Shown one piece after another: positions 1 through 64,000 of a stretch of DNA of 64,000 bases (within the stretch, counting starts at the first letter, position 1; the number at the start of each line of letters is the position of its first letter). Position numbers and translations under genes: made by a program. The DNA comes from Octopus vulgaris. Its lineage: Eukaryota. The notes beneath the pieces are model-generated. The model worked only from the letters and a program-made list of their open reading frames with translations, was not told where the DNA came from and made no database searches. Location: the NCBI GenBank assembly GCA_951406725.2, contig OX597832.1, forward strand, positions 68,324,001 to 68,388,000, written 5' to 3'.

Positions 1-259
1 TACTAGATCGAGCTATAAAACGGTAAAACAAAAACGGCACCACAAGACTATAAACAATGGTCGTTGATTGACTTTAACACTTAGTGTACTAGTGATAGAT
101 TCAGACGATCATATATTTATACATATATATACAAATGTTCGTTTTTCTTTTAAAATTTAGTAGAAGCTAAATATTTATGTTTCTGCTAAATATTAATAAA
201 AATATACATGTACTCATATTTTAAGTTTTATTCTTCCTACTTGCATAATATTTCTGTTC

Positions 260-399
<140 letters not shown>

Positions 400-506
400 T
401 TATGATTAAAATGGTAAGACAACAAAAGAATGAAAGAGACCTCGATATTATGTAAATAGAGGAATTTATCTGTAAATGTGATATGTAACAATTATTCAGT
501 AGCTAT

Positions 507-567
507 GATAAAACTCCGAGTTTCGGATGCCGAGGTGGAAATCCACGCCGCTATCTCTTCAGTTATC
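507..567 (-). ncRNA. Minimal type-I hammerhead-like ribozyme motif (Penelope pLTR-type)
   Basis: Minus strand GATAA-CTGAAGA-[hairpin with GTGGA/TCCAC]-GAAA-CTC-G-GAG-TT-TTATC: core boxes intact, stem I GATAA/TTATC, stem III CTC/GAG; base of stem II imperfect. Confidence 0.55.
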
Positions 568-957
568 CGGCCATCGGGAAAATGCTATGAAAAATGACCA
601 TTATACATATATTTATGTATATTTATATTCCCTAATATTATCCTAATATTATATATTACCTATTGTATTTATTTGTGTGTGTACATGTATACATATGTAT
701 ACATATATACAAAATATAGGTTTTAGTTTACAGGTGATCTAAACGACTAGGTACGCTAGGTAAGTGCTGTAACGCATTATTTGAGCCCCAAGATTATAGC
801 AGCGACGGTAATTATGGAGATATCCCAGAAACAGCTGTAAAACTCGGAATTTTTTCTTTTTCCAATAATAATAATGTATATGATTTGAGATGTTTGCCTT
901 GCCTTAACGTTTGTTGTCGACTTTAATAATTATGTATACATATATATACACATGTAC

Positions 958-1041
<84 letters not shown>

Positions 1042-1366
1042 GCGCATGAGTATGTATGGATGAATGTTTATGAAGGTAAACAAACAAAAATATCATTCAA
1101 TGCAACTTGTTGTAAACCTAATGTTTCGTAGACGCAGATGCGTCTCTACATCTTCAGACCTTCTGCCTCAGTCTATCGCCTAGGAAAATGCAAGACTTTT
1201 GAGCTTAGTTACTCTATTATGAAATAAATTTATTCCGAACTGGAAAACAAATATTATTCCTTACGATACGATATTTGCAATACATTTTACGTCATTTTAT
1301 GCGTCTAAAACACCCAGTCATATACTCTGAGTAAATGCATTTTCTTATCAAAATTATTAAATATAG

Positions 1367-1411
<45 letters not shown>

Positions 1412-1506
1412 AAAAAGGAGATGTGGAACACGAGTTGTGATATATAAAAAAGGAAATGAAGAAAATGCTGACAAAATAATTTAAGTAATTTAATTAGGTG
1501 AAAGTT

Positions 1507-1544
1507 CTTTTTACCGGTTGCGCATTTGTTATGCTTATCAAAAG
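1507..1544 (-). ncRNA. Decayed minimal hammerhead motif
   Basis: Minus strand CTTT-TGATAA-GCAT aacaa ATGC-GCAAC-CG-GTA-AAAAG: stem I and stem II pair and palindromic ACCGGT stem III is present, but the core is mutated. Confidence 0.4.
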
Positions 1545-1612
1545 AAATTTTTTTAAGAGCGATAGAGTTTCTTTCTGATAGATTTTTTCCTCTTATCTGA
1601 TAAGAGGAAACA

Positions 1613-1613
<1 letters not shown>

Positions 1614-1708
<95 letters not shown>

Positions 1709-1719
1709 ATATATATATA

Positions 1720-1796
<77 letters not shown>

Positions 1797-1805
1797 TTTA
1801 TTATA

Positions 1806-1839
<34 letters not shown>

Positions 1840-1841
1840 AC

Positions 1842-1908
<67 letters not shown>

Positions 1909-1922
1909 TTTATATATATATA

Positions 1923-1966
<44 letters not shown>

Positions 1967-2020
1967 TATATACTTTATATATATATACGTATGTATGTGT
2001 GTGTGTGTGTGTGTTTGTGT
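1614..2020. repeat. Long interrupted (TA)n followed by (TG)n
   Basis: About 370 bp of TA repeat with sparse interruptions. Confidence 0.95.
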
Positions 2021-2618
2021 AAGTTACCGAATGCCTTTGCTTGAAATATTGAGGTAATAAAATTTGTGAACATAAAACATACGAAAAAATGTCATATGTT
2101 TATTTTGCGAAGCAACGGTACTTTTCAATTATACATTTCTAAACTGTGGGGTACAGGATGTAGAGAAATGGAGTAAAACTTCTGGAAATGCCCTATCCAA
2201 ATACACATTCAAACTTTTGAATATCACATTAAGCACAAGAATTTTCTGAAAACGTTTTCCTTTTTTTTTGTGAGAGTGAGACGAAATAGATTTATGGGAA
2301 CAAATTCGGTTTTGTTGAATAAAAAATATTTTCAAAAACTTTGTACAATACCTCCTCTTCCGTTTCATGAGTGACACCTTGTTGAGACCTGATTTCTCTC
2401 GAACAACGAATATTCTAAAGTTTGAAATAAATAAAAACAAAATAATGTACGATTATAAATATAATATAATGAGATATGATTTTAATTTGTATCAAATAAT
2501 GTGAAATTTGAACCGATCTTATAATTAATATCATCAAGATGACTAACGATTTCATACTGTTGTCCCACTGCTGATGGTTTCAGTTTCTAATATTACTATT
2601 AATAGTACTAAGCAGTTT

Positions 2619-2815
2619 TAAGGCGGTGAGCTGACAGAATCGTTAGTAGATTGGGTACAATGTTTAGCAGCATCGTTTCCATTTTTACGATCTGTGTTCA
2701 AATTCCACCACGGTCTAATTTGATATTCATCCTTTCAGGTTCAATAAAATAAGTTCCAGTATAATTGACTGGTCCCATGAAATTGTTGACCATGTGCCAA
2801 AATTTGAAACCAATA
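2619..2815 (+). mobile_element. SINE with Nin/Deu-like central domain
   Basis: AAGGCGGTGAGCTGACAGAATCGTTAG...GTTCAAATTCC...TTCATCCTTTCAGGTTCAATAAAATAAGTTCCAG. Same family at about 36350-36545, 40158-40350, 40385-40570 (+) and 46140-46270, 48920-49070 (-). Confidence 0.7.
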
Positions 2816-4434
2816 TTGGTTCTTCAATTCTTGCTGCAATGATTAATCGTTAGAGCTGCCAGCAATTTTTTTTTATTACCCTTGAGTGTAAAGTATGCTT
2901 TGCATTTAGCTAAACATTATAATATATTGTTAACTAAAATAATTTTCGTTTGTCTTTATAAGTAAATGCAAAAGATTTTTTTATAGATCTGGATAAAATT
3001 CGCATTTCAGAACTGTCTATATATTACATTTTACAATTTTATACTTCCTTATTCCGTATCTTCTTAATATCAGATTTTTTTTTCTTTTTGCTTTGGAAAC
3101 TCTTATCGCTGGTTATATTTATATTGGATATCATATCTAAGAAGTTGGATCTAAATGATCCCATGCACATGATTGTTGGGAAAGTGACTTGCATATCTTG
3201 ACAGTGTAGTGGTCGGCGTCCCAATCAAAGATCACAAAATGATTCAGATAAGCATTTCAAAGGGCGCTTCTGACTACATAATCTCCTTATCCAGACATTT
3301 TTTTCCTGTGAGTATTTATACATGTATCAATATCTATGCAGCGTCTCTTAATCCTGTCATGCTGAAGTGTAATCACTTCAAACCAGTTTACAATTCAACT
3401 TAAACATAGCAACATAATAATCCAATCCAGGCACACAAACATAAAGAAACACGCAAACAGATTTCAAAAAGAAAGTTGAGTGGAAAGGATAGAAATAGCC
3501 ACATTCCGGTGGAATAAGAATTTGTAAAATAAGGCAATTAATTAAGAATTGAATGTATAGAAAAGCCAGTGAGAGTGTGTTTGTCAACTATCTATTCCTT
3601 TCAAACAAACACTCATACACACACACGTTTGGTGCTAAGTGCTAACGCACGAAGCTCTTGGCCCATGAGACACTCTGATGATTGTACGAAATATTAATGA
3701 GTGTGTCTCTAAATATAATACGTGTATATGTATGGTTAGTGTTTCAATATTGTGAGGGGTGAATTATCGTTTTGGATCGTCCCCAGACCTTCATCAGAAT
3801 ACATATATATAGATGGATATACTGTTTTCTGATATAAAAAAATCTAATGCTGAACTAATAATGCAAAACTCATCAGCGGAGACAATATTCAATCAAACAA
3901 AAAGGAAAAATTACAAACTGTGATGCTTAAAAGGTACCGGAGGAATTTAAGGGCTAGTGAGTTTCTTATAATAACTCAGAAATTCTTATCTATCAATCCA
4001 TCTACCAATATCTATCTACCTGTGCATCTAATACTAGGATGTGAACACGATGCTTCTAATTACACGGCTCTGCGTATATATTGACTGCATCATTATTAGT
4101 TATCACAATATTTTATAACAGACGAATGCAATAGTTACGTTGCCATCGAAGTAGAGGATAACAAGAAAAAAAAACGTAGATTCGTAAAGAAATATTTTGA
4201 TATTTTCGGTATATTACGCTTTTTACTGTTTGTAGTCATTGGACTGCGACCATATTTGGAGTAAGGCCTTGTAGGGTTAATCGAACACATCGACCTTAGT
4301 GGTTATCTTCTTTTACATTCCTGCACTTGTTCTGTCGTTCCCTTTTCGTGATTAGTTAATTCACAGGAACGTAAATATTGCGGAGACGAATACGAGCAAA
4401 CACAGACAAAACGACATACATACACGCGTGTGTG

Positions 4435-4610
4435 TAGCCATTACACACATTTTTTTTCTCTCCTTGCTTTTTCTGTGTACCTTTCTGTAGAAGAGAGTAG
4501 GCTGGAAACGTAAAAGACTTTTTCTATTCCTGATCGCTATACTAATACATCTGTTTGTTTTGTACACCACCTGTCTTCGTCTTTTGTTTTTTTTTTGTAA
4601 ACTTTCCCCA
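4435..4610 (+). mobile_element. Short repeat (Penelope pLTR-like) with variant hammerhead motif
   Basis: Similar to 14865-15040 and 25315-25445; contains CTTT-CTGTAGA-A-[stem II]-GAAAC-GTA-AAAG. Confidence 0.6.
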
Positions 4611-4719
4611 TATATATATATACATACACATACAGACAGACATATATATACAAACACAGAGATCTGTATACACACAGATATACATACATATACATAGATA
4701 TGTGTGTGTGTGTGTCGTT

Positions 4720-4930
4720 TGCTTCTTTTGTTTCAGTCATTAGACTGCGGCCATGCTGGGGTACAGCGTTGAATTTTTAGTTGAATGAATTGACCCCAGT
4801 ATTTTGTTTATTTTTAAGTCTGGTACTTGTTGTATTCATCTCTTTTGCCGACCCGCTAAGTTTTAGACACACCAACACCTGTTGTCAAGTGGTGTGGACG
4901 GGGCAAAGCACAGACAGAAAGATACACACA
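4720..4930 (-). mobile_element. 3' half of the abundant composite SINE
   Basis: Reverse complement of the tail CCAGCATGGCCGCAGTC..ATGACTGAAACAA seen at 14505-14720, 32640-32838 and 37600-37800. Confidence 0.7.
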
Positions 4931-4958
4931 TACACGCAGATGTACATCTCTTTCAGCT

Positions 4959-4960
<2 letters not shown>

Positions 4961-5042
<82 letters not shown>
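4961..5042. repeat. (TATC)n microsatellite
   Basis: Direct reading. Confidence 0.95.
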
Positions 5043-5189
5043 AGATATATACATATAAGATTAATCAGCCGAAATTGCGAGGATGATCCGGTTCTTGACT
5101 GAAGATTGAAGGCTTCGAATGTCCCGTCCGTGTTTTTTGTATCGTTTTCTAAATGTTTTACGTTCTTGTCCCAGTTTGTATTTTTTTAC

Positions 5190-5226
<37 letters not shown>

Positions 5227-6712
5227 CTTAATTTGCTATGTTTGACAAATTGTTTCAATTCACAAAGACAACATAAACGATGTCATATTCTTAGAGTAAG
5301 AAAATATGTTTATGACACCCAAATGAATTCTCCCCAAAAGAAATTCTGAACCAATAGCGCTATAAACATTTTGTATAAGATATATTTGCAATTCTTTAAA
5401 TCCATAAAAAAAATTCAACGACACATGCACTACCCAGTGAAACTCAGTATGATTACTTAAGACCTCGAAATCGCTTCACTTGACAGCATCAGTCAACTTG
5501 AAAATCTCTCCCTGGCAGCACCAACCAAAGAAGGAACTTCGAAGTAATCAATGGAAGCAATGACGGGAACTCTACCTTGTGCATTCAGTCAATGAAGAAT
5601 CACTGCCTGGTGCTTTCAACCAACAAGTGAATTTCCCAGTCGATGCTGCAGACTAGGAAGAAAGTTCAAGAATGGCAAAGAAGGAACATAAATATGGCCG
5701 TCGAATACAAGAACATTTCAATGTGGTTGCTGGAGCCAATAAGAGAATGGTCACTGATGTTAAAAAGGTAACAACAGGGAGATATCTGGAGTCAAGCCAA
5801 TAGTGGAACATTTATGTGTACGACAGAATCTATGAAGAACTTGTAGCATGGTCCCTAGGGCCAAAGTAAAAGGTGTCATGGCGGCTCATACAAACGAACA
5901 AACGAAAACATGGTTGCTGTTGGAATAACAATGGGGTCACTGGATTTAGTGAGTGAGCCTCAACAAAATCACTGCAAATAATGGGTGACCTCTATGACCA
6001 TCATTTTACACAAAACAAAGAATACAATAAAAAAATGTAACTTTAGATACAACATCTGATAAAGAAACAAAACGAGATGGTCATGGCTGAACTGCCTTTC
6101 TTCACAAAAGAATATGATAAAGATGACCAGGTTCTAAGCAACTATGAAGATGAATAAAATATAAATAATGGTCTATTCGTATCTAAACTTATAAAACTTT
6201 GTCGAGAAGGAAATTTTTATTTTGTTTATGAAAAATATAAATCTTCACTAAAATAATCGACATTTTAATAATGTAGGTTATTTTATTGTTTTTCTTTTTT
6301 TTTTTACTAATAATTTAAATTGATGTATAGTGTTGCAGATCGTGCAATACACTATATAGTGACTCGCATGCACATAAAATCTCTTATAAATACACACACA
6401 CACACAATCATACTGAGTTTATTTTTTTAATAGTCAATTCCTTCTCATTAACTGAATCACTCCCTTTACCTCTATGCATATATGTGTGTGTATATATATT
6501 TATATATGTGTGTGTACATATATGCGTGTATGTGTTCGTATCTATCTATCTATATATGTATGCATATATGTATGTATTTATCATATATGCATATATATAT
6601 ATGACATAAGGTAACATTAAATATATATATATTTATATAATATACTCTATTTTATGGTATATATTGTACTATATAATAGGTATACAGGCATATATATGTA
6701 GATGCATGTGTG

Positions 6713-6743
<31 letters not shown>

Positions 6744-7019
6744 ATTTATACATATAAACTTGCATACATATGTGTGTGATGTGTGTGGTTAGTGCAGACT
6801 TTATTTCCTGGTTTCTGGATTCAGTTTGCATAAGCTCTTTATTGTCAGTAAATATTTTATTAAAGTTTAAAGTGGCATTTAAAAGTCTAGCGAAAGAAGA
6901 AAATGGTGCTTCTTTCCCAGCAGCAGATCAGAAAATGGTGGGGACAGGGTGAGCGAGGTAGAGAGGAAGAATACCGAAAGACATCACAGTGGAATATGCA
7001 TGTATATACACCTACCTAC

Positions 7020-7052
7020 CTACATATATACATATATATATATATATATTAA

Positions 7053-7104
<52 letters not shown>

Positions 7105-7138
7105 AGTGTGTGTGTGTATATATATATACAAATGTATA

Positions 7139-7219
<81 letters not shown>

Positions 7220-7229
7220 TATATATATA

Positions 7230-7326
<97 letters not shown>

Positions 7327-7460
7327 TATATATTCATATATATATATATACATACATATATATATATTATGTATATATTGATACATATATATATCTGCAT
7401 GCATGTATGTATGTGTGTGCATGTGTATGCATGTATGTTCATGTGCATGTATTATGCATA
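7020..7460. repeat. Long (TA)n/(TG)n compound microsatellite
   Basis: Direct reading; source of several spurious YIYI ORFs. Confidence 0.95.
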
Positions 7461-8053
7461 TACATAGGTCTCTGTTTGTGTCACCATGTGCAAATATGTG
7501 TCAATCTGAACATACACACTCACACACATACACACACATATTTATTCATTCGAAAGTTTCAATCTATTCAGTAAGTTCAATGTCTCTTACTAAATATTAT
7601 TTTTCTTATTTCTCCTTATCAATCATTTCAAATGCATTTTTGTTCAGTTTTTTTCTTTTTTTTTCATTTATGGTTTTTAGTTATTTTGTTTTAATTCAAT
7701 ATTTTTGTTAATTAATTTATAATTTGTATATGTTTTGTATATGTCTTACTTACGCATGGCAAGTTACAAATACTTCATTCAAGTCTTTTAAAACTGACTA
7801 AAGTAATTTCCAATAATAGTGAAGAGTACAAAGATAACAAGAAAGAAATATGGTGTTGATGATGATGGTAAAAATAACACTACTACTGCTGCTGCTGCTA
7901 CTACTACTACTACAAATAATGATAATAATAATAATAAATAGCAACCAAAACAAAATGGAAAGGTGAAGATGTAAAAAAGAGTAGAAGAAAAACAAGAAAA
8001 GAAAGTGAAGGAAGATAAAGAGAATGAGCAGCAGCAATGGTAGCAGAATGATG

Positions 8054-8203
8054 AGAAGAAGAAGAAGAAGAAGAAGAAGAAGAAGAAGAAGAAGAAGAAG
8101 AAGGAGGAGGAGGAGGAGGAGGAGGAGGAGGAGGGGGAGGAGGAGGAGGAGGAGAAGAAGAAGAAGAAGAAGAAGAAGAAGAAGAAGAAGAAGAAGAAGA
8201 AGA
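8054..8203. repeat. (AAG)n-(GAG)n-(AAG)n polypurine tract
   Basis: Direct reading; yields the poly-R/L/S/F/P ORFs. Confidence 0.95.
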
Positions 8204-8213
8204 ATACACACAT

Positions 8214-8365
8214 ACAGTCAATGGAAGTTCCACCTACCAAATTTGGTCAGTCTGAGGCTATAGTAGAAGACACTGGCCTAGGGTTGTAAGCAGTGGGACA
8301 GAACCAGCACCCCACAAAACTAAATGGTTGCAAAGCAAACTTCTTAGTGCACAGCCACACCTGCT
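8214..8365 (-). mobile_element. tRNA-derived SINE head (CORE-like), decayed
   Basis: Reverse complement matches the 14280-14443 family (GCAGGTGTGGCTGTG...GTCCCACTGC...GTGTCTTCTACTATAGCCTC). Confidence 0.65.
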
Positions 8366-8391
8366 CATTCATACATATATACATAAATACT

Positions 8392-8441
<50 letters not shown>

Positions 8442-8522
8442 GATAGATAGATAGATATATATGCATATATATATATATAGACACACACACATACATATGC
8501 ATATAGATAGATAGATAAATAG

Positions 8523-8604
<82 letters not shown>

Positions 8605-8605
<1 letters not shown>

Positions 8606-9705
8606 TTTTTCTTTATTGGCCACACAGGGCTGAACACAGAGGGGACAAATACAAATGTAGAGCTTTTCTTTTCGCAAATGTAAAAGAAAAAGGAAAAAAA
8701 CATAAAAAATGTAAAATTCGATCAAAAGGGTCGAGAAAAAAAGACGATCAAAAGGGATCATGTATCACAGAAGAAATTTTTTAAATGTAAGAAGGAAGAT
8801 TATGTTTATCTTTGGAAAGAAATTCCTACGGAAAAGAGCATGGTAACCACAAGCAGGGAGGGAATAAACACGTGAGAGCAAAGTGCTCTCTCTCTCTCTG
8901 TCTTTTTTCGATTTACAGGATCATGCTCAAAGTGGTTTCGTTGCTCGCTTGCACCATCTTTGCTACATTCACCCACCTTCGTTTGAAACTTTCACGAGAC
9001 AAAACCTGCCTCTCCAGTCTCACCTTCTTTTTCAAGTAGTACTTGAAAAAGTTGATGAGCAATTGGCCAGAGAGGTAAGTGTTTGTCTCTAATCCTTTTG
9101 CTCGAGTCCACGACACATTCTTTCACCATGGTCACCAGTATGATGAAGACTGCCTTGCCTTCCCGGTTGAGGGAAGGCGGCGGAGCAATGAGAATGACAC
9201 ACTCAGCCGACAGGCAGACTTGTGCCATATGTGACAGCAGCTGTTCAGCATAAGCCCACAGGACCGAAATGGTTGGACACTGCACGAGTACATACAAGAC
9301 AGTTTCGTTGCTCTGACCACATCTCGGGCAAGTCGGTTCGGTGTGTTTTGAACCATACCTGCAGAGCTTATCCCAAACAGGTAATGCTATTCAATAGCAC
9401 TGCCAGGCCAGGGATATTTGGTGATTGGCCATAGGTCCCGGCCCAAAAGTTGTCCTGAACATGCAGGTCAAGTGTTCCTTGTCAACATCCAGACTCTGCC
9501 TGAGAACGTCGTCACACCTCCCCTCCACTAATCCGCTATAGAACGCCTTTGTTGTAATGAAGTCGCACAAGTTTGTTCCTGGACGGCAGAGTAGCTTGAG
9601 AGCAACGTGACACTCACAGTGCCATTCACTTAGCCTCGGTCATGTTTGATCCATGACTGCAGTTCAGCTAAGTAGACGAGCTGCGGGACAGCATGCCACA
9701 CAAGT
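8605..9705 (-). mobile_element. Tx1/L1-clade LINE, 3' fragment (ORF2 C-terminus and 3' UTR)
   Basis: Minus-strand translation gives CPRCGQSNETVL(Y)VLVQCP (degenerate ORF2 CCHC knuckle), then ...LWAYAEQLL...KKKVRLERQVLSRESFKRRW...stop, then a UTR with AATAAA (8612-8617). Flanked by (GATA)n/(GACA)n. Confidence 0.8.
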
Positions 9706-9773
9706 AAATAAATAAATAGACAGACAGACAGGCAAATAGATAGATAGATAGGCAGATAGATGGACAGATAGAC

Positions 9774-9816
<43 letters not shown>

Positions 9817-11369
9817 TAGATAGATAGAAAGATGGATGAATGGATAGGTGGGTAGAGAGATAATATAGAAAAGTAATCTAAAATGAAAATATTTGCTTTC
9901 TTTTATAAAGACAAAAATAAAACTAGTAATAATAAATGCAGAAAAGAAGATAGAGTCCCCAAACTGAATGAAGAAATAGAATAGAGAAGAACACAAATAA
10001 AAAGCAAATAGCTTTTCTTTAAGTCTCGTCCAAGAGAAAAAATGGCTAACATTTAAGTGAATGGTGAGAAAATTTAATCAATGACAATTTAATTCTATTC
10101 TGAAGAGGAATAATAATCAATAGCATTATGTATCTGTTGGTACGCAGGACGGTATATATGGCTGGACGGATGTTTGTCTGTATGAACGCATGTATGGATG
10201 TTTGTGTGTAACTATGTGTGTGTGTGTGTGTGTGAGTTTGTGTGTGTGTGTATCTATGTGTATGTGTTTTCACTCATGTAACATCTTTCTTTTTTCTGCA
10301 GCTTTTTTTCTCTCTCTGCATATTTGTATACCTACATATTTGTGTGTGTATGTGTGTATGTGTGTATGTGTGAGTGTCTGTGCTTGTACACATATATGCG
10401 TATATGCATGTGTGTGTATATATATACGTGAGTATATGTAAATACACATACATACACACACACACACATATGATGTATGTGTGTATATATATATATATGA
10501 ACATATCAATCGATATCTATTTATCAGTCAATCTTTCTATCTATATGTGTGTGTGTATATATGTGCATGTATATTTAGATCTACATATACAAATATATGT
10601 ATATATCTACACATATATGCATACACACACATACATATACATACATGTATGTAGTAAGACAATGGGTCTGTTGTGTAATAGTTAACAGGCTGATAGGACC
10701 GCAAGTGCATTGTTTAATGTGAATTAATCAGGGGCAGAGTTGTTTTATTTGGTGACATTTTGAAGGTAGACAATACCTTCAATTCAATATATAATATTAA
10801 TATATATTACAATAATAGTCACATGATCAGATTCCAATAAATATTGTCCAATCAGGTCTATCATCGCCTTCTGATGCATAAAAATATATAATTATTAATT
10901 TTCCTTCCATTAACACAAGTCTTCAAATATTCAGGCAAAGGTCAGCTTTGAATGAATCGAATGAATTGATTGAAGGATACATATTTTTTTCCTTCTCTAT
11001 TAAAAATCCTTTACTCATGACAGAAAGAAATTAAAGATGAAGAATAAGAGTCTGGCAGGAAATGAAGTAAAAAATGTAAAAAGGACAATACTAAATAGTT
11101 TTATAGATTCTCAGTTGGAGAGGATATCAGTCTGTTGAGCGTAGGCTTTGCATGAAGTAGTTGCAACATCTCTCTTTGATCAGATTTTGCCTAGTTAAGA
11201 ATGGAATTGGTGCATAATGTGTTCTGGTTTCTCAGTCATGGCAGGAATGGTTTTGATCCTCACTTTGATGGATTACATGGATTATTATCAGCCAGTAAAC
11301 TATGATATAAAACACCTAGAGTCTTATTACATGTGTGTGTATGTACGTATGTATACAGACACACAGACT

Positions 11370-11522
11370 CGTGTGCAAGTATGGCTGTGTGGTATGGAGT
11401 TTGTTTCCCAACCACATGATTCCAAGTTCAGTCCCATTGCATGGTATTTTGGACAAGTGTTTTCTGCTACAATCTTAGGCCAACCAAAGCACCATGATTT
11501 GGTAGATGGAAAGAAGCTGGTC
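11370..11522 (+). mobile_element. tRNA-derived SINE head (CORE-like)
   Basis: TGGCTGTGTGGTA...CAACCACATG..GTTCAGTCCCA...TTGGACAAGTG; same family as 14280-14443. Confidence 0.7.
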
Positions 11523-11606
11523 ACAATTTATATACGCATATATATATATATATATATATGCTCAGCAGATTTAAGGGTTTTAGCCCTTATCTGTTTGGTG
11601 TGCATT

Positions 11607-11880
11607 CATCATCATCATCATCATCATCATTGTTTAACATCCGCTTTCCATGCTAGCATGGGTTGGACGATTTGACTGAGGACTGGCGAACCAGATGGCT
11701 GCACCAGGCTCCAATCTTGATCTGACAGAATTTCTACAACTAGATGCCCTTCCTAATGCCAACCACTCCGAGAGAGTAGTGGGTGCTTCTACATGCCACC
11801 AGCACTAGAGCTAGTCAAGCAGTACTGGCAATGGCCACGAAAAAATCGTGTTTTTTTTTTTACATGTCACCTGTACACCG
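11607..11880 (-). mobile_element. Meta-domain-like repeat / RTE 3' UTR fragment with (GAT)n tail
   Basis: Minus strand GGTTGGCATTAGGAAGGGCATC...CCAACCCATGCTAGCATGGAAAGCGGATGTTAAAC-(GAT)n. Copies at 31572, 41725, 50550 and 53208. Confidence 0.75.
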
Positions 11881-11938
11881 GCGTGAAACTGATTGTTAAG
11901 AGCAGCCATGATGGATGTCTAATACTATACATTTTGGA

Positions 11939-11974
<36 letters not shown>

Positions 11975-12030
11975 GGGGCAGTGAATAAACTGTTGTCTAA
12001 ATTACACAAAAAGGAAAATAAGACTGATAT

Positions 12031-12163
12031 ATCAGTACTATATTAAAGAGATGAGGAATTATTTACATTTGACAGATATTTCTCCTCATCATGTTTCTTG
12101 TTAACACAACGTTTTAGCTGATATACCCTCCAGCTTGGGTTCTCATTCCTGAGTATTTTTCAA

Positions 12164-12196
<33 letters not shown>

Positions 12197-12447
12197 TACT
12201 ATTCAGGTCACTGCCTGGAATCGAACTCAGAATCTTGTAGTGGTTAAGAGCCTGCACTCTTAACCACTACGCCATATGCCTGTGGGCAATTATGGAGTGA
12301 ATTTTAGGGCTTATAAATGGAAGGATAGCAAAATATTAGACCTATACGCCCTAAAATTCACTCTATAATTGCCCACGGGCATATGGCATAGTGGCTAAGA
12401 GCGCAGGCTACTAACCCCAAGATTCCGAGTTCGATTTCAGGTAGTGA

Positions 12448-12510
<63 letters not shown>

Positions 12511-12670
12511 CAACAACAACATCGAAAAATACTTTAGGAATGAGAACCCAGGTTTGAAATTTCCCCAAGACACCTGATGAAAGCTGAAGAGTATATCAGC
12601 CAAAACGTTGTGTTAACAACAAACAAGCTAAGGACGAATATCCATCAAATGTAAATAATGTAAATAATGT
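12031..12670. mobile_element. Head-to-head inverted pair of tRNA-headed SINE-like units with a hammerhead motif
   Basis: 12033-12313 is the reverse complement of 12343-12670. tRNA-like A/B boxes TGGCATAGTGG and GAGTTCGATTTC at 12377-12452. Flanked by direct repeat ACTGATAT (12023-12030, 12671-12678). Confidence 0.8.
12568..12614 (+). ncRNA. Minimal hammerhead motif inside the tRNA-headed unit
   Basis: AGACAC-CTGATGA-A-AGCTG..CAGCC-AAAAC-GTT-GTGTT; GAAA box altered by a CpG-type change, stem I GACAC/GTGTT. Confidence 0.6.
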
Positions 12671-13579
12671 ACTGATATCTTATGTTAACAAATATGTTTA
12701 CCAAATTTACACAAAAATATCTTGAATAACTAAAGATTAAATTTATTCAATAAAATCGCCGTTGGCTTCAACCATAGCCTCTTGACTTCAGAATCTCATA
12801 CAACTCTTTTGGATGGTCTCCTTGTTTAAGTTGGTAAATGCTGCCATAATCCTTGCCTTCAGTTCATCTTTGGTGATACAAGGAGTTTTGTAGGTCTCTT
12901 ACTCAACTGCACATCACACATAATAATCAAGAGGGCTGCAGTCAGAGGAATTAGGGACCATGACTGGGTTCTCCTTCTTGTGTGGTATGGTGCTGAGTCC
13001 TGTTGCCAGATATAGGGCTTTCCAGCAGCCATCCTCTTGACCCAGGGCAGTACTACCTCCTCCAAACACTTGATGTAGGCTTCCGTGATGAGTGTGAGGC
13101 TGTGTGGGAAGATGAATGGAGACATAACATCGCCATCACTAATGGTCACTCCAAACCCCATGATGTTGATTGGATGTTTGAGTTTTATCACTCTCGGTAC
13201 ATGTTTTCAGTTTGCACTATCCTCAAATTGACGCCCAAACACTCTAAAATGTTCGTATTGGAGCTTCTTGCACGAATGCCAAGTAGTACAGCAAGTTTCT
13301 AAATTTATAGCAGAGTGAAATGTGTCATGGTGCTGTTCTTCTTACAGATGGTACCCAACTGATCCTAATATAGTGTGTAATCAACAAAATCAAAAACAAA
13401 CAATGCACATGTGTGAAATTAAAAATATAAAATGGCAACAATTTACCCATCGCACCCTGTATATGGGGTTGCTGTATTAATCTACATGATGTTAGAGTAT
13501 GCATGTATGTGTCTCTATATGTGTGTGTCTGTGCATGTGCATGTGTATGTGCCTGTGTATGTGTGTGTATCTGCTTGTT

Positions 13580-13632
<53 letters not shown>

Positions 13633-13694
13633 CTCTACTTCTGTTATTTAAGTACTCTTTTTTCCACCTTGTTTCACATTTATGTGCTTACTCC

Positions 13695-13756
<62 letters not shown>

Positions 13757-13911
13757 AAATCGACTCTGTGGTACATGTTAGAAATATTAAATATTTATCA
13801 CATAAAGTATGATAACTTGATTGTTTTCTGCACACTTAACATGGCAACAAGGTAATATATTATTGTAATATATTATCATATATTATTATAATAACAGTGA
13901 TTAAATCTTAC

Positions 13912-13980
13912 CTGGCGTGACACTCTATCCTTCTTTACTTTAATATCACTCAAATCCTTTTCAAGGGCACTCAGTTCTGC
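13912..13980 (-). CDS. Internal coding exon of an unidentified host gene (coiled-coil-like peptide AELSALEKDLSDIKVKKDRVSRQ)
   Basis: Strong acceptor (ctaataac branch-like, long polypyrimidine tract, tttag) and canonical donor CAG|gtaaga; 69 nt, phase 0-0, open in only one frame; heptad-like hydrophobic spacing. Confidence 0.75.
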
Positions 13981-14279
13981 CTAAAACAGAGAGAAAAAGA
14001 AATAGAGAGAAGTTATTAGGTATTTGTAATTCTACGTCAGTGCTCCTCAGCACACAAAAAAAAGTTATTATAGATTTATTATGCAAATTTTAAAAAATGT
14101 CAAAGATAAATTTCAGCTCTGAGAGGAGGAAAATCAGGAAAAGAGTACAAGAGAATCACAAGATATCCAAGAAGATACAATTGGTATTGAGAGTGTTTCA
14201 ATCCAGTTGAGCTTTGATTGAAAATGAAATGGGTTTCAACTGACCTACCTGTTTCATCTGTGTGTGTGTGGTAAGTATA

Positions 14280-14720
14280 GGCATAGGAGTGGCTGTGAGG
14301 TAAGTAGCTTCCTTACCAACCACATGGTTCAGGGTTCAGTCCCACTGCATGGCACCTTGGGCAAGTGTCTTCTACTATAGCCTCAAGCCAACCAAAGCCT
14401 TGTGAGTGGATTTGGTAGACAGAAACAGAAAGAAGCCCATCATGTATGTATGTATATGTATGAATATATATGTGTGTGTGTGTGTATATGTATGTGTGTG
14501 TGTATATGTTTGTGTGTCTGTGTTTGTCCCCCACCCAACATCGCTTGACAACAGAAGCTGGTGTGTTTACATCCCCATAACTTAGCGATTCGGCAAAAGA
14601 GACCAATAGAATAAGTACCAGGCTTACAAAGAATCAGTGCGGGGGTCGATCTGGTTGACTAAAAAGGGTGGTGCTCCAGCATGGCCATAGTCAAATGAAT
14701 GAAACAAGTAAAAGAGTAAA
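14280..14720 (+). mobile_element. Composite tRNA-derived SINE (CORE-like head, microsatellite spacer, 3' tail)
   Basis: A box TGGCTGTGAGG, B box GGTTCAGTCCC, CCTTGGGCAAGTG motif, internal (TG)n, tail ending CAAGTAAAAGAG. Confidence 0.8.
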
Positions 14721-14790
14721 TGAATAAGTCTTTATAAATACATTTATACACACACACGTATATATGTGCATGCATATATATGTGTGTGCA

Positions 14791-14845
<55 letters not shown>

Positions 14846-14864
14846 GGCAGTTGCCATGATAGAT

Positions 14865-15040
14865 TGGTGGCCACTACACACATTTTTTTCTCTCCTTGTT
14901 TCTTTCTGTGTTCCTTTCTGTAGAAGAGCGTAGGCTCGAAACCTAAAAGACTTTTTCAATTCCTGAGCGTTATACTAATACATCTGTTTGTTCTCTACAC
15001 CACCTGTCTTCGTCTTTTGTCTTTTCGTGAACTTTCCCTA
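14865..15040 (+). mobile_element. Short repeat (Penelope pLTR-like) with variant hammerhead motif
   Basis: CTTT-CTGTAGA-A-GAGC GTAG GCTC-GAAAC-CTA-AAAG at 14914-14949; matches 4435-4610. Confidence 0.65.
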
Positions 15041-15544
15041 TATATACACACACACACGTATATATGTGCATGAATATATATGTGTGTGGCTGTGTGTATG
15101 TAGATATATATATACACACACACACATATATACACATATGCATATATACATATAATACATATATATATATACACATACAAATATACATACATTCGGTGAT
15201 ATTTGGATATTATTTAATATGTTCCTTTTGGATGTACATTTTATATAATAAGAAACCTGAACCCTGCATATCAAATGATTTGAAGCTTTTTTCTGTTTGG
15301 CTTCCCATCAGAACTTACATGTCTCAATGCCAGAACTGACCATTCCAGACTCCACTTATACAAAGACTCTAACAATGAACTGGAGTAGTTTTTGTTATAT
15401 ATTTGATGTGTATCAAAATTCTTGTACAATGCATTGCTTCTTATGAAACGTGAAATACACACACACACATATATATATATACATACACTGGTGGTGTTCC
15501 AGCATAGCCACAGCCTCAGGGCTGACATATATAAAATAATAACA

Positions 15545-15583
<39 letters not shown>

Positions 15584-15862
15584 CATATATATGGTGGCTG
15601 CCCCCTCGTTATCGAGTATGGCCATTGCACGAAGCTTAATCAATGTTGTTATCATGCGATGCCTGTGCCAGAAGATTTTTTTTAAAGTGAGGAAAGGCTG
15701 TGCACTGAGTCAATCTCACTTACTAAGCAACAGCAACCATAATCCGAAAAGAAGAACAAGTCAACGACCCGACCATGCAACAGGTTGTACTGGGTTACAT
15801 GTTACCAGTTGCACTCAAAAGTGACCTGACATAAATACATATATATACATACATATATATAT

Positions 15863-15931
<69 letters not shown>

Positions 15932-16484
15932 TATAGATATATACATATAGATAGATAGATAGATAGATAGATAGACAGATATAGATATATAAATATAGAT
16001 ATATATATAAGACCCAAGGATCAAGCTGTAGGTAGAAAGTTAGCTTCAATCAATCCGTAGCAAATATTAAAAAAAACAACTTTCAGGGACAATACTGGTT
16101 TTTTTGAGACAAATGCTTGTGAAAATTTACGTATCGAAGTATGGTAAACTGAAAAAATTCTTTTAATATTTCATAGTAGGCGACCAGGACAGCTGGGTGT
16201 GTGAATAAGAATACAAAAGTTACAGAATGGAATAGGTAAGATCTGGGCTACATATGTTTCATAACAAGCGGAACCTTGTAAGCAGTAAATACCCATTGAT
16301 TGAATGGAAGTTTACATGTTAATGCAAGGAAGAAATGATCAGAATAATTATGTGTGTGTGCGTGTGTGCATGTTTGATTAGTGCCATCATATGAAACTGT
16401 CAGCCTTTGCATCATCCCATAACTTGTGGCTGTTATTAGTAAAAACCACATACGTATTCTGTTTCTCTGTTTGCATCAGCAAAC

Positions 16485-16529
<45 letters not shown>

Positions 16530-16654
16530 CGTTATTTCATGTTCAATCTCTTCATAATTTGTGATGCTTTAATGGAGTAACATTTACATAGTTGATTCAT
16601 TCCTTATAAAATTACACAAAACATCACTTAATGATTTGACTTCAATATTACAAC

Positions 16655-16706
<52 letters not shown>

Positions 16707-16829
16707 TATATATCTACATATAAGATGGCGATGATGATGATATATATATATGTGTATTATATATATACATGTGTGTATATATAAATATATATATACATAT
16801 ATAAATATATATATTTATATATATGTGTG

Positions 16830-16861
<32 letters not shown>

Positions 16862-16962
16862 AATATATATATATATTTATAAATATATATATATATATTA
16901 ATATATGTGTGTGTGCATATATATACATATATGTATGTATACGTGTGTGTCTGGGTTTCTGT

Positions 16963-17006
<44 letters not shown>

Positions 17007-17747
17007 TATATATATACATATATCATCATCATCATCATCGTTTAGCGTCCGCTTTCCATGCTAGCACATATATATATATATTACCAAACTACATAATAAG
17101 TGATAAGTGCCACACATGAAACTCTTAGTACCAGCATCTCTTTGAGGTTACTGAATATCCTGGAGATAGCAGCCGGTTTTTTTATTTTCATTATTTTGCA
17201 GATTACATCATACAATCTTTGAAAACGACATCTTAGACAATGTGGTTTTAGGTTGCCAGTTCACAGAAAAAAGAAAGAAAAATGGAGCGATCATGAAATG
17301 ACTTCGAACACTGGTCTGGTTGATTGAAGTTGTCATGGGTCTTAACAACAATATCAGCTTCAACTAAGTAACAACAACAATCGGAAAACTATCCATCATC
17401 ATCAACGATGACATTAGCATCATTATCATTGACGGCAACAACCACAACAATAATATCAACGGCAAAATCACCAACCCCAACACAAATGACAAGAAATTCA
17501 GATCAAGTTATTTGCCAAAATAATTCTAAGAATGGTTAGTAAACTAAATGTTGGCACTGCACACCATGTCAGCAACCATTTGATTAGAAAACACTGTGTG
17601 GAGTACATTAGAGTACAGTGCCAAACCAAAAGTTAGATAATCAATCACAGACAGACACAGTCTATAGAAACAGTGCAGTTCAAAATATTGGTGTAAAAAG
17701 CTGAGTTTTTGGATAAAAAATATTTCTCTTTCCTTCTTTCTTTCTCT

Positions 17748-17778
<31 letters not shown>

Positions 17779-17949
17779 TTTCTCTCTTTCTTTTTCTCTC
17801 CCACTCATCATATTATTGGAGAAAAATAAAACACATTTATTGCTTTTATATTTATTTCATGTATTCTTATATATTTTTATTTCTATTGTTATTTTATTAT
17901 AGCTAGCTGAGTAATTTCAATGTCTTTCTCTTCAAAGATTTCCATTTTA

Positions 17950-18310
17950 AGTGAGCATTCTACATCTTACTTCTCCTGTCTCATCATCCTCTGCCTCCTC
18001 TGCATTGTCATCATCCCTGTCTGCAATGCCATCATCCTCATCCTCCTTTTCTTCATCACAACAAACACCACACAACGCTGCCATCAGAAACTTTGTCTTC
18101 AACATCGTAACCAGCACCACAGATGTTACCATCGCAATCACCAACAGGACAATCATCTTCACCACCACCACTGACACAACATCAATCCTCAGCATGTTAA
18201 TCACTGTCATCACCATTATCATCAGCAACAACAACAAAACCACCACCATCATCATCACCACAGTCACCAACATTGTTAACATTCATATTACAATCACCAT
18301 CATCATTTTG
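17950..18310. repeat. Cryptic (CAT/CAC/CAA)n trinucleotide low-complexity tract
   Basis: Degenerate triplet repeats; explains the S/T/I-rich ORFs. Confidence 0.8.
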
Positions 18311-18385
18311 GTATCAAATTATTCAGACTGGCACAGATATGAAACTGGGCAGATACATATAGTTTCAGAAAATTTATATATACAC

Positions 18386-18431
<46 letters not shown>

Positions 18432-18561
18432 CATACATACATATACATACATATATATACATACATACATATAAATATATACATATATATATACATACAT
18501 ATATATACACATACATACATATATACATACATATATATACACATACATACATATATACATA

Positions 18562-18597
<36 letters not shown>

Positions 18598-18607
18598 CAT
18601 ATATATA

Positions 18608-18638
<31 letters not shown>

Positions 18639-18812
18639 CGTCTGTCTAGATATTTTGCTGTCCCTTTTTTGTTTCACCTGTCTGGATGTTTTGCGTTCTT
18701 GTCCCATTTTTGTATTTATTTACAGAAAAGATATACACGTAGAATATATTCTACATTTGCTAAAATTTAGATGCAGGAACACAGATTTCCAAAATGTAAA
18801 TAATGTATATTC

Positions 18813-19319
18813 ATTAGAAATATTAAATTTCTAAATATCTCAGAGAGATATGAGCAGTGGTGGAACGATAGAGCGGTTGTATACTGTCAACTTAACATGA
18901 CAGTACAATAGAGGGAATTTCACCACCGTTATTTAGCCCTAGGAAGCATCAACACTTACTGTCGGCGTTTGGTGATCAGGAAATAAACTTTACTGATAAA
19001 AAAATATATATATGTTTACAAAGTCTAGACAGCTAGCAGATCATGATACTCCAGACTGATGACGAGCAAGACTCAGAAAAATGTCATGTCTCTGGATGCA
19101 GGCCTAGCTGTTGGGCGTGCTTGTCTCCCTCTTTGTAAACATAAGGACACAGGAAATGTATCAAGGCCGACAGGAAGCATTGATGCTCCCTAGGGCTAAA
19201 TAGCAGTGGTGGGATTCTCTTTATGGGACTGTCACATTAAGTTGATAGTATACAACTGCTCTATCGTTCTACCACCGCTCATATCTCTCTGAGATATTTA
19301 GCAATTTAATATTTCTAAT
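18813..19319. mobile_element. Hammerhead-bearing repeat unit with inverted partial copy (Penelope pLTR-like)
   Basis: Arms 18813-18966 and 19166-19319 are reverse complements. Motif TCCAGA-CTGATGA-CGAGCAAGACTCA-GAAA-AATGTCAT-GTC-TCTGGA at 19050-19096. Confidence 0.7.
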
Positions 19320-19345
19320 TTTGGGGATCAGTGAATAAACTTCAC

Positions 19346-19394
<49 letters not shown>

Positions 19395-19399
19395 ATATG

Positions 19400-19448
<49 letters not shown>

Positions 19449-19537
19449 GTATGTATATATATATATATGTATGTATATATATATATATACGTTTACAAAG
19501 GCTAGACTGGTATCTTCAGCTAGCAGGCCATGCTACT

Positions 19538-21193
19538 TTAGATGGTAACCTCGCGCGAGAGTGTTTGTTCTGTTTTTCGGATTTGCGGTTGGGAGTTGAA
19601 TTTTGTTGTTGCATATTGTTGTTGAAACCTGTTGCTTTGTGTTGAACCTTATAATTGTTGAATTCTTTGTTGGGTATGCAAGCCCAGACTTATGCAAAAG
19701 CAGCCAGCAAAAGCCTGTCTGCTGACGCATTACAGTTAAAAGAAGTAATTATTGAGAAGGAAAATCTGAGGAAATATTATGACAGCTTCAAAAAGGAAGG
19801 AGACTGTCTAAGGATTACACCACCAGAAGACGATGTTAAAAAAGCAGAGAGAAAAACGATAACATACAGAAAATGGAATGTGGTCTCAAAAAGAATAGAA
19901 GTGGCAAAAGTTGAAGAGATTGAAAAGTGTTTACAAGAAATAAAAGAAAGAAGTACCTTCTACAATAGAGTTAGAAAATACGCAACAGTAGAAGTTCGCT
20001 TCAAAAATGATGATGAAGCAAAAAGGAATGCAACAACAGCGTTGATATCAGATAAGTGAGTATTATTACCTACTTACTGTGGTGGATGAGCGGCGAAGGT
20101 GTGAATAAGCAAAATTCCACCGGAACTTGATACCGAAAGAATAGTAGCTGCAATAATTTACAACTGCAAGGAGGACGTGGACATACTCAAGGTGGAAAAG
20201 TTGAATGAAATAAACTGGTGGGGTTATGCGGTGGAAGCCCTAATCCACATAACCCTGCCAGATTTGTATAAAAATCCCGGAGGAGTTGGTGTTTCCCAAT
20301 GAGACACGACTGAGAGTCCTGGTGGAGGGGAGATCTCCAGTGTGTTATAAATGTAAGAGCAGAGGACACATGAAGGATGTGTGTCCTCAAAGAGAAATAC
20401 AAGAGAAGAAGATAACACTGGAGGAAGAAATAAAAGCTTTGACAGGGGAGTTAGAAAGAGAGAATGTAGAACTACAAGCGGAAGAAGAGATCATGACAAC
20501 AGATAATATGGAAAGTGGCAACGAGCTAGAGAAGGAGATAGAAAAGGAGAGAACAGAAGGAAAAGAGGATAGAAAGTGAACACGGGTGGAATCACCACCC
20601 AAAGACCAAAAAAAGAAAAAGATGAAAAAGAAGTCTACCGACGAGACAGAGGATCGAACACACGAAAGGAAAATTACAATTAAATTGAGTGAAGGTCAAA
20701 TGTTGGAGGAAATGGAAATATGGTCAACAAAAGTGGAAGAATGTCTGAAAACATGCAAGAAAGGAGGAAGAAATTTCAGAGCTGTAACGTTGTACCGAAA
20801 AGATAAAGAAATTGAGAAAAAAATAGCGATAATGAAAGGTCGAACGAGAGTGAAATTGAACCTGAGGATATACGATGACGAATTAAAGGCAGTAATATTA
20901 GATAATGAGAGGTTAAATAAATTAATGAATTTATTTCCAAATACAGTTGTGTGCATTGCGCACTACGTTCGATATGACAGTTTGCCTTGCGTTATAGAGC
21001 AGGAAGAATTACTCGTTTACATTACTGACGAACATCCCAGATAGCATAACTGCGAGCTTTGGGGGGCTTGTAAGCCATTTAATTTAATTCATTAACACTT
21101 CATTTCATATCATCCTTTCTGTATATTTGTTATATGTGCCCCATGTCCTGTATTGTTATGTCCCCTCTTCATTCAGGCCTATAATAAAGAGAA
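19538..21193 (+). mobile_element. ORF1-only non-LTR retroposon (HAL1-like, Tx1/L1-type ORF1)
   Basis: Perfect 20-bp TSD AGCTAGCAGGCCATGCTACT (19518-19537, 21194-21213); 5' UTR, a single ORF1-like frame, 3' UTR with AATAAA (21183-21188); no endonuclease or RT. Confidence 0.8.
19676..21044 (+). pseudogene. Disrupted ORF1p (gag-like, CCHC zinc knuckle)
   Basis: MQAQTYAKAA...V*ISKIPPEL...CYKCKSRGHMKDVC (CX2CX4HX4C), then an E/K-rich region and a KKKK basic patch. About 455 codons with four in-frame TGA stops and one +1 frameshift in an A run near 20270. Confidence 0.8.
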
Positions 21194-21424
21194 AGCTAGC
21201 AGGCCATGCTACTCCAGACTGATGACGAGCAAGACTCAGAAAAATGTCATGTCTCTGGATGCAGGCCTAGCTGTTGGGGGTGCTTGTCTCCCTCTTTGTA
21301 AACATAAGGACACAGGAAATGTGTCAAGGCCAACAGGAAGTGTTGATGCATCCTAGGGCTAAATAGCAGTGGTGTGATTCTCTTTATAGAACTGTCACAT
21401 TAAGTTGACAGAATACACCCGCTC
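21194..21424 (+). mobile_element. Second copy of the hammerhead-bearing repeat (3' part; its 5' part is at 19490-19537)
   Basis: Direct repeat of 19031-19260 with an identical hammerhead-like motif at 21213-21259. Confidence 0.75.
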
Positions 21425-21872
21425 AATGTAAGTCAGCCTTTTCAAATCTCTTTCTTGCTTCATGTGCCATGATGCCTGCAGAGGTTTCTAATCATGGAGC
21501 GCCAGGCCAAAGGCTGATTATTCTTTTACTTATTTCAATAAAGTTGTGATGAGACAACCCTTCCTTTCAAGGACTGTTTCAGTAGAGATGTATACATCTA
21601 TGTGTGTTTCTGTATCAATATATATACATAGATATACACATGCACACAAACACACAAACACACACACACACACATGTATTCATATATATATATATATATA
21701 TATACTCAATAATACTATAAAAATAGACAAAATTCCAGCAAAATTTCAATTTGAAAACTCCACTACAGTGGACGAAAGCGCTTGTATAAGATATATGATT
21801 TATAAAAACATGTAACATACTAATAACTATCTGTAAATATAAAACCAGCCAGATTTCTGAGTACCTCATTTC

Positions 21873-21904
<32 letters not shown>

Positions 21905-21905
<1 letters not shown>

Positions 21906-22160
21906 GACTGACCAGGTATCAGTTGTTGTTACACATCAGTTGTCCCAATACTCCTTTGCATTGCTTTAGCCTTCAAATGATGCGACCCTGGTGGCTAAGC
22001 AAACAGGCCAAAGTTCACCCCATGATTGGAAGGGGGACTGGAACAATGTGAAATGAAGTGTTTTGCTCAAGAACACAATGCACCTACCAGTCAGGCAAGT
22101 GACCCCACAACCTAGCGGTTGTGAGTGCAATGACCTAACCTCTAGGCCATGCACTTTCAC
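21905..22160 (-). mobile_element. tRNA-derived SINE, decayed
   Basis: Minus strand GCATGGCCTAGAGGTTAGG...GTGTTCTTGAGCAAAACACTTCATTTCAC. Confidence 0.6.
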
Positions 22161-22232
22161 ATGCACACACACACATTTTCATATATTTATGTAAATACAT
22201 ATATAAAATATGTATGCACATACTAACACATG

Positions 22233-22276
<44 letters not shown>

Positions 22277-22384
22277 TATGTATATATATATATGCAAACA
22301 TACATATATATATACACACACATATATAAATATACATACATACACACACATACACACAAACACACACACACACATATATATATC

Positions 22385-22415
<31 letters not shown>

Positions 22416-22885
22416 CACACACACATATATCCATTTGTAATTCACTATGTACCTAGTAAACTTAAATTAATACTTCAAATATTCAGCAAACTGCAAACAA
22501 GAAATAACAAAAAAATGAAACAATTAAAATTATTTAATAAACTGTCGTATATTAATCTTCTTTTTAAACAACGATATCTCACTTTAAAACTTTCTCTTAT
22601 CTCAAATTTCAAAAAAAAATTTATTAAATTTTGTTTATAGAATATACTGGAAAACAGTGTTGATTGATTATAATTCAATAATATATAATTATCGCTCAAG
22701 TAGATAATTATTGATGCACATATTCTCTCATTAAAAAAAAACAACCCAAAAAAACGACTATCTTGAAAATATTCCAAATATTACGTTTTAGTCAGACTTG
22801 AATCGATTTACTACTAACTCTCACCTACTCAAATTTTTCATATTCACTAGCCTTTTTTTTTTAAAACTCTCATCTTCACCACCAT

Positions 22886-22934
<49 letters not shown>

Positions 22935-22936
22935 AT

Positions 22937-23140
22937 AAACAATTGCAGCGTGGAAGTTGTTTTTAAAACACACAAAAACCGTTAGATTCACTTCAACATT
23001 TAAATTGAATTTGTCAAAATATTTTCATTGCTTTGAGACCGCGACCTTTTCAATCACAAAATTCCATGGTGCTCGGAATTTTGTGAGTGAACAGGTCATG
23101 GTCTCAAAGCTTATAAACACCTTCCACGCTGCAATTGTTT
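22937..23140. repeat. Nested inverted repeats (pLTR-like foldback)
   Basis: Perfect 20-bp outer arms 22937-22956 / 23121-23140; inner 36-bp arms 23030-23065 / 23075-23110. Confidence 0.8.
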
Positions 23141-25314
23141 TCATTCCAGCACACGATCTCAGATCAGGTCACTTGCTATGCAAGTACATATCCTTAAGAT
23201 ATACACACACACACACACACACATACACACATATATATATACATGAATAATATAACATGAGGATGGAAAATATGAAGCTTTGGTAACAAATTCTGACATC
23301 CGTTTCGGCACCAGACACCAGCTCCAAGTTGCTGAGTTTACATATCATTGTGCTTGATTGCATTCCACCTGAGGAAGCATCCTCATTCAGCTGTTATTGA
23401 CAACATTTGATTATGTAGTAATTCTAAGAATAATCTGATATAATGGTATATGTATATAAACTCAAAAACTTAAGGTCAGTTTCTGGTGCAGAAACAAATG
23501 TTGCGGTTGCTTTTATGGCCTTATAGTTTACATCTTTAGTATCAAAGTTCCACATGCTTATCCAGCCTTGGAAAATACCCTGTTGTAGAATGACATGTGG
23601 TAGCCAATAAAGGTATAACAGTCCTTAAAGTCACATTACGATGTTATTACTGTAATTATACTAAATATATGTGCAGACAATGCTGTGTGGTAAGAAGTTT
23701 GCTTCCAAACCACATGGCTGATATTGACAATACATAGAATAATATCTTGAACACTCTGTAACTTAATGTTTTAGAAAAGTCTGTCTGTCGTTCTCCCTTT
23801 CTCTCTTTCTTCCATATTCTTCCTCTTTCTTTCTCACGTCATTATGTTTATTTCGTCTGACATGGTAATTTTGTTTTATTTCAATTGATCAATTAAAATA
23901 ATGACAGCACAGCTTCAATTTGAAATACTGGCCTGGAATACATTCACCTTCTTCAATGTTGGGGCACACTATGACTCACCCATTAACAGGAAAACATCTA
24001 GGTCATTATCTGCATGTGTGTTTGCATAATGTACAGTATTACAGATCCATTTCAGCCAATTTTGCCAATCACTTATGCACACACGCATGTGTTACATGAA
24101 CAGATGATATACAAACTATAGTGGACACTACTTTCTCTCTCCTGCCAGATGCATGTCAAACCGTCCAACCCAAGCCAGAATGGAAAATGGACGTTAACGA
24201 TGATGGTGATAGTGATGATGGTGATGATGATGAACACACTCACACAGAGTAAAAGACCTTTTGTCCAGCTTCCAGAAACCAGGAATATTGTAACCTACAT
24301 TGGTTAGAGAGACCTCATTTACAAAGGTGATTAATAAGCATATGGATAGTGATTAATTTGCATATGCTAAGGATAGTTTTGTTCATTACTTATTTTAAGT
24401 GGATTGACAGAGATTAAATCTATTAAGCTTTCCAAGTGTATTTATAAATAAAACAAAAGACCTGAATATTTTTCTCATCAAAAATAAAATATCTACATAC
24501 ATTTGATAATAGAACTACATGGATGAGCTTCATGAGGACACAGCTTGGATGACAATATATGTGTGTACATACACATACACACACACATATATTAAGTGGT
24601 AAAGCTTCAACATGTAGAATAACACTAGATCAATGAGGAGAGTAAAGATGCTATAATTGAAGTGACAAGTCTTGTGAAATACAGCTGTCCAGGTTTTCAT
24701 GGCCAAAACAATGATTTATTTTGCCATTTTACAAACTGTGAACAAGACAGTTTATCAGTTGCTTTGAAAGCAGATGACATCTGAGCAAGGAATGCTGATA
24801 AGGAAGAAGATAGAAAGAAAAACACAGGTGAGACAATGTTACAACAAACATTTCAAAAACAGTAAACAAGTTATTAATTGTTTACGATGTGTCTGATGGC
24901 TTGGTTAAGATTTCCACCATTTCATATTTCGTAAAATGCAGAGATAAAGAAAAATATCTCGTTCCTGGGATTTATGTAGCTGTTGGAGGAGGCCCTTAAG
25001 TTCTTTAAGAGATAAAGTTTCTTGGGAGAACATTTAGAACATCTTTAATATTTATACAATGTTTGGTTTGGAAAGTATTTTCTGTTTGATGCTGTCACTG
25101 ATCCTCTCATCTTTCAGATTCCAGATTTTTTTTGTTTACAACTGCATTTCAAATTTAGAAGTACAAAACTTTTGTAAAAATTAAGTGATATTAATATAAA
25201 TGAAAATCTTTGAGCTATAACTGATGTAATAGAGAGATTAAAAGAAATGTTTTCATCATTAATGATTATGTTCATTCATTTTATAATTTCATAAACTTTT
25301 TTATGAGTATGATT

Positions 25315-25445
25315 GATTGCTAGCCACTAAACCTTTTTTATTTTCTCTTTCTGCTTATTTCTGTGTTCCTTTCTGTTGAAGAGCATAGGCTCGAAATGAT
25401 AAAGACTTTCTCACTTCCCGGGCATTAAACTAATACATCCTTGTA
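25315..25445 (+). mobile_element. Third copy of the variant-hammerhead repeat
   Basis: CTTT-CTGTTGA-A-GAGC ATAG GCTC-GAAAT-GAT-AAAG at 25369-25404. Confidence 0.6.
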
Positions 25446-25479
25446 TTTGTGTCTGAAGATCATAAGGCCCTGAGGTGGA

Positions 25480-25850
25480 TCTCTCCAACTACCTGTTCTC
25501 CTTCCAGGTTAATAACAATCCTATTTTGTGGTCGTTCTCCATGGAGAAGGGGAAAATTAGTCGGAGACAGATAAATCCTTACTCAGCAGCAGGTCAAGAT
25601 AGCCCTAGCGTTTGTGAGGTTAAGTCTATGGACCCCTGCATCCTCGCCAACATGTGTAACTGCATGTTGCTGGCTGGGAAGGTTCATGACATCCTGAAGT
25701 GTGGTAAGTCCATCCATATACCCAAGAGAGCAGATGATCCTATTGATATCACCTGTTGGCAACCTTTGGCGATATGTTCTGTAGTATATTGTCTGTTTTC
25801 GAAAATGGTCGCCAGAAGAATGCTTCCCCTTAATCCTGCACAAGCTCTCA
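25480..25850 (+). mobile_element. RLE-type LINE (R2/NeSL-like) RT fragment
   Basis: SAAGQD...GKSIHIPK...DPIDITCWQPLAICSVVYCLFSKMVARRM...NPAQ resembles RT domains 0-2 (SAPGPD, IPK, WRPI, QRGF). Confidence 0.7.
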
Positions 25851-27384
25851 GGTGGTTAGGCAAACCAATCCTTGAACAACAGACTGTGGCTCACTTGGGC
25901 CAAAAATATAGGCATTGGTCAGATAAGGGTCATGGCAATGATGCTTTACCTTGGCATTTATCATCTGTTCCTCTAGCCTCTTTAGAATTGCTTGCAGTGT
26001 TCTGAATGCAGCCTTGCATGAGTAGAAATTTAAATTTCTGTTGTCAGGCTCTGGTTCGGTAGTTATAGGGCTTTTGAGTAGTGTGGAACTACCTTCCAGT
26101 CACTATTGTTCCTGGAGTATTAACACTTTTCAAGATTCTGGGCATGGCTTAATTGGCATGTTATGGAAGCAAAGTTTATAAGTGCCTTGGGAAAGGAAAA
26201 GGCCTGGGGAGTTAACCTTGGCTGCAAAACAGGAATCAAAGTCTCTCCAGTGGTTCAGTGCCCTCTTTGGTACCCTTCTGGTAACGTCAGAGTCTGTGGA
26301 ACTCTCAAGCCCTGTTAATTAATTCACACAGGAGGCCATTCCAGTGTAAAATCTGCAGCTTGCTGGTCATTGCAGCCATCTTGGCTCACTGAGTTACTGT
26401 GGTCAGACGTCCAAATCTAATGAGCAAAATGATATGACTATAAACATTCTTGTTTAAATATATCATCATAATCATTCCTCTTATCAAGAATTAAGACAAA
26501 ACTTTAGACATCCACCAAAAGAAACTCAAGAATCCAATCAGATTTGAGCAAAGAGACTCCAGAGAGCAACACTTGGATTATTTAATAAAATCTATGATAA
26601 AAAAAAGGACAGTGCACTTGCCATGAGGAGTAGAAAAATCCAACGTTTTGGAAAGAGTTCTTTTTCAATATTGCCCAAGGAAGGATTCTGTTGGAGACGT
26701 CGGCTTTGCACACTCCACAGCAAGTTTACTGTTTGCATTTTGCTGGTTTTACTAAAATCAGATTTGATTCTCAGTCTTAAGTTGCTCCCCCACCCCTTAA
26801 GGTTCTAATAGTTTTTGATAGAACACAAAATACAACAACCATTCTGATTCCTTAGAATTAAGATATGAAACATTTCTCAATCATATTTCTGATCAAACAT
26901 AACATCTGTGTCTTTGAATTAATTTACAAACTATATTAAAATTATTCTGTTGTAAATGAAAAAAATATCTAGAGAAATGTAGTATAATACCTAATTTTTT
27001 GTTTTTCATTGATTGCTGTATTGATCAGTTCATTTGTAACATAATTAATCAAAAAGAAAAATTAAAAGAAAAAATTATAATTGAAGGTTTTGATTGAAAT
27101 ATTAACGTTTTTAAAAGGAATGGTTTTCTTCCATAGAACAACCAGACATAGTTTCAGGTGGGTTATTAACCAAATGGTCAATTAAATAAATAAATTGGTT
27201 TTATATCAGAGCATGACATGATCAGGTGTAATAATGTGTTATATATATATATATATACATAAGCATATATACACACATATACACTCACAGACTGCAGCTG
27301 CATGGCTAAAATGCTTAGAATGCATACATACATATATATGTGTATGTGCGTGTGTGTGTGTGTAATATATATATGTATGTTCAT

Positions 27385-28058
27385 ATGATGGTCTGCTCAA
27401 AAGCTCTTATGCTGACCGTAATACACTCGTAGTATGTAACCAAATGAGGTTTATTTTTCAACAAAGTCTCGCTTGCGGTCCACACACTTCTTCTGTCAGT
27501 GTTGCATTGCTTGGATCCCATTGGTGAAGAAGCTTTCATCCTGTTGGTCACAAAAGTCATCAACAACTGATATGATGCCATCATCACTGTGATACTGGTT
27601 CCCAACCAAGTTTTTAGTCATGTTGGGAAACAGATGATTGTCAAATGTGGTCAAACCAGGAGAATGAAGAGAGTGATCAACCAGTTCCAAGCTACAGCTA
27701 TTGAAAGCAAGGAATCGTATGCTGGAGGACTGGCATCATGAAACAATCCTCCTTTCATCAGTTTGTCTGACTTTGTAGGCTTTTCTCAGCAAGATGGCAC
27801 AGTACTCTCCATCGTTAGTGTGGCCCTTTTGAAGATAGTCAATAAACGCAATGCCTTTTGCATTCCCAATTTTTGTCCATATCCAAGAGAAGTTGCTATT
27901 AGTTACATTTGAAGTCTCCTTTGAACAGTCAGATGTCATTTTACCTAAAGAGAAACATTTCAGTTATTAATAGGGTGATTTGAAATTAATGCAATCAAGA
28001 TTTCACATCTCTAGCATCACTCATTCATAGTCAGCCTATGAGCTTTGCAACCTACCCC
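27385..28058 (-). mobile_element. Mariner element (irritans/Himar1-like), internally deleted
   Basis: AKGIAFIDYLQKGHTNDGEY..., HSPGLTTFDNHLFPNM..., QDESFFTNGIQAMQH; degenerate TIR AAAGCTC.TA.GCTGAC at both ends. Confidence 0.8.
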
Positions 28059-28699
28059 CATATATATAAACACACACGCACACACATACATGTGTGTTTT
28101 GTTATAATTAACATAATTTCTTTCATGTCAATATTAATGAACCCATTTCAAGCACTGTGTTTATTGTCTCTTTTCTAAGAATGATTTTTTCTCTGTATAA
28201 CTAGAAAATGCTGTTTCCCTATAAAATATTCATCAGTCTTCCTTTCATGGAAATGCCATTGCACCTGATTTATTTAATCACAGAGAAATTTCTCCAACCA
28301 AATCATGCTTAATCTTAAACACAGTCTCCCTCGAGCATCTTCTTTTCTTTTATAGTCACCTGATTACTTCTCGATTACTTTTTTCATCCTAACGTTATTC
28401 CACACAAGCGAATAATGGTAGTTGTGTGCTAAAATTAGCTGTCAAATCATTTCCTTTCCATCAGAACTTAGCATATGGTAAAATGATTGGAACACATTTG
28501 AGAAAGCAGTCCTAAAATCAATGTCTATAAACATGAATGTGATGGCCATATTTGGAATGTTTTTAGTGAGAGGTTTGCCACTATCTTTTATTTATTATTT
28601 ACTCAACTGGGTCACTTTCCATATAAATGGGATTAATATCAATGCATGCTCTTCAATGTGGATCATCATCCACTCAGATCACTTTATAACAAAAACATT

Positions 28700-29095
28700 A
28701 TTATTATTATTATTATTACTATTATTATTATCATTATAATTCTTAGTTTTTCTTCTTTCAATTTTGTATCCATTTCTTGCTGAAGGCCCTCCTGACTCCT
28801 AGAGCAAAGAAACTCAAGTATATATGTCATTAAACAAAACACACCAGATTATTAATTTTGAAAATGAAATGAAGTTATGTGAAAAAAACTATGGAAAAAA
28901 TATTTTAATTTTAAAATTTGAATATATGGGTGGTAATTGTTCTTGCATTGAGAAAACGTTTTTAATATGTGTGATGCAACAGTGTAAACCATCTTTTGCT
29001 CTTATTATCATTATTATTATTATTGGCATCTTTCAATTATGTTTCCATTTTTTGCCAAGTGTCTCCCTGACACCTAGAGCAGAGAAACGTACTGT
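28700..29095 (-). mobile_element. Two short LINE 3' tails each abutting (TTA)n (R4/Dong-like)
   Basis: 28756-28820 and 29031-29088 are similar (CCATTT.TTGC...CCTGAC.CCTAGAGCA.AGAAAC), each next to a TTA repeat; family assignment inferred from context. Confidence 0.45.
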
Positions 29096-29359
29096 ATATA
29101 TTGGTCAGCCATTAAAATAAATACACCAGATAGTTCATTTACAAAGGCAGATGATAGAGAAAAGGGGGAAAAAAGACAGAGAGAAAAAGGGGAAAATGAA
29201 AACTAAAAAAGTAACAAAGAAAACAAAAGAAAGAAAATTCACAGCGACAATATGTGTGACCAGTTACCAGTTAAGACAACATTTTGCACTTCTTGCATGG
29301 ATGGTATACCAGGGATCATTCTTAAATAATTTTCAGTTCTTTTTTTTATCATTCCAAGT

Positions 29360-29880
29360 GCTCCTACAATCACTGGTATTGTAATCATCTTGAGATGCTA
29401 CATCTGTTCGATTAGCAAATCTTTATATTTTCTGAGCTTATCAAATTCTTTTGCTGAGATATTATGGTCACAGGGTATGCTCATGTCAATCAATAAACAG
29501 ACTTCATTGCTTTTGGCTTATTTGCTTTGATGGCCTGATCTGTATATACTGGGAAGCCTGAAATAATAGTTAAATTTTCTCCCTCAGTTACAGCCTCAGG
29601 GTGGTGCTTGTACCATTTGTCAGTAGTTTTGATTTTATAATGCTGACACATTATCCAGTGTAGATATTAGCTAACCCTGTCATGTCTTGATTTGTACTCT
29701 AAGAATAATAAAAGCTTACATCCAGAGATTAGGTGGTCCACTGTTTCAATCCCATCGTTGCAATATCAGCACTTTGAGTCAACACCAATTTTCATCACAT
29801 TGGCTTGATAGTTCTGGTGAATAAGTTCTGATCATGGGTAGCCAAGATAAAGCTTTCACTCTTAGCTTTTAGCCTTGAGC
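29360..29880 (-). mobile_element. R4/Dong-clade LINE fragment (zinc knuckle to RLE)
   Basis: Minus-strand remnants RHDRV..YLHW, WYKHHPEAVTEGE, LLIDMSIPCDHNISAKEFDKLRKYKDLLIE. Confidence 0.75.
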
Positions 29881-31307
29881 TCCGTAGCCACTGATGGGTG
29901 TGCTTCTGTTATTCTTATAATTATTATTATAGACGTCGCAGAGTATGCAATATCATGAGGTTGTTGCTTGAAGATATTGTGTCTCCTGTTTGTCAAGTCT
30001 GTTATTATTCAGCATGTTTTCAGGCTCTTTATGTTCTAAATTAAAAATCCTGCGGAGACTGACTTGTTACACCTTTATTAGCTACCACACGTCATTCTAC
30101 GGCAGGGTATTTTCCAAGGCTGGATAAACATTTGATACTGTAGAGGATTAATATTCAAATAATAAAACATAAGGATGCAAAATATAAACTAAATAGCAGG
30201 CAAGCACAGCATCAATGTAATCCAGTTACCATCTCACTTAAATTTGCTAGCCTTGTTTTAAAATTTGAAACTATCATCATTGCTTTTACTAGTAGTAGAA
30301 GCAAAGCCTGGCAGTTAGGCTTTCGTGAGTGTATGTCATATTTGCTTGAATAAAAATGCTCTCATATGCATATCTGTCAATATATACATACATACATATG
30401 TGTGTGTGTGTGTGTGTGTGTGTGGAAAAATAGAAATGAAGACTGAGAGAGCAAAAGATATATAGATAGAGAAATAGAAAGTAATAGAGTCAGTAAACAA
30501 AGCAGAGAGAGGGGAAGAGAGAGCAGAGAGAGAGGAAGAGAGAGAGAGCATTAAGAGAGAAAAACCATAGAAGAAAAAGGGATATGTATGCAAGACATAT
30601 AATATACTATGTTGCAGTGAATAAAAAATTAATTTTCTGAAATCCTTAATAATAACATTTTTGTAAACATTACTTTGATAGCAAGAATCCTAAAATTTGG
30701 TATTTGTAAGAATCTTCTAAGCACAATAGAGTTTAATAATTGCTTTCTTTTAGTAAAAGAGATATAATCCAAACAAATTGATAAGTAGTTTTGTTTATTA
30801 TAGTATGGATTATTATTGTTGTTGTTGTTGTTGTGTCCATGTAATGTACATGAATATATCTTGCTTGAACTTGCACTCCCTCATTACATTCATGGCTTCA
30901 TTTCATAACATTGCTAATTTGCTTTCAGCTTCTGGAAATAATTTACCACTAATATGCACTCACATCATTTATCAATTGCAGAGTTAGTGAAACTGAAGAA
31001 ATGGCAAGACAAATCTCATTCAAACTGTTCTTCATTTCCAGAAGAATTGAAATCAAATTTAACTTCCACCTAGAACTCAGATGGATTAAAAAGTATTTCT
31101 AAAATGTATTACTAATAATAATTTCTTACAGAATCCAAAGTAGGTTATTTTTATACGTAGCTGTGTGGTAAGAAGCTTGCTTCCCAACCACATGGTTCTA
31201 GGTTCAGTCCACTGCATGGTACTTTGGGCAAGTGTCTTCTACTATAGCATCTGACCAACCAAAGCCTTGTGAGTGGATTTGCTATATGGAACAGAGAGAA
31301 ACCCATC

Positions 31308-31338
<31 letters not shown>

Positions 31339-31394
31339 TGTACTTGTTTCAGTCATTTGACTGCGGCCATGCTGGAGCACCGCCTTTAGAGTGG

Positions 31395-31560
31395 TGAAAG
31401 AGTACAGCAGGGATCACCACCATCCCCTGCCGGAGCCTCGTGGAGCTTTTTTTAGGTGTTTTCGCTCAATAAACACACACAACGCCCGGTCTGGGAATCG
31501 AAGCCGCGATCCTCCGACCTCAAGTCCGCTGCCCTAACCACTGGGCCATTGCGCCTCCAT
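31395..31560 (-). mobile_element. Young tRNA-derived SINE (CpG-rich)
   Basis: Minus strand GGAGGCGCAATGGCCCAGTGGTTAGGGCAGCGGAC...GGCTTCGATTCCCAGACCGGGCG with A and B boxes. Confidence 0.8.
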
Positions 31561-31571
31561 ATATGTATGTA

Positions 31572-32622
31572 TCATCATCATCGTTTAACGTCTGCTTTCC
31601 ATGCTGGCATGGGTTGGACAGTTTGACTGAGGATTGGTGAGCTAGAAGGCTGCACCAAGCTCAATCTGATCTGGTAAAGTTTCTACAGCTGGATGCCCTT
31701 CCTAACGCCAACAACTCAGAGCGTGAAGTTGGTGCTTTTACATGCTACCAGCATGGGAGCCAGTCCAGCACCACTGGCAACGACCACACTCCAATGTTGC
31801 TTTTCACGTGCCACTAGCACATATGGCTGTATGGCAATGCTGGCAATGATCATGCTCGAATGGTGCTTTTTACATGCCACCGGCAAGGGAGCCAATCTGT
31901 GGCCCTGGCAACGATCACACTCAGATGTACTTTTAATGTTCCACTGGCACAAGTGCCAATCAGGCAGTACTGTCATTGGCCACATCAGTGATTTTGGTTT
32001 TGATTTCACTTGCCTCAATAGGTGTTCGCAAGCAAAATTTATTGTCCAAGGAATGAGGAGTATTCATAAGTAGGCTGGTTACACCCACTGGCATAGAACC
32101 TGGGCTATGATCTCACTTGGCTTGTCTGGTCTTCTCAAGCACAGCATATCTACAAAGGTCACAGTCACTAGTCATTGCCTTGGTAGGGCTCAATGTTCGA
32201 AGGTCATGCTTCACTACCTCATCCCAGGTTTTCTTGGGTCTACCTCTTCCACAGGTTCCCTCAACCGCTAGGGTGTGACACTTTTTCACACAGCTTTCCT
32301 TATTCTTTCTCAACACATGACAATACCAGTGCAGTCATCTCTCTTGCATACCACATCTGATGCTTCTTAAATCCAACTTTTCTCTCAGGGTGCTTACACT
32401 CTGTCATGTATGCACACTAACATTACACATCCAGTGGAGCATACTGGCTACATTCGTTGCAAGCTTACACATGTCCTCAACAGTTACAGCTCATGTTTCA
32501 CTGCCATGTAGCTTGACTGTTCATACACCTGCGTCATACAGTCTACCTTTTACTCTGAGCGAGAGGCCCTTTGTCACCAGCAGAAGTAGGAGCTCTCTGA
32601 AGTTTGCCCAGGTTATTCTTGT
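31572..32622 (-). mobile_element. RTE-clade LINE 3' end with long 3' UTR
   Basis: KKCHTLAVEGTCGRGRPKKTWDEVVKHDL (RTE C-terminal RGRP..W), continuing into a UTR with tandem units, a Meta-like motif and a (GAT)n tail. Confidence 0.85.
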
Positions 32623-34084
32623 ATGTATATATTGGTGTGTGTTTGTTCCTGCCACCATCACCTGACAACCAGTGTTTGTGTTTTTACGTCCCTGTAACTT
32701 AGCAGTTCAGCAAAAGACACCAATAGAATAAGTACTAGGCTTTGAAAGAATAAGTCCTGAGGTCGATTTGTTCGACTAAAGGTGGTACTCCAGCATGGCT
32801 GCAGTCAAATGATTGAAACAAGTAAAAGAATAAAAGACATTGGATCACTACTAATCATGGAGTTCTATGCTAAAAGATGTTCTACAAGTGACCATCCCAT
32901 CATAATTTTTAAAAACTTTGTATCTAGGAGCACCTTTCTGGTATGCTTTTTCTTTTACTAAAGACATTCTGATATGATTTAGCTACAATTTCTAGCAAAC
33001 ACAAATAGACTTTACTATTGACTGTTTGTGTGGACTTCTGTCCCTTGCTGCATTCTACTTTCCTAATGATAATGGATCAACTATTGAGCAGATATTATCC
33101 AAATTTGAAGTTAAAATTTCATTGATGGCTGTGCTCAGTTTCAACATATCAACTTGTTCCTGCCATGTTGAGAGCTGTCCAACTCCCAGATAATTTGTTT
33201 CTACTAATTACGTAATATAATTACATTACTGGTTAACCAATAGCCTAACAAAATTTTAATAGGCTTTACGTGTAGCAAACATGCTGTGATGTGAGGTTGT
33301 TTGTCAGCAACATAAAACAAATATGCCTGTGCTCCTGTAATCCTCGACTAGAAATATCATATGGTGATAAAATCTCCTGGGTGTCATTAAATTGAACACT
33401 CATTCATCTTCTTTTCTTTCTTGAAGGTTAATATATGGCTCATATATGAACCATTAATCTCCAAGAATTATAAGTTAATGGTTAATATAACACTGAAATT
33501 GGCAATTCATTGCCATAAAACCCTAAATCATATTCTTGTTTTCAATAAATATTCTAACATTTTTCTTTTTTTTTTTCATTTATTTGTACATCATTGGCAA
33601 TGTGTATATGTTTAATCAATGCAATTCATATAAAAATCAAATGAAATTAATATAAAAATACCCATCAAGTATATTCTGTCATAAACTGTGATCGACCAAA
33701 ATCTTGTGTTTGAAATTAAGTAAATAAAACCGTACAAACCCCCTCAAAGTCATTTGATGAGAGATGTGCTTTTCTCTCACGCACCAATCTCATGTCCCTT
33801 GAAAATAACATTGCAACACCCATTTCTCCTCTCACATGACTTGAAAATGGTAAAAAAAAACATTCCTTATAATTGACATAACAGTAAAATGTTGAATATT
33901 AGTTTTTGCAGAATAGCGGTTTTAGTTTCTGTCTTATTTTGTGTAAACCTATGTAAGTAATTAAATTAAGTAATAATCATATTTGGTCAGCAATCAAAAT
34001 TCTGCCAAAGAAATTCGTTGTTGGGATGATTGAAATTGCATGAAAATTGTACTCTATCCATTTATAATTCATAGCATTCGACTC

Positions 34085-34239
<155 letters not shown>

Positions 34240-34754
34240 CAACAAAGAACAAAGTATTGAATGTAAGCTGGAGGAGTAACTTGAAAGACATAAGAAATAC
34301 AAGAATGAGGAAGGAATTGGTAGATTATGGGTGTCTGAAGAACTGTTTGATAAATATAGATAAAATAAAACCCTTGTAAATTAGAACAAAAGAGATAATA
34401 TACTATATAATAGTTTCATGCTTATAAAAATATGGGTGTTTTGATGGTTGAGATTAAGCAATTCATCAAAACGATATAATGAGAGAGAGAGGCATTGATA
34501 AAGCAAAAAAAAGTATTAAGGTAGACACATTCTATGCCCATATCTGAAATCAAATGCATTGTTTTAAAACAAAGACTGAAATAAAAAATATGCTTTTTCC
34601 AAAGATCCAACTGTACTATAAAGGGCCAGTGCTTTGCTAATTTATCTGATGTCAACTGGATGGGAGATGCATCTAATAGGTTTATCTGTAGAAATGATGT
34701 CATTCAAGTGAGGGCAATATTATCAGAAGACTCCCATTCCAATATATATTTATA

Positions 34755-35193
34755 TATATATTTAAATAATGAGGGAGATAAATTGAATACTAATTTAATT
34801 AATATCAATTTAAAACCAGTAGCCTAGCATATATAAAAAAATTTGAAAAATCACAAATAATTTCAATACATGTGTATATTTAGGGATAAACCACTAGGTG
34901 GATAACCAATATGCTAGAAGAAGATCACATACGATCTAACTACAAAGAAAAGAAGGTTCTCCAGAGAAATTCAGCAAACACCAGAACATAAGCAGGCAAG
35001 CCAGATGAAAATTATATAAAAACCAAGAATTAGTCGTATACCGGTTTCGTCTATTACTGATAAATTACTTATGTAATTTTTCATCTGCGGACTCGTCAGT
35101 ATGAGTCTCTGGAGAACATTCTTTTCTTTGTAGTTAGATCGTATGTGATCTTCGTCTAGCATATTGGTTATCCATCTAGTGGTTTATCCCTAA

Positions 35194-35202
<9 letters not shown>
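34755..35202. mobile_element. Penelope pLTR-like unit with 97-bp inverted repeat
   Basis: Arms 34871-34967 and 35106-35202 are near-perfect reverse complements; a hammerhead lies between them. Confidence 0.75.
35034..35104 (-). ncRNA. Minimal type-I hammerhead ribozyme (intact core)
   Basis: TCATA-CTGACGA-GTC...GAC-GAAAC-CG-GTA-TACGA: canonical core, G10.1-C11.1, palindromic ACCGGT stem III, GUA triplet, one mismatch in stem I. Confidence 0.7.
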
Positions 35203-35254
<52 letters not shown>

Positions 35255-35482
35255 CCCCGACACACACACACTTCTAAATCAATCAAGATATTCTAGAAAG
35301 TATTCAGAGAAAACATATTTGAACAGAATGACCACTTTAGTGCTTTGGAACACAGTTTGATCAAATAAAGTAATCTTGTTTATGTATCCAAGGAGGCTTC
35401 ACATTACCACATAAATCATCATCATCATCATTATTATTATTATTATTATAATTATTATTAGTAGTAGTAGTAGTAGTAGTAG

Positions 35483-35945
35483 TCTCTTTTAATCTGCATG
35501 TTTGTTACAGTCACTTGCTGAGACAAACCCATGGTCCTGGGGCGAGTGAAGGATAAGAGATGTTACAGTATGACTGAAAGTTTGGGGAGTGGAAGCAGCA
35601 AAATATCTTCATGTATTACAACACAGACATTTAAATAGATAAGATTTTCCTTAGGATGTGGGCAGTACTTTTTAGTACAATCTTTTGGATTTCTCTGAGA
35701 CATGGTTCTCCTGGGATATTATCGAACTGTTTCTGACATTCCTCTTTTTAATCATACCTAGGGTACCTACAATAAAGAAACAGTTCTCGCCTTATGATGC
35801 CACATCATTTGTATTTCAATTCCCAGCTCCTTATATTTACTTAATTTGTCAAATTGCTTGACAGATACCTTTTTATCAGTGGGAATCCTTACAAGCATTT
35901 TCTTCCCTGTCTTTAATGATTATATCTGGTCGATAAGCTTGGATC

Positions 35946-35946
<1 letters not shown>
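35483..35946 (-). mobile_element. R4/Dong-clade LINE 3' end (RLE)
   Basis: IQAYRPDIIIKD...KLSKYKELGIEIQMMW...IVGTLGMIK...EIQKIVLKSTAHILRKILS; bounded by (TAG/TTA)n and (TAT)n. Confidence 0.8.
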
Positions 35947-35989
<43 letters not shown>

Positions 35990-35996
35990 TATTATT

Positions 35997-36261
35997 GAGT
36001 GAGAGAGCAGTTCATGCCATCAAAGTGACACTGGGGTAAAATATACGAAGCCCAATATACCCATCATGACTACCCATCTGATAAGGGTACACCAGGCACA
36101 TGCATCACAACCATATGTGCACGACATGGTGATCTCATAAATAGATAAACAGCACATGACCTTACAGCCCTTCTTTTATACAAAACAATGTACATGATAA
36201 CACTTCCAATCAGTTAAGATCAGAAGCCATGAGAGCCACTGCCTGGTACTGCATCAGGGCA

Positions 36262-36262
<1 letters not shown>
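35997..36262. repeat. Unclassified interspersed repeat
   Basis: GACTACCCATCTGATAAGGGTACACCAGGCACATGCATCACAACCATATG recurs inverted at 48283-48405 and direct at 48455-48850. Confidence 0.7.
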
Positions 36263-36305
<43 letters not shown>

Positions 36306-36565
36306 GGTGTAGTTGTAGCTGTAGTTGTTGTTGTTGTTATTATCAATGCATTGATCTGGCAGAATCATTAGCATACTGGCCAAAGAGCTTAGTGACATTT
36401 TGTCTGTCTTTACGTTCAAATTCCACTAAGGTCAACTTTGCCTTTCATCCTTTTAGGGTGCATAAAATAAAAACCAGTTGAAGACTGAGATTGATGTAAT
36501 TAACTTACCGCTTCCTTGAAATTTCTGGTTGTGCCGAAATTTTAAATCATTATTATTATTATTAC

Positions 36566-36607
<42 letters not shown>

Positions 36608-37334
36608 GTATAAAGATGGAAGGTGGAGTGTTTAATAAGAATCCTAACAGATAACAATGCAATTTGATTATTTGATTAACTTCTCTCTTCGTACTGAGTC
36701 AACTCAAACCTTGTGATCAACATGAGAGAGAGAGGGAGGGAGAGATGGATAAAGAAGAGAGAGGGAAAAGGGGAGAGGGAAAGGAGAGATAGGGAGGGTA
36801 ACTGAAGGAAGGGAATGAATGGAAAAAAGGGTAGAGACAATCCTGAGAATGATATGTAATAGTGTTGCAAATCACTCACAGATAGATACACAGACATATG
36901 CAGTGTGCATGTGCAACCACACATACATATGTGCATGTGTGTATGTGTGTATGCAAATAGAAAATATGAGATTTAAGAACAAGGGAGACAGAGAGATAGA
37001 AAATGTATGCGGGAAAATGGGAGAGAGAGAGAGAGAGAGAAAGAGAGGGAACAAGTGAGATAAAATGAGAGAGGGAGAAAGAGTGGTAAAAGGGTGAAAC
37101 CATAATTTTAACATCTAAAGAAAAGGAGAGGCAGAAAATGTGGTTTTTTTATTTTTCAGACAGGAATATTAATGAAATAACAAATAAAGTATTTTTTTAC
37201 ATCAAAATAAACAACCAAAGATCAAAAATAAATGATTATAAAATAACAGAAAATAAAATAAAAACAATCATAATCAAAGCAAATGAAACAACATTATGTA
37301 ACACCAGCAAAGATATTACATAAGGATAAAGACA

Positions 37335-37506
37335 TAGGTGCAGGCGTGGCAGTGTGGCTAGATGCTGACTCCATATGCACATGGTTCTGGGTTCAGTCTC
37401 ACTGTGTGGTACCTTGGGCAAGGGCCTTCTACTATAGTCTGGGGCCAATCAAACCCTTGTGAGTGGATTTGGTTGACAGAAACTGAAAGAAGCCCATCAT
37501 ACATAT

Positions 37507-37577
<71 letters not shown>

Positions 37578-37800
37578 AATATATGTATATGTGTGTGTTT
37601 TTTGTTCCCTGTTTGTCCTCCAATCACAGTCTCACAACCAGTGTTGGTGTGTTTACATTCCTGTACCTTAGCAGTTCAGAAAAAGAGACTGATAGAATAA
37701 GAACTAGGCTTTAAAGAAAAAGTCCTAGAATAGATTTATTCAGATGAAATTCTTTAAGGTCGTGCTCCAGCATGGCTGCAGTCAAATGACTGAAAGAAGA
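37335..37800 (+). mobile_element. Composite tRNA-derived SINE
   Basis: Same head, microsatellite spacer and tail as 14280-14720; followed by (GAA)n. Confidence 0.8.
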
Positions 37801-38564
37801 AGAAGAAGAAGAAGAAGAAGAAGAAGAAGAAGAAGAAGAATGCACAATGGTACTTTTGTTTTATTTATATTAAGTTTACATGGTTTGTTTATATGATGTG
37901 TGACAATCATCTTTGACTGTTTCTCATCATCATCATTTAATAAACATTTTTAAATGCTACTTGCATAGGTGGGATACGGTTTGTGTTAGATTTTCTATAG
38001 CAAGATGTCCTTCCTCTTTCCATCCCTCCCTCATTTCCAAACAACATATTATTTCCCTATAGCCAGATATGATTTTTGTGGAAGAATGGAAATTAACAGA
38101 CCCACTTCTATGACTGACGCTCAACCATCACATAATATGTAGACAAGATTCATACAATCTGTACACACATATACATATATATATATTTCTCTTTTTTTTC
38201 ATTCCACTTCACTTGTATTACCCTTTTAGGATTTATCACCTTTTATTCATGTATATGTGTATGTTTCATAATGTTGGGTTTTGCCATTGGGTGCACTATT
38301 GTTTTAATAAATATTTATATTCGATTTTTGATAATTTGAGAATGATATAAAATTTTTTTGACCAATTGGAGTGTTTAGTCATTATACCTTTCAATTTATT
38401 TCTCCTTTCACTTTGGTGTCACCTGAGCACTTCCAGCTGCTGTCCTATTTTTGTTTTTGTTCTTCAGTCTAATGAAGTTATAAAATTATCCTCTTATGTG
38501 TATATATATATATATATTATGTATGTATGTATGTATGTATGTATATATAATCAATCCAAAAAGA

Positions 38565-39570
38565 ATGAAGAACAAACACAACAAGAAAAAAACAATGTGA
38601 GGACATGGTACATGCAAAGTATTAGCAGACACTCAGGGAAGGAAAGAAAGGTAGTTTTATGCTTCGAGCAAAGCTGTTCATAAGAAACAGGAGATGGAGG
38701 AAAGTCCAAGAGAAAAGGAAGACAAAGGAAAAACATCACCAATATATATATCAAAAATAGGAATTTAAAGTGTCAAAGAGATATCACATTAAGCTCTCTG
38801 CCTGGTGTCTGGCTACCAAGAAAGACTGTGGTTAAGGCTGGGATGCAACCTCTCTATCATTCTGAATATCCGAGAATGCTAATGGTGGAGATTTTGTATA
38901 TTAGCTAATCATATATAAGAAGTGAATTGAAAGAACTGATGTTTATTCCCTTAGTTGACAGCTGTTTCATAATTCATGTTACATAATTAATACTACATCA
39001 TTTGTCTCCCACAGACACATATATGTATGTATATCTACCATTAACTGCATATGTATACATACAATCAACTCTATGTGTGTGTGTGTTTCTACCTGTTTTC
39101 AACTTCCTTTTTTTGCTTCACCACAGGCATGTTCAGTCACACTTTCCCTGGGCTCTCACTTTCTCATTTACCTTCAACACCAGATACATTTTTTTCTTTT
39201 TCCACCTTCTCTTCTATCTCTTCATCCCTAAACACTCTCCCTTTTGTGTCCATTAATTGCATGCAATGAAAGCATGCCAGTCTTTTTACACATCTGGTGT
39301 CCCAGCAGTCTTCAGGCACTGCCCACATGGCATAAGCTATGGAACAGTACACAAATATATACTTCAAAATGTAACTACTTGTGGATCATTGGCGATATTT
39401 TTCTTCCGTCTTCCTTTCTTTTTGAACTTTCTTCTGTGTCCTGTTTCTGAAGAAGAGCTTTGCTCAAAACATAAAGCACCTTTTCTTTCCTTCTCTCGGG
39501 GTCTTATTAATATTTTGCATGTACCACGTCCTTGCACTGTTGTTTCTTTCCTTGTGTTTTTTCTCAATTT
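38565..39570. mobile_element. Inverted pair of pLTR-like repeats with hammerhead motif
   Basis: 38565-38744 (-) is a diverged reverse complement of 39387-39570 (+); TTT-CTGAAGA-A-GAGC TTT GCTC-AAAAC-ATA at 39444-39473. Confidence 0.6.
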
Positions 39571-40599
39571 TGTTTATTAATTATATATATATAGATAGAT
39601 AGATAAAGAGATAGAGAGAGAGAGAGGGGGGAGATTAGGTGAGTGACAACTGCTTTCTTACAGTTTCTCTCTAATAAATCAACCTCAAGTCTCTGGTTGG
39701 TGTTACACAGTGGGATTGAACCTATCATCACAAGGTTGAGCAGCAAGATTCTTACACAACATTGCTTGCCCCTATGTTTGCACTTGAAATTTCTCATATA
39801 AACGCAAAGAGAAATTTAATGGGAAGTCAAAACTGTATCTTCAATTTTCCTATGGTATTTTATTATAATTAAATTGGAATTTTGTTAATTCAATTTGACT
39901 GCCAGATTTTTTTTGTTTTTTTCTTCTTCCTTGTTTAGTTTTCATTCTGAGCTGCTTAAACTATTTGTTGAACGGTCATAATGTTTGTCATGTGCAAAGA
40001 TGTTACTTTTGGAATTATTTTGGGTTTTAATCTTAAGCTTTTCTATTGATCTTCACACTAATTGTGTTGGCTTTCATTATTCTTGTTTCACACCTCAAGT
40101 TTCTGTACAGGTGCAAAATGAAATAATATTTACTTTAATATTATTATTGTTGTTGTTAAGGTGGTGAGCTGGCAGAATCATTAGCATGCCAGGCAAAATG
40201 TTGAGTGGCATTTCGTTTATCTTTACAAATTTTGAGCTCAAATTTAAAAAAAGAAAAATAACATCAAGGTTGACTTTGTTTTCCAACCTTTCGGAATCAA
40301 TAAAATAAGTACCAGTTGAGTACTGGGATCGATGTGATCAACTTAACTCTAACCCCCAAAATTGCTCTGGCCAAATCATTACCCTGTCGGGCAAAATGCT
40401 TACCAACATTTCATCCATCTCTATGTTCTCAATTCAAACTCTGCTAAGGTCATATTTGCCTTTCATCCATTCATGTTCAATGAAATAAGTACCAGTTATG
40501 CACTGGGGTCAATGTAATCAACAGCCACTTTGCCCCAAATTTCAAGCCTAGTGCTTATAATAGAAAGGCTTATTATTTTTGTTATTGTTATTTTTCTTA

Positions 40600-40631
<32 letters not shown>

Positions 40632-41724
40632 GTTATGGAAAGCAGGAAGAAAGAAGGTTCATCTGACAAAATGCTCAACAGCATTTCTTTCATTTTAGAG
40701 TTCAAATACTGTCAAGTTTGACTAAGCTTTTAGTCCTTCTAGGGTGGGAATTTCCAACCACTTTTCGTGGTTCGCTATCTCAACAGCTCCTTTATGGGGT
40801 CCAGTGGCTAAAGACATCATCAAGAGGAACCACGTCCTGTTTCTGCTCCTACCCCTCTATCATTTTCGACGTGGCAGGGCCTCTCCCATTTCAGAGGTAT
40901 CTTCAGCTCTGGTGTTGAGTGCATATTTTTCTGTTCTCCTTCTTTCTTCAATGCAACATCAATGAATGTTAGCTGGGCAAATGACCATCTTACCAAATTT
41001 CCCTTTAAATACTCACCAGTAGGCTCCAGCAGCCTGAACCGGCTGTCACATGAAATAAGTCCCGGTAGAGTACAAGGGCTGACGCAATCAACTTACTCTT
41101 TTCTCCTAAAATTTCTGGCTTTGAGCCTAAATTGGAAATAATTATTTTCATTAAAGAAATGTGACACAAAATTTTGGTATTGGCCCCAGTTGACATTAAT
41201 CAGCAGTTTGGCCATGTTAGATTCTAATTTCAAGTTGGAATTTAAATGGTCTTCTGTTTACCTTTCATATTCTGTGTGTGAACAAATAAATAGCATCAGA
41301 GGACAGAAGTTGATGGAAGCAACTGATATGTCTGCCACAGTTTTAATCATATTTTTGTGCTTCATGTTGCTGCATTAAGTGCTCCATGTTGCAGCATCAG
41401 TTTAACATGGTTACTTATGCAGCACAGTTTCAGTTCTCATCCTCCAAATTCACTCACAAAGATTTGGTTGGTTCAGAGCTATGAAAATCTGTTGTGCTGT
41501 GCAGGGGTACTGAACCCAAAATGTATTGAGAATTTAGTTTGTGGACCTCTTTACTGCAAAAATCAAATATACCCATTTAAAATTTCATTAAACCTAACAT
41601 CAGAATGCAATTTTGGATATCAATCTGTCATTTGTTGAGGAATTTTAATTTTTGTAAGGCAGCAGGACTCACAGAAATTAACAATTACTGGAATGACCAT
41701 GAAATTTAATTTTGCTGTTACAGG

Positions 41725-42045
41725 GTTACGCAAAAAGCACCATTCAAATGTGGTCGATGCCAGTGTCCCTTGACAGGCTCCATACTGGTAGCAAGTAAAA
41801 AGCACTATCCAAACGTGACCGATGCCAGGGCTGCTTGACTGATTGGCTCCTGTCCCAGTGGCATGTAAAAAGCACCCACTACACTCTCAGAGTAATTGGC
41901 ATTAGGAAGGGCATCCAGCTGTAGAAACATTGCCAGATGAAATTGGAGCCTGGTGCAGCTGCTGGTATTCCAGACCTCAGTCAAACCATCCAACCCATGC
42001 CAGCATGGAAAACGGACGTTAAACAATGATGAGGATGATGATGAG
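41725..42045 (+). mobile_element. Meta-domain-like repeat / RTE 3' UTR fragment
   Basis: AAAAAGCAC tandem units, TTGGCATTAGGAAGGGCATCCAGCTGTAGAAAC, tail CCAACCCATGCCAGCATGGAAAACGGACGTTAAAC-(GAT)n. Confidence 0.8.
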
Positions 42046-45000
42046 GGTTAACAACAACTGCCAATTTATAATTAAAGGGTTCCAACATCTCATGTTTAAA
42101 CACTTACTAGAATTTTCCTGAGATGTTTATACTGAAACTTAATTAGTGCTATTAAATGGCCAAAGCCAGTACCAGTCATATAATGGGGGAGGATAACATA
42201 GCAATTTACTACATCACTCACGCCTTCATTTTATATTGGTGGTGGTGAAAAATTCGAAATCAATATTCTGTAAATGGCAATAAATTCTACAGAAGAATGG
42301 AACACAACAGAGTATTGTGAAACCAATTAAGCAAAGTCAGAAAGGATATGAATTTGAAATGGTTACTGGTGAAATTAGCATAGTTCCATAGTTGTAATAT
42401 ATTTGAATAATATTTGAGTGCTTGTCACATGGTATGAATGCGTCTCCTTCCCCTCAACCCACTGAGCTATGAATGTAACCTTTTGTCACCCGGTGTGTGA
42501 CTTTTGTCTCTGCAAATATATGTATTATGTATTGATATATTCATATGGACACACACACACATGCACACACACACACAAGCATACATACATACATACATAA
42601 TTATATATTCATACTGTCATAGATGCATATATGTGTACGACACAAGTATGTATATTGTGTGTGTTTGTTTCTTTTTTTGCACACAGCTGCGTTTATATAT
42701 TGTGTATGCATATGTATACACACACACACGCATATATATATTCATGATGAGGATTTTGTATATGGATGTACAAATGTGTAGCTAGTTTCTCACTTTGTTT
42801 TGTTTCTATTGTGTTTTTTTTATTTTAATTTGCATTTTTAGATATATTTTGTCTCTCTCTTGCCTTCTTAGAATATATTTGCATATATGAATATATCTGT
42901 ATATGCATGTATGTATATATGTTGGCATGTAAAGTTTAAATCTGTATCTTCCTACAGAAGGTAGTGTATACAAGGTATACGCAATCCTGTCAGTTCATAT
43001 ATTTTTGGAGTAAGCTTCGTTTCTCTTCTCTTTTTACCTTTGTGCAATTTCAGTTTAGGTTAGAAGGGAGGTTCGCAATCTGCCCAAAGGAATGGTGAAA
43101 CTGATATAACTGGTTCTTAGCCTTAAGATCTTTGCAACAATGTCTGTATAAAAGATTTTGACAGAGAGCAAAAATGGGGATTTTAGTAACTGAAATTCTT
43201 GCAATACAACATGTAATGCAATAAGTGCCAGAATGTCAGGATTTGGTTTAACACTATGATTTGATCTTATCAGGATTCCATTCCTTGTTTTCATATCAAA
43301 ATATTGGGATTCTTGTAGGGAAATCTATTGCCAAATAAAATTGCAAAAGTGTGTGCCAATATATGCATCCAAATTCTTCATCAATGTCTTTTTACTTTCT
43401 TTGTGATATCAAACTGGAAGCTGCCTTCAAGTATGCCATGATTTTCTAGGAAGATAAAACATGCATGTGTGTGTGTGTATGATAGTGTGTGTGCATTGTG
43501 TGTTAGTGTATATGTGTGTGCGTGTGCTTGTGTGTATGAACACATGTGTATGATAGTCTGTGTGCATTGTGAGATTGTGTGTATGTGTGTATGTGTGTGT
43601 GCGTGTGTTTGTGTGTATGAACACATGTCTATGATAGTGTGTGTGCATTGTGAGATAGTGTGTTTGTATGTGTGTGTATCCGTGTGTATGCGTGTGTGTG
43701 TGTGCACATAAGACTGTAAAGCTTTCTCTGAATATTATTATATAATTGTATTTAATTTATGAATGTGCATTTATCTATCTGTGCCTCTTTCTCTCTTATA
43801 TATATATAAATATATATATTCATATATTTATACATATATATATACACAAACATATATACATATATATTCAGTATATGTATATATTATGTGTGATATGCAT
43901 ATACACATATATTCATTTATATAATGTATATGTTCATATAAATATATATATATATATACATATACATTGTGTCCATCTATATGCGTGTGTACATACACAC
44001 ATACACACATATATACGCACACACACAGGTGCATATGTATGTGTATATCTGTATATAAGATTGTATATGTGTATGCAGATGTTTGTGAGGCATGCATTTG
44101 TGATATAGCTACCTATTTTACTTCACACAAATAATGATATAACCATACATATAATTATCCAGTCGTGTATGTGCTCGTATACATATCTATATCAATATAT
44201 ATATGTGTGTTTGTCCATGTGTGTGTGTGTGTGTGTGTGTGCATATTTACTTAAATCTGTATATTGATTTCTTTCTATATATATATCATGAAAAGATGAT
44301 CAAGTTAAAAGTAAAGTATATTCAGATAGCCATCACCTCTCTTGGAATTATAACACTGTAACCGTGCAGAGCAGTGTTGTAGAAGCTTATTGTGGTTCTG
44401 GGAAGGTTAAGCTGTGTCCTAACACTCCAAATACTGTCCTGTTGACCCTGGTTTGAAAACTTACATACTGGTCTTTTTACAAATTAGTTTTGCAGGAGAG
44501 ACCATCTAAGAGTTAGAATTAGATAACATCAAACAAGATTCTGGAAGTATTCATGTGTTTATTTGTGTGCTTGATATAAGTCTGCGAGTGTGATATCATT
44601 TATATTCTTCAGTTTTTACCATTGTCATTAATACTCATACTGGGGCATCACCAAAAGTTGGATAGGCTTTATTAGCTGTGAGCATATGTCTGTTTTGGAT
44701 GTGTGTGTATGCATGTGTGTGTGTGTGTCTGTGTGGTTGTAGTGTAAGAATGGTTGTTCCTTCGTAAAATGATACAAATTATTCTTGATAACTGTGATTG
44801 CAAGATCGTGTCTTTAAACAACAAAGAAAGTATGTGTGTGTTTGTGTTGTGTGTATGTGTGTGTATGTATAAATGCTGGATCTAAATACAATTATATATT
44901 TACATTTATTTGTATGGGTATGTATATATTTCTAATTCTATACATAATTATACATACATATATATTCAAATTTGTATTTGAATATATACACATAAGCATA

Positions 45001-45032
<32 letters not shown>

Positions 45033-46344
45033 CACACAGGCCTATTTCCCATTTTTTTGTTTAGGGGTAGCCACAGCAAGACACACACCAGCTCAAAGGG
45101 GCAAGCCCCATTCTATGCTTGGGTCCAGGCACAGAGTGCAAATCCTAATATCAGCAGCTGGGCCAGGCAGCATATGCTGGCTTACCCCCACCGTATCCAG
45201 TCGGTTCTGTATCCCTTTGAGCACCATCAAAATTTACTCATCCATCCACAAATACACACACACAGACACATACCTATATAAATTATAAAAGTATTTATAT
45301 ATATATATCTCTGTGTATAAAGCATTAGCATTATCATATGTATGGAGTTGCTTTTTATCTAAATATTTATTTTCTTCAGGGCAGAAATCTACCGTTTTGT
45401 TGATGTTGTTATTTTCTGCTTGTTCCTGATAGTTATTTTGGTAAGCAAAGCAGCATACATCTTCTCAGTGAAACAAAGATTCTGGTGAAACTGCCAAGCA
45501 CTGAAGTGTAAGCTTTTGAGATCTTTCACATCTTAGTCATTTTCGGTGGCTTCTGTAACTTTTTTTTGTAAAAGTAGTATAGTCCATGTTTCAGTTCAAA
45601 AGTCTACTGGAAATACTTTTGATGGTTCTAAATAAATGCAACACCTGACCCCAGGATTTTTGTCTGGCAATAACATATATATTAATATTTGTATTTTCAA
45701 ATCTTTTTTCTTGTTTCACTAATTCGAGTACAGCCATGCTGGAGCACCATCTTCAAGGATTTTAGCTAAGTAAATTAAGCTAAGTATTGATGCTGTGTTT
45801 TAATTTTCTTTTTTCTTTTGCCAGGTACTTTTTTATCGATTGCTTTTGCCAAACTACTAAGTTATGGAGACGTAAAGAAATCCTTCAAGGCATTGCACCA
45901 ACATGGTTGCAGTCCAGTGACTGAAACAAGTAAAAGACAAAGATATATTTGTGTTCTTATCTTTCTGTCTATTCCAGTAGTTGACTGGTAAGTTATATGA
46001 TTGATTCCCCAGAAAGATGGAAGTCAGAATGTAAAGAGGGAGAAGAAATATCACACACGTGTTTTCCTCATGTTTCCCTCATGACTCTGCTAGCAAACCA
46101 GATTTGAAATGTTTCAACTGAGGCAGAAAACCAGCAATTTTAGGTGGATGGAGCTGAGGCACTACTCTGGCGTTTCACTGGTAACTTGGTTAAAAGCAGA
46201 CTTGACATTGGCTGGATTTGTATGCATAGCAGAGAATCAAAACAAATGCTACAAAATATTTCATTCAGCCAATCAAACACCATAAATACCACTACTAATA
46301 CTATTGTTGCTGCTGCTGCTGCTACCACTACCACTACTACTACT

Positions 46345-47352
46345 ACTGTGCAGATGATTAGCGAAGAGATTGGCATGGAATTTGGGATTGAGAAATGTGG
46401 TGCCAAGGAGGAAAATCAGTAAAAGCCATGGGATAAAGCTGGAAAGTACTGAAACTATAAAGGAAGTCAGAGAGGAAGGATATAAGTAGCTGGGTATCAT
46501 CGAAAGATAAATGAACACAAGATGAAAGAAATGTACAGGAAAGAGTATTTGAGAACTCAGCTTGTACTCCGATCGAACCTAAATGGCTGTTATAAGATTA
46601 GAGCTATTAACACGTAGGCAATTGCTCTTATGGAGCAGGAATAGTATCTTGGAAGAAGCATGAATTACAAGAGGTAGACCGGAAAACATGTAAATTAATG
46701 ACAATGAACTAGGAACTACATCACAAGAGTGATGTGTCAAGATTGCATGTAAAGAGGAAAGAAGGAGGAGGACAGGTATTTGGTGTGTTGTGAAGGTTGT
46801 GTAAGGCAAGAGGAGAATAGCCTTGCTTGGTGTGTCAGTGGGGAATAAAAAAGAAATGATTGAAGCAGTGAAAATGCAGGGAACCTTAAAAGTGAATGAA
46901 GCCATAGATCCAACACAATTTAAGAAAGACCAGAGAAAGCAGATGAAGAAAATTTAGCAGGACAAGAAGATGCGCAGTTAGTTCTTTCTTGAAGAATAAA
47001 GATGAGAGTGATAGGAATAGAACCTGGCAATGGCTGCAGAAAGGAGGCTTAGAAGGACCCACTGAGGCATTAGTGTGCAGCACTCAAGAACAAGCTCTCA
47101 GAACAAACTACTCCAAATATTACATTGATCAAAGCACCAACTTGCCATAGTGTAGGATGTGCTCTGAGAAGGGAGAAAGTATAAGCCATATTGTTAGTGA
47201 GTGCTGTAAGCTCGCACAACATGAATATAAAAGGGGACATGACAGTGTGGCTAGATATGTCCACTAGCTGTTGTTGAGAGAGCCAAACAATGGTATGAAC
47301 ACAAGCCAGAGGGTGTAATGGAAAACAAACATTACAATATACTCTGGGATTT
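46345..47352 (+). mobile_element. R4/Dong-clade LINE fragment (RT C-terminus to zinc knuckle)
   Basis: SEEIGMEFGIEKC, KIRAINT, KSDVSRLHVKRKEGG, QEQALRTNY, CRMCSEKGESISHIVSEC, WYEHKPEGVMEN..ILWDF; multiple stops and frameshifts. Confidence 0.85.
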
Positions 47353-47379
47353 TAGCAAGAATGCATAAAAAATAATATC

Positions 47380-48277
47380 AATAATGTGAATGAATACAAA
47401 AAAATGCGTTGAATTTGTCTGACAATGAAGAAATCCCTTCTGAGTTTATCCCCTATTTTGAGTTTACATACATTGGGACTGTAAGGGAGTGCAGTCCTCA
47501 TTGGCAAAGAGAAACCCCACATTTTCCTATACAACACTGGAATGTACTTGATCACATCTTAATGGACTTGCCAAGATTAAATAATTCTTTAGAAGGGTTC
47601 CACAATGCTTTGCCCTCATCACTAACATCCCCTCATCCAAATTCATAGAAACCATGCTCTGTGCTTAAAGCTGAGGAAGGATTAAGCTAGACAAAACTTG
47701 CACACATTTGATATGGAGACTCAACAACAACAACAACAAAAATGTCCTATCAAATTATTACCGCATGACTGCAATTTTTAAGAATTATTGCACACAAATT
47801 GTCTTAAGAAATTTTTAAATAATTTTTAAAAGATAAATTAAACTTTCTTATCCTAACTCTGTTTCACAATGTACTCACTGTTATTTTTTATCCTATTGTT
47901 ATAATAAAATGTGTGCTAAAATTTAATCTTTTCTTTCTTTATCCCAAATTATATTATTTTTGAAATTTTGTGATGAGTCTTTTTCATAGATTCTTGCTCG
48001 ATGGGAGAACATTAAAGTGATCCCATCTCAATTCAAGTAGATTATGAAGATTATTTCCTATCTCACCTTCAGGCTCTCTCTCTCTCTCTCTCTCTCTCTT
48101 CTTAAGATTTGAGAGACAGACAGATTTAATAACATAGATACTGACCCATGGTTTAGAGAAACTGACCACTGTGATTATTAGTGGGGGCAGCTTATGCTGG
48201 AAGTCTGTCTATGGGTGGAATTTACCTTGGTGGAATATACTGTGGTGGAATTTACAGCGGTAGAATATACCTAGAAC
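47380..48277 (+). mobile_element. Mutator-like (MULE) transposase C-terminal fragment and terminal tandem repeats
   Basis: YFEFTYIG...FPIQHWNV...LPRLNNSLEGFHNAL (PRTNN.EG.H motif); 15-bp units GGTGGAATWTAC at 48213-48270. Confidence 0.7.
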
Positions 48278-48866
48278 TTTCACACACATATGGTTGTGAT
48301 ACATTGTGTCTGGTGCACCCTTATCAGATGGGTAGTCATGATGGGTATATTGAGCTTCGTATATTTTATCCCAGTGTCATTTTGATGGCATTCTCTGCTC
48401 TCTCATCTAATAATAATAATAATAATAATCCTTTCTACTATAGGCACAAAGCCTGACTACCCGTCTGATAAGGGTACACCACACACATGCATCACAACAT
48501 ATGTGCACGACATGGTGATCTCAAATCAACATAAATGGTGCATGACCTTGCAAGTGGGGTCCAGTTAAATTTTTCTTTAGGTCAAGAAGCCCTTCCCACT
48601 CAAACAATCCCTAAATATGGGTTTGTGCAAGGATGATGAACAAAACAGCAATGTTTCCGGAAGTGAATTATCCAAACCCCAAAGAATTCCTCTCAACACA
48701 TGGCTATGATGCTTCCTTACTATTTCTGCTCCATTAGTTAAGGTCAAACAACTGAGAAGCGAATTTGTGGTATTGAGCAGAATATTTGCTATAGGCCATC
48801 TTTTATACCGAGAAAAAACAATGTACATGATAACACTTCAAATCAGTTATCATCATCATCAACATC

Positions 48867-48914
<48 letters not shown>

Positions 48915-49176
48915 TCGAAATTTGTCATGAGGCAAGCAATTTTAGATTAAAGGTATTGTACAAATACATAAATCCTAGGATTTGACAAGTTCTCCATTTT
49001 ATCAACCACGAAAAGGATGAAAGACAAAGGTGATCCCAGTGGATTTTGAACTCAGACAGTAAAAGAACCATAAGAAATGCTAGATGACAATGACGATGAT
49101 GATGATGATAAGAAAAAAGAACAATAACAAAAGCAGCCAATCAATCATTTAGTGTAAGAAAATAATTAAGGCAGAA

Positions 49177-49208
<32 letters not shown>

Positions 49209-49527
49209 GTTGTTGTTGTTTTTTTGTTTTACAATTTAGCAGACCTGAGGAATGAAAAATATATAAATAAAACAATCCCTTCTATACACTAAACAAAACT
49301 CTAACGAAGAAAACTAATTAGAGATGTGTGTGTCTATGGAAAAGCTATTTTGTTGGAGATATAAATGATAATGTTTATCTTTTCAGATCAGTTAAGATGA
49401 AATTTATTCCAGTGAAAAAGTTCAGGCTGATTAAAATCATAACATCTTGTTTAATGCGTATTTCTGTGTGTCAGTGCATCCATCTACTGGCTTATATGTT
49501 CATATGTGTGTTTAGCTATGCATTTAT

Positions 49528-49572
<45 letters not shown>

Positions 49573-49616
49573 TGAATGTGTGGTGCATGCGTATGCATAT
49601 GTATCTATGTGTATGA

Positions 49617-49703
<87 letters not shown>

Positions 49704-50514
49704 CATATATATATATTATATGTGTATGTCAATATACATATATATATATGCATATGTGGTATGTATGCATATGTGGTATGTATGCATCTATATTTATGGG
49801 TGTTTGTGTATATATGTGTGTGTGTGAGTATATTTGTGTGTGTGTATACATATATATTCTTTTTTTATTCATTTATATATATATACACGTATGTATGGTA
49901 TGTGTCTATTTATGTTTATATATGCATAGACACACACACACATATATATATATGCACACTTAGACACATGTAGTTATATGTATGTGCTTGTAGGTATAAA
50001 CGTATGTGCGTGCGCACACATGCGTGTGTGTGTGTGAGTGTAAAATTTAGAGTGTGATAATACTGAATTCTGTATGCAAAAGAAAGAAAAAACGTCATTT
50101 AGATTTCCCTTTTAGTTGTGGAAGAAAGAAAAAACCTTGCCATAATTGGTAGTGATTCTCAAAGATAATTTGAACAAAATAAGAATTAATTTTCCACCGT
50201 TGATTTACATGTCTGGAGCAATGAACGATCGTTCTTTGTAAGGACAAAATAACGACTACACTAATGTTTTGGAGTGGTTTAGATTGTCATCATCAACAGA
50301 AGCTCAGAAATTCAGTGATCTATTTGAAGGATATACTCCAGCCTCATGTAAATGAGTGTTCAAAGTTTTGGGAAGAATGAGCTATATTCGAAATTGCCAA
50401 GAGCATGACCCACCTCTCATAGTTTTGGAAAGAAATTATATTGTCTTTTACGCTTGCAATGGGTCATCTTCTCTTTGTTCTTCAAAAGTTACTTGATTTC
50501 ATATTCATACATAC

Positions 50515-50549
<35 letters not shown>

Positions 50550-50552
<3 letters not shown>

Positions 50553-50745
50553 TCATCCTCATTTAACATTCGTTTTCCATGCGAGCATGGTTGGACAGTT
50601 CGACCAGAGTCTGGGAAGCCAGGAGGCTGCACCAGGCTCCAGTCTGATCTGGCATTGCTTCTACAGCTGGATGCCCTTCCTAACGTCAACCGCCCTGTGA
50701 GTGTAGTGGGTGCTTTTTACATGCCACCAGCACAGGGGCCAGAGG
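50550..50745 (-). mobile_element. Meta-domain-like repeat / RTE 3' UTR fragment
   Basis: CTACAGCTGGATGCCCTTCCTAACG on the plus strand; (CAT)n end. Confidence 0.75.
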
Positions 50746-50791
50746 AGACTGGCAAAGGGACAAGAGGAGGCTGGCAAACAGGCCAGAGGAG

Positions 50792-50842
<51 letters not shown>

Positions 50843-50908
50843 GTTTGTGTGTGTGTGCATACATGCATATATGTATGTATAAGCATATGTTCATGTGTGT
50901 GTGTGTGC

Positions 50909-50940
<32 letters not shown>

Positions 50941-51135
50941 ATATATATATATATACATACATTCACAGATATACAGTGACTAGTCCAGTTGTCCATCCAG
51001 ACCCCATGTGCTATATTATCAAAATACCACCACAGTGAATATAACAACGATTGCTATTTGAATTAACAATCTTATCCTTATTTATGGAGAATTTTTTATA
51101 AATATTCACTTTGTCATTCTTTTTATTGTGGTAAT

Positions 51136-51189
<54 letters not shown>

Positions 51190-53207
51190 TATAAGAGTGA
51201 GATACGCGTATGTTTGTGTATGTGTTTGGTCGCTTATGTATATGTATATTGATGTTTATATATGTATATTTATATATGTATATATATATATATATATATA
51301 TCTATATATATATACATTCATATACATTTATATGCATAAATATACACCTAGGTATGCGTTTTTAGGTATATTTATCTTTTGCATATATCTATATACATGC
51401 ACATGCATATGTATATATGTGTGTGTGTGTGTGTGTGTGTGCCTGTTTGGAAGGATACCGTTTTCTATGTCTTGTATACATAATGGTCTGGCTTTGTCAT
51501 GTTCCAGAAGAAACATTTATCAAGTTGTGGGTAATATTTGAAGACTGAAAGAAAACAGTCTGCCTTCAAACGCCTTTAGTACAATTTTGATTTGCAGACT
51601 CCTCAGTAAAATGACGAATTGCATTTGTATTACACACACACACAAATGCATATACTTATTATATGTGCATGTGTGTGTATGTAGACATACAAACTCACAA
51701 ACACCTACATCTCACAAATGCAGACATACATATGTATGTCCACCCACACACACATACATGAATTAAAATGGTAACTAATTCAATATGGAAAAGATATTTT
51801 CTTATTTTAATCTTTGATTGAATAAATCACAGACAATTTATACTCATGTCAGCTTTCTGTTTTTGACATTTCACTATAAATATGGATCTTAAAATTATTA
51901 CTAGCATTACTGTTATCATTATCATCATCACTATCATCATTATTATTCTTATTCTTCTTCTTATTATTATTACTCACTATTTTTCTTTCTCATTTTCTGT
52001 TATCTCTTTCAAATGCGATTTTAATCAAAATTTTATTTAACATAACAGAAGATTACCGATAAGAATGAATTAACACTCATATTCTTTAACGAATGCCACT
52101 CATTGCCTCATTCTGTTTTTTTTATAGTTAATATTGAATGATAAGGAGATTTGTACAAATTACATTTATTCACATCTTCTTAATGATATACAGAATTATG
52201 TAATGTAATCTCTCTCTGCTCTACCTCTCTATGTTTATCAAAGAACTACTGAGTATTATTTCTCAGATTTTTTTTTCTGCCTTCCGGAATTCTGTCGCAT
52301 TTTAACTTCCCACACACTCACACCAGTAGACTTTTACATTATGCTTTTTCAAAAGAATCGATCACAAATATTTCAGTGACGTAGACATTGTTGGGTGGAT
52401 AACAAGTTTATTTTGGAACCACTCCACATGGTGAGGGGTTCAGTTCCACTGACTAAGCATTGTCGGCCGGTCATAATTTTTTGTGAGTGAAATTTTGTAG
52501 ACAGAAATAGACGTCTGTCATATACTGACATGCATTTCTATGTGTCTGTGAGTGAGTTCCAATTCCTCCACATTTCTGCGAGCACTTGCTGAATGCCAAA
52601 AAATGATCTGCCTTGCTATTGATGCAGTTGGTGCCACATGAGCACTATCAACAGCATAAGGATGTCTTGGTTCTTTTGCATGTGGAGTGCGAGTAAGTGG
52701 CTGAGCCCTCTACAGACACATGCATCCTTAACATAGTTCTCAGGGAGATTCAGCATGAAACAGAATGTGGCAAGGCTGGTACCTTTGAATTATTGGTACA
52801 ATCTCATTTTTACCAAATACAGTCACAAGGCTTGACATGTTGCATGATCTCTGTAAACAAAAAGACACATGTATTAACATTACGGCAGTATTAAAACCAA
52901 GTGAAACAGGGTTCAGTTAACAAGATATTCCCTGTAAAATCACTTGATGAGACGCTTATGCACTGAGAAATGCACCACAGCCAATTCTACAGTATGACAT
53001 ATGTGAAGGATTGATGCAGAATGGGTCAAAACGATTGTTGTGAGCAATAAAATTTTACATATATTCCATTTACCATCGCTTCAATGAACATTGAAGAATT
53101 CCTGAGGTACAGGGAGATCAAGCAACAATTGTGTAAATGCCATAAGCAGTGATCATGTTTCATCAGTTAACTACAAGCAACACCCAATACCTAAATAATT
53201 ATATATA

Positions 53208-54960
53208 TCATCATCATCGTTTAATGTCCATCTTCCATGCATGCATGGGTAGGACAGTTGACAGGAGCTGGACAGGTAGAAAAACTACCCTAGGTAGTCT
53301 GTTTTGGTAGGGATTTTGCAGCTGGATGCCCTTCCTAACACCAACCACTCTGCAGAGTGAAATCAGTGCTTTTTACGTGGCACTAACACGGGCAAAGTTA
53401 GTTTTGGCAAGATTTAATAGCTGGATGCCCTTCCAAACACCAACAACATTACAGTGTGGACTGGATGCTTTTAACATGGCACCAGCACTGGCAGGGTAAC
53501 CAAGTAACTTGCAAGACAAGGAATTATGAGAGAGGTGGGCATTTGTGTCAGAGGTTGAAGGTTAGAGTGTGACAGAGAGATAGAGAGACAAAAGCAGGTG
53601 TCTTGCCACAACAGAGGGGCCATTAGAAGAGGTGATCCAGTATCAAATGATGAAAGGTTAGAGTGTAACTGAGAAATAGAGAGGCAGAAATAGGTGTCTT
53701 GCTAAAGAGGAGGTACATGGTTACCCAGTAAGAGAGAGGGGATAGGGAGTGAGAGAGGTACAGAAAGAAGCCAGAAATAAGTGTACTAATCTAAAGGTGA
53801 TATTTGGTTACCTTGTCAGAGGAAAAATAACAGAAGGAATGAGAGAAGTATCAAAGGAAAAGAGAGAGAGAGAGAAGGAAACAACAAAAGTGTAAGAGAG
53901 AGAGCAGAAGAGAGATGGTGTAGTGCTAAGATATGCACACAAGTAACAAGAATATGAGCATAGAACCGGGTTAGAAAAATAGCGAGTGGTTGTGGGGAAC
54001 AGTGATACAGTGAAACTGGCAGTGAGGGTAAGAAAGGGAATTAGGAAACAATCATTATGCATGAGGAGGAAATGTGAGGAAGAGAAAGATGCAGTCAGAA
54101 GAGGAGTTGTAGTTTGATTTCCTAGGGTATCTTAAGATCAATGCTAACCACTTCATCCCATGTCTTTCTGGATCTCCCTCTTTCACCGGTACCATTCACT
54201 TTCAGCAACAGGCCCTTCTGTATACAGCTGCCTTCACTCATATGCATCACATGTCCAAACCAACACATTCTCCTCTCTTGCACACCATATTTAGTTTCTT
54301 TTATTCTTTTCTTTTCTCTCAACACAGTAGAGATCTGTCGGTCACGCACACTAATGTTGCAAATCCAATGGAGCATACTACCTTCATTTCTCTCCAGCCT
54401 ATACAATCAGAGCACATGTCTCACCTCCATGAAACATAGCTGTTCTCACACAAGCATCATAAAATCTACCTTTCACTCTCAGAGAACTCCTTTTCCTGCC
54501 AACAGAGGTAGTAGTTCTCTGAACTTCCTCCACACTATTCTTATTCTAGAAACAATACATTTAGAGCATCCACCACCATTACTGATTTCGTCACCTAAAT
54601 AGCAGAAACTGACTCCCACCCCAAGAGAGCCTCCAGGGCATTTCAGAGAGTTTAAGTCCCTTGTACTCTTAGTACTTGCTGTTCCTGTGCATTTGCCACA
54701 CACGAAAGCAACCTTATCTGATAATCTTCCCGTGATTTCACTGCATCTCTTATGCATCCATAGGTTACACTTGGTGCAGCTAATGGAATTACATCCCACT
54801 CCATCCCTACACATTGAATAGAGCCATTTTCTAGCCAGAATGAGAGTCTTATCTCCTTTCTCACTAACAACAACTTCAGTCTTAGCTAAGTTAACTTTAA
54901 GGCCCTTTGATTCCAGGCTTTACTTCCAAACCTGGAGCTTCTTCTCCAATGCTGCTTCAG
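53208..54960 (-). mobile_element. RTE-clade LINE 3' portion with Cys/His (PHD-like) insert
   Basis: GLESKGLKVNLAKTEV, CRDGVGCNSISCTKCNLWMHKRCS...FVCGKC, FCYLGD, WRKFRELLPLL, WFGHVMHM, RGRSRKTW; Meta-like motif and (GAT)n tail at 53208-53480. Confidence 0.85.
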
Positions 54961-54974
54961 ATTCTGCTACACAC

Positions 54975-56700
54975 ACATAACATATATAAGGTACTAGAAA
55001 AATATGGCAACCCATTCTCTCTCTACAGAGAAAATAACTGGAAGAGGTATCTGGATAACTGCTTCATTTTACGGAATGAAATTATAAAGGGACTTAAAGA
55101 ATTTCAAGCACTTCTAAATGGACTTGACACAATCATAATGGAATATAGCCATCAACAACTTCCATTCCTCAACATCCTGATTAAGAAATTCAACAACAAA
55201 ATAGAAACAGTTATATACTATAAGCCCATGAACTCCAAGCAATATCTGCCATTCAACTTATGCCGCCCCAGAATATCCCCTTCAACTTGGAAAAATGGAT
55301 TTGTACTATAATTTCTAATACAGACACCAGGGACACACGACTACATGAACTAAAGGATACACTCATTACCAAGAACTACCCACCATCACTAATTGATATA
55401 GGCTTTCAACGTGCTCTATAACTCAACATTCATGAACTCAGACATCCCAAACTAAAGAAGGATTTACAACCAAAAGCCCTATCATACATCTCCACGCACA
55501 ACCCCCTTAACAATGAAGCCTTCGACACCATCCTCCAGAACATTTATCTACTAAAAAGGGATCACAGAATGAATCTAGTCTTCCAAACGCACACTATCAC
55601 AAAGAGCAAAAGACAACCCAAGTCAATGAAAGGTCTCCTAACACAATCCCAAGTACAATCGTCAACAACATTGAAACTGTCAGTAATAAATGTAGAAGAC
55701 CTAATGGTATATGCATCAACCTAATTAAGGGACCGGAGTTATCCTTCAAATAAGGCCAACGTTTTACAATGGAAAACAACTTCACATTTGCTTCGGAGAA
55801 CCTAATATATGTATTAACTTGCTCAAGGTTTTGAGAGCAATACATAGGCCAAACAAAAAACAGTCTACGCTAAAGGATGACCCTTCATAGATTAAAATTC
55901 GGGAATATAGAAAAATAGCATTCAGCGAATACATTGATATTTGCGCCACTAAAGAACAACCAAACTTCAGAATTTTTCCCTTCTATAAATTCAGGGAGAA
56001 TGCAACGCATTGGGAGAGTCATATTTTATCACAAAATATAGACCCCTTTTGAATGCATCCAGCACAGATGACACTACTACAAGGGCCTTAGAATAATGTC
56101 CACACAAATATTAAAAACGATAGATTCAGAACAGTCTCTGCCCATGAATTTATTCAGAGCAATTCCAATCACTACCGTTATAACCACAACACGACCATTT
56201 TAGGTCACTTGACCATTTAAGAAGAATCTACCATCAGCTTACTCCTGTCATATCACTCCCGTCTTCTTCTCTTTCTTTCTCTTCTTTTCCTACTCCCTCT
56301 TCTTCTTCTTCTTCGCCGTCTACTTCCTCATCTACTGCTGCTTAAACAATCAAAACCCAGAACCAACATCCCTCATATTTCTTCAGATCTGCTAATACCT
56401 ACCTACCTACCTACCTACCTAACTACCTACCGACCCACCAAGCCTTCACAAAAGTAAAAGAAAGAGAATGAGAGAGAGGGAAAAAGAAAATGTCCCACGT
56501 ATTTGAAAACTATGAAAATACTTAACAAAAGCATTTCATTTAATTTTTCCACAATTTAATCATTTTTCATGCTTTACTCTAAGTTGAAAAAGTCACAAAA
56601 CTCGAAACCGGTCCCAAAATGTTCTTCATGATCAAATTATTTTAGCATTTTCTACCTTGACCGGTTTTCTTTGTGCATATCAACTCGTGTGTTACTTTTC
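54975..56700 (+). mobile_element. Penelope-like element (RT C-terminus + GIY-YIG endonuclease + pLTR), 5' truncated
   Basis: WKRYLDNCF, LPFLNILI, YYKPMNSKQYL, NYPPSLI, NLIYVLTC...QYIGQT (GIY-YIG), FITKYRPLLN; hammerhead remnant CTC-GAAAC-CG-GTC near 56601-56613. Confidence 0.85.
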
Positions 56701-56714
56701 AACCTTCTACCTAC

Positions 56715-56885
56715 CTACATACATACATACATACATACATACATGCATACATACATATATACATGCATACATATATACATACATACATACATACATACAT
56801 ACATACATACATACATACATACATACATACATACATACATACACACATACATACATACATACATGTATACATACACACACACATA
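56715..56885. repeat. (TACA)n microsatellite
   Basis: Direct reading. Confidence 0.95.
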
Positions 56886-57229
56886 TATATCAGACGTATG
56901 TGTGATTGAATAAATGAAAGAAAGTAGTACCTAGCGCATTGAGATGGAGTAACACTGTTTCATAAAAGATTGACTTCGTTCGACGTTACTGATGATGTCG
57001 ACGTCAAACTATTACACTTGAGTTGGTGTGTGTGTGTGCTCAACCGCATAGTACATATGTATATGTTTCTGTCACATATACATACATATATAAGTAAATG
57101 TATACGTATGTTTTTATGAGATTTCTGCGAATTTGATCAACTATTAATAGTATTTCCATTAAGAGAACTATTTCTCTATTTCTTTCCCATCTTTTCGGAG
57201 TTTAATTATCGTTAATATCATGATCATGA

Positions 57230-57371
<142 letters not shown>

Positions 57372-57697
57372 CACTCATACCTTCTCAAAATTACTAGCAT
57401 TCCATTTGAAGGATTTTTATACCACTGCTCTCGCTATGATTACACAAGGTATTACATGATGCTCTTAATTTGATATCTTCAAATTTGTTTATTACATATT
57501 TGTATATTTATATTTCTTTTCATGTTTTTTTTTCTTTTTTGTCTTCGTGGCATTAATTCTACGAAAGCTCCGATCACATTATTATATAATTAAGCTTGTT
57601 ATATTCCATATTGATCAGAAGGTAAGAAAATCCAAGATATCATAACCTAACTATTATCAATATTCAGTTAATAAGCTATTTCGTATATATATATGTG

Positions 57698-57756
<59 letters not shown>

Positions 57757-57814
57757 TTTTGTACATATATATATATGCATGTATGTATGTATTTTGTTTA
57801 CATATATGTGCATG

Positions 57815-57854
<40 letters not shown>

Positions 57855-58305
57855 CATATATATATATATATATACATAAATATATTATGCATATGTATTT
57901 AGATACGCTAAACACACACACGTATGTGTGCGTTTAACGTATTTATATATGTGCATGTATTATCCAACCCTATCGTAATGTCTTGAAAGTCTTCCTTATT
58001 TTTTGTAGTAAGATTTATCAAATCTCCATTTATTCAAAGGTTTCTTGCACAGTTCTCATCTTAGAATGAAGTTCTGCATGCTTGTACATGTGCGTGCATT
58101 AGATATATACATATGTTTGTGTGAGAGTGTTAGCGGGCAGGTATACACATCTACATTTACATGTATAAGCTTACATACTTATTATACATATGCATACATG
58201 CATATGTGTATATATATATATATATATATGTATAGATTCAGATGAATATGGCACTTAAGTTTAGGCACCAGAATTCAGTACGGTATTATCCATACAATTT
58301 TAATC

Positions 58306-58372
<67 letters not shown>

Positions 58373-59006
58373 ATATAAATTTGTAGTGCAATATATGGAT
58401 TCATGGAGTTATGTGGCTATCAGAGAAAGCTTATCTAGTAGATCCGGCTATCACACAACATAGTTAACACATTAAGCGCGACTGGCCACGATCATGGCAG
58501 TCAGGCACAAGTCGACAGGCTACGATCGTGGCCCTGATAGATGCATTTCATTAATGGGCGTTTGTTGGGGTCTAATGTCACGCAATTGCCCCGAACCCCC
58601 ACTCCCAGAATGCAAGACGACTAATTGTCCAACTGATGATGTAAAACTTGCCACCATTATATACTAAGAAGATATTTTAACTATGTTTGTGTTTTTTATG
58701 TGTGCATGGTAGTCTCATTTATATAAAATATGCTTAGCAGTCCATGTAAGTGCAAATCCCAGCGCTTTATGGGTTAACTAATATAGGGGAAAACAATGCA
58801 GATTTCTATGCTACTGAAATGCAGGAAATGTAACCGATTAAAGTATTTCATGAGGAATATATACTCCATAAAATGTCAGATGTTATGAGAATCGAATATA
58901 TATATTTAACCATTTGTTATCCTGAAGGTTATGTCCATTTTGCAGCCTTCATCGTGTAATAATGATTTTAGTACATAAAAAAAAAAAATTTTCATGTTTG
59001 CATTAA

Positions 59007-59609
59007 CCCTTCGTGGGCTGGCGGGGTCCCTTCGGAAATCAGCAGATTTTTAAAGTTATGCAAATTTTATATTTTTTATTTAAATGATTTTATATCTCGA
59101 CTTTTATTGCTAATAGTTTATGTATGCACATTTTGAGCTCAAAATGGCCAGTCATATGGATGTTAAAGCATAAATTATTGTCATTGGGGTCCAACTGGAC
59201 GCCATTAGCCTTCTGGGAAGTTATTCTTCTTTCTGTTCTTTTTGCCGATATTCTGATAGTCAATTTTCTTCGTATTTGTACTGGTACGAATCGATGTACT
59301 AAATAATTTTATATTTAGTGCTATATATAGAGTTTACAAAACTATAACGAATGTTGATTTCTTTCAATAAAGGTTTTTTTTTTCAGTCAATAAATTATAT
59401 TTTAATTCCCCTCCATTAAAAACTAATAATTACAAATATATACCTATAAGATGCTAAATTTCTTGTTCTGTATCATGTACTCACTCATATATATAAGATT
59501 AAACAAATATTACTTTACGGATAGTGTGGAAATGCACACAAATAGAAGTGTGTCCCTCGGAACCCCAATGGCCTTTTGTGTAATTCCAACCCTGCTGGCC
59601 CATGGAGGG
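59007..59609. mobile_element. piggyBac-type MITE
   Basis: TTAA TSD (59003-59006, 59610-59613); TIRs CCCTTCGTGGGCTGGCGGGGT / CCCTCCATGGGCCAGCAGGGT; internal GGGTCC...GGA(A/C) sub-repeats; non-coding. Confidence 0.8.
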
Positions 59610-59914
59610 TTAATATAGAGGCTGTTGACAATACAATTGTTTATTTAGAAATCAATGCAGATAAGGAAAGCAATTTTATCAGATCACTAGAATATCCTGG
59701 TTACACCAATGCATCAACATTCAATGTAAATTTGAAACGTTGAAATTTGCTCTGAATTGCTGGAAGAGTTTTGAAGCCATTGAAGATGGAGAAAGAGAGA
59801 CCAAAGAGGTAAAGAGAAACTGAAGAGAGGAAGGAGAGACTGAAGAGGGAGAAATAGAGACCGAAGAGAGGAAGGAGAGACCGAAGAGGAATGTAAAAAC
59901 TGTTTACACATTCA

Positions 59915-60320
59915 CCATTACAATATGCGACCACACACACCTTGGGTACCAAATCAGGCAATCGGAAAACTGAGCTGGTTAATAGTTGTCAATCCATTCT
60001 ACAGCCACGACTTTGTGCCTTCTGACTTCCACCTGTTTGGTCCAATGAAGGACACACTTCAAGGACGCTGATTAGACGACAAGGTGAAAGGAGCTGTGAA
60101 GAATTGACACAACAGTTGACACCTGAATGTTATTGAAGCGTCTCCAAGTGTTGAGTTCAGCGACAGAGCAAATACCATCGCTTGTGATCGGGACTATGTT
60201 ATTGAATAGCGGTTTTGTGTAGAAGAAGAGTTATTCTACCGGCATGCGCATTCTGGAACGTCCTGTATCAGTTAAAATAGTTATCTTTATATTTGCAATA
60301 CTTTAACGACAACTCTCATA
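59915..60320 (+). mobile_element. Mariner transposase 3' fragment
   Basis: PFYSHDFVPSDFHLFGPMKDTLQGR resembles the YSPDLAPSDFHLF motif. Confidence 0.7.
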
Positions 60321-61039
60321 GGGTCGCATGTGCGTGCATGCGTGAGCGTGTGTGAGTTTGTCAAACTTCCACCCACGCTTCCAAGATTCTTAAGAATATT
60401 CTACGTTTTATTTTAAAATTTGAAGAATAAACAAATGTTAATAATAATCGTGGGAGTTTCGGATTTTAGGGTGTTTAGCAGTTGAGAGTTATTGCATTGA
60501 AGAAATTTGCTTCGTAACAAGTAGTCACGGATTCGATCTGATTGCGTTGAATCTTGAGCAAAAGTTTTCTATCATAACCTTAGAATGGTCAATTATTTGT
60601 AAGTGAAACTGGAGAACGGAAACCAAGAAACATCTCTACATACACGCACGATGATGCGATTCTCTCAAGATTCGATAAGATATCCAGAAATTTCGTTGTT
60701 CAGAGAAACTAAAAGCATTGGTAGGATTCATTGATGAATGGTGCTGATGGGTTGGGTGTGATAGAGAGCGATAGATGGATGGACATGTGTCGGCTGAGGT
60801 CCGTGTCAACTAATGGAAATGGATAATGGTAATTGGCAGCGAAACTCTCATGATTAGTAACTAGTAAAACAATTAGCGTAGTGAGTTGGCAAGGTAAGGA
60901 GGGAATAAAAACTGGGGAGAAAATAATTAAGATTAGATTCGAAATTTAACAGAAAAGAAAGTGTGGAGACGGTGTGCAAGAGGGCGATTACATTAGTCTG
61001 TCTTACTCCGTTACTAAACTGATGCAAGAAAACGGTATT

Positions 61040-61080
<41 letters not shown>

Positions 61081-61289
61081 TTGTCACTGACTGCGTCAGC
61101 CTCATTCTCTTTATCTCTATCTTCCTTTCTCTTTCCCTCCCCCTCTCTCTCCCTCACATCGAACGTGAGTGATAGAAGGCATATCACATTCATATGGACA
61201 GAATATCTACATGAATTGCGCTTGCCTGATCATCAAAGTTAAATTAAACTGTTCAGTAATTAAAAGTTACGAGCGTTGTTCTGACTGAA

Positions 61290-61720
61290 ATGGAATCACA
61301 ATAGGCGAACGGAGAGTTCGCAGATGGCTGTAAAATTGAATATGCATTGGCATAGATTGAAGACTTGTCTTGTGAACAATGGAACTTTTGAATAGCGGAG
61401 AATGAATTGAGACTATTTCTTGAGACATTACTGAGAATCATGGTTATTTGTGCAACCTATCAGACACAGCTTTTCACAAATCATTTTCCTTTCGTTTCGT
61501 TCGTTTTGTTTCTTTCTATTGAATAGACAAGCAGATGATTATTCGGTGAACCACAAAGTAAAATCGTGTTTCTTAGATAGCTTTTGTTTACAGAAACCAT
61601 ATAACCAATTTATAGCAGTATTAACGCAATGCAATCAACACTTATTCTCCGATAAGCACATTGTGTTATGTTGGAACCTGCAGGACATATTCTATGATGA
61701 CGAGGAATAAAGGGAAGACA
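61290..61720 (+). mobile_element. Possible highly decayed mariner 5' fragment
   Basis: ITIGERRVRRW resembles the mariner HTH (ERTVRRW); HIVLCWNLQDIFYD resembles the WWN..GIIYYE region. Confidence 0.35.
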
Positions 61721-63790
61721 TCAATAGATGGGATTTTTATTGGAACCTTTGTAAATGCTTTATGATCATATCACACTCTTTATTACAGATATAAAAATAA
61801 CAAACACGTCCTCTTGTACCATTCTTCATTTTGAATACAATCTTTATAGTTATTTAATGAAATATCAGATAGCCCAAAATCAATCATTTATCGCCAATAA
61901 GCATAACAGTAATGAAAATGCGAAATGAACTAAAGTGGCTCGCATTTCACAAGAAATAAATATTTTTACTTTCTAATTATCATCAAAAGAAAAACTTTCC
62001 AAACATGGGCATCATGGGAAGAAATGGTTCAGCTCTTAAAAAGGAAGTGAACCATGCATAATTAACGCTAAATTCATTCCTTACTAAAATTTTGGGGTGT
62101 TAGTTTGAAAAGCTGCAAAAGGAAAACATTTCGTATCCATGACGACATTCTTGTAAAATAGCCTTGGCAGAACATTCACAATGTCCATCATGTAAGTTCC
62201 ATTGACGATATCCTTCAATTAAATTCCATTCTAAGTAGGATTTGTTTGACTCTGAAGAAGTTGGTTGGGGAGGCGTCGTTCGTGTTTTAGAGGGTGAACA
62301 TTATATGCCGCTGAGTTGGACATATGGAAACTGAAAGAAGCTCATAGTAAATATGTATGCGCGCACGATTATGCTTATGTGTGTGTGTGTGTGGTGGGGG
62401 AGTGTGTATATTTTACTTATCACGTGATAGTCGTAAACGAGCGTCACTGTCATACAAGCAGTATTTTTTGTTTCCAATCATCTGTAAATACATCTCTGGT
62501 CATAGGGGAAATACTACATTGCTTGGAAACAGGTTAGGACTTATTTTAGGAAAACACCTAACCATAGAAAATCTCTCTCAATGAAATGTGTCTAACCCAT
62601 GCAAGCACGGAAAAGTAGGCAGCAGCAAAATAATGACGCAAATATAATTTTCTTACGTAATATCTTTCTGTTGTTTAACCTCATCTCAGTACTAAATAAG
62701 CAGACAGACGAATAGGAGCATTCCAGCAACGAACATTCCCTTGTTCATGGGAATACATTGTCTAATGTAGACTTCTTTTCGTAAAATGATAACTCATAAT
62801 TTGAAAGGGATTTCGTCTCTATTTCTAGCAGATTCAAAGACAATGTAGAGATACTTCTTTGATTCGTCGAGGTCATATGAATACGAATGCGTACACACTA
62901 AATTGGTGCACACGAATTGGGTATAAACGAATTGGGTATACATATACACTAAACTGCTGCATACAAAGTGAACAGTTTTCAACTTGAGATATGCCACGAC
63001 GTTCTCTCAAGGTTTTACACTTGTGTGCGCCATTCCTGTTTCACAAGTTGCACACAAATACATGAAAGGTTTTCCAGAGGAAATCGAATATTTTAATGAA
63101 TAAAACACACAATCGTTCGCTTTGCTTAGATGGCCATTATAGTAGTTATACGTTGATTACTTGCATGGACGTGCACATCCTTTGCAAATAAAGATAACAT
63201 TGGCTCAAAAATTTATGCGCACACACACAATAAGATATAGAGGAAACCCTGATAAGCAGATCGCAAGATATGGGCGGGTTAAGAATGTTGGCATCAGGAG
63301 TATTTCAGTCGAGTTTTAAAAGGTTACCGTGTAAAATGTTTTATTATTCTGTTACACAGAGTTACTGAGAAAAAGTAAAAGGGAGAATAGAGTGAAAGTA
63401 GGGAGGGAAGTGGAGCATCCAATTCCTGACTGTGTCCTTCATGATTAAGATGACTAAAGGGAAGAGATGAAAGTCAGAGACGTTTGCATCGTATGTCTGA
63501 GCAACTGGCTGCAATTGATAGGGATTGCAAGACAACGTAGTAGGAGAGAGAAACAAGGTATGAGGGGGAGAAGTAACGAGAAATGAAAAATGAAGAGAAG
63601 TGAGTGAGATAAAATGGAGCGTGGAGAAGAGCTGAAGGATAAAATGGTATAAATTAAGTAAAAGTGGGAACAGAAGAAATAGAATGGAAATCATGTTTTT
63701 AAACTCAACAGCACCATGCTTCCGTGTTTGAATACGTTATATTGTTCCTTTCGTTTCGTCGAGTGAGCAGATCCAGGATGTGTAGAGATG

Positions 63791-63827
<37 letters not shown>

Positions 63828-64000
63828 GATAAAGAGGTAATGGAATACTGAAATGGTGCAGAACGACGTGCTGGCCCGACAAGTAACATATGTTATTATT
63901 TTTCAATTGGGAGGTGAAAACCAAGAAAGAGAATTTGTTCTACGCTAAAAACCAGGTTATTAAGTATAGAATCATTTTAAAAGATTGGGTGTCTCTGGGA

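Follow-up and report, generated by a model that had tools for sequence, protein, structure and literature searches.

ORF1-only derivatives of LINEs are known from several lineages. HAL1, HeT-A and Ag-Sponge are multi-copy elements that encode ORF1p alone and obtain their reverse transcriptase from a partner; HAL1 arose from the L1 group, and more than one ORF1-only lineage can exist in a genome. As sources of non-autonomous LINEs in which ORF1 is present, the portions of these reports that we draw on name L1, Jockey and CR1, not Tx1 (PMC5753468, PMC5786205). Within the Tx1 clade, target-specific insertion is represented by Tx1L in Tx1D, Keno in U2, and Tx1-Mar with SINEU (PMC4494074). The repeat annotation of octopus counts 13 recently active L1-Tx1 families, and its main text, as far as we draw on it, describes none that are ORF1-only or targeted (PMC13282606). 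We found no literature description of an ORF1-only octopus family or of hammerhead-targeting LINEs; Repbase, Dfam and the library of PMC13282606 may hold these families. Here we describe a 64,000-nucleotide stretch of Octopus vulgaris DNA (the window) that carries a dead, decayed copy of a multi-copy ORF1-only retroposon. Like HAL1, its family encodes only ORF1p, is related to the L1 group, shares its genome with a further ORF1-only lineage and would depend on a partner for reverse transcriptase. An earlier sequence-only reading of this DNA had recognized the retroposon but overlooked the main feature of the locus, namely that insertion is aimed at hammerhead-bearing repeats, at a predicted transcription start.

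The insert measures 1,656 bp and lies between two copies of a 20-mer (Table 1). A scan of the window found this 20-mer exactly at these two places and with 3 mismatches at 19031, and its recurrence by chance was seen in none of 100 shuffles. The perfect 20-bp target site duplication (TSD) described in the sequence-only reading is upheld, with the refinement that the duplicated bases are part of the host repeat, an empty tandem unit of which lies 487 bp upstream. The single reconstructable ORF of about 455 codons opens with an ATG at 19676 and closes with a stop codon at 21042-21044, spanning 1,369 nt. Compared with the intact copy at locus L002, it is broken by premature TGA codons at 20057, 20087, 20102 and 20577 (3 of the 4 at CGA codons), a frameshift of net +1 near 20269 and two mutually compensating indels at 20481-20489. 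The TYA, V*ISKIPP and CX2CX4HX4C motifs are all present as had been noted, as are a separate 3' UTR and its AATAAA signal; the supposed E/K-rich tail is a charged linker that continues into a conserved C-terminal domain. The insert contains no ORF2, in agreement with the earlier statement that endonuclease and reverse transcriptase are missing, and no long direct repeat at its ends, the flanking repeats being those of the host. A poly(A) tail is a feature of L1 insertions; none follows the AATAAA of the window insert. The window copy also lacks 8 nt of the terminal hairpin of the family, which is absent from the copy at L010 as well. The insertion had been called complete: copies do have both ends in common, but the initial ~13-20 nt differ between copies and look donor-derived, so 19538 is not a conserved terminus. 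Elsewhere in the window, a 5'-truncated 3' fragment of an L1/Tx1 ORF2 lies on the reverse strand at 8940-9690 (54-73% to the ORF2 of L125), and a 179-codon open frame on the forward strand at 25466-26002 resembles, as judged by eye, a fragment of a non-LTR reverse transcriptase.

Table 1. Positions of the insert and of its host repeat in the window.
Feature	Position	Strand	Remarks
Inverted partial copy of host repeat, 157 nt	18813..18969	-	87% complementary to 19163-19319
Host repeat unit 1, ~352 bp, empty site	18968..19319	+	hammerhead core at 19056
Host repeat unit 2, 5' part	19320..19537	+	head-to-tail behind unit 1
PSE-like word ATCAGTG	19327..19333	+	185 nt from predicted start
Predicted host transcription start, ATC	19512..19514	+	inferred from spacing and from donor heads starting at ATC
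TSD, 5' copy	19518..19537	+	exact 20-mer
5' UTR	19538..19675	+	first ~13-20 nt are a variable head, probably donor-derived
ORF1 pseudogene, ~455 codons	19676..21044	+	4 stops, net +1 frameshift
Two predicted RRM-like domains	19823..20337, approximate	+	model residues ~50-220 of L002
CX2CX4HX4C zinc knuckle	20343..20384	+	Pfam zf-CCHC E 2e-4
Conserved C-terminal domain, ~110 aa	20700..21041	+	without family or atlas match
3' UTR	21045..21193	+	AATAAA at 21183-21188
TSD, 3' copy	21194..21213	+	exact 20-mer
Host repeat unit 2, 3' part	21194..21427	+	92% identical to unit 1
Type I hammerhead-like motif of host	21214..21258	+	stem I, CTGATGA 21219, stem II, GAAA 21239, GTC 21251-21253

The existence of an ORF1-only family is close to certain. 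A search of the window's own genome yielded 53 DNA matches from 40 scored of 308 candidates. Among the 30 best matches, 24 are near full length, running from position ≤55 to ≥1,641 of the insert, and 13 carry a junction duplication of 13-20 nt with at most 1 mismatch. At the protein level, 13,758 first-look candidates were obtained and 150 of them scored, many lying in open frames of 440-480 codons; the ORF at L002 is intact at 460 codons. An exact 22-nt tail pattern gave 94 genomic matches, all of which were inspected: ORF1 lies upstream in 76, no ORF was detected in 17 (some with only 1.5 kb inspectable), and 1 adjoins ORF2. An ORF2-bearing element with this exact tail was found at none of the 94 sites. 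The sequence-only reading had taken shared ends, individual TSDs and a constrained open frame as marks of a family, and these are borne out; its concern that other copies might run on into an ORF2 is not. L138/L161, considered as an autonomous partner, was rejected, being a separate LINE with its own tail that is followed by a truncated ORF1-only 3' UTR. ORF1 is under purifying selection across the family: in a set of 23 natural open frames from the clade, 22 of 22 pairs with L002 had a dN/dS of 0.09-0.29, and pN/pS was 0.23 for changes common to copies versus 0.67 for private changes (Fisher p 2e-13). The values of the window copy against L002 (dN 0.069, dS 0.098) are as expected for decay after insertion.

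Head-to-tail trains of different ORF1-only families are common, with a period of 1.7-2.0 kb, and their units are separated by the duplication without the ribozyme. The trains at L061-L064 and L071-L077 mix 2-3 ORF1-only families with a different tail, and several begin at one position within an AT-rich repeat; recent activity is suggested by protein scores that do not differ between many of these loci. At L270, a full-length LINE and an intact ORF1-only unit are stacked in one hammerhead host with matching junction words, and L117 (G000:C2:73046133-73068136) holds five tandem full-length autonomous elements with a period of ~5.4-5.7 kb, the junction read having a 17-nt host duplication. Contigs of two runs, X2 and X3, from one study whose kind is not on record cover the L002 allele; as contigs, they cannot reveal level, strand or start. 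Single X2 contigs cross each L002 junction, one extending ~146 nt beyond the predicted start, and contig depth is far lower and patchy over the unique flank. Against the L002 ORF, the contigs have 12 listed differences, none of them a stop, with 16 further differences present.

The ORF1 product is a predicted RNA-binding protein with two RRM-like domains and a CCHC knuckle. An AlphaFold model built from 42 natural sequences reached a pLDDT of 85.8 and placed both RRM-like domains N-terminal of the knuckle; folding from a single sequence gave an unusable model (pLDDT 39). The best Foldseek matches of the model were tandem RRMs (E 3e-5), and VIA-align against RRM gave Z up to 8.3 with an rmsd of 2.7 over 76 aligned residues, a match at the fold level only. 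L1 ORF1p structures were absent among the fold matches listed, which excludes nothing. In the 42 sequences, zf-CCHC was detected in 39 and Transposase_22 in none. A PDB sequence search returned zinc knuckles only, a single-sequence homolog search restricted to lengths of 252-804 returned nothing, and in the atlas the N-terminal half pointed to CCHC/ZCCHC3-RBD (0.90-0.92). For the C-terminal domain behind the charged linker, an HMM found 3 outside proteins, 1 of them from Octopus bimaculoides, and no significant match in autonomous ORF1s. Named protein relatives come from Octopus species and Argonauta. One database protein, P0123, annotated as "EPM2A-interacting 1-like", is probably a mis-annotated transposon protein, since it is 89% identical to the LINE ORF1 of L123.

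Intact two-ORF elements were reached through a zf-RVT search; their ORF1 shares 28-40% identity with that of L002 (E 1e-8 to 1e-42), and their ORF2, in the 3 tested, comprises 1,130-1,148 aa with APE, RT and zf-RVT domains. This homology agrees with the L1/Tx1-type origin proposed in the sequence-only reading. RRM plus CCHC in ORF1 is said to be consistent with Tx1 (PMC5203782), and a type I ORF1, its RRM assigned at the fold level, together with two-ORF relatives that have an APE-RT-zinc finger ORF2 would place the family with the Tx1 clade; named Tx1 elements were not among the best 120 of 1,396 matches. The family is best read as a HAL1-like, putative Tx1 derivative. A quick ORF1 tree comprised 48 rows and a careful one 21 of those 48. 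In the 21-row tree, the window clade stands apart on a long branch (100/100) with 0 of 8 autonomous rows inside it, the other ORF1-only clade is likewise separate, no autonomous sister is resolved for either of them, and a single origin of both appeared in 8% of bootstrap trees. Beside these, L184-L200 show an L1/Tx1 family (3,232 first-look candidates) followed head-to-tail, downstream of ORF2, by a ~185-bp SINE-like repeat with the same tail, often arrayed.

An autonomous APE-RT LINE probably supplies the machinery that copies the ORF1-only family in trans. No donor LINE with both ends of the family was found in the genome, ORF1 identity being 28-40% and the 3' UTR match weak. The 3' UTR profile scored best against L123, L129 and L111 (7-10 bits; shuffled maximum 2.1), copies of which occupy targets other than those of the window family, and poorly against the same-target autonomous group (≤1.7 bits). 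TAATAAAG or a close variant is common to all ends compared, and a 4-bp Watson-Crick hairpin just before TAATAAAG occurs in 15 of 24 hand-picked ends against a 5% background: 5 of 6 ORF1-only ends, 10 of 12 ends of the L115/L118 group and 0 of 6 others. A candidate partner is the decayed L162/L178/L255 group. Like the window family, it terminates with the word AATAAAGAGAAA, the host base at the junction being identical, and its copies are 86-89% alike, as in the window's subfamily.

The window insert sits in a tandem repeat whose 352-bp spacing falls within the 150-450 bp of non-LTR retrozyme units, a tandem arrangement also seen in the host at L116. Unit 1 is without 10 nt that include the predicted start, and its promoter-like word is mutated. 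The 157-nt inverted arms had suggested that the host is a MITE; this was dropped, the arms being an inverted partial copy next to a tandem dimer. Downstream of the insertion point, the host carries a predicted self-cutting type I hammerhead, to judge from its core, stems and covariation. In 61 related motifs, stems I and II are paired in 91% and 93%, against shuffle maxima of 79% and 86%, which overstate significance as the sequences are related. Positions 3 and 8 covary (C3-G8 in 43 motifs, U3-A8 in 11), GUC is present in 45 of 61, and loop III is mostly palindromic; the motifs match the hammerheads of Penelope-like elements (PLEs) and retrozymes (PMC4209133, PMC7229834). A strict hammerhead descriptor was satisfied by 12 of 26 flanks versus 5 of 3,000 random windows, and Rfam reported no hammerhead family at E ≤ 1 in 10 loci and nothing at the gathering score at other targets. 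The window's motif has a degenerate stem III. An atypical C at position 4 (CCGAUGA) was observed in 11 of the 61 cores, in the flanks of L038, L041, L046, L050, L052 and L053.

The family targets these hammerhead repeats. Under a relaxed core pattern, which has no null of its own, 61 of the 94 tails lie 20-39 nt upstream of a hammerhead-like core. By reading, 16 further tails were placed in hosts (14 start a train inside a host and 2 are in damaged or partial hosts), giving 77 of 94 in hammerhead-bearing repeats and 17 off target. A junction pattern gave 33 matches versus 1 in the control, and 24 of 26 window-family 3' ends were located in hosts by eye. For target preference, a published criterion is the occurrence of one repeat type in more than 20% of flanks (PMC4494074); here hammerhead hosts account for 61 to 77 of the 94 tails. 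The element itself does not include the ribozyme, which marks the place of landing. Autonomous elements occupy the same hosts at L116, L118, L162, L177, L178 and L268. At L400, L401 and L162, two oppositely oriented elements face one another, an arrangement that insertion into both arms of an inverted host would produce.

Related autonomous elements also use a gene. A complete U2 gene bears tandem autonomous copies at its 5' end; U2 nt 1-14 are duplicated, and the native upstream region precedes the copies. The site of Keno is internal to U2. Over 5,450 bp, the element at this type of site in L264 (U2, TSD nt 1-14) has 99.4% identity to that of L265, which lies in a hammerhead host, and 239 of 240 endonuclease residues are the same. 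An ATCAGT-like word precedes the start by 56-59 nt in 30 of 30 U1 genes and by 57-61 nt in 27 of 28 uninterrupted U2 genes, and a similar word lies 52-63 nt before the host ATC in 31 of 33 measured host sites; in one host subtype, the spacing of 52-55 nt is shorter than in U1/U2. The longer spacing in the window is due to a (TA)n expansion at ~19349-19490. In hosts, the PSE-like word is also one arm of an inverted repeat, and, since it travels with the host, it does not discriminate between readings. The foreign heads of several inserts begin exactly at a host ATC (L008, L009, L430) or at U1 +1 (L003). Such heads would mark an RNA 5' end at the ATC, whether by read-in transcription or by template switching, as proposed by Kojima for U1/U2 heads (PMC4494074). 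A LINE tail directly upstream was seen at 0 of 30 U1 and 2 of 30 U2 loci examined. In L267:1300-1520 and L063:600-700, other repeats have received related elements ~25 nt downstream of a TATA-like box, where an initiator-like word stands, a hint that targeting of transcription starts reaches past snRNA-type promoters.

We consider it probable, taking these observations together, that the window insert is a decayed copy of an old ORF1-only L1/Tx1-related retroposon that entered upstream of the host hammerhead by TSD-making insertion, was likely copied in trans by an APE-RT LINE, and was likely aimed at, and transcribed from, a predicted snRNA-type start. From the spacings, heads and ends we infer promoter-guided targeting, promoter borrowing and a partner LINE, which could operate as follows. 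Pol II would start at the host ATC and read through the element, so that the RNA carries the first 15-30 host bases as its head; Pol II is proposed because T runs in the 5' UTR would stop Pol III. The RNA would end a few bases past AAUAAA and be coated by its own ORF1p. Partner ORF2p might then bind the 4-bp terminal hairpin and prime reverse transcription at a further start; the choice of that site would probably depend on where it lies with respect to the promoter complex, plus a short sequence preference. The duplication would regenerate the site, and head-to-tail trains could accumulate because the target is restored. A broader proposal, which we offer tentatively as a possibility, is that octopus L1/Tx1 elements find snRNA-type starts by promoter position and not by endonuclease sequence, and that an ancient ORF1-only lineage parasitizes them, having swapped tails and partners, with hammerhead retrozyme promoters serving as both landing pad and transcription source in a three-tier parasite system.

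The sites could instead be set only by the DNA-sequence specificity of the partner's APE endonuclease, the link to start sites being a by-product or later selected. We regard this as unlikely, while acknowledging that endonuclease specificity is the stated main determinant in Tx1 (PMC4494074) and that U2 and host B have T-Y-ATCG-N5-CGG in common, with 14-nt duplications at both. Between L070 and L061, moreover, the ORF1 core is 89% identical and tail and target changed together, a single event that favours ORF2 over ORF1 as selector. Specificity of this kind is hard to reconcile with hosts of very different sequence after ATC being hit at the same distance from the upstream word, or with one near-identical family (L264/L265) using both U2 and host B; a short motif alone would also occur at many unrelated sites, yet the large majority of tails (77 of 94) are in hosts. 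An improbable alternative assigns target choice to ORF1p, which would tether the RNP to a promoter-bound factor (SNAPc or TBP). It would explain why ORF1 is retained, and with it the conservation of ORF1 and of its extra C-terminal domain; TRE5-A ORF1p has been proposed to bind TFIIIB, and TRE5-A.2 is an ORF1-only, trans-mobilised, promoter-targeted precedent (PMC3159450). However, ORF1 cores only ~30% identical use the same hosts, and the 89%-identical cores use different hosts with a changed tail, the latter in one event only.

Two further readings concern the nature of the element itself. Because a hammerhead follows most copies, and retrozymes and PLEs form tandem and inverted arrays (PMC7761336, PMC4209133, PMC8557442), the repeat might belong to the element, as a protein-coding retrozyme or a Penelope-mobilised unit. 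Against this, empty hosts carry a single copy of the duplicated sequence, the upstream half of the host sits 5' of the insert, and train units are separated by a duplication that has no ribozyme; 17 of 94 copies lie outside hosts and relatives insert in U2. Nor are LTR or Penelope features found, the element owning no terminal repeats and its protein being homologous to LINE ORF1, so we consider this reading very improbable. The window copy, being dead, could by itself have arisen as a single event, from an ordinary LINE that suffered a deletion or terminated prematurely. With near-full-length relatives at 24 of the 30 best matches, 0 of 94 tails in an ORF2 element and selection on shared changes, that explanation has next to no plausibility.

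The reading of a promoter-directed, trans-copied ORF1-only retroposon adds a long-lived, targeted L1/Tx1-type case in an invertebrate to those of L1, Jockey and CR1. Why non-autonomous LINEs retain ORF1 becomes testable through natural subfamilies with nearly the same ORF1 but distinct tails and targets, and LINE target switching through copies that differ at 1 of 240 endonuclease residues and sit in U2 versus a ribozyme repeat. For retrozyme-like repeats in metazoans, it can now be predicted specifically that transcription starts at ATC from a U1/U2-type promoter. Promoter-guided APE LINE insertion, if true, would be a new LINE targeting mode in animals, with relevance to site-specific integration tools.

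The likeness to HAL1 proposed in the sequence-only reading holds by design, both being ORF1-only, but the octopus family is not HAL1 proper: its ORF1 is of type I (RRM-like plus CCHC), in contrast to the mammalian Transposase_22 protein of type II (coiled coil, RRM, CTD; PMC5203782), and it has no poly(A), is targeted and resides in a cephalopod. By analogy, we regard TRE5-A.2 of Dictyostelium as the closest mechanistic precedent and Tx1-Mar with SINEU as the closest within Tx1. TRE5-A.2 is likewise a derivative with ORF1 alone; it is mobilised in trans and lands a set distance away from the promoter of a small RNA, and recognition of its 3' structure by ORF2 may be likened to the hairpin step proposed here (PMC3159450). 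TRE5-A lands ~50 bp upstream of tRNA genes via TFIIIC/TFIIIB and has its own promoter module (PMC3159450), whereas insertions of the octopus family fall within the initial ~30 bp of predicted snRNA-type units, and its ORF1 has diverged far from every autonomous ORF1 found. Target-specific Tx1 LINEs likewise hit mobile elements or U2, form tandem insertions around the duplication and carry U1/U2 heads; transcription from the flank has been proposed for them, as for octopus, and they have non-autonomous passengers with the same target (PMC4494074). The octopus elements differ in that their targets are hammerhead repeats and U2 nt 1-14, one near-identical family is found on both, and the passenger is protein-coding. 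Finally, the host resembles metazoan non-LTR retrozymes and PLE hammerheads in its ~350-bp tandem units, type I hammerhead, palindromic loop III, extra base before stem II, U3-A8 variant and inverted partial copies; a predicted snRNA-type promoter within the unit and a role as LINE target are features of the octopus host that are not described for retrozymes in the parts of these reports that we draw on (PMC7229834, PMC7761336, PMC4209133). The host, known from its sequence, further differs from retrozymes in the C at position 4 in some of its cores.
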